64,000 nt of DNA from Lama guanicoe (Eukaryota), in assembly GCA_013239625.1 (NCBI GenBank), contig MU057202.1:4167101-4231100 (forward strand), written 5' to 3'. Both the position numbers and the translations under genes were made by a program. The number at the start of each line of letters is the position of its first letter. The stretch's first letter is position 1. The notes under the pieces were generated by a model. That model saw nothing but the letters and a program-made list of their open reading frames with translations. It was not told the origin of the DNA and did not search any database. Shown piece after piece: positions 1 to 64,000 of this stretch.

Positions 1-2408
1 GGGTGGGGTGGGCAGGTTTGGGTAATGCTCCCCGCCAAAGCGGTAATGATTCCCTCTGCCCCCCACCCCAGGAACAGGATGTCCTCCAAGTGACCAGAGG
101 CGCCCCCATACCCCCACCTAGCTTTGACAACCCTCAGCTTCCTGGCCCCACCCTATTCCTTTGTTGGAAGAGGGGTTGGGCCCGGACTCAGGATGACCTT
201 GGTCCAGGACTGGACTCTCCCTCAGCACAGTCCCACCTGGGCAACCCCCGAACCTAGCCGGGGGAGTGGACCAAGCCCGCTCAGGGACCTTCTCAGGGTT
301 GGACGTGAGAACAAAGCCGGGCTAGGGGTGGGTAGGGTGGAGAGCTGTGGAACCGCTAGGCCCCTCCTCTCCATTGTTAGCCCACCTCACAGATGTTGGG
401 ACTGAGATGAGAAGGGGACGGCGTTATCCGCACCCTTCCCCAGCAGGCAGGTGTCACATCCCTAAGTCGGGATGCTGTCCCGGGCCCAAGGTCACAAAGG
501 AAGTGCAAGACAGAGCCTCCTGCCCTCTAGCTTTCATTCCCTGCAGATGCCCAGCCCAGGGCTCAGGCTGGATGGGTGGGGCCTGCTGCCCCCTGTGTTC
601 TCCTCAGAACAATGTGGGGGGAGGGGATGGCTTTGTCAGCACCAAGGCTAGGGACCCAGCGCGGGATGGTGTCGAGCTGGTTCCCCAAGGAAGCAGTGGG
701 AGGAGACAGGTCCTGGAGGGGAAGGGGCCAGGAAAGGCTTCCTCTGGAGGCTGTTGTCATGGAAACCAGGCAAGAACAAAAAGAAGCTAATTACAACGGG
801 GCTGGGGCAGCCGCGTGGCCGACATGTAAATTGCAACTTGGGCTCTAGGGTAGAGGCGCCTCAGATGGGGGAGAAGGCATAGTGGGGAGACGCCCTAATC
901 ACCGAGGAGACAGCTGTTCCTGCCCGAGGAAGGGGGCGGGGGGAGGGAGAGGCCTGGAACACCAAGGCCTCAAATTAAATCAGGGCTCTGGGGGCAGTCT
1001 CTGACAGCTGCCCTGGCCAAGCAGAAGGGGCCAAGGACTCATTAATGTGGTCATAGAGGCCAGGCCTGCCCCGAACATCTGCTCCTTCAAGGGTCAGGGG
1101 ACACCGGAGGGAAGGAAGGCAGCCTGAGTCCCACTTGAGCCTGGGGGAGTGGAGATCCAGTTAAGCCTCAGTTTCTCTGGCTGGGACAGGCACATGTCAG
1201 GCAAAAGCAGGCTCGTGCCCCAAGCTGCAGCCCGGGAGTGTGGGGCAGGGCAGAGGCAGCAGCCCAAGTGCTGGACAGTGTCCTCTGCAGACATTTTTCC
1301 TTCTTCTCAGTACTGTGGCCCTTGGGATTGCTTATTACTTTTTATTTGTTTTGTGTTAATTTCCTTAACTTATATTTGTTTTTAAGACGAATATCTGATC
1401 CCTTTTAACAATTCAAATGAGAGGAAGGTGGATTTTGTGAAAAGGGGAATCGTTCCTTCCTATTCAACCACTGCCCTTTGAGTGGTTTCCTTCCGGCCTC
1501 CCTGCCCTGGAAAATCTCCAGAACCGAACTGCAAGTACTCAAAGCTGGTGTGGGAAATTTGCCTGCGAGGCCCTAAGCACCTGTCCTGTGGACAGGCCGT
1601 TTCTGGGTCATTTCTATTTCCTGCTCACATACTGACAGTGGGCTCCCTGGTGGGGGAAAGGAAAGTTCTATTCAGCACCACCAGCAGCTGACTCGGGTGG
1701 GCAAGGGGGGCTGCTTTCCTGCTTGAGGGTGGGCCGCCCGCTCTGGGGAGGGGCCTGGCTGTCAGGAGGGGTGATGGATCGGGGCTAGGAGAGGACACGC
1801 CTCTCCCAAGGGGCGACATGACAGCATTAGCAACTCCTGACAATGAGCATTAATGTTGGGTGTTGTGCCAGGTGCATTGAGAGCTTCACCTCACAAGGGT
1901 GTGGTGCGGTGAGGCTGGGTGTTGCCCTTCCCCCAAGGATAAGAGAACTCGATGATCGGGGAAGTTGGGGCACCTGCCCAGGAGGGACAGGGCAGGAATT
2001 TGAGTCTGGGCCTTTGTGGCTACATCAAGAGTGAGCGGGGGAACCTCACGACCCCCACAACGGGGAGTGAGTCCGAGACCCCTCACTCCTCCCCTAGGGG
2101 AGCAGGGTGGTCCTGGAGCCTTTGTCTGCGCCCCCCACCTCGGCCACTGGGCAGGGCCTCAGAGGGGCGGTCCCTGGCCCTGAGCCAATGGGAGAAGGGA
2201 TTTCCCAGTTTGGAGGCCCCGCCCCCTCTCCCAGCATCTCCCAGCTGGATCCCGAGGGGCGCTCGCTGTGCGCGGTGCAGGGAGAGGCATGAGGTCCTGG
2301 AGGAGCTTAAGGGTCCGCAGTCTGCCAGCCCTCCCTCGGGGGAGAGGCCGCACCCTACTTGCCTCAGGCTCCTGTGCGCCCACACCCCCAGCCCGGGCGT
2401 GACAAAAG

Positions 2409-2429
2409 GTCAGCACCACGGACAGCGCC
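2409..2429 (+). promoter_or_regulatory. RE1/NRSE (REST-binding site) in TUBB3 intron 1
   Basis: GTCAGCACCACGGACAGCGCC matches the canonical TTCAGCACCACGGACAGCGCC at 20 of 21 positions and lies in a small CpG-rich patch. TUBB3 is a known neuronal REST target. Confidence 0.9.
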
Positions 2430-2565
2430 GCGGCGCAGGGGCTGAAGTGGTCGCCGTGGCCTGGACCCTGGCGTCCACGCGTCATCTGGCTGTTTTCTCA
2501 TCTGTAGTGATAGTCATAATTATTATTTAACTTATAAAATTGTACTTTGTCATTTACTACATGCT

Positions 2566-2718
2566 TATTTTTTAAATTTTTTGTTTGTTTTTTGTTTATT
2601 TGAGGGGAGTAATTAGGTTTACTTACTTATTCATTTTTTGGAGGAGGTATTGGGGATTGAACCCAGGACCTCATGCATGCTAAGCATGTGCTCTACCACG
2701 TGAGCTATACCCTCCCCC
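2566..2718 (-). mobile_element. tRNA-derived SINE (camelid Vic-1-like)
   Basis: Minus strand reads GGGGAGGGTATAGCTCA..TGGTAGAGCACATGCTTAGCATGCATGAGGTCCTGGGTTCAATCCCCA (A and B boxes), followed by an A-rich tail. Same family as the copies at 16557 and 43615. Confidence 0.85.
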
Positions 2719-3149
2719 CATTACCTGCTTATATTATATTCTATTAAGATGTTTATTTTACATTATAATTTGCATTAGTTTAAACTACAAAAGCGATTAT
2801 TAATACATTCTCCTTCTGCAAAGTTGAAACATTGAAGATAAGGCTAAAGTGCCCACCTCGCCACCTCACCCCTTTAGCTCCCCCTCTCCAGGTGGGACTA
2901 GTCGGTTTTCCATTCTTCGCGTCCATTTTCTGTGCATATGACCTACATATAAAAAAAATAGCAACTGCTGCGAGGTTCTCATTTTTACGCTGTGTGTCAT
3001 TGCAGCATGCCTTTTCCCTCAAGGACGTGCCTTGCAGATGATCATTTATTGTGCCACAGTAATCTAAAGTATGTGGATTTTTAAATTACCTTTTATTTTT
3101 ATTTTAGTGAATATGGCTTTACAAATTTAAATAGCATCTAAGGCCTTTT

Positions 3150-3310
3150 GACTCAGTGAGGCCAGCATTTGCTGAGTGCTTTTGTGTGTCAGGCTTTGAG
3201 CTGACCACTTGAAGGGCGTACCATCATCACAGCCACTTTACAGATGAGAAAACAGAGGTCCCAAGAGGCAGAGTCACTGGCTAGTGCTGGGGTCTGCACC
3301 CACTCCAGTC
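3150..3310 (+). mobile_element. MIR-like SINE relic
   Basis: Core-like motifs catttgctgagtgct..gtgtcaggc and ttacagatgagaaaacagaggtcc; boundaries approximate. Confidence 0.5.
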
Positions 3311-5021
3311 CTTTGTCTTCTGGAAGCCTTTGCAGTCCACAGATGGTTTCCAGAGAACTTTCCATAGATGCATTGATGGCACAGTGACTGAGTCACTGTC
3401 TTCTGGCTCCACACTTGCCATCTCCAGCTCACCCCTCCTCTACAGGGGCCGTGGGTGTCCCTGAAGCTAGAGGTTTGGGGTGTCCAAGGGCTGTGGGGCC
3501 CAGGCCCCCAGCTCAGGCTCTCAGACAGCCTCAGGGAGGAGGAGGACACAGGGAGACAGCAGAGGAAGGAAGTTCTGATTAGGCCCTGAATTTACAAAGT
3601 TAATTCACACTTAAGGCAAACAAAAAAAAGAAAGAAAGAAAAGGGAGGAAGGGAGGGAGGGAGAAAAAGAAAACTTATCAATGATAAAAACACATACAGG
3701 AGGAAGAAGTCCATCCCTCCACTCTCACCAGGAGCTGACCTTCAGTAACAGTCTTCCTGGATGAACTGCCAAGATTCTTTCGTGCATTTTATAATAATGA
3801 CACTGTTCATACTTCTCAGGTTTAAGTTTTTAAAAATTTCTAACTAATCTTTTTTTCTTTTGAGAGGTTAGTAACAACTGCGCATGACAAAATTTCCAAA
3901 AACAAACAAACAAACAAACAAAACCCCCAAAGGATGTGCAGTGCGAAAGTCTCTTCCACGACGTAGGACCACACCCTCAGGCACAGCTGCCAGGAGCAGA
4001 CTTTCATGTGTCAGAGACATCTATACATAGACAAGCACATGAAGACTGTTTTCTGACTGCTTTTTTCATGGAACAGTCTTTTCACCAGCACGTGGCTCAT
4101 ACATAGAAGCCCCTTGCTACTTGAGGCCTTCATACCCATTCGTCTGAAAGTCACCCTAACCCTGAGGGGCCAAGGGGAGGGGCACTAGGAACTCACAGAG
4201 TGTGTGACCACTGCTGCACGGGCAAACTGTGCTCCAAGACAACCTGGAAGTGCCCCTGGGGTGAGTGTGGAGTGCTCTGCAGCCTTCCCTTCCCCCAGGG
4301 TCTGTCTCTGCATGCAACATGTGTGCTAATGATTGACCCAGCACCCAGTAGCCACCACACACTGTTCACATGCTTTGCACAGTGTAACTTGCTTTATTCT
4401 CATAACAACCTGCCTTCATCATCAAGCCCTCTGAACAGGTGAGGACACTGAGACACAGAGAGTATTCTGGACCAGCCCAAGGTCATGCAGCTGGGAAGGG
4501 GTGGTCCACCTCCTGAGGCTGGGCCCTGCTCTGTGCTGCCCTGCCCTGCTGCAGTCCTGGGAGAAGCACCATGATTCCCTGCCCACAAGGAGCAGGGCAG
4601 GGGGCAGCAGGGAGAGTAAGCCCTCGCGTTGGGGCTGCACCCTCTCTGCTTGGCAGGCTGGGTGAGCCCAGGCATGTCACCTCCCACTCAGGGCCCCTGC
4701 GGTTCCTGTTGGCCACTGGCATGCTGGACACTGCCAGGCCCTGCCGCTGGATGTCCTTCTGCAGACACTGAGGTGCACACGTGCTCTGGGCCCCGACTCC
4801 GTCTCTTACTGTGGGCATCTCCACGTTCTCTGTACCTCAGCTCTCTCATCTGAAAAGAGGAAATTTAAAAAAAACAAACAAAAAACACCCTCAAAGGGTG
4901 TTTATTACGAGTTCCTCATGGAGAAGTGGCCTGTCCAAAGTCCCCGCTCGGCCAGTGCAGAGCTGGGTCTCAGGGCCCTGACCACCCTGAGGGCTTTGGT
5001 CACCATGGACGTGCATATTGA

Positions 5022-7795
<2,774 letters not shown>

Positions 7796-8109
7796 AGCAG
7801 CTGGAGGGGTGGGACATGGCCGCGGCCAGGACCAAGAGGTCTGTCCCCAGAGCCATGAAGCCACTGACACCCCCCCACCCTCACCCCCACCAGGTCCAGT
7901 CGCGTCACCCTAGGGCTCCCGAGTGTTCGTCCTTCAGTATTTACAGCATCCCCGCCCTGCGTGAGTCCACTTGGCTCAGTCTTCTGCCATAGGTCATTTC
8001 CATTTTTGTGTGACCCGTTTGTCTCTCTGCTTTACTGTCAGCTCCAGGCCTGATGTTTTATGGCTTTTTCCTTTCGACTGGTTTGTGTTTATATTTTGGG
8101 GGGATACTT

Positions 8110-8115
8110 AATAAA
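8110..8115 (+). terminator. TUBB3 polyadenylation signal AATAAA
   Basis: AATAAA about 315 nt after the stop codon, preceded by a U-rich stretch. Confidence 0.8.
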
Positions 8116-11100
8116 TTTATTGCTGTCAGACACCCTTGCCTGGTGCTGGAGATTTCTTCTTGTTCTGGAAAGTTGGGGCCAGAGGGGTGAAAAAGGGCAG
8201 ACAGGGAGGCCCAGTGGAGGTAGGGGGGAAGGCCAAGTGTCATTGTCTCCCAGGTGGGGCTGGGACAGGCGCAGCCCCTGGGGAGCGCCTGGAAGTGGTG
8301 TTGGAGAAGGGATGGGCACCATTCCAGAATCTCAAATGTGCTCTCAGGTGACCTGGGGACAATCCCTAGTTCCCTCCAGGGTGACTCACACTATAGGACT
8401 CTCCTCTGGCTTATCCGTGTGCTGGCTGTTAGAGGCAGGCAGCCCAAGACCCAGTGGGAGGTAGGAAGGGGGGACCTTGGCAACTTCCCCTGAAAAATGT
8501 TCTGTATCTGAGGGTTGGGGCTTCAGCCCTGGGGAAGGGCTGGCGGGTGCAGCAAGTTACAGCCACAGCCCCAGGAGCAGGCTGGGCTCGGAGGAATGGT
8601 CTGTCTCCTGCGCCCCCTGGTGGTCATTTCCTGTGTCTGCAATGAGCCTGGTGTCCAGCTGGAAGGGGCTCACCTGGCTTCCCCTCTCCTCCTACGAGGA
8701 AAGAAGTGGGTTCCCAGAGAGGCGCTGGCTGCCTGGGGCCCATGTGAGCCTTCGCAGAGCTGGGTGGGCCCAGACCCTCTCCACCAGCCTCCCCACATGC
8801 ACCCCACTCCTCGAAGCCCCTGGGTCTCATCAAACCCAGCTCCCACTGGGACATAAAAGCACCCCTGCACCTCTGTGTGGATACCTGTGCAGAAGGGAGG
8901 TTGATGGGGCTGATCTAGACCAGGGAACTGAAGCTCTGAGAGGCTCACATCCCAGGCTCTGGTCCCGATGCATTCCGAGTCCACCAGGAGCTGGTCCCGG
9001 GCCAGCTCTAAGCCTACCACACCTGCTACACTCACCCACCTCGCACAGGAGGTGACCACGCTACAGTGTGTGTGACTGTTGTGGGTGGGGGTTTGAGTCC
9101 CGTGCTGGTCCCTTCCCACTGTATAATGAAGGCCCCGACCCCACATCCACAGGGGCCTCACAAGGCTGCTGCCTCCACACATTTGGGAGGGGGAAGAGGT
9201 GTCTGCAGCTCAGGTTCTCAGATGGCTCTGGGACCCCAAAAGAGGTGAGATGCCCATGAGTGTCCATGCTGGCCCTGGGTCCATGGTCTTACGGTCTTAC
9301 CCGGCCTCTCCTGAGAGCTCAAGATATGGACCTCATTTAACCTTTACAAGGAGGTCACAAGGTTCCCAGGCAAAGCAACAAGTCTCAAAGAACTGAGGTG
9401 TCTGCCTGTTGGCAGAGCTGAGCCAGTGTCCGGCCCTCTGTATATCTTTTTTTTTTTGCTTAAAGAGACCCCAAATCACATTTCCTTCCTAAGCACCTAC
9501 ATCCATGAGAACTTTGTCCTACCTCACATTACTCAGATGAAGCTGGTCTCCTTGGGCCATCCTGGCTTCTCCCCTAGACCACAACCCAGCCCCAGCACTA
9601 ACGTGCAGTGTAGACAGTGCTGGCAGGGGTCTGGGGAGGCAGCTAGCATGTCCAGCCCCAAGGACATCTCTGCTGTTCCCCAGAGTTCCTCTCCGCGTGA
9701 GGGGCCTCACTCCTTCTTTCTCCAGCCCTCCCTCCCCTCCTGACGCTGGTCCTCCCCTGATGGGGGCCTCTAGCACCCTTTCTCATGGGGGGGGCAGTTT
9801 AGTTCTCCTGTCTTCCTCAATCACGTCCTCACTCCTTACCCCTACACGGCAGACAGGCCCTGGGCTCTGAGTGAACTCCTAGCCCATGGCACCCCTGAGC
9901 ATGAAGAATGGCTGTGCTTTGTGTCCCCGCACTCCAGAGTGGGTTGTCACACACACCCGGAAGCAGGAACACATGGAAAGCGGCCAACAGCGTGTGGCAC
10001 ACGACAGGAGCCCACAGTGTTAGCTCTTGCATGTCTGTTATCATCACTGCGGGGACTTTGTCTGCAGGGGTGCGTGGGCTCTAGGGGGCAGAAGAAGACA
10101 ACTTAAGAGCCAGTCAGTCTCAAACGAAACGCCCAGAAGGGCTCTGAATGGCCCTGCGCCGTCAAGGACCGCGCTGGCCCCTTTGCCTTAAGGCCCACCT
10201 GTCCCTTTCAGGCTGGATGAAGAGCCATGGGTGTCCAGACCAGGAACACCCAGGCACCACCCTGCACCCTCTGCCTGGTGGGTACTTGGGGTGCTCAGGG
10301 GCCAGGAGGAGGCCTCACTCTCGGGGGTACGGCTGCCAGAGCCAACACAGGATGCCCAGTCACACTGGAATTTCAGGTAAAGAATGGGCAACATACCACG
10401 TGGGGGCATGTTTATACCGAGCACTTATTCCTCAGTTACGAAGTCTGGTAATCCTAGACTGGGGCACCCAGCAGCTGCGCAGCTGGGCCTGTCCTGGGAG
10501 CCAGGCATCCCAGGTGCCTCTCCATACTGAGCTCTTCATCCAGCAGGTTACATGTCAGGACAAACTTGTGAGGCAGATGTTTACAGATGAAGAAACCGAG
10601 GCTTGGAGACAGACCCTGCCGCAAGGGGCAGGGCCACAGTCTGAATGGAGGAAATGGGAACTGAGTCATCAAGGTTCCCACCTCCCCTGGGGACAATGAC
10701 AGCCTGAGAAGGGGGACAAGGAGTGTCGAATGGAGATGACCTTCACCTCTGCCCCTAAATATGTGACAGGTCACTTCCCCTCTCTAGGGCACATTCCCCA
10801 GCTGCAAAGAACATGTCCCACTTGTGTTTCGGGAGTCAGAATTCCAGATAGATTCATTTGAAAGAAGACTGCTGATCTTCAAGTTCTTTGAAAGCTACTT
10901 GCTCAGATAATAATAAATGAGAGAGGACACAGATTGAATGCAGATGAAGCCCAGCCTGCAGAGGTCACCAGGGGCAGGTGTCACTGCCAGCACAGGTGTG
11001 AGGTGGGGTAGGGTCCTGGGGAGCAGAGGGTGAGCCAGGGCTGCATGGGTTTGGGGGAAGGGTGGAGTCAGGCAGAGCTAAAGTTAATCAGGTCCCTGTG

Positions 11101-11239
11101 GCCTGGATGTGGCGACATCCACCCCAGATCAGGACTTGGGGGCTAACCAGCATTCCATTTCCCGGGGAGCTGCAGGATTAAAGTAGATGTGGACGTTTGA
11201 GTGGAAACCCTCTACTGAAGCCCCCACCTGGGCTTCCCT

Positions 11240-11620
11240 GGTCCAAGTGACCACGTGACCCAGATGCTCCAGGCAGGGGCCCGGGGCGGGACGCGCAGAC
11301 TCTGGCCGGCGTGTCGTGAGCCTCCCGGCCGCAGGTGGCAGCAGCGGGTGGCAGCGGAGACTCCGCAGCGAGGGCGGCGGGGCGGATACAACGTAGCGAG
11401 GTGGGCAATGGATACAATGTAGCGAGGGCAGCGCCAGGTGAGCTGCGGACGGTGGAGCGCGGGTGACTTGGGGAGCAGCGGGGGTCTGGGTGGAGGGAAC
11501 GGGGACGCTCAGCCCTGGAGCTCACTCGACCCGCCACGCCCGGAGCTCGGGGAGCCTCCTCTCCTGACGCGGACACCGGGGAGCAGGGGTGAGGGATCCA
11601 TTCAAGGCTCCGGCCCTGGC
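11240..11620 (+). promoter_or_regulatory. DEF8: DEF8 CpG-island promoter and non-coding exon 1 (donor CAG|GTGAGC at 11437/11438)
   Basis: CpG-dense; GC box GGGGCGGG near 11283; E-box CACGTGAC at 11252-11259; strong splice donor. Confidence 0.75.
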
Positions 11621-13289
11621 GCAAAGCAGGATTCAGACCCACTGGATTCCTTACCCGGGCTCAGAGCTGCACCGCACCCCGTTCGGACAGGGTTTAGCTG
11701 GGAGTTGGCCCCCTTCAGATGACACTGTCACCGTTTCCGGCCGTCAACTGTCTGTGGGATCCATGAGGCCTGAGGGGACACCCATGGCCGTCCCATCCTG
11801 AGCTGGTGCTGGGCTACTTGGCCTGTCTCCTCATCTATGAAATGGGTGGACATGGTGCAAGGGACCTGCCCCCGTGCGGAGCCAGTTAGCAAGGGTCCCC
11901 AGAGTGTATGATGTTGTTGTTGTGGGTGAAGCTGGAGGAGGTCGGTTTTGGGGCGGCTCCTCCCTGAGGCGGGGGTGGACACGCTGCTAGGCTTCAGTGG
12001 CAAACAACCCCCCTTTAAGGGACAGTATACACTGCCTTGCTCCCTGCGGGTCTCAGCAGGCCTCCCTCCAGGTATGAGCTGACAGGATGTACCTTCTCCC
12101 CAGCGCTCTCCAGGGAGAAGTCTAGGGGCCTCTGGTGGCAGCTGGGGTGATGGCAGGACCTCTTGGTGGCCACAGAACATGGGAGAACATGGAGGCAGAA
12201 CACGGGAGGTTGGTTCGAGCACAGCTGAGCTTCAATCCAATGTCCCTTCATGTGCTGGGAGCTTTATTCTGGGGTTGCCTTTCATTGCTAAGTGCAGTTC
12301 TTGTCCCTGTGCTAGGAGGTCTCCAGAGGAGTCAGACAGTGGAAGAGTGGGTTTCCTCCATTCCCCTCACTTTGCACCTTCTTGCCTGCTCCTCTCTGAG
12401 GCCAAGCCTGAACTCTGGGTGCAGGGCCCTCTGTGGGCTGAGCCTGGTGGGGTGGTGAAGGTTGCTGGTGCTCTCCTCAAAGTCAGCTGCTGCAGGCTGC
12501 ATCTGCTGGTCCCAGGTGTTAGGACAGCATCTGCCTGCCCTCAGCAGCCCTAAAGGAAATTCTCCAACTTGGCAGGAGAGAAACTGAGGCTGGGAGAGGT
12601 CAAGTGACCCCATTCGTTCACTCATCCATGGCCTCTATGCCAGGCCTGGGACTGGCACTGCCCACCAGGAAGTTAATGAGAGGTGCTGCTACCAAGGGAA
12701 CTTATGGGCCAGAGGAGAGCTGCTGGGAAGAGCAGAGGTGTTCTGCCTTCAAGCACCTCTGGCCGTGTTGTAAACCGCTGGAATGTTTCATGGGAGAAAC
12801 CCCTGGCGGTGGCTCCTGTACCCTCCAGTCTCGTGGGGTTGGGCTGATCATCACGTGATGTCAGAGACAGTTTGCTCTGCAGCAACTGTGAGTCACAGGC
12901 TTCACCGCCACATACAAGCGCTTGGTCCCTCCACCTGCTCCAGGAGGTAGACATTCCCCTTTTCCTATAGGCAAGGAAATGGAGTCATGTAGCTCGTCAC
13001 TGGGAGAGGCAGAATTAAATCAGGGCTGTCTGATTCTTAGTAGTAACAATGATAACGGTAAGTTGCAGCTGATACTTACTTCTGTCCAGGGTACTCAGAA
13101 CTTTGTGTTAACCCTGTGCAGCAGGAACTATTATCATCCCTATTTGAAACACGAGAACTCAAATGCAAAAAAAGCTTTAGGCGTTTGCCCAAGGTCACAC
13201 AGCTAGGAGCTGACGGAGCTGGGAGTTGAATAGGGCCAATTTGTCTTATTACCACAAGGCTTTTGGGGTGATTGTTTAGATGGCTAGAG

Positions 13290-13600
13290 ACAGAAATCCT
13301 CCTCCCAATAACAGTAGTTTAAACAGAAGTTTATTTCTGTCTCACTTAAATTAAGCCTGGAGTGAGCAGCTCAGGGCTTCTGTTGCAGCCCAAAGTGGCT
13401 GCTCCAGCTCCACCCGTTACATCTGCATCCCACACAGCAAGAGGCAGGAAGAGCTGAACAGGGGCAGTCCCTCCTTTTAAGAACAATTACCAGGAGTCTC
13501 GAGATCTTTCTGTTCACATGCTATTGGTCAGAACATAGTCATATGACCACATCTAGCTACAGGGAGGCTGGGAAATCAAATGATGAGTAGAGAATCACAG
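13290..13600. mobile_element. MaLR (MLT1-like) LTR relic
   Basis: Motifs agtttatttctgtctcac and ctattggtcagaacatagtcatatgaccacatctagctacagggaggctgggaaat resemble MLT1. Confidence 0.55.
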
Positions 13601-13608
13601 TTCCCCAC

Positions 13609-14032
13609 TGTCAGAGAAAAGCCAGACCTGGTCAGTCATTAAAGCAGTGGAAACAGATTTTATTGCAATAGGAGAAATGAGACTGGTATAGAACTGAGCT
13701 CAGCTCCAAATACAGCACCGGCAAATGGGGATTTATTTACAGCCAAGAAGCAAGTGGGGTCAGTGGATGGACAATGACTAAGAGGAAACATAAAGGGCCA
13801 GAGGAGGGATTCTGGCTAAACTGGCCTAACAGGATCTTTGTGATCAGACATCACCTGGGAGATGCTGGGGTGGGAGCGGTGAGGAACACGGTCAGATATG
13901 AGGGTGATCAGATGTCACAGTGGGGGCTTAGCAGAGTTCTTGCTAAAACTGGGTTTTATAGGAAGTGCACCGATGGGCCAGGAGAAGGTTTGGGACCTGA
14001 CTACAGCCTGGTTGAGCGAAGAGTCTTTGTCA
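13609..14032 (-). mobile_element. ERV1 solo LTR (MER31/MER67-like)
   Basis: TG...CA termini with a 4-bp target-site duplication CCAC (13605-13608 and 14033-14036). Minus strand begins TGACAAAGACTC and has AATAAA near its 3' end. Confidence 0.7.
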
Positions 14033-15226
14033 CCACTTGGGAAGAAGGGGTTAGTGAATATGGGGACAGCTGGATCTCTCCTGTACTCCAGGTGATTCCT
14101 GGGACATGGTGGCCCCTGACACCTGGGGGGTGTTGGGCACTCTCTGTGAGCTGCCGAGAGGCATCACGTGATAAGAGAGGGGACTGGAGCCCATGGCACC
14201 TGTGTCCTCTTTTGTTTTGACCCAGGAGCATTCAGTCAATGGGTACTAGGTTCTACCAGACTGGACCTTCCAACCCACATCCCCACCACAGGAAAAAGAG
14301 AGGTAGGATGGGGCCCACAGGTGATATGGGAGTGCCTGCCCAGGTGCAGGGTGGCACTTGAGGGGGTGGGTGTGGGGTGACATTGAGCAGGGCCTTCCCC
14401 TCTGTTTCAGTTCTCCTTCTTTGGGGAGGGGCAGATAGGCATCATGGGATTGCCTTTTATAAATACAAAGTATTTCAGACTGTAACCAGGTGTAGGGGAA
14501 GTAACTAACACCTGTGCACTCAGTACAAAGGTTTTAAAAACATATGTCCAACCTCCTATGAGAGATGCTAAGGAATGTGGCTCACCTAGTGATGTAGGGG
14601 GACCTGGGTGGCAGACTCCATCAAAGCCCCTTCCTTCCCAGAGCCATCAGCCCTGTGTGTCTGCCGTTTGCTGAGCTCTGGGCAGGGAAAGCAGGGCTGG
14701 GCTGTGGACCAGGTACTTCTGCCTGTTTCCTGAGCTCGTAAGCTGTGAGGCCACGCACTGGCTCAGGCCATGTGAGGCGTCAGTGGAAGCCCAGGCCAAG
14801 GAAGTGCTGGCCTGGCCACACTGTGACAAAATAGCTTTCAGGGGCCTTCTCCATGGGGCATGAGGACGTGGCCCTGCCCAAGGTCACACTGCTGGTGGCA
14901 GGGCAGGCCCGGGCCCTGGTGTCAGCACTGACCCTTCTGCTGGGAGGGCATGGCTGGACTGGGTCTGAGTGAGGCAAGTGGGATCAGAGGGTCCTGTGCT
15001 GGGGGCAAGGGTCCTGGGTTCCAGACTTCCTGGCTGGGCACCTTGGGCAGGTCAAGTCCCTCTCCTAGCCCTGCTGGCCCCATCAGCGGGTCGGACTTCA
15101 CTGCTCTTACTGAGGGGAGGCCACCCGTGGGAACCTGGGTGAGGGGCTGACGATGGAGGCTGTGGAGTGGAGGTGTTCCACCCAGACCCTCTTGAGGGAG
15201 TGAGGGGGGCCGGGCATCCCCTCTGA

Positions 15227-24461
<9,235 letters not shown>

Positions 24462-26269
24462 AGCTACAGAACCCCTCCTGGGCCTGTCTGGTGCCCATCC
24501 TGTTGGTCACTGGCCAAAGCTGAGATGTCTCTTGTGCTCTGGAGGCCCCTAGGGTACTGCCCCTGGACCTCTCCCCACTGCTGGGCCAGCGCCACAAGGA
24601 CCATCTTCCTCCTGGCACTTCCTGGGACTTGGGGTGGCCTTGCCTGGCTGTGAGTGTGCCTGGCTCCCACCCCCCACAGGTTTTTAAGGGGAGGGGAGTG
24701 GGAGACAACTTCTTCTCATCCCCTCTTTGGCCAAGAGACCCCCACATCCTTGGGGCCAAGGCTGCTGGGCCTTGGAAATCCTGGAGGGCTCTGGGGGAGT
24801 GGCTGGCAACCAATGGTGCCTTGGCCTGAGTTCCACCTGCGGGGGTTGGTTTGGATTCTGCCTGGAGGCTCCCTCTCCCTGGTCCCTTGTCTCTTTGGGG
24901 ACCTCTGGTTGTCTTTGGCTGGGGCTGTTCACAACCGTCTCCCAAAGGCCCTGCCCAGCCTCCCGAGGTTCTCTCTCAGGGTCCTCCTCTGGCAGGGCTG
25001 GTCCAGCAGTTATCGGCTCTTCCTATGCAACACGGAAGGAAGGGGCCGTTGAGCTGTTACCCCTGGGTGGACCGGCCACTGCCCCCAACTTGTCCCAGCC
25101 CAGTTGACCCTGGTGCTCCAAGCTGGGTGGCTGGGGGTCCCACCCAAAGCAGCTGCCCTGCTTCCAGGTGTGGAGCAGGGACTGGGCCCCCGGGGTCAGG
25201 GTGGAGGGTAAGGTTCGGCAAACGGGTTGGTTGTAGCAGGTCCGGGAGGCGTTTCTCGGGATCAGGTTTGCCTGAGGAGCTCCACCCTGCTGCCACGGTG
25301 CCTGTAGGGGCTCCAGAGGACTCAGAGACCCCCAAACAGGGGCCTTTTGTTTGGGGTCCTGAGATCAGGCAAGAAGCCTTGTACATGGGGCATAGAGTGT
25401 GCAAGGCCCTGCCTCCAGCTGACAGAGGGACCCCGAGACGGAGGACTGTCCCACAGATACCTAGTGGGGGAGCTGCGTTTGGTAGGGATGCTTTTTGCTT
25501 TGGACACCCTGCCGTCCAGGGAAGGCTCAGAGGAAGAGGACGTTTCAGGACACGGCTCCCCAGTCTCTCCTGCCCTTCTCCTTGCTCTGGATGGTGCCTG
25601 GCTGTCAGCGCCCATGGCTGACACACACAGGTGGGGGCCACTTGGCTTTTAACTGGGAAGCCCAAGAGGAGAGGCTTGGCCAGCAAAAAGACCAGCTTAG
25701 CTCACTGGCTGATACGAGAGGGTGGGCAAATACAGCACCATCCCCCCCCCCCCGCCCTTGCCCCTCTGCACCACCGGGAAAACCCTACACTGTGGCTTAA
25801 GGCAGTCCCCTTGCTGTCTGTCCCGATCTGCCTCAGCACAGCCTCGCTGTGTCACAGTGAGAAGCAAACCTGCTCCCCCTTCCTCTCGGGTTGAAGAGGG
25901 AGTGAAAGGCAAGATGTCCTTTCCCTGCACCCCTAGATCTGCACATTTCTCACTGCTGTTGTAGAGATAGTGGTTATTCCTGAATTTACTGTATAATCAA
26001 CACCATATTGTTCCAGCTGCAATCACTGTGTCCATAAGAAATGTTAGGATGCTGGCATTTGCGGGACGAAGCTGGCCCTTATTTTGTTTTAACCACCCCC
26101 ACATTACCTCCTCCCCCAATACCTCTTTTCCACCTAACCCTTCTGGATGACAAATTCTTTAAACAGACTCACGTGTGGGTCGTTCTGAGTCCACACCATG
26201 GTAGCAAGAACCCACCAAGGGGAGAGCAGGAGGCTCACCCAGCTGTACCAGAGTTGCAGCTGCTGTCTC

Positions 26270-26275
26270 ATTAAA
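26270..26275 (+). terminator. Probable DEF8 polyadenylation signal ATTAAA
   Basis: ATTAAA followed about 20 nt later by GT-rich tgtggtgtgtgtgg; implies a ~1.8 kb 3'UTR. Confidence 0.55.
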
Positions 26276-27699
26276 TCTGTGTTCTCCAGACTGTGGTGTG
26301 TGTGGTGAATCGGGGACAAGGCAGGGTTCGCTGACACACAAAGCAACTGAAGGTTTAATGAAAGCCCACAGCCTTCCCCATCCAGAGGGGTCAAATATCT
26401 GGTTTGGGAAGCCCCATATATGTGGGTGTCAGATCTGGGCCTGCGGGTGCTGACTACTCCCAACCTCCAATTCCTCTGTACAATGCACTAAAACACATCC
26501 TTTGAGGGGTTGTTTGGCTTCCAGGAAGCACTGAGCCCAGCCTGAACACAGAATGCTCAGTAAATAGAAGCTGTCTTCTTTCCAGAATCCTCCTGGTGGA
26601 AAGACTGTCTTGTTAACCCAAAGTAAGCGATGATAGGGTAGCCGGTCACGCAGATCACAGGTTCAGCTCCCGGAAGCCTCTTTTGTCTTTGAAAGTTAGA
26701 CCATTGAAAGGGCCCTCACTGCAACTCAGACCCCCTCCCACTGCCCTGGGGACTTCAGGAGAGCCACATACCCCTCCCAAATTACATTCAAACCTCTGAG
26801 TGAATACATTTTCCCATGGGGATGGGAGTCTATAGTTTTGACCAGGCTCTCAAAGAAAATGTCAGGAATGTGCTTTAAGAAGGTGTCTGTAGACATCACC
26901 CGCAACCAGGCTAAGAAAGCCAGAGAGCCCAGGGGGCACAGGCACAAGGGTGGGAGGAAAGGTGTCTGCCGTCGGTGGGCCGGTGCTGGCACACGTGAGC
27001 ACACGCCTCCAACTACAAATCTCTAGAGCTACGTTTCGATAGCAGGTGGACGATGCAGTCTCCACCCACCCCTGCAGGTTATGAAACAGCCGTTTCTTAC
27101 AACCTTTTAATTTTAACAAATGTAGCTTTGCCGGAGTGTTGCAAACACATTCCCACGTACCCGTCTCCTGGATTCTCTAAATGTTTGCATTTCGCCCCAT
27201 TCCACATAGTTCCTTTATGGAGCTGTCTGGCGCTCTCTGTGTATCCCTCCCAGACAAGGACATTACCTTATAGGGCTGCACTGCGGCCATAATGTCGGGT
27301 TAGCATCAATCCGGTACCAAAAACCTACATCAGACCTTGTTCAGTTTGCCATTCACTGCATTGTCTTCAGCCTTTAACCCGCGAAGGTAGGTGACCCTCA
27401 CACAAGCACAGGCTGGTTATTTTGAAGACTGTCCTTCAGTGTGGGATTTCCTGATGGCATTCAAGCTTTGCACTTTCAGCAGGACCTTCACAGAAGTGAT
27501 GCTCTTCAGCGTGCCCTCTGTCCCCTTCCTGGAGACGCTGTGACCCGCCTGTCTCCTGTGCCCTTCTGACACTTTCTGGTCTTTTGTTAGGCACTTGCTT
27601 AGTCTAGCGCAGCAAGGCGTTCCAGGCTTACTCTATAATTTCCTCAGTCCCAGCCCTGAGACCAGTCATTTCTCCAAGGAGCCCTAGTACCTCCTGGAG

Positions 27700-29340
27700 T
27701 TCACCCTGACACTCAGAATTTCAAAAGAAGGTTCACTCTTTCCCTTTTTCATATTTGGAATTTCCTCGCTTATGCTGAGAAACCTGGCTCCATTATCCAT
27801 AACGTACTTGTTTGCTCAGTCTGGAGCAAAGTGCCTTCGGCATTGCTGACCTGTGCCAGTGGACAACCACTGACTAGCGTTTACTATGTGTTTACAGTTC
27901 TTTTTTGTCTTTACCTGAGGGCACACAGTCAAAATGCACTGGGGGTGTTTCTCCCCTTCATTGTGGGTGTGTAACTCATGTGAAATATGTTCTGTTTGTA
28001 TATTCCATTGCATTTCCCTGTCCTTGTTTACTTCTGTTTGTGCAATACAGTGACGTGGTTCCCAAAGTCAGAACTTTTTATAAGTTTTCTTATAAAAAAA
28101 CTTCACGATAGTCAGGTGTCACCCCTACCCTGCAACCCATCTCTTTCGTCTTTGATTTCTCCTTCCCATGTTTCTTTTTGTACAAATGACTAAGATACCT
28201 GTATATTTTCTTACTTCTCCTTCTTCCACAGAACATTTTATGTGTGGCCATTTTTCAATTAACAGATTTGGAAACTGCTCCATATCAACTGAGTTCTTTC
28301 TTATTCTGTCACTACCGCAGTCATCATCATTTATGTCTGCATTATATTCCATTGTGTGGAGCTGCCGTTTCACGTTTGACTACTGCATGAGACTAGCAGG
28401 CTGTTTCCTAGCTTTTGCAGTCACAAACGAGGCTGCAACAAATAATCTGTGCTTATGTATTTTCTTTTGTTGGAGGTGTATCATCAGGGAAAATCCTAAA
28501 ATCGGGATTGCTAAATCCTACAAAATCCATTTTTTATTAGTGTTTGATGCACGTCCATAAGAGATGTACCAATTTGCTTTCCCACCAGTAATGAATGAGG
28601 GTACCTGATACCCCACCAGCAGTATGTGTATTCATACTCTTTGATTATTTGATTAATGAAAAGTGGTATCTGTGTAGCTTTAATTTGCATTTCTCTGACT
28701 GACTGAGGTCAAACTTAGGCTTCAAGATCTAACTTATTTATGAGTTACATCTTCACTCCACTTTTCTATTAGATTTTTGGTATTTATTTTCCTTTCAGTC
28801 TTTAAGAATTCTTCATGTATCAGCGATATTAGCCCATTGCCTGTGAGATATTTTCTTCCTGGTGTCAGTTGCCTTGTTTGTAGTATCTTATTCTCATGGA
28901 AATGTTTTGTTCTGTTATATTTTCATATGGTCAAATTGATTCATCTTTTAAAATTTCATCTGGATTTTGAGTCATAGAAAGTCTTCCTCCACACCTGTGT
29001 CAAACAGGACAGGCATTCGTGTGTGTGTTCTGCAGTACTTGTTGGGTGTCAGTTTTTACATTCAGATCCCTCATCTGTTTCTTTATTCTTGTGTGTGCTG
29101 TGAGATATGAATTAACTGTTTCCAAATTTTAACCAGTTATCCTGCACTATTAAAAAAAAAGCCTATCTGTATCTATCTCTGAACTTTCTGTTTTACTCTA
29201 CAGATTGGAATACTACACGGACTTAATCACAGACGCTTCATGGTGTGTTTTAATGTCCAGCAGGGCTAGTCTCCTCATAGTTTGCTTTAAATAACTTTTC
29301 CTCGGTATTCTTTTATGCAACCTTTTTCAAGCACATATTT
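27700..29340 (-). mobile_element. Old L1 (L1M-type) fragments between DEF8 and CENPBD1
   Basis: T-rich, with antisense L1 motifs (ccaatttgctttcccaccag, gtggtatct..ttttaatttgcatttctctgact); boundaries approximate. Confidence 0.55.
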
Positions 29341-29482
29341 AAGTAAAATTTTTATGACAAAAGTTGATGCTCTCAAGTGTCAAAATGAAAATACCAGAAA
29401 CAGGGTTTCCAGGGATGTTACAGATCTGGGAGCGGAGGCGTGGCTGGCCTCACCCACCGAGGTCACAGGCCCTGAAGACAGA

Positions 29483-31114
29483 CTAGGACAGCTGCTGCTT
29501 TGAGCGCCGCTCTTTCTCACTGTGCAGCTCCCTGTAGCAGGTGATTGCATCACTGACTGCTCTTGAAACTTGCAGCGTCCACTCATCACCGGGGCTTCCA
29601 CTGGTGAGGACCTGCAGGCCCGCCTCGAAATGTGACAAGGCGGCCGACAGCTCTGTGGTGGTCAGCTGACGCAGGACAGGGGCAGCATCGTCACTGTCCT
29701 CCTCTCTTGCCGGCTGCTGTTCCAGCTGCATCAGCTCCTCATTCGAGAGATCTTCCTCATGGGAGCACAGCAGCTGGTCCACCGCAGCTCCCAGCACCTC
29801 TCCAAGAGCCACATTCTGGGCAAGGGTCACAATATTTTGTCGAAGTTGTGCAATGTTGTCTGTTTGGGAAACACTCTGGAACTGAACACACTCTGGCCAA
29901 ATCTTCTTCCACACGCTATTCATTGTTGCCGGTCTGAGCTCTTCCCAAGCTACTGCAATGTTGTCCACAGCATCCATGATGTTGTAGTTTCTCCAAAACT
30001 CCCTGATTATAGCTGTATCCTCCCCATCTGTGGCTTCTAGGATGTGCTCAAAAGTCCTTCTCAGGTAATGAGCTTTGAAGGCAGAGGCTACACCTTGACC
30101 CATGGGCTGGATCAGGTCAGCTGTACTGTCATGAAGATATTCCACTCTCACGTTATCAGACAGATCGCTCAAATTTACTGGGTGGCACGGTGCACTGTCT
30201 AAGATGAGCAGTGCTTTGTTAGTGAGATTATTTTGGGCACAGTATTTTTCAACTGCAGGGCAAAAAAAGTACGTAAACCATTCATGAAAGATGCTCCTGG
30301 TTGCCCAGGCCTTTTTGTTTGAGCGCCAAATTACTGGCAGATTGGGCTTGGAGTACCCCTTCAGAGCCTTGGGGTTTTCTGAGTGGTACACCAGTAAGGG
30401 CTTCAACTTGAAGTCCCCAGCTGCGTTGCCACCGAGCAGCAGCATCAGGCGTTCTCTGCATGACTTAAAGCCTGGCTCAGCTTTCTCTTCTACTGAAAGG
30501 AACGTTCCTTCAGGCATTCTTTTCCAATACAGACCTGTCTCATCTACATTAAAAACTTGCTGGGGGGTGTACTCACCTTCTTGGATAATGCTTTTCAGTA
30601 TTTCTGGATAGATATCCTTGTTGCCAGCGGCTGTGAGGTTCCTCTTGAAGTGAGGCAAACAATGGCGCTCCTTGAATCTCACAAACCACCCTTTACTTGC
30701 ACTAAACTTCTCTGTTTGAGAACTTTCACCCTGTTCACGCTGCAAGTCATCAAACAAACTCTTAGCCTTCTCCTGAATAACTGCGACACTCACGGGCACG
30801 TTTCGCTGGCTCTGGTCTTCAAGCCACACACGCAATAGGCGCTCCATGGTCTCCATGATTGCACTTCGGTGGCGAGTCAATCGAGAGGCTCTCAAGGGAG
30901 TAGCTATTTGTGAACTCGCTTTGATTTTCTCTTTATTATCTCGGATCGTTGCCACTGTGGAGACAGCGAGGCCTAAGGTCTTTGCAATTTGGCTGAGCTT
31001 TTCACCCACTTCAAATCGTCTTAACACTTCTAATTTTATGTCGAGCGTAATTGCCTTCCGTTCCCTTTTGGCACTCGGGGTGACCATTGCATTTAGGGGC
31101 CTTTTCCTAGGCAT
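29483..31114 (-). CDS. CENPBD1: CENPB DNA-binding domain containing 1: intact single-exon Tigger/pogo transposase-derived protein, 543 aa (CENP-B_N HTH, HTH_Tnp_Tc5, DDE_1)
   Basis: First ATG at 31114 (the ORF-track start at 31249 is GTG). [38 protein letters not shown] (HTH); [15 protein letters not shown]; [12 protein letters not shown]; [11 protein letters not shown]; QPMGQG. Syntenic position between DEF8 and AFG3L1. Confidence 0.9.
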
Positions 31115-31399
31115 CTCTGCCTCCAGAATGTACTGAAATGACAGCAGTCCCCGGTGCAAGAAAGCCTGTGGTTCCTCTATGCTCCCTTGCAGAACTAGGG
31201 AAAGCGAAAATGGGGCTTCGAGGAGGCGCAGGCTGACGACCTCGGACACGGGAAAGGGTCACCACAGGCCTGCCTAGCCACGCTGCCCAGAAACAGAGCA
31301 GTTCATTCTGCCCTGGGCAGTGTGGGCCTCCAGTATCAATCAGCGTCCAAATTCCTGGAAAGCAGGCACATCTAAACTGGCGTGTGCCTCCGTGATGCA

Positions 31400-32420
31400 G
31401 AACACAGAAATCCGTGCAAAAGAATAGCGCCGCCGGGCGGCGCACGGCGCACAGGCTCCCAGGTCCCGGAGGAAGCTCAGGAAAGCAGGCCAGCGCGCCG
31501 CCGCCGGCCTTCGCTTTGTGAGCCGCTTCCCAGGGAGGACCCCAGAAATGGGTGTTCTTGGAGATGCCCGATTTAAAATAAGTCTCGGGCCGCTGGCCAT
31601 CCTCTTAGCGCCTCGCTCGAGCCGGCCACTGGGGTTCCGGCGCCCAGCTGTCTGGGCAGGGCAAGCAGCGCTCACGTTCGTATCCTAAAGAGTCGGGCAA
31701 TAGAGTAGACACCTAACGAGAGGCCCCGGGAGCGCGCCCTGTCCTTACTGCGCACGCGTGAGGCTTCGCCGAGGTCGGCGCGGGGGCGTGGCGCCTTATG
31801 ACCTATTTGCCGCAATACTGCGCCTGCGCGCGCCCGAGCGGCGCGAGGTCAGGGTTGGAAATGTTGCAGTGGCTGGCGGCATGTCGGTGGCCGGGCCGCT
31901 CGCCGTGCTGTGGCGATGCGGCGGTGGCCCGCGAGGCGGCAGGACGGCCCGGGCAGGCTCGAGGGCCCTCGGAGCCGCCCGGCAGCTGTGCGGGGAGGTG
32001 CTGGCTCCCCGCCGGATCCGGGGGGCGGGAGTGGGGGGGGGGCGGCCGCGCTCGTCGCCGCGGTGACGCCATCCAGGTGCGCCGGCCGGCGCGGTGGGGC
32101 GCCGTGCAGGAACACGGTGAGAGAACGCGAGGGGAGCTCGGGAGCCGAGGGGCTGCGACCTCACGTCCGGCCGTGCGGCCCCGGGCTCCTCCCCGGCCCT
32201 GCGGCCGAGGCGGCTGCCCCTGGCCGGAACCTGTCTCCCTCTGTTCTCTGAGCCCCCGCCCTTCTCCCTGCGGCGCCTTCCGCCCTTGGAAAATTCCCGC
32301 TGCCCCTGCCTCCTTATTGCCCTCCCCAAGGAGCCCCACGTTGAGTGCACTGCGTTCAAGCCTCGCTCCACTGCGAACCTGCCCTGTCTTCTCGGGCACT
32401 CGCTCCGACTGCGAAGTGGT
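31400..32420. promoter_or_regulatory. Bidirectional CpG-island promoter shared by CENPBD1 (-) and AFG3L1 (+)
   Basis: Very high CpG density; the two start codons are ~750 bp apart, head-to-head; NRF1-like TGCGCACGCG (31749) and TGCGCCTGCGCG (31819). Confidence 0.8.
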
Positions 32421-35400
32421 GTCCTCCTGGGCTCAGCGGTAGTACTACCTCTGCTCTGTCAGTCTCGCAGAGTTGCTCTCCTATATGAAGATGGACATGA
32501 AGGAGTTTTATAAAGTGTTAACATAGTTGTTATTCATCGTTTTTGGAGCCCAGTTCCATCACTGTAATAATAGCTTACACTGTTTGAGGGCTTCCGTGCT
32601 AAGGGCTCTACAGGAATTATTTTATTTGAGTCATAACAATACTGCGGGTAGGCGCTTGTATAATCCCATTTTATAGAAGAGGAAATATAAGACCGCAGCT
32701 GGTCGGCTGCTGCTCCAGCCTCTTCACTTTTAGATACTTCTGTACTGTACGCCCTCCCCTGGGTTCGGTACTGTGAAATATTATTCCACATTTTACGGTT
32801 GCTTTTTTTCTTTTTTCTTTTTTGTATTGATATAGCCTTAGGGTGCTGTCACATTGAAGGACCTCAGTGGTTTTGGTTGTGAAGGGAAGAAGTTGGATGA
32901 TTTTTGAGTTCCTTCCCAGACTCTGTTATTCATCTGTTGAGTCTCCTAGCTGGGTGACATCATGGTGAGCAGGACAGGCAAGGGCTCTGCCCGGTTAACT
33001 GCTCTGCTTTGAGGGCTTGGTGATTTGTAGGCTGAGGGGCCATGCAAAGGCTGAGGGCGAAGTAGCAGTCAGCACTGTAGGTAAAGGATATACCCGTGCA
33101 GTCTGCACTCATCAGGTGGAACCCTATGTTCTGGAAGCTTCTGTGCAGGTATTTTTTCATTCAGTGAGTTTCCTGCACTGCCCCTGCCACCCAAGAGGGG
33201 GAACCAGACAACAAGCACGTATATAGCATGAAGGTGGTTTTACGAGGTGTGAAGGAAGAGAAGATAGAGCAAAGGCAGTGAGAATGAAGAGAAGGGAGTG
33301 GAGGAGAATGAATGCCACTTTGTCTCAGGTGGGATAGTCGGCTCCTGAAGGGAGGAGGGTACTGAGCGGTGGCTCGCCAGCAGGTGGACGAGGGTTGGTG
33401 AGGCTGCACGTGAGTGACTCTGATACACAGACCAGGGTCCCTTGATGTGTGATCTGGCGCAGAAAGGACAGTGGTGCTTTGCCTGTCAGCAATGGGGCAG
33501 CCTTGCTGAGCCAGCTTCATGTCTTGGCTTTGCTTATGCAAAGACCAATTTAGAAAGCTCATCTAAACCAAATGCCAAGAATGGATAGTAGACCCCTGTC
33601 TTTGAGAGTTGCAGCCTACCGAATGTGGTCCCCTGACTAATCAGAAAAGGATTAGATCTCAAAGAAAAAGAGTTGGATGTTTTATCAAGTTTTGGGTACT
33701 GAAGTGTCGTCCTTTGTACCTCTAGGGTTGTAGACCACCTGACACTGCTGTCGAGCCACCTGCATCGCGCTGATTCTGGAGAGACCTGGGAGGTTTGGGC
33801 ACCAGAGTCCTCATTGTGTACCTCCGGCTCTGGGTTATCGTACCTCAGGCACTTGTGGACCGCTCTGCACTTCTGCTTGTCTGCCCTGCAGTGGGAACAG
33901 TGGCAAGTACTTTCTCAGCAGGGGCATTGAGGGTCGGAGGAGGTGACAGAAGCACCTGGCGCACATCCGGTGCCTAGGGACCTGTGCTCCTTCATCTAAA
34001 TCTCTTTTCCCGGTGACGTGCCTCTGTGACGTCAGGTCCTCGTTCTGCTGTGCACGGTGACTGGCTGCAGCAGGGAGGTTCATTCCCAGTGCAGAAGTTT
34101 CAGGATCCCCAACACCGTTACCTGTGGCTTCTTTCTGAGTCCCCCTGCATAGATTTTCCCCGATTTTAACGTCTTTCTCATAGCTTACCTTACTTTTTAG
34201 TTCTTCTGGTCTTTGATAGGCGTATTTGAATACTTTGGCTTAGTAGCAAATTAATCATTAGGGAATGAGTTTACTTTGAAGAGTGCACTGCCTCACCGTG
34301 AAAGACAGCATGGCTGGAATAACACAGTTGTCACCCGCAGACCCGGCTTCATTAGGATAAAACACTGGGGCCATCCCGATCTGCGGCTGGGTTGGACTTC
34401 TCTGAGCACAGTCAGCACTGTGAGTGTGGTTGGTTCTGTCTTTTCAGTGTGGTGGCTTTTCTTGTGCCTGCTTTTGCTCTGGTGGCTTTCTTCTACAATA
34501 GTGGAAACTGAAATGTCTCTAGTCCTGTCCTTGACTGGTGTTAAGTACTGTTAGCAGCTTTTGGTAAAAGCTGTCATTTTCCACTTTGAGGACTAAAGAA
34601 AATACAGGGTCTGGAAAAATGTTTGCTTTCCTGACAAAAACACTTATCTTTGGCTGAATAAAGATAAATTGTAGTACCCTTTGGTTTTTAAATTTCACAT
34701 GATTTTAATGTTAGAGTAACTTTTTTTTTTTTGAGGCTGTAATATTTTCAGTGAGCAAAATTGCCTTGGGCAAGAGGTGATTAGTGTGCTTTTGTTTGAC
34801 AGCTGTAGCTATGAAAATTTGTCATGCATTTCTACATTGAATTTATTTTCCACTCATCCTGTTTGAATCATATGATAGACAAGGGCGTCCGGGTTATACC
34901 TCAGCCCGAATCCTGGCCCCTTTGGACCTGTAATGGCCACTGTGAGAAAATGCCCCATGGTATTGCAGAAGCAGCTAATTGTCTCTCGAGTTTCAATGCC
35001 TCTAGGGAACCTGCTTTCAGCAGCTGGCTCTGCAGACGAGACCGCCGTCATTTTCCTAGTGGCTGTGTTCAGAACCATCCAGAGGTACCTGTCTTTCCCC
35101 TTGCATCACTGACAGCACAAGGCTTATGGGAACTGAGTGTGGCTTCCTCTGTATCCTCCGTAGTGGGGAACTGGGGACAGGGTGCACGACCAGGAGGCTC
35201 TGTGCCCCGCCTTAGCTTCCACACTGAGTTACATTTAGCTCATCCTGTTTCTGGGTCACCTCTACATATTTATGGTTTTGATATATCGTTGAAGACGGTG
35301 AAAGAGAAACTTCCAGGAGGAAGTTGCTTGATAAATCTTCAGGGTTGCATGGGAGCAAACCTTTGTTCCTGTGCATCTGAGGGCTGGTTAGGCCAAATCT

Positions 35401-36444
35401 CATGTTCAGAAAGCAGATAAGAGATGCTGTGCAGACTCAGTTAGTTTGGAGCCCATGTGCCCCTCAGAGCAGGCTGTGGGCTGTGCTCGGTGTGTCTCGG
35501 GAGACCCCGTGTGTGGAGCTTCAGGTGCAGAGCAGAGTGTGCTGGCAACCAGGAGGTGCGTGCTGATCCACCAAGCAGAAGTCCTAAAGAAAACTGGCTT
35601 CTCCCTAACCCTTCCTACCCTGCTCTGATACTGTGGTTGCTGCGGTGAGTGTGATGTGTGCTTTCAGAGTGCCCGAACCTCATCATCTTGTCCCTATAGG
35701 GTTGAGAAATTATGTAATAGGAGTAGAAGGAAAAGTGACGGAAGATAAAAGGGACAGTTGGGTGGATCAGATTGTCCCTGTTTCACATGTGAGAATTTTT
35801 AAAGCATTCATTAATTTTGGGTTAATCTTGGAGCTGGTGAGCAGGTGGGCCACGCGTGGGTGGTGGTGGCTTCCCTTCCCTTCGCTCTTGTGGGCATGGC
35901 CACGTTCCCTTCCTTTGTCCCTGGTGCTCCCCACTCCACAGCCTGTGCAGTTGGAAGCCTTGACAAGTCTATCCTCTCAGTTATATCTCAGTCTGGTGAA
36001 GTTGGTGTCTCCCTGGGAACTGTGTCCTGCTCGGGCCCCATGAGTGCAGGGTGGATAGAGGCCTGCAGAAGCACCTTGGGGGTGCACTTACATGATTTAC
36101 TACAAACAGAAGACTTCTTTGGAGACTTGTGTTTTGTTTTTAACATTTATGCAGATTTCCACCCTGTCCCATAATATGTTTTTGGCCATTCCCCGGGTCA
36201 TCATGGCCTTCGGGCTTCCATGGCTCTGTGTTGGCCTTGCTCAGTGCTGGCATGTACGTCAGGGGCAGGTCTGTGCTGGTGTCATCCTGGAACTTCTGTG
36301 GGTGTTGTGCATCTGCTGGTTGTTGCCTAGCTATGGACGAGTAGCCTGGCTGAGAAGGTGATTTCTGTCTCAAGCCTCTGTCTGACCACCTTTTCTTTAC
36401 TCAGGGGAATGATTTTTTTTCCTGTTTTGGGTTAGTTTCCCAAG

Positions 36445-37197
36445 TTTTTATGGAAAAACCTGTTCTGTGAGTCTCCTCACTCTCGGTACGTCACTCTTCA
36501 CTTCTTCACCCACCAGGAGGTTCTGCAACACCAGCTGGGTGTCCTGCAGCTGTAACACACACACTTCAGATGCCAGTCACACATCCCGGTGGTTACCTGC
36601 CTTACTGACCAAACTTGCTTCCCATGACCCCCTTCTCTGGTTTGGTTAATTTGCTGGAGTGGTTCACTGGAGTCAGGATACCCGTTTGCTTGCTAGATTA
36701 TTGGTTTATTGCAAAGGACTTTAAAGGGTATGAAGGAACAGCCAGATAGGGAAGTGCACAGGGCAGGTTTGGGAACAGCCCCCAGCACAGGAGCTTCTGT
36801 CCTGGGGAACATGGGGTGCACCACCCGCCAGCATGTGGGTGTGCTCTTGTCTGCCAGCCTGGTAGCTCTCTGAACTCTGTCCTTTTGGGTTTTATGGGGG
36901 GTTCCATTGCACAGGCATGACTGAGGAAATCGTTAGCCATTGGTGATTGATTCAAAATACAGCTCCACTCCCCCTTCTCGGAGGTGTGTAGGGTAGAGTT
37001 GAAAGTTCCAACCCTCCAGTCCCCATCACTGGAGTTTTTCCAGAAGTCACCAACACGAACTCTGGTGTGGTCGAAAGGGTCTTATGAACAACAGAAGGTG
37101 TCTTTCTCTCTCTTTCCGCTTGAGAAGCTACAAGGGTTTTGGGAGCTCCTTCCTGGAAGAGCAAATGTACATTTCTTATTAAAAAGCGAGTATCACA
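36445..37197 (-). mobile_element. MER21-like LTR in an AFG3L1P intron
   Basis: ggttaatttgctggagtggttcac, ggtttattgcaaagga, ttagccattggtgattgattca, ending tatcaca; boundaries approximate. Confidence 0.6.
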
Positions 37198-40117
37198 CAG
37201 GCTAAACAAAAGCTGGATACCTGGCAGACACCATGATAGCAGTTATTTGCTTTTGCTTTTGTTTTTGTTTTCCCCCTTGTCATTTTTGTGTACGCTAAAA
37301 TACCCTTTGGAAATTTTAATTGAAAGTGTAGTTGACTTGTTACGTGGGAAAGGAGGTATTTTTCTGGTTTGTCCCAGCTTTCTAGGACTGTTCAGGCCGC
37401 CTGATCCTTAGATTGTACTTGAAAGAAATGGGGTCCTTAGACGGCAGACGAGTGTGTCCTGCGTCAGACCTGTCTCCCCCAGGCTGGGGGCTTCAGGGGT
37501 GCTTATGGGCCTGGACTTGTGTAGTTTGAACTGTTACTGCTTCACATGCACATGTTACAGGAAGAGGCTTGCGGACTGGACTCAGTCATCTAGTTTGTGG
37601 GCCCCAGGTGTCCTGAGGAGAGGGGCTTCTGCCTGAGAGCAAGTGACATGAGTGCCAGTCTCTCATCACTTTGTTACTTTCTTTCCGCCACTTGTGTGGA
37701 AAGGTGGCTGTCACTCTGAGAGCGCAGGTCTGGAGCCAGCAAAGTGGAATGTGAGGAAGTTCGCAAGTGCCTGAACTACTACTCAGCAGTGTCTGTAGAG
37801 GGCCAGTTACAGAGGTGCTGGTTTCAGCAGGAGCATACGAAGTGTCACTTCCTTAAAAGTAACCCTCCTGGGTCACACCAGGCACGTGTGCACCAGTCAC
37901 TTGTGGTTTCGTAGAGAGTTAAAGAAACTGGTTTACAGCTTCCTTCTTGTCTGGAAATGTCTAGTGATGGGGGCCTGCGGTCTCCACCACCCTTGCCGTG
38001 CCCGGATCCCTGGAGGGTGCTGCAGGCTTCCCTCCCGCCCTTCAGAAGGGGATGCTCTCTGGGGTCAGCTCTGCCCCTCACCGCCCCCAGCCTCTTCCTT
38101 TCCATTCCCTGTTTATCTCCACAAAGCACCAGTGTTAGGAAAGCTGTATGTTGGAAGGCTGTTTAATGTGCTCTGACTCTTTCTTCTCTGGAAAGTTACA
38201 TGATAGTTTTCTGAGATCATAGTTTTTCTCTTAGAAGCTGGTGGACTGAAGGATGCTGGGCCTGGAGCAGATGGAGGCAGGAGAGGAGGGGAGTGGGACG
38301 ACTTTGCCTGGTGGAAACAGATGCAGAGGGTTTGTGCGTCTGAGGACCAGTCCCACCGTCCTGTCACCCTCCCAAGGAAGCAGTCACTCCAAGCTCAGGC
38401 TTTGTACAGCTTTTCTGCTGTTTTGGAGCAATGATTTTAATTTGTAAAAACATGAAGATTTCTGTCTGAATTTTTAAAGCCCCAGGTAAGAGTAACCTGA
38501 GGAATGATGGCTCCACGGGCAGGGCTCTTGGTGGGCACTCTGCTTCTCCTGGGTGGTCTGGGGAGCTCAGACACTGCAGAAGTCTTTCCTCCCGAGGGCT
38601 GACTTTGGTTGTGCACCGGGGGCCATGTGGCGGAGTGTCAGGAGGGAGGGTTTGGATGACTTCTCTCACTTCTATAAAGGGAGTGGCCATGTTTGCGAAG
38701 GAACCACCCTCATTTAACTATGAAATGCTTCATGTTTGCTTTTTCCACAGGGAGAGGTGTCCTGGGGTGACAAGGATTTCCGCAGTCTGGCCGTTTTAGG
38801 GGCAGGTGTTGCCATGGGATTTTTCTACTTCTATTTTTGAGACCCTGGGAAAGAAACCAGCTGGAAGCACTTTCTGCGGTATCACCTGGTGAGAGGTCTG
38901 GTGAGGCGACTCTGTGCTCTGTCTACACACCTGTGGTGGTGGCCCATCCCTGTGGTCTGTCAACCTCGGGGTGGAGACAAGACACAGTTTTACTTCTTCC
39001 GCTAACTGCCCTGCCGAGCTCTCACACCCACTTTCCTGCTGGTTGGAGGCCCCTTTAACGTCATGGCCTGACTTCATCTTTCATTAGCTTTAGCTTCTAA
39101 GACTTAGTTCTGTTTGTTTATTTATCTTTAAATTTCAGTCTCATGTCTGAATCAGAACGCTCCCCCTCTTGGTGCACCTCTGCTCCGCTCGCTGGCCCCA
39201 GACCCTGAGGGCAAGCACTGTCAGCCCTGGGCTTTGTGTCACAGCAGCAGAGGGCCCCCCCCCCCGCTTGTCCTGCAGGACTCTCAGGCTTGAGTGCAGA
39301 CTCTTCACAAGTGCAGAGGACTCATTCCCCCGTTGCCCTAAATAACCACTTATAAGGTGAGGCTTCCTTCTGTGTGACGATGTCGGCAGAAAACTGTTGT
39401 TTACCACTGTGTTGTCTGTCACAAGTCTGTCCTCAGAGAGCCCCTTGGTGATGCTCCCTACGTGGTGGGGGGAGGGCTGCTACAGCCCCTCTCTGCCAGG
39501 GACCTGCCACCTGCAGATGCGGCTGTGCAGAGGTTGAGACGGGTGTCTTCCTGTACCCGCATTCTGGACAGATGCCAGAGTTTCCTCGAGGGTCTGTGTG
39601 GCTGACAGTCACATGCTTGTTCCACACTCGGCCTGGAGCACGTGAAGTTGAAGTGTTCCCTCCCCAGCCCACCTGACTCAGCCCTGCGGTGTCCAGTGGG
39701 AGCTGCCTCTGGCCTGGCTCAGACCAAGGACCAGATCCTCCTGACTTAGGGGCACTTCTGTGTAGACTGGGAAAGTCCAGGTGTGAATGTGAATCTGTGT
39801 TCTCTCCAGCCATGCCCCCCACCCCCTACCCACTTGTCTGAGAAGACCCCTGATAACATCCCAGGGTGTCAAAGAAGTAAGATAGTTTTCACAGCCACCC
39901 CTGAGCCTGGGGGCACTTCCAGAGCCATGGCCTGGAACAGATGCTCTCTTGTGAAGGGCTTAATTGGGAACAAAAAACTACAGTTCCCAAAACTTCAGTA
40001 GCATTCTTTGTTTTAAAGCAGCTTTGTTGGTTTTCAAAAATTTGATAACAGAAATTTTCGGAAATAAGTAAAAACATTAAGAAGGAAGTCACCATCCCAT
40101 GCTAACCCAGGCGGGCC

Positions 40118-40145
40118 GTGTGTGTGTGTGTGTGTGTGTGTGTGT
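40118..40145. repeat. (TG)n microsatellite
   Basis: Read directly from the sequence. Confidence 0.95.
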
Positions 40146-41886
40146 CTGAAAGCATACCTGTGGCCCACTGCACGCTCAGGCGGTGGTGCACTGCGTTGGA
40201 TAAAGTGTGCCAGGTCAGCTGGGCAGCGATTCAGGCTGTCCAAGATCTCAGTGTAATGGGGACAGTGAGGGTGCCCCCACCCTCGTCTCACCAACATGAA
40301 GGCTGGAGGGGCCTTGCTGTCTGGGGATTGTGTGTTGCAGAGGAGAAGCTGGGATGTGCCAGGTGCTTTGAGACCTCTCTATGCCAGGTGTTATGGCTGT
40401 ATTACAGACATGTTCAGGAGTCTGTTGTAGTGGTTGTGGTGGTGGTGAGTCTCCACACTTAGGACTGTGTCCTCATTGTCCAATCCTGGGCCCTCCTGTC
40501 ATTTCCACAAGCAGCTGTGTTGTAGTGGTCAAGACGGTATAGACAGGAGGCGGACGAGGTGGTGTAGGCACAGCCTTTGCCGTGTCTGATGCGCCCTTGG
40601 AGGGCTTGTGGGCTCCAGACGGCAGGTGGGCGGGTGACAGAGGGCTGCACGTTCATTTTGTTGGCATGCCCCTGACTGGATGGACAGGATGTTCCCAAAT
40701 CAGCTCTTCTTTCAATGTAAGCTCTTTTCAGTTTGTGTTCCTTTTGGATTTTCAAGCCAGTTTAGAAGCTTAGTGCTCAGTGTACCAAATTATAATTCCT
40801 CTTCTTGAATTGGTTCCTGTTTATTAAAATAATCCCAAGCTAAAAATGTCCCTGCTAGTGCAATACAAAGCCAAGGCCTGTCTGCAGAGTGTGTGCTGCT
40901 CCCAGAGCCAGGGCGCCTGTGTGTGTGGATGTCTGAGGACCGAGGCCCGTGCCATGCTGACAGGTGTCCTGCTTGTAACTCGGCTGCTGTGACTGGTTTT
41001 CTCTTTTCTAGGTGGACCGGCTGGAAGTCATGAACACACAGTTTGTGCGTGTGATTCCTGCCCCTGGGACATCATCCGAGGTGAGGGGTGGGCTCAGGGC
41101 TGGGTGTTCCAGACATAGCTTTGGTATTTAGTGTAAGATGTAGTTTTATGTTTTTTTAGAGAGATGCCTCGCTGAGTTTCAGTATCCAGCACCCACCTGT
41201 GTTAATGTGCTCCTTGACTTTGTTGACACATCATATAGCACAGGACCCCTTATAAAACTGTAGCTGTGATTTCAGTGTTTTAAGTAGCATGTAAGAGCCA
41301 CGAGCCAAGATTTGGGATGAGAGAAAGATGGGGTGAGGAAGTGAGGAGGCAAGCAGGTGTCAGTAGTCGATGGGCATTTTGTATGTTGACCTGACGCCTG
41401 AGCCTGTGCTTTGGGGGCCGGGACAGCAGGGCCTTCAGAGCTGCTCAGGGCTTCGCTGGGAGAGGAGCTGGTGAGGGAGGTGGCGGCCCTGGGTGGGGGC
41501 CACCTTAGGTGCCTCAGTCTCTGCAGAAGTTCGTATGGTTCAGCATCGGCAGTGTGGATGCCTTTGAGCGGAACCTGGAGACTGCTCACTGGGAGCTGGG
41601 CATCAAGACCCCCAACCGGATGGCCGTGGTCTATACCACTGAGAGCGATGAGAGGGCCAGGGTGCAGTCCAGGGCCTCTGGCTCTGAACACAGAACAGTT
41701 TAGTGCTTAACCTATTTTGGAGGGTGCATCCTTCCAGCCAGTTACAGGCATCTGCTAATAGTTATAATGTCTGTAGTGAAGAATCAGTTTGTTAGCTGTT
41801 TTTATTGAGGAAGGGCTTGGTCAGGGAAAAGTTTAGCCTTAGAAAAGTGCTGCAGTGCCTGCGGGACAGATGCTGACACATGTTAG

Positions 41887-42300
<414 letters not shown>

Positions 42301-43614
42301 TGAGCTTCGTTCTGGTTTGTTGTTGACAGCTTAGCCTTTTGTGACTTTGGTCCATCGCAGTGGGGAGAGGAAACAGCGTTTGCAGAGTAGAGCAGTGAAA
42401 ATCCTCTCATCTGATGCGCTCGAGACCACAGTGAGGTGACTGTTCTAAAGTATGAAACTGGAATCACAGGAACAGTACATGTCTACCTGGAGTGTGTTTA
42501 TTTCCACTCCAGGCACAAATGTGTGTTTTTGCTTGGTGTCTTGGAGGGCAGGCCTTCCTTTGAGTTTGGCACCCTATTCAAACCCTCTGTTACATTTCTT
42601 GCATAAACCACTTACCGTCTGTGGTTGTGATTTTCATTCAAGTACAGAGTCCTGTGTTTTTATGACAGTCTTTCACGTTTTCTTATTTGTTCAGTTTGGC
42701 AGCCTTGTTTTTTTTTTTTAATGCAGTTTGCTTTTTTGCTTTATTATCCAAAGCCTTCAGCTTTGTTTTTGAAGGAACCGCTTTCTTTACTCCTATTTTA
42801 CTAACTTATGTGGTATTAAAGTACATAATTAAAACAACAAGCACTGCCCTTGTAAACAGGTCTGGGACCAGATGCAGCTGCCTCTTGGGAAGCCCTTGAC
42901 CCAGCAGGTGGAGCAGGCATGCACTGTGGCTGCAGGTCAGGTGTGGCACAGGGAAACGGGGGCTCGGGGGTGGACCTCTGAGGGCCCGGCAGAAGCTGTG
43001 AGTCCTTTTCCCAGAAAGATTTGTGTCTCACAGGAAGTAGATTCACAGATCCCTCGAGGCATCCCTGGGCTCTGGACCAGGCTGAGAGCCCTCCTGGTAT
43101 AGACCGTCCTCACCCCACAGAGCTTCCCCAACATGGTCCCTGCAGGGAGGGTACTGCCGACACCTTACTCTGAACAACAATAGAAGATGACTGACCATTG
43201 GGGATTAGAGGGCTGGAGGCATGTGTTTCTGCCTGACAACCTGGTGAGAGCTGGCTGGAAAGCTCACGAGTGTGGCCGGTGCACAAACCGCCTTCTGCTC
43301 CTGTTGGAGCTGCACCAGCAGGGAGCCCAGCTGTCGCTCACCTTGGCTTAACAGGCAGGTGCTGCTGGGGGTGCTTCTGTGTGCCTTTTCAGGAATTTTT
43401 TCTGGGGCTTGTGTTTCCTGGGAAAGCATGTGTGGGTAAACAGTGGGCGTGGCACAGGCAGGTGACAGAAGACCCTCTCGTGTGGAGGGAGGGCACTCTG
43501 TCAAGTCTGCCTGGTGGTGAGGACGCTGGGGCCTGAGTGACTTCCCAGCTCCTGCTGGGTGTGATCTGCAGTAAACGTGGGCACAGGGACCCTGGGTCCA
43601 CTGCCTCCTGTCTT

Positions 43615-43746
43615 TTTGTTTGTTTTTGTCTTTTTTGGGGGTGGGTAATTAGGTTTATTTATTTATTTATTTAATGGAGGTACTGTGATTGAACCCAGGA
43701 CCTTGTGCATGCTCAGCAGCTCTCCACCACTGAGCTCTGCCCCCCC
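43615..43746 (-). mobile_element. tRNA-derived SINE (Vic-1-like) with a perfect 17-bp TSD
   Basis: Same family as above; CCACTGCCTCCTGTCTT at 43598-43614 and 43747-43763. Confidence 0.88.
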
Positions 43747-46700
43747 CCACTGCCTCCTGTCTTGAAGAGACTGGCAGGGATGGAGCGTGAAGACCCTGTG
43801 CATGGTGGGCTGTGACACCTCCATGAACCCCACCTCCCCATTCACAAGACATGGGGCCCCAGCACCTGTGTGTTGAGTTGTGGCTCCCTCCTCCCCCACT
43901 TTACATATTTTGTTTCTGTTCTTAAAGACTTAAAAAAATTACTTTATGGTCTCTTTTGAAATAATTAGATATTAACCCACAGCACTGACTGGAAATAAAG
44001 CAACATAAGCCCCCCTTTAAGTCTCTCCTCAGTTTCCAGGCATAATGGTGTCCACAGAAGGAGCACTAAAGTGTGTTACTAGGGCATGAATTGTGATTCT
44101 AACCCTCAAGTCAGTGCAGAGGAGGGCAGGCCATAGACAAGGAAGCACAGCAGTGGTGGCCACACAGCTGCTGCCTTCCTGCTGCCTTGGGGCCAGCTGG
44201 ACAGAGTCTCTGTGGCCACAGTATACACCACACCCTGTGACCCAGCTAGTCCTGCCTGGGAGCGTTTCCTGAAGAAATAACGTGCTCAGCTGTGGGGAGA
44301 GGGCACAGGGGGCTTTGTGTGTCTGCACCATCTGAACGTTTTACCATGAAACAGTAAACCGGTTTTACTGTGAACACGCATTCATCTCACAAGCAGAAAA
44401 TGTTAAACGGAAAGCATACCTCAGTCTGCCAGCACGGCGCACTCTTAGAAGGCATCCTTGGAGGGCGCCTGCTTCAGTGGGAGGGGGCGCTCTGCTCCCT
44501 CTGGCTCCATCCGTCCCCTTAAGAACCAGGTGTCACCTTTTTGTTCCAGGGAGCCATGCTCACAGGTCCTCCTGGTGCTGGCAAAACTTCTCACCAAGGT
44601 GACTGCGGGGGAGGCCAGTGTGCCTGTCATCACTGTGAATGGGTCAGAGTTCTTGAAAGTGTTTGTGGGCGTTGGGCCAGCTTGGGTAGGTGGATGCGCC
44701 CTATCCCTGCCCCGGGTCTGTGAGGGGCCCTGGCGGTGGGCACCAAGCAGACCACAGATGTGCAGGGGAGACCCAGGTGGGCAGACAGCAGCTGAGGTGG
44801 GTCAGGTTCCAGAAGAGGGGGCTCAAGTTGGTAGATTCTTCTTCCTGTCTTTGTGCCGGTAACAGAGTAGACTCTGTGGTGGACTCCTGTTTCAGGTTTG
44901 TGACATGTTTGTGATGGCCTGAAAAATGTCTCTTGTATCTTATTCATTGATGAGATGGGTGCAATTTGCAGGAAATGAGGCTGCAGGCACTTTGGTTGCC
45001 AGAGCGAGCAGGAGAACACCTTGAACCAGATGCTGGTGGAGATGGATGGTGAGACCCCACATTACCGTCTGCCAGGCCTTCATTTCTGTGCAGTAGCTCC
45101 CTGGGCGAGAACCCCTGATTGTTCTGTTTGAGAAAGGCTGTTTTCAGGCACACGTACTGGAGAGAGCTGTTCGGTTTCACACAGGCCCCACTGTCAGCAG
45201 GAGGACCAGGCGTTGGTGCCCTCCCTGGCCCGGGGCTCACAGGTGCCCTGGCTGCCTCTTGCACCAAAATCTCTCTCCTCTCTCCCCCTCGAGACTTGTG
45301 CTCAGAGAGGCTCCAGCCGAGTCTGACAGCCTGCCAGGACTGCTGACGCCTCCCGGGAAGTGTCTAGGCCTTCGTGCCAGTTTTTGAATTTTGGAAAGCT
45401 GTCTGCGGTCCTTTGGCAGATCTTGTCCTCTCTTCATCTTTGTAACTGTGTTGGGGTTCGCGAGATTACTCCTGGTTTGGTGATCCACTGGAAGGCCTCC
45501 GTGTTTAATTGTGTTCGTACTGTGGTTGACTTCAGTGACAGGACACAGGAGAATCACGGGGAAGAGGTGCCTGGGCCAGGCCCAGGGAAGCCGGCCACAG
45601 CTTCCAGAGGCCCTTCCTATGGAGTCTCAGGGCACACTTCCTCCCCTGGCAGCGGGCCAGATGCCACTCGGGAGTGCTGTCCGCCAGGGTCAGGTTTCCC
45701 AAGGGGGTTGGGTCATGCGGCGCCCTGCGCCAGCACATCCCGAGGGGGAAGGTGCGTGCTTGGTGTGAAGCACACTGTTTGCAGAGTGTAGACACAGGGG
45801 GCCCCACTTACCAGGGAGCAATGGAGACCCTCCTTAAATCCCGGGTCCCAGAGATGGTCGGGGGCCCTGTGAGCAGGCCTTGCCAAAGATGTGCTGGATG
45901 GGACTGCCGTGTGTGCTTTTCTGAACAGGCCAGAATGTTGCTCAAGTCTTCAGTTGTATTGAGTATCCAACAGTCATTCTAATTAAGCTGTTACTGTGTC
46001 CTGATGTCTGGAGGGGCTGATGGGAGGGACAGTTGGAGGGGAAGGAGGTTGGGAGCACTTCCTCTCCCCTGGCCCTGCCAGGTGCCCCGTTCTCCTTTGT
46101 ACGGCCATACCTGCCCCTGTCCCGTCTGGCTCCCTGGTCTGCAAGCCTTTCAGCACCTGGGTGATCCAGGGCACTGACAGTGGTAGGGGGAGGTCTCCCT
46201 GACCCCTGCAGGTTGTCGCGTGGTGTCAGAGGCTGGCAGGAACCAATAATGAGTTAGGATGGGGGTCCACACCCTGAGACTGGGCTGTGGGGGTCCCAGT
46301 TAGCTGAGGAATGGCTGGTTACCCACCAGTGCAGATGCCTCTCAGAGCAGTGGGGGACTGTGGGGGCCTAGCTGCTGGTTCCTGCGTGGCAGAGTGGGTG
46401 TCAGAGCCAGCCCTGGGTGTGAGTGTCTGCCCCACACTGAGCAGCCTGTGCAGTGTGCTGTGGAGCCAGTGGGAGGAGACGCAGAGCCAGCGTGGGGCTT
46501 CCCAGGGTGGGCAGTGGTTCTGGAAGTTCGGGCCAGGTGTGCAGGGGAGAGCAGGGGAGAGGAGAGGCCCCTCGGAGTGTGGTGCTGACCTGACAGGTGC
46601 CGACCGCACCCTCTCCTCGGCCTTACCTGCTCCTCTTGCGTCCAGGGTTCAACTCGGCCAACGACGTCATGGTGCTGGGCCGGCACCAACTGGCCTGGTG

Positions 46701-47979
46701 TTCTCGACCCGGCCAGTTTGACTGCCAGATTTACATTGGTGAGTGTGCTGGCCACCCGGTGCTCCAGCTTGGGGTTTCATTTGGGTTTGGGTGAAAAATT
46801 TAGATAGATCATTAGATGTGTATTTGGAGGAGATTTTTGATTGAGGTCCTAAAGCAGTTAATACAGTGTTTTGAAACAACGGAGGTACATGTGTGCCCCC
46901 TACTTGTGGAAAGAACAGATGTGGCTGGCCCCGCAGGAAGGCCACTGCAGTCCATGCAGCTGGGAGCAACGTGACGGACGTAGAGTTTTCAGCTTTTGTT
47001 CTTCATGCGCTGTTACAAAACCTTAAAGGGCAGTTTGCAAGGGGAGGGTTCACTGTGGCCCTTTCCACTGAGGAAACGTCGGTCCTGCAGCCTACATCTG
47101 CTCATGGTTGGGTCCCGGTCCCGGGAATAGGTTTGCTGTAGGCCAGAGGCTGCACCATCCGGAAGGTGTTTTAATGTGTTGAAAAGCTGAGTGACCACCA
47201 TGACCCGTGGTTCACTTCTGCCCTGGCCCTAGTCGGGCAGCCAAGTGTGCAGTGCAGACACACGGGTGGTGCCCAGAACCCCAGACTGCCCTCACAGCCT
47301 TTGTGAAGTGGCTGCAGGTGACCCTCACCTGGCCGTCTGTGCCTCTGTCTCTCTCTGTTAGGCCCCTCTGACGTCAAAGGCAGGGCCTCTGTTTTCAAGG
47401 TCCACCTGTGTCCACTCAAGTTGGATGAGAGCCTCAGCAGGGACGCCCTGGCTGTGTTGTCATGGTGCCACTCTTGTCTTTAGAAAGTTGACTCTGTTGG
47501 GACATGTCAGCGGTCTCAAGAGATTATTACCCCAAAGCTAATTTGTACTTGTTTGAATTTCTGGTTTAATTCTGTTTAGACTTGATACGTTTTTGTTGCA
47601 GAGATCAGACTGACATCTGAGGGCAGACAAGTAAGGTGAAGAGGTTGCCGTGCGTTTTTTAGTCTTGGGCTTGCCCTCCCACCTGTGGGCTCCCTTTGCC
47701 TTTCTCTCTTCTTTGTAATCAAAACCCAAGAGTTTACACTGGGGAACTTGTTTCCCTACCAGAGTGGTTTAAACATCAGGAGTTCACAGCTTTTCCAGGG
47801 GCTCCTGTCCATCGTACACCTCCTCAGCAGCCAGGGGGCTTTGCAGGCCTCATGGTTACCATGGCAAGCCGCTGGCCGCTGCCCCTGCCCCTCTGGGAAC
47901 ATGATGTGGTGGTGCCTCAGCCCTCCAGCCACCACGGCCTCCATCTCCTCAGTGTCCTGCCCAGGGAAGAAGTAATGGA

Positions 47980-50050
47980 TGAGCACTTCCCAAGCGGGAT
48001 AAAAGACATGAGTCTACACATCCAAGAAGTTCAGGGAACTCCAAGTAGGGATGGAGCCAGAGACATCCATACTGAGACGTACTGTAATCCACACTGGTCA
48101 GAAGCGAAGAGGAGCTCTTAAAACCAGCAGGAGAGGAGGGACATGTCATGTACAAGGGTCTTCAGTGAGGTTAACATCTGATTTCTCATTGGAAACCATG
48201 GAGGCCAGAAGGCAGAGGATCTGGCGAAACTCTTTTTCAATGATGAAGGAGAAATTAAGGCATTTCCAGATACTTTTAGGAGTTGAGAGAGCTTGTTATA
48301 TTTAAACCTGCCCTACAAGAATCATTAGAGAGCCCTTCAGGCTGAAGTGAGTGAGCCAGTAACTTGAGGCTGTGAGGCAAAATAAAGGTCACTGGTAGAG
48401 GCTGGTAAATAGAAAGGCTGGCGTGGTGGTCTTTTTGGTTTGTAACTCCTCTTTTTCTCTCTTTATGGCTTGAAGGACAAGTGCATAAAACCATAATTAC
48501 AAGTCTGTTAATGGGTGCATGATGTAAAAAGATGTAACCTGAGACAGCGTCAACATAAAGCTGGAAGGAGATGTGTAGGAGCAGAACGTTTGTATTATTA
48601 AAGCTAGAGATGGGAAAGCTGATCTTAAAACTCACGTGGAACTGCCAGGGGACCAAGTAGCCAACAGCATCTCGTGAAAGAGCAGAGTTGGAAGACTCAC
48701 ACTCCCTTTATTCAGAGCTTCCTGTGAAACTCCAGTAGCCAGAACAGGCAAGAGGGTAGACGTGGACCGATAGAGTAAAATTAAGAGGCCAGATAGAGTC
48801 TCTGGTCCGTCGTTTCTGTCAAGTATATAAAGACCATTTGCCGGGGAAGGAAGAGTCTGCTCGACCGAAAGTGCTTGGACAGTGATCTCCACAAGCAAAG
48901 ACGGAAACTGGACCTCAGGCTGTGTGCAGAGGTCAAGTCAAAGTGGCGAAGAGGCCTGAGGTTTGGAGCTAAAACTATGAAGGTCTTAGAAGGAAACAAG
49001 GGAGAAGGTCTTCGTGGCCTTGGATTTGTCAGTGGCTTCTTAAATCACAAGCAGCAAGTGAAAGAGCAAATTGCACTTCCTGAAAGTTAAAATCTTTTGT
49101 GTATCAAGGGACATTATTGAGGGAATGAAAAGACGGCCTACAGAATGGAAGAAAATATTTGGAAATTATGCATCTCGTAAGGGCCTAGAATCCAGAATTT
49201 GCAAAGAACCCAGTTTAAAAGTGGGCAAAGGATTTGAATAGACACTTTTCCAAAGAAGAAATACAGATAGCCAGAAAGGACATGAAAAGATGCTCAGTGT
49301 TATTAGTCATTAAGGAAATGCATCTCAAAACCGCAAGATCCCACTTGACACCCTCCAGGATGGCCACGAAAGACAGACAGACGGAAGAGCTGGCAGGGTG
49401 TAGGCAGGTGGGAACCCTCCCTGTTGGTGGGATGTAAGATGGTATGTCTGTGGAGATCAGCGTGGCAGTCCTTCAAGAAGCGAGATGCAGTTGCTGTATG
49501 ACCCCAGTTCCACTTGGGCATCTACCTAAGAGAATTAAAATCATTTCTCCACACAAAGACTGGTACATGGGCATTCACAGCAGCATTATTCATAAGGTAG
49601 GTACCACCACAGTTTCCATCAGGGCATGACCTGCAGATGCAGAGGGCCAGTGGTACCACACTGTTTTGTACAAGGGGCTTGGGTGTCCGTGGATTTTAGT
49701 GTCTTCTTGTGGATACCTTGGGACAGCTGTACTTGGAACATTATTCAGCTGTAGAAAGGACTGAAGTACTGATTGGTGCTGCAATGCTGGAGGAACCTCA
49801 CAGTATTTTGCAGGTGAAAGAAATGGACACAAAAGACTACATATTGTATGATTCCTTTTCTGTGAAACTTCCACAGACGGAAAGTAGATTAGTGGTTGGC
49901 GGGGGTGGGTACGAGAATTAACCACATAAGTGCCAGGAATGTCTAGAATGAGATTAGGGCAGTAGTTGCACATCTTGATAAATGTACTAAAAGTCTTTGA
50001 AATAGACCCTTAAAATGAGTAGATTGTACATTAAATAAGTTACTCCTCAA
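47980..50050 (+). mobile_element. Degenerate L1 (ORF1/ORF2/3'UTR fragments) in AFG3L1P intron 12
   Basis: ORF2 C-terminal remnant [28 protein letters not shown] (49234 onward); L1M-type 3'UTR motifs (atattgtatgattcc, agattagtggtt). Confidence 0.75.
49625..49730. mobile_element. Tigger-derived MITE fragment (MER2-like) nested in the L1
   Basis: tccgtggattttagtgtc..gtggataccttgggacagctgta resembles the MER2 end followed by TA. Confidence 0.45.
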
Positions 50051-53000
50051 TAAATTTTTGAACCAAAAAAACTGGCTAAAAGCAATGGTGACTGACAAAG
50101 CAGCTTGCATCTCCTTCCAGTCCTTGACCTGGTCTGCTCTGGTCCCTTAACTGGAGACTTTCCTGTGACAGTCCGCCCTGGGGCGCCAATGGGACTGCTC
50201 CCACTGGCAGGCGCTCGTACCTCTAATGTTTGCACTGAAGTGGCCCTAATCACTGCCCGCCACCTCAGCCCTTTAGTTCCGGACAAACACTTTGAGCAGG
50301 CCATCGCGAGGATCATCGGAGGTGAGCTGGGCTGCCTTGAGGAGGGGACGTTCCAGCTCTGGCCTGCAGCAGGCTCACCCTGGGGCCCTAGCTTCGTGTC
50401 AGTGCACTGGAGCCGGGAGCGGTCTTCCAGACCGGAATTGGGAACTGGGGTCTGTCAGCAGCTCCCGTATTCTTTCTGGAGCAACATTGAGAATCTCAAA
50501 GATGAGGGACCTCCAGGGTGCTGAATCAGATCCAGGTTTGGGTTCTGACTGGACAGGAGGAATGTCTGCTGGGTGCTTCCCCCTGAGTGCTTGCAGGGGC
50601 CATCCCAGCGCTCCTACTGGGCCAGTGCTCTGTGAGGGGTGAAGGCTGGAGTAGGGGCTTCAGCGTGGGGGTAGGGGTCTCCTGAGGGCCTTTCCAGGAC
50701 GGAGGTCAGGGAGGTGTCTGTGTGGCCAGCAGCTCAGCTGTTCATACTCCGGCCCCATGGCTGTGATCACCAGCTCACCCAGACAGCAGGTTGGCCACCG
50801 TACTTTGTTTGAGTTTCCCTTTTTATCGACGTGTAACACAACCAGAGAAGTGCGGAGAGAGTATCAGTAGCCCAGGACAGTCGCCACAGCTGCTCAAGGG
50901 CGATCTGGTGGCTCTGGCGAGCTGACTGGCCACAAAGCTGCGCTCAGCACGAGGGGTCTGTGCCTTGCTGTGCTCTGTTTCCTGCCTGTGACTGGGCTGT
51001 AGACCATGCAGAGAATTCCTCCTCGTTTCTCGTACGGACAGCATCACTTCCCTCAAGCCATGAAAAGTAGCTAATCTCTCACCCACCCCAGAGCCATCTG
51101 CTGCTTGTAAGGGAGATGGGTTGGGACCTGGTGTTTCCATAGAGCAGAAGGCAGCATAGTGTCTAGTGTGTCTGGCATGTGGGGATGGCGCAGAGTGGGG
51201 TCTGAGGAGTGTGTGTGGAGCAGACGGCTGGGTCTGTTCTGGCTGGACACAGGCTCTGACCAGCCCCCAGCATGCCCCAAGTGCAGAGTGGGAACTTGGT
51301 GCCCACTCCTCAGCTGTCCGTTCCTCCTCTCCCTCTTACGAGGACTTTGATTTGTAGGTCTGGAGAAGATGACGCAGGTCCTCAGCCTGGAGAGAAGACA
51401 ACGGTGGCCTACATGGTGGTGGGCTGGTTCCTGGAGCACGCAGATCCCCTGTTGAAAGTTGGTCACGTCCCTTCGCGTGTCTGCACGGGGAGGGGCAGGG
51501 CCCACTCCCCTCCTAGCTCGTCCCTTGGTCTCCAGGCGTGGGTGCCTGTGTGTAGCATGTGGCCACATGGGCACAGTACCTTCAAGGTGGCAGCCTTTTT
51601 GCTTTCCAAGGAACGTAGTGGTCTAGAATTTGTTATAAGACTCCTTGAGGGGTGAGTGGGTAGAGAGCTGGGTGCTGGTTTCAGGAGGGGTTTGGGTGCT
51701 GGCCACCTGACATCTGCTGAGGTTTTACCCGATGGCTGGCTCCTCTGCAGGGTAGGTGGGGGGGGTTTCCATGTTAATTGTTGGGGTGACCCCCGTCAGT
51801 GGTGGGGCCCAGGGTCTGCTCTCCTTCCACACTCTTGCAGGGAGACCAGTGCTCAGAGGGGCAAGGTTGGTCCGGGATGCCCCAGGACTGGGGCTGTGTC
51901 TTGCAGGTGTCCATCATCCCCCGGGGCAAGGGGCTGGGCTTTGCCCAGTGTGTGCCCCCAGAGCAGTACCTGCACACGCAGGAGCAGCTCTTCGACTGCG
52001 TGTGCATGCTGCTGGGCAGCAGGGTGGCTGGAAAGCTGTTTTTCTGCCAGGTCACCACAGGGGCCCAGTATGACTTGAGGGAGGTAACCCAGAACGCCTA
52101 TGCCCAGGTAGAGCAGCGCTGGGTGGGGGGCTCTGCACGCGAGTCTGGCCAGGCTCACCTCCCTCCACCCCCACTCCAGATAGTGCAGTTTGGGATGAGT
52201 GAGAAGCTGGGTCAGATGTCCGATTTTCCCCAGCAAGGCGAAGGGCAGGCGGGGAGGCTGTACAGCGAGGCCACAGCTTGGCTTATCGATGAGGAGGTGA
52301 GGTACCTCATCAGCTCCACCCACGAGACCTGCTGACGCAGTGCTGGGAGCAGGTGGACAAGGCAAGTGCGGCTGGGGCGGCGCCCATCCTCCGGGAGTTC
52401 TGGTGATTCGCAGGCTGCTGACGGGCAGTGGGACTTGCAGGTGGGCAGGCGGCTGCTGGAGAAGGAGGTGCTGGAGCAGGCTGACATGGTGGAGCTGCTA
52501 GGCCCATGGCCCTTCACCGAGAAGACCACCTACAAGGAGTTTGTGGAGGGCACAGGCGGCCTGGAGGAGGACACATCCCTTCCCGAGGGGCTGAAGGGCT
52601 GGAACCTGGGGCAGCAGGAGGTGGGCACGGAGCCCAGCGTGTGGGAGAGCCTAGCCTAGTGCCTCTGCTTTGGAGGGCAGCTTCTGGAATCACTGGAAAA
52701 CAAACGAAAAATGTGGTGACTGCAAATGGGCAGTTGCAAATAAGGGTTTTCTGAGCCCACAGGTTCCTGCTCCCAGAACACGCCTGTTCCCTGAGAGGGG
52801 GCTGGGACCCTGTTCCTGAGTCATGGGGGACAGTGGTGGGCAGTGGGCTTCTCTGATGGGGACCCCCAAGGAGGGGGAGGGGGCTTTTGGCCCAGTTCAG
52901 AAATGCTCAAGGTTTGGTGAGGTGGCAGAATTAAGAAAAGGAAAATATAAGCCAGGTATCCAGGGAAATAGCTGTTTGGGTTGGTGGAAGGCCTGTTTGT

Positions 53001-54756
53001 TGGGATGGAGGGAACTCAGCACCTCCTGCCGGTGTGTGGTTGGTGTAGGGTGGTGGAGCCTGAGTGGGGGCCCGCCTGCCAGCCCCAGCACCTGTTCCCC
53101 GGGTGGGGCCTTTCTGACCATGTGTCGGGATGTGATGATCTTTTCCAGGAAGCTGCATTCCTTGTGAGCCTTTTTGTTGGAGTCATGGAGAGGGAGCCTC
53201 TGGACTGCAGGGGAGAACCCTCTCCAGGTGAGAAGAAGGCCACTTTGGTGATAGCTAAGCTGGAGGGCTCATGCCTTCCATCACCTGGGGGTCCTGGGAT
53301 GTGACCTGGGACCAGCCCCTGGGGAGCTGAACCCGGCTGGAAGCCTGGGCTTTAGTGGAAATGGCCCCTCTGCTCGGCCTGCTGCTGGGAATTCCTGGGA
53401 ATCCTGAGGGTGACAGGGGCAGATGGGTGGATCTGGGTCGACTGCTGTCCTGGCCTCCAGGGCTGACCGCCCCCATTTGTGTCCTGCTGCTGGCCTGCCC
53501 AAGGCCACGTGCTGGAACTTGGAAATTAGACTTTCCAAATCGTTTGGTATGTTTGCCTCAAAAATAGAATTTCTGGCTTGGGACAAACACCTTCAACTCT
53601 GTAAAATGTGCATTATTGAATTACTTAACTTGGGGTTGGTCCTGTAATGCAGCCTCTTCCAAACTAAGCCCGTTTGCTGAGCTGCCTGGGGCCCTGCCAG
53701 GGTCCTGTCTTGGGGCTCCCTCTGACAGGTGGGATGCTCCCTTTGACCCCAGGGAGGCCCTAAAGCTCAGCCCTTCCCCAGGGTCCAGGGCACCCCCTTG
53801 GCGATAGCACCCCCTGGCCTGTGGTGCCCTCATTCTGCACCCCTTCCAGTCTCCTCAGCTCCCCTTTACCCCACCCCATCTGGGCCATCACACCACCTGG
53901 GGCTCCTTGGCCTGCAGTCGAGATCTGGCCAAGAATCTCCTTAGGGAGGCTCAGCCCAGCAGCGGAACCCCTGGCATGGGGCCCAGGGCCGGTTCTCTGG
54001 GCCCTCGTCTCACGGGTGATTGAAGTGTTTGGGGTTTGGGCTCATGGACTGGCCCCACCTGCTTGGACCAGCCGGCTGCTCTGGACCTGGAGCTCCCTGG
54101 GGACCTGCCCTGGGCTGGGAAGAGGATCTCCAGGGAGCATCTCTGCCTCTTCCAGCCTGGGCTTGTGGGGCAGGGTCTTCCTTACTGCCTTGAGAGCCAG
54201 GGCACCTGTCCCTGAAACGAGACTCAAATGAGCCCAGAGTGTGTTGCGGTGGAGCCCTCAATGGCTTCAGCTGGAGGAGGACCCGAACACAGAGTCCCGA
54301 GAGGCCCCTAGAGCAGCCACCCCCACCCCCGCCGCACCCCTGCGCTCTGCTGTCAGAGAGGAAGAGGTCAGGCAAGACTGAACAGGTGGCGTTTTAATCC
54401 TGCTTTTTGGAAATGAGTTCTGTGGAAGCGGCAGCAAGAAGGATGGAAGCTGGGGAGGAAGACCCTGGGCGGGGGGCATGCGGTTGCCCTCACGGAATCA
54501 GTTTTCAGTGAAATTCTCGATTGTGCCTGGAAGACATCGGTCGTGTTGCTGCCCCTCAGTGGGGGTGGGTCCTGCTGCAGAAGGCAGCCTGCGTTTCTGG
54601 GCTCCTTTTCCTGGTGGGAACTTGGTATAGCTTCACCCAGTGGGCCCAGCACATGCCCAGGGCTTGTACAGAGGAGCCTGTTTTCCTTCCCCAGACGTGT
54701 TTCAGTGGGGAAGGATCAGGGCAGGTGGCCTAGGGGACAAAAAGCAAGCTTACACA

Positions 54757-54762
54757 TTTATT
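54757..54762 (-). terminator. Candidate DBNDD1 polyA signal AATAAA (alternative ATTAAA at 54393-54398)
   Basis: tttatt on the + strand about 850 nt past the stop codon. Confidence 0.5.
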
Positions 54763-55612
54763 TTAGAACTGTTCTTGGACTCACTGTCAGACCAGAAGCC
54801 TGCTGTGTCCAGTCGCACGTGAGTGGCACTGGGAGCAGCTGAGCCTGGTGCCTCAGAACTGGGGGCCAGGGGCTATGCCCAGTTCCCCCTCACGTCCCCA
54901 CCTCGTTCAGGCTGCCTCACCCCAGGTGGGGATGCCAGCCAGGGACACAGACCCATGCGTGTGCCTGCGTGTGCATTTGCATGATGGGCTGGGGGGACTG
55001 GGATGGGCCTGGGATGGGAGAGGGCGAGCCCCATCTGCCTAGCAGCCTGAGGCAGTCATGTCATATTTGGGGTCCAAGCTAAGGAAGGTGGGCCTGGCTG
55101 TCACGCAGGGACCAGGACTAGCAGGGTCTTGGGTCTTAGGGCCTGGGTGTCTGGTGCTGACAGTGCTCCCTTGGCGGCAGGAAGCAGACAGCTGAAGTCA
55201 AGGTGGTAGTTTTCAGGGCTGACTCTCCCACCCATGTACTTGGCTGAACAGCAGTGTCCCATGGGCTGGAGCTTGGCTTAGCTGTTCATGGAGTGGAACT
55301 TGAGACCCCCGAGGGGTCTGCAGAGTGCCTCTCACAGGCAGGTCCCCGCTCACCCTGCACCCACTCTGGAGGTGGATGACAGATCAGAACACCAGTCCTG
55401 CAGACGGAAGTTTCTAGAAGGCTCAGGCCACTCCTTTCTCATCTCCAGGCGTTGCCCCTGATCCAGGGACCAGGAATGAGCTGGACATAAGGCCACTGGG
55501 CTGTGCTTATGCTGAGGCACCCTGAGACCCCATCCCAGAGCCATGTGGGCGGGCAGCGTCCACGGGCACAGTTGTCCCGGCTTGCCCTGTCTCGGCCCTG
55601 GGGCCAGCCGGC

Positions 55613-58600
55613 CTAGTCTTCCTTGGGCCTCTCCACGGTGAGAAGTGTGTCCACGATGGTGGGTTGCCGCTCAGGGTCGCCAAAGGGCTGTTTCTCACGG
55701 TTCTTCTCAGCCCTGGTGCGGGTCCAGGATGGGGAGCGCAGACAGCCGGCCCGAGGCAGTGGGTGTAGGCCTGGTGGGAACACGGGGTGGGGTCAGTATG
55801 GCTTGGAGTCTCAGGTCACTCCTGCAGCTACTGGGTTGGGCATGTGTGTGCCTCCAACATGGGGTCTGGCCACATGTTGGGGTCCTCTGGGCACCAGCAA
55901 TGCGTACTTCTGGGTCTGGGTGCAGCGTGGGCTGGGGATTACCTGATGCCCTCAGGAGGGTCCTGGTGCAGCCGAGGCCCAGCTCTCCAGCCTGCATGGG
56001 TTGTGAGCAGGGAGGGAGGAAGGCTCTGGGCCCCCCACAGCCCTAGTGGCTCCTTTGCCATTTCTGAGGCCCGTGAGTTCTGGGCCAAGGGCAGCGCTTC
56101 CTGGAACTGAGATGAGGAGCGGCCACCCACTTTGTACTCAGCCTACTTGTGATTAAATCCATGTAGTGAATTCTACCTTCAGTGGGACAGTGGCTGTGGC
56201 CTTTTGTTGGCGTTTCAAGAATGAAAGTGAGGAGGAGTCGAAAGTTCCTTAAAGTTGGCATACAGGTGTGTAAAATGCAGAAACGGTGCATGAAGTGGCA
56301 CTTTGTTGACAAATACTTAAACACACATGAGAAATAAAGAAAATTGTTTTCCAAAATGAGGGTCTCCAGGGAGCGATGCTTGGTAGTCTTGGGCCCCAGG
56401 ACCTCCCACAGTGCCCTCTAGGCCCAGCACCAGCCCCACCTGCAGGCGAGTCGCTGGTCAGGTTCTCGTCATCTGAGTCGGCGAAGACCTCAGCCAGCTC
56501 CTGGTCGGACATGTCGGTCAGCTCGGTGAGGTCCAGGAGGTCAAAGTGCACCTCCAGGGAGGAGACGCTGCTCAGAGGCTCTGGGGACAAAGGAGCTTGT
56601 CAGCAGGGTGTTCTCCACCAAGGCTGCCCCATGAGGCCCAGGTGAAGCCCAGTGTGGGCCAGTGGCGGGGTGGGGGGCCGCAGACATGGCCCAGCTCTGT
56701 TCTTTGAGGCCCAGCGGAGCCCCTGAGAGCGGAGGAGTGTTTGGACAGGATGTGGACCCCGCCCTGTCCCCCAGCCTGTACGTACGTCGTCTCTCTGTGA
56801 CCTGCAGGAGCCCTGGAGCAGGTGCTGGGACGCCCACCTCCTCAGCCACAGGCGAGTGGAGGCTGTTCCCTGTCCCAGGGACTGGGGTACCCAGGGCAGC
56901 CTGTGGCACCGCAATCTCCTTAACTATTTCTGCAACAAAGAAGGTGTTGGTTACCCCAAGGGCACTGGGGTCTCCCACCTCCACCCCCAGGAGGAGACAT
57001 GGGATTCCACCTGACCCTGACCCCCACCCAGGACACAGGTGGGAGGACTTGAGAACCTCCTCTGAGGCCCCGGGCAGTGACCAGGGGTGGCCTTGGGCCA
57101 GAAAGCCAGGCAAGGGGTAGGGGCTTCTCTGAGGAGGCTGCCCTCCGTTACTCTGGGTGAGGAAAAGGCTGACTTCCAGACCCTCTGCCCTGAGCACCTG
57201 AGCAGGAATGAAGGCAGACCATGTAGGTCTCATGGGGACACTTGCTGGTCCTGTCAGAGACCCTAGTATCCCAATACTGTCACCTGTCTCGACTTTGGTC
57301 CAAACTAGGGTCCGGTGGTTGGTCATGTGTGTCCTTGGCCTTTGGTTCCCTTTAATCCACAATGGCGCCTGCTCACCTATGTGTCCTATGTTGTGTTTGA
57401 ATTCAAAAGAACACATTCTTGTAGCAAAAGAGTTACTGGATGGGTAGGTAGCAGCCTCTCCCCACCAGCCCCCCTCATGACGGGATGCTCGTCCAGGGTT
57501 TTACACGCGGTATTCCCCTGTAATTGCTCATATTTTTGTGTTTGTTTTCATGTGATTGCTCGTTTCTTGTACTTTTCGTCGGGTGAGAGCTGCAGGCTCT
57601 TCAGGGATCTGCTTGGTGAGGACGGTGCCACTCATAGATGGGGCCCCTACCCCATGGAGGCACCACCCTCCCCCGTCTCCACACAGCGGGGGGTCCCAAT
57701 CACCTGTCAGGCATATGCCCTGGGGCAGCTGGACCCCTTGGCTCCCCTGTGTCCCCACTGTTGCTGCCCTCTCCTGAGACCCCTCCACACAGATATCCCA
57801 CCTTCCCTCAGCGAGGGACCCCCTCGATGAACAGGTGCTCAGTCAAGAGTGAGGAGTGCCCTCCTGGCCCCTGTAGCAGTGTGGTGGGCTGAGCCACCCC
57901 AGGGGTGAGACTGAGGGCTGGGTGTGCACCAGCCACAAGAGCAGCTGCCAGGGGTCCTGGCTGGGGCGCCCAATGCCAACAGCTGCCTGTGAAGAGTGGG
58001 CCTGTGTGGTCAGTGGGCTGGACTCGCCTGCCGGGATGTGCGTCTGGAGGGTCCCCAGCTGAGTGGAAAGACAGTGACGTGGATTCTCAGGTGCAGAGCT
58101 GCCCTTGAGGTGGGCGTCTGCCCTGGGAAGCGGGACTGCGGGCGGGGCTTCCCAGCTCTGCCTGGTGCTGTGTCATCACACAGGGCCTGAGGCCGGACGG
58201 GGCTCGGGGTCTGGTTTCCACCTTGCTGCTGCATTCGGAACTTGGCTTCTGAGCATCTTCAAAGGGTAGAGTTACACCCACCAGTGTCAGGGCCTACCCA
58301 GCCCGCGATGGGCAAGGGCACCTTCCTAACCAGAGGACAGGAGAGCTGGGGGAACGGGAAATCTCCTGAGCCTCAGACCAGATTGAATCCTTGCTGAGGG
58401 ACAAGGGCTAAGAAACCTCTTGAGGGCCTTTGCTCTGCAGGACGCTGTTCTGTTTCCTCAAAGGGGAGGCACAGCAACCCGGTCCCCCTCACAGAGAGGC
58501 ATGTGTGGCCTGGGGTGGTGGGTGACCCTGCCTGGTAGGGGAGGCGCTGCCATCTGTCTGGAGCCTCCAGACAGGGTAAGTGGCTCTTGGTTAAGAACAG

Positions 58601-61600
58601 GAACAATGACAGTGGCTCACGGTTTCTGTGTGAGCAGAGTCCCAGCAGTGAATTTTCCGACTAATGCCACAAGCAGCTGTCAGGGAGGATGCTAAGTTTT
58701 GTACTTTAACCCCGAGGGGCTCAGCCTGTCCCAGGCACATAGCACGGGGTCCTTGGGGCTTGAGCTCTGAGCCCCACCAGCTGGCCTCTGCTCCCAGGTC
58801 ATGGCTTAGGGCTGGGAACATAGCCCATAAAGGGAGAGACCCCAGACCTTGTGCCCACAGGGAAGCTGGTGTGTGTTCTCTGGGCCCCGACCAGGGACCA
58901 GGGGGAAGTGGACTTAGGGTAAAAGGTGGCACAGAGGTGGAGTCTCTGCTCACAACTGCTCTCTCTCACTGGGTGGGGCCCTCATCTAGAAGAGAAAGCA
59001 CATGCTGTTCATTCTTTGATCCAGTGGAGTCCTGAGCCCACTCTGGCTAGAACAAAGTAGGTGATTCCTGTCCTCTTGAGGGTGGGCAGTGCTGGGGAGC
59101 ATGGGGGGGCTATTCCCCCATCTGGGGGATGGGTCTGAAGGTGGGTGAGAGCCATGCAATATCTGGGGGAGACAGCACCCCGAAAGGCTCTGAGGGGAGC
59201 AGCATGGCTGTATCTGAGGAATGGCTGGGGGCGGTGAGGGCAGGGGACACCAGTTGGGGGGCAAGCGTATCACGGAGACAACTCTGGCTGCTTCTCAGTG
59301 AGCTGAGAGAAGCTTCTGAGGGGTTATGAGCTGAGTGGGACAGCATCCACCTGCCTCTTTACAGGACGTGGTCCAGGTGGGAAGGATGAAGTCCGTGGGT
59401 GCTGAGGTAAGGGAAGAAGGCAGGACTTCGGCACGCTCCTCCCCCATCCTGCCTTGGGGTCCGGAGCTGGGCAGAGATGCCTCACTGTAGATCCTGGGCC
59501 CCCAGACAGCCCCTGGGACAGACCTCCGGCCCCCACAGGCACAGTGGCCTGTTGCACTGACTTTAGTTAAGGAGCACATTTTATCAAATGTCAGCATCTG
59601 TGAAACAGCAAACCAGCTACAGCTGATGGTGTTGCAGAGCCAGGGGAATGCAGAAGCCGTGAACTTTTAAACTCTGTATGTCTATTTGTTTTATTCGTTC
59701 TGTCTCTCTTTGGCAGTGGTCTCGTCTTTATTCTGTAAATCCTGGTGTCCTGGCCTGTGTCAAAGCTGTGGGGTCGGGGTGCAGAAGATGCAGCTTTTGC
59801 CATCAAGGACACTGATCTTTTGGCTGGAAGGACATGAAGGAAACAGGACTTGGGCGTGGTCCTCATGCACGGTAGGTGTACCTTAAATGCTCGTTGAATG
59901 AGCCCAGGACCCCACCTAAGAGTTAATGAGCCCCTGTGCTAGGAATCACCTAGGTGTGTCTGGTACCTTCTCAATAAGCCCTTATGGGAAGAAAGGACAA
60001 ACTCCCCACTTGTGAGACCCACTGCTCGTCCTAGGGTATGAAGCAGAGGAGTGATCACACAGGCGGGCATCGGGGCTGGGGTGCTTGGCAGCCTGGCTGG
60101 GTTGCAGGCTGGGCGGGCTCAGCAGACCCCAGAGCTGCCCAGCCCAGGGCAAAGGTGAGCGGTGTTTTCGACGCCCCAAGTCATTAGTCAACTAGTGACC
60201 CCCTTGTTCTCACCCCGGCATAGCCCCCATCAAGGCCTCCCCACACGGAAGCAGCACCCCAAGGGGAGACTCGAGCTGGGGGACCAAGTCCTGCCCTGCA
60301 CAGGGCTTGGTACACATGGAGATGATAGGGTTACCCTGTGCTACACTGGTGACCTATTTTCCAGCACATTCGAGCAGAGATATGGCCCAAATCTCAAGTT
60401 CCCTGCTGTGTGCCGAGGGCTTTGCCCCAAGCATGGAGGTACTCTGCACAAACCCACTGCCAGCCAACAAATTAATGAAGTGAATGAGTGAATGGCATAA
60501 GAAACAAAATGGCTGCAGGGAGGGAGGACGGTCACAGAGACTCGGTATCCGTACCCCACTTTCTCAGCCCCTTGTCCTTGGAGTCAGGGCTCGTCTGAGC
60601 ATGTTGGGGATGCTGGGTGGGCCCTGTCAGGGCTCAGCCTCTGAGGGCAGGGCACCGGCCTCTCTCCCAGCTGGACAGACTTGGAGGTGGGTGGGCTAGA
60701 AACCTGGCTTCCCATAGGCACTGGTTGGGGACTTTCAAGAATTGCACCGCCCACCTCTCACCTCCATGTCTGTGCACTTTGATATTAAGAAATTATTAAT
60801 TCATTTAGGTGCAGAAATGGTATTTTAATTATACTCTATAAAAACATTATCTTTTACAGATAATTTCAGAAATACTTAAGGATGAAATAAGATGTCTAGA
60901 TTTGCTACAAATGACTACTTAAGGAAGGTTGGTGTGGTCTGGCTGGGCAGCGGGGGTACACGTGGGGCTCTCTCCGCTCTTGTGTGTGCTCCATGCTCCA
61001 GACTAAGTTTCCAAAGTTGGTGAACTCCCAGAATGACAGTTGGTCACAGCTACCCAGACTTGACCCCACGTGAGGGTGGGATGTGGCTATGGGGTTAGAA
61101 GACTGTGAGGCCTGTCTGCCCCTGCTGTATCTCTAGCCCCACCACAGTGCCTGCACAGAGTAGGTGCCTGGTGAATACATGTGTGCACCGAATTAGGTCT
61201 CAGGCTCCAGTAACAAGATGCAGGAACTGAAGGGTGGTTAAGCTCCTCTCCCTGATGTCTTCCCTCTGTTGTCTCACTCTGGGCTCCCACAGCCCTGCAG
61301 GGGAAGGGTCTGTCTCCATGGAGAGAAGAGGACAGAGAGCTCAGAGGGGCCTGGCTGCTTGGCCCACAGCCCCAGGCCTTGCTTTCCAAATCTTCCCCTT
61401 CAAATCCTCACGAAGCTGCCACTGGGATGCCCTGGGGTCCTGGTACTGCCAATGGGAAGAGAAAGCTGGACCCGTTCCACAAGTGAGAAAACAAAGAAAA
61501 CCCACTCCCACCACCCTAGAGGGAGTGACAAGTCTGGAAGGCACCTGCCCAACACAGCAGTGGTGGACCCATGTCTTCAGAATACCTCCAAGGCCAGCCC

Positions 61601-62604
61601 TTTGGTCTCCAGAGGAGGCCCCTGATGTGGCTGGGGGACCCCCAGTGGGTCCATATGTGGTCTGAGAGTGGTTCCTTGGGATGAGACCTCCAGGAAACCT
61701 CGGGTGCATCTGGGGCCTGGCCTGGCCAGGCGGGTAGAGGAGCCCGGCAGTTTGCATCCAAGTTCCTAGGCCCAAAGCACAGGGAAACCCTTTCTGAAAG
61801 GGGAGGCTGCTAGACTTTCCCTCCCACCACTAGCCATCACCCTGCCTAGGGCCATACTTCAAGGGGAGAGTTAGGTTCTTAACCGTCAGAGTTCCCGATG
61901 GCTGACAGGGGCTGTGAGGAGGGGTCACTCCGTACACATCTGACCTCCCTGATGTGTACGCTCCTGGGCCGGGCCGCGGCCAGCAATCCCTGCGGGCGTG
62001 GGACCCCCCCGCAGGCCGTGCCCGGTGCGGTCCCCACAACGAGACCCTATCTCAGACCCGTGCCCAGCAGGATCCTGGCTGCGGCCTCCCCGCCCTACCC
62101 CCAGGGAGTCTGGGGCGAACAAAGCAGACACGCGGCCTGGAGGGTAGCATCCCCCCACGTCTCGCTGACCTGGACTCCAAACTCTGGACCCAGCACGCCC
62201 CATCCCCCAGATCCCCGGCTCGGCCTGGAGGGGGTTCAGGACGAAACTCCGGGCCGCCCACTCAGGAGCGCGCCAGGCACGGCAGCCCAGGACCGGAGCG
62301 GGGAGGACGAGGGGGCGGGGACGTGGTCCGTGCGACCCCAGCTCAGCGCGGGGGCCGTTCCCGGGAGGTGCCCCCCGCCCGACTCCCCGCGCGCGGCGTA
62401 CTAGGCTTCCCTCGCTGGGCGCGGAGGGTACTCGGAGCGGCCAGTGGGTCTTCGCAGCCCCGGGGCGCGGCCGAGGAATGGGCCCGGGGTGGGGGGCGGT
62501 GGGGGGAAGGGGCTGCGGGCCGCTGCAGGGAAGGCGCAGCTCGAGGATTCCCAAAGGCTGGGGCCGCACTCACCTCCAGGGCTGGCGCCCTCCGGGGGCT
62601 CCAT
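55613..62604 (-). CDS. DBNDD1: Dysbindin domain-containing protein 1, 157 aa: complement(join(55613..55770,56440..56580,56786..56929,62574..62604))
   Basis: [10 protein letters not shown]|[23 protein letters not shown]|[40 protein letters not shown]..|[18 protein letters not shown]. All junctions are GT-AG; total 474 nt. Confidence 0.95.
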
Positions 62605-63150
62605 GCGGCCGGTAGGGTCTGGAAGGGGCGGTGGCGGCGTCACCCAGCCCTTGTGCCCCTGTAGCTGCGGCGGCGGCTCGGCCCCAGCTCCCGGCGCAGC
62701 GCATCGGGGCAGCAGCCTGGGGGCCGCGGCGGCGGGGAGGAGCGCGCGGGGCGGGGCGGGCAGCTGCTCCGGGGCCCCAAAAAAACCCCCAGCTCCGCAG
62801 CACAGGTGCGGTCCCGCCCCGCCCCGCGCGCGCCCCCTGTCGGCCCCAGACCCTGCAGACTCCCTCGCCTGCGGATCGCGCCCCTCCTGCGGACCCACCC
62901 GGACCTGGTGGCTGCCTCCCACTCCTGGCCGGGACTCTGCGGCCCTTGCGCGCGCCCTCATCCAGCAGCCGCGCCGACTTGCGTCCATTTGTTTACCCCC
63001 ACATATATCTGGGGGCGCCAACTACGTGCTGGAGCTCCGCTGGGCATGGAGGGGCGGGCACAAGCGGAGCCTAAGGCGGCGCCAACACAGATTGTGATAA
63101 ATGATCAGAAGAGGCACGGGGGGCGGGGCGGGGGGGGCAAGAGCTTATAA
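61950..63150 (-). promoter_or_regulatory. DBNDD1 CpG-island promoter and exon 1
   Basis: High CpG density and multiple GC boxes (62747-62760, 62813-62826, 63121-63137). Confidence 0.8.
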
Positions 63151-64000
63151 CGGCTAGCAAGAGAGGGGTGGGGGAGGAGGATGGGAAGTAAGGAGAGGGA
63201 GGAGGGCAGAGATCCCCCCCCAGCCCAAGGCAGGATCTGGGCGTGCTGAGAGTACCAAACGGTTCGATGGAGTCCCACTTCCAGACGCTGGTTCCCTGCA
63301 CGAGGCCTGGAGTGAGGCTCTGTGCCAAGCCCTTGGTGCACAGTATCACATTAATTCTCCCGAGGATCCTCAGAAAATGGGATCCTGATTTTCTAGGTGA
63401 AGAAGCTGAACACAGAGAGGGTAGGCAACCTGATCAAGGTTGCACAGCCAGGCACTGGAAGCCAGCAAATCCAAATCCAAGCCCATGCTCTGCACTCTTA
63501 CAAAAACAAAACAAACCAAAGAAAAGCATCAGAGAGAAAGAGTTTGTTCCCAGCTGGGAGTGGAAAAATCCACAGAGGAGAAAGGTAAATATGAACTTGG
63601 TGTTTGCAGGAAAGGCATCCTTTCAAAGGCATAGTCCATACAGCTTCAGCCAAGCAAGGCCCTCACTGCCCAGCCCGGCTTCAGTCACAGGGAGCCCATG
63701 GCCTGAGACAGTCAGTGAGGCAGCCTCCATTGTTCTTTAGTTTACGAAACAAATGAAAACAGAAACTGCTGTTTGCAATGCTCTAAAATGATTTCATGAC
63801 CCACTGGGACAGGCCCCTGCGGTCTGCACTCTGTGGATGAGGCAGGTCAGCCTCTCGGGGACGGAGCTGGGCTACAGGGTTGGGGGAGACGCAAGCAAGC
63901 CAGTGACTGCCCTGGGAGTCAGGGCAGTGGGTGGGCACTGGCTGCTCAGATTCAGCTGGGGTAGAAGTTTGTATTTTCTCAAAATGGTGAGAGGAGTAGC

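Follow-up and report, generated by a model that had tools for sequence, protein, structure and literature searches.

A complete transposase reading frame in a mammalian chromosome raises the question of whether it belongs to a mobile element, to a relic that has stayed open by luck or to a gene of the host. We address this question for an open reading frame (ORF) of 543 codons at positions 29483–31114, on the minus strand, of the window, by which we mean the whole 64-kb stretch of Lama guanicoe DNA that was analysed. We propose, with a probability that we put at about 90%, that the ORF is the Lamini orthologue of CENPBD1, a captured Tigger transposase that is catalytically dead and that most likely serves as a nuclear, sequence-specific DNA-binding protein of the host. 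That this gene is domesticated, constrained and lost in most primates is supported by the comparisons presented herein; nuclear localization, DNA binding, loss of catalysis and oligomerization are properties that we infer from the sequence.

The gene as such has been described. In their survey of pogo-derived host genes, Gao et al. (2020; Mob DNA 11:25, PMC7386202) placed CENPBD1 among 12 such genes, assigned it to the Tigger family, reported a protein of about 540 residues together with its domains and a DD32G signature, and dated its origin to Theria. They found it continuously present in Laurasiatheria and absent from Lagomorpha, Scandentia, Xenarthra and most primates and rodents. A length of 543 residues and DD32G are given in their Table S2 both for Vicugna pacos and for each of three Camelus species. 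The gene, its dead triad, its selection regime and its patchy loss are therefore matters already annotated in RefSeq and published in 2020 (PMC7386202). Our literature search found no functional test of the full-length CENPBD1 protein.

Gene structure and genomic context

The coding sequence starts with the ATG at 31114 and ends with a TAG at 29485–29483, with zero internal stops, and is apparently a single coding exon; its product is one residue away from the alpaca protein XP_031527716.1. The first-pass annotation, made from the letters of the window, had reported a stop-free frame of 543 codons, and it is confirmed here for the minus strand. The same frame is open for 45 codons further upstream, to a GTG at 31249. 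A splice acceptor (TTTCAG, 31133–31138, minus strand), predicted from sequence, ends 18 nt 5′ of the ATG, so that the upstream open stretch is more likely to be intron or untranslated region. A CpG island (31001–33000; GC content 0.56–0.62, CpG observed/expected 0.76–0.89) lies immediately 5′ of the gene; it presumably contains the CENPBD1 promoter and a 5′ non-coding exon, and candidate donor-like sites are found within it at 31748 and 31675. On the 3′ side, a candidate poly(A) signal, AATAAA, lies 395 nt past the stop codon (29082–29087, minus strand) and a second candidate, ATTAAA, is located at 29249–29254 on the same strand. Runs of RNA-seq from at least three studies contain, as assembled contigs, 0.32–0.60 of the sequence words sampled from 29000–31200, a content that may also reflect DNA carry-over or the transcript of a relative. 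Five of the runs holding this region are recorded as RNA and one is guessed to be RNA, and their word content hints at transcription in camelid tissues.

CENPBD1 lies on the minus strand between two genes on the plus strand, DEF8 and an AFG3L1-like gene, and the translated exons in the window thereby bear out the DEF8-AFG3L1 interval to which the locus had been assigned at first reading. Exons of DEF8 are recognized at 17.6, 19.0 and 22.9 kb, the last of which encodes the Rubicon-homology domain (RH_dom, E 6e-8). Upstream of DEF8 are exons of a beta-tubulin gene of the TUBB3 type (5022–6052, plus strand), identified by a weak Pfam match to the Tubulin family; the large last exon of this gene is interrupted by runs of N at 6937–7159 and 7419–7750. 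The AFG3L1-like exons (AAA, M41) are located at 44587–44691 and 51895–52323, and match Peptidase_M41 (E 2e-26) and the structure of human AFG3L2 (6NYY, E 1e-36). Their recognizable sequence contains several non-conservative substitutions, of which R to W in GPARV and D to Y in GAQDDL are examples, and the sequence that separates two of the M41 exons remains in frame. The CpG island at 31001–33000, located between CENPBD1 and the AFG3L1-like gene, is probably a bidirectional promoter shared by the two. Further along, an exon of DBNDD1 (56252–56599, minus strand; Dysbindin domain, E 2e-25) and a second CpG island found by the window scan at 62001–63000 fit the gene order expected beyond AFG3L1.

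Orthologues and phylogeny

The guanaco protein is identical to that of the alpaca (XP_031527716.1) at 542 of 543 positions, the exception being residue 158, which is R here and T in alpaca and camels, and it is identical to the three Camelus proteins at 531–532 of 543 positions (11–12 differences). By these distances the window belongs to a Lamini camelid (alpaca, llama, guanaco or vicuna). The exact sequence is absent from a collection of 15 billion proteins. The camelid entries of RefSeq and of Gao et al. (2020) represent the same gene, with a length of 543 residues, the CENP-B_N, HTH_Tnp_Tc5 and DDE_1 domains, DD32G and the same neighbours. About 40 further full-length proteins of 539–549 residues, with 67–88% identity, come from carnivores, bats, horse, whales, hippo, mole, Afrotheria and marsupials, while the next-best camelid protein after CENPBD1 itself is 52% identical. 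The gene is intact in alpaca, in the three Camelus species and in about 30 other therians.

In a maximum-likelihood tree of 34 CENPBD1 orthologues and five outgroups, the thirty-odd orthologues group in one clade (SH-aLRT 99%), the topology of which mirrors mammalian phylogeny: marsupials, Afrotheria, carnivores, bats and Cetartiodactyla are each recovered, and the camelids are placed beside hippo and whales. Because the gene tree follows the species tree in this way, we conclude that a single gene has descended vertically.

Not all relatives retain the gene in this form. The models of pig (P0062), muntjac (P0042), cattle (P0069) and musk deer (P0140) are truncated, are gapped or have an unrelated tail, in contrast to the intact genes of camelids, hippo and whales. 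They may represent independent decay within Cetartiodactyla and, since the gene models look truncated, CENPBD1 would appear to be dispensable in some relatives. In primates, a search with the N-terminal region returned only short or “low quality” products limited to the helix-turn-helix (HTH) part, namely 186 residues in orang-utan (76% identity) and 102–169 residues in Old World monkeys (61–68%), and a 2025 paper treats the locus in humans as a pseudogene, CENPBD1P (PMC11929002). The human locus had been described at first reading as a short HTH-only product or pseudogene and the full gene as lost in humans, and both statements are supported by these data.

Domain architecture and predicted structure

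All three domains expected of a Tigger-type transposase are found by Pfam, in agreement with the two CENP-B-type HTH domains and the whole DDE_1 domain noted earlier. The psq-type HTH, CENP-B_N, spans residues 16–67 (30914–31069; E 3.6e-7) and the second DNA-binding domain, HTH_Tnp_Tc5, spans residues 88–154 (30653–30853; E 2e-15), with both matches exceeding the Pfam gathering scores. The RNase H-like DDE domain (29909–30556), which is delineated by Pfam, AlphaFold2 and Foldseek together, has its first β-strand from residue 187, and the DDE_1 match within it (residues 221–402, E 2.3e-40) is complete, covering profile positions 2–177 of 177. These features, like those that follow, are encoded on the minus strand. 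Short basic motifs are present at both ends of the protein, PRKRP at residues 2–6, KRERK at 16–20 and KERRSK at 534–539, and these three stretches, together with an acidic patch toward the C-terminus, lie where the first-pass annotation had put them.

The structural model used here comes from an AlphaFold2 run with 72 sequences (pLDDT 70.5); a first model, built from 26 close sequences, reached a pLDDT of 51 and was discarded. In the model, the DDE core is predicted to have the canonical order β1-β2-β3-α-β4-α-β5-α, with D191 on β1, D306 at the end of β4 and G339 opening the helix that follows. Foldseek matches the model to the transposase domains of Mos1, Sleeping Beauty and Metnase/SETMAR, and its N-terminus to CENP-B (1HLV). 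The DNA-binding domain of CENP-B is also the sole solved structure that the CENPBD1 sequence itself matches. Taken with the Pfam matches, these similarities uphold the assignment of the protein, made at first reading, to the Tigger/pogo-derived CENP-B/TIGD/JRK class. The last 141 residues (403–543) have zero Pfam matches even at E ≤ 10, the CENP-B dimerization domain (PF09026) included, and zero sequence matches in the PDB. They are modelled as a disordered acidic stretch followed by two long helices. The acidic stretch (residues 451–480, 29675–29764; net charge −10) has low model confidence and is poorly conserved. The predicted helix pair (residues 486–505 and 511–542; 29489–29659), which ends with the KERRSK motif, is seen in the alignment to be conserved also among transposon-type relatives.

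A splice donor inside codon 180

The protein may not be the only product of this gene. A consensus 5′ splice site, AAG/GTGAGT (30571–30579, minus strand; last exonic base 30577), lies inside codon 180, and sequence motifs for in-frame acceptors are found at codons 306 (30199/30198) and 332 (30121/30120). Protein models from cat, two bats, horse, donkey and cattle, together with two short Logan contigs, exit the ORF exactly at this donor, and the resulting products either are HTH-only proteins of about 187 residues or are devoid of the DDE core. On the basis of these motifs and models it is conceivable, although in our judgment doubtful, that the donor is old and conserved and that the gene would encode a short HTH-only product of about 187 residues alongside the full-length, catalytically dead transposase, in which case the short “human-type” product would be the second isoform, surviving the decay of the DDE part. 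If so, CENPBD1 of primates would have been reduced to a regulator with DNA binding as its only activity, rather than simply lost, and competition between both isoforms for shared sites, in the manner of transposon-encoded repressors, would be conceivable in camelids.

A stronger version of the same idea, which we regard as improbable, is that the HTH-only protein produced by codon-180 splicing is the main product under selection and that the full-length protein is secondary. It would account for the consensus donor and its use in the models of six other mammals and in the Logan contigs, for primate remnants that are of the same short type and for the distribution of conservation along the protein. 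Among 32 therians, the first HTH is the best conserved, with 67% invariant columns, followed by DDE_1 with 48%, the second HTH with 39% and the linkers and acidic stretch with 12–17% (chi-square p = 3e-8 for heterogeneity among domains). Against this version, DDE_1 is itself strongly conserved, with a mean majority of 92% in addition to its 48% of invariant columns, and the frame remains open through residue 543 across these lineages. Neither property is expected of a 3′ part that is not translated.

Selective constraint

Could the ORF of camelids be a dead relic that drifts neutrally and is open by luck? The losses elsewhere give this proposal its force, as primates, rodents and a number of further orders have lost CENPBD1 or retain it in truncated form (PMC7386202 and the N-terminal search described above) and the models of pig and ruminants look damaged. 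We nevertheless consider it very improbable, for reasons that concern the camelid lineage specifically. The frame is intact in the guanaco, the alpaca and three Camelus species. From the cetartiodactyl node to the camelids the tree measures 0.083 substitutions per site, the corresponding values being 0.062 (hippo) and about 0.06 (whales), and the entire camelid branch is not accelerated relative to these constrained sister lineages; the branch of a pseudogene is expected to be several times faster. When neutral evolution of the coding sequence was simulated, the proportion of runs that left the ORF open was 27% at 2% divergence, 4% at 5% and 0.2% at 10%, and the amino acid identity expected at 2–5% divergence was 96–90%, compared with an observed identity of 98% between Lamini and Camelus. 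The neutral rate in mammals was assumed to be 1–2.2e-9 per site per year. Applied to the split of Camelini and Lamini 11–25 My ago (PMC1939714), this assumed rate gives a neutral divergence of 2–11% and an expected amino acid identity of 80–96%, which is again below the 98% observed.

The constraint that our protein-level comparisons suggest agrees with the published Ka/Ks of CENPBD1, 0.177 ± 0.098 (n = 62, camelids included; PMC7386202). Purifying selection had been proposed at first reading from the survival of a 1.6-kb frame beside a decayed gene. The conclusion is supported, in that intact orthologues extend over a deep tree and conservation is structured by domain; the appeal to a decayed neighbour is a weak argument. 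It should be noted that a frame that has been open since the ancestor of alpaca and llama is by itself weak evidence, as that branch is short. The related claim that the gene is functional in this species is likewise favoured by intact orthologues and by constraint, and its basis is evolutionary.

Transposon hallmarks

The first-pass annotation had seen no terminal inverted repeats (TIRs) and had named flanking TIRs as an observation that would speak for a recent insertion, and in both respects the searches confirm their absence: no inverted repeat brackets the ORF, and the 12-mer of the Tigger1 TIR, as given in the supplementary material of Gao et al., is matched nowhere within 4 kb of it at two or fewer mismatches. 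Searches of the 64-kb window with tblastn and blastn returned no second copy of CENPBD1. That the ORF is a young and potentially autonomous Tigger copy, open through its youth, is consistent with an end-to-end identity of 50–57% to Tigger proteins of shark, octopus and turtle and with the decayed Tigger1 copies recorded in camelid genomes (Gao et al., 2020, PMC7386202). Against it stand the lack of TIRs and of the Tigger TIR motif near the ORF, the single copy in the window, the replacement of the third catalytic D (see below), the CpG island upstream with the predicted acceptor 18 nt before the ATG and orthologues, shared by alpaca, camels and about 30 further therians, whose tree resembles that of the species. 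We consider this reading to be in practice already refuted and give it next to no weight.

Catalytic site

The alignment identifies the three positions of the catalytic triad as D191 (FNVDETG; codon at 30542–30544), D306 (LILDSAP; 30197–30199) and G339 (QPMGQGV; 30098–30100), the last of which occupies the position of the third catalytic D, in accordance with Table 1 and Table S2 of PMC7386202. The spacing of 32 between D306 and G339 gives DD32G, and the DDD triad of active Tigger elements is absent. Nearly all CENPBD1 orthologues have G at position 339 and a few have S, C or A; D is found there in the Tigger-like transposases of shark, octopus and turtle. The first two carboxylates, D191 and D306, are present in nearly all eutherian orthologues. 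In the marsupial proteins (P0043–P0050) all three catalytic residues are replaced (G, E, G), and in that of the mole Talpa (P0041), on a long branch of 0.16, the first is replaced by V, with the full ORF retained in both cases. Such replacement without loss of the ORF implies that catalysis is not the property that has been preserved. DDE/D enzymes, that is, RNase H-like transposases such as Mos1, require all three residues to bind two metal ions. The retention of D191 and D306 across nearly all eutherian orthologues is what would be expected if the protein were still a nuclease or recombinase with a DD-only active site, but this requirement, the non-acidic residue (mostly G) at the third position in all orthologues and the intact ORFs of marsupials and mole make that reading a negligible one.

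Proposed origin and role of CENPBD1

Based on these data, we put forward a hypothetical scheme for the origin and role of CENPBD1. We propose that a transposase of the Tigger family (pogo superfamily) was captured between DEF8 and AFG3L1 early in therian evolution, and that it came to be placed behind a CpG-island promoter. The protein has kept the full architecture of the transposase, with two HTHs, the DDE domain, the acidic linker and the C-terminal helix pair, and has lost the third catalytic D. Its basic N- and C-terminal motifs may mediate entry into the nucleus, where the bipartite HTH is predicted to bind specific DNA sequences, with no cutting or joining of the bound DNA. Plausible targets are sequences descended from the ends of Tigger elements, because it is these ends that the ancestral domain recognized. 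By analogy with other domesticated ITm transposases, the DDE fold and the C-terminal helices might serve assembly or the binding of partners.

Comparison with related transposase-derived proteins

The proposed scheme can be set against several known systems. The transposases of the Tigger1 type, or TIGD1-like, are colinear with CENPBD1 over the full length, at 50–57% identity, and have the same three domains and the C-terminal helices. They differ in that they keep the third D and are associated with TIRs, TA duplications and many copies, whereas CENPBD1 in the window has G339, no TIRs, one copy and what is presumed to be a host promoter. The catalytic domains of SETMAR/Metnase, Mos1 and Sleeping Beauty have by structure comparison the same RNase H-like fold and belong to the mariner/Tc1 branch, with a sequence identity to CENPBD1 of 10–13%. 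SETMAR retains partial nuclease activity with DDN.

CENP-B resembles CENPBD1 in its bipartite N-terminal HTH (1HLV), its degenerate DDE domain and the acidic stretches that precede a helical C-terminus. Unlike in CENP-B, the dimerization domain PF09026 is not matched in CENPBD1, and CENP-B descends from the pogoR family and not from Tigger (PMC7386202). The host genes JRK, JRKL, TIGD2, TIGD5 and TIGD7 are Tigger-derived, have taken the same route of domestication with the same set of domains, and have Ka/Ks values well below 1 (PMC7386202). They are independent captures at other locations that have been retained throughout mammals, whereas CENPBD1 has been lost repeatedly.

CENPBD1 is a fair example of a transposase-derived, putative DNA-binding protein that has gone uncharacterized and is missing from human and mouse, and its absence from these two species is probably why its function has not been studied. 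Functional work would need cells of carnivores, ungulates, bats or afrotherians. For genome annotation more generally, a long open transposase ORF in a mammal should first be checked against the 12 pogo-derived host genes already known.

Three further observations concern the wider family. A 43-residue fragment (P0121) occurs on at least 1000 metagenome contigs and is most likely human carry-over, and a cluster of 187-residue proteins with 48 members (P0146) may be human. There is also a second widespread set of mammalian “TIGD1-like” proteins outside the window, comprising P0051, P0053, P0055, P0070 and P0105 and a group with 52–56% identity (P0084–P0118). Some of these are fused to a SCAN domain (PF02023), and they look like separate captures of Tigger elements or fusions between host and transposase sequences.
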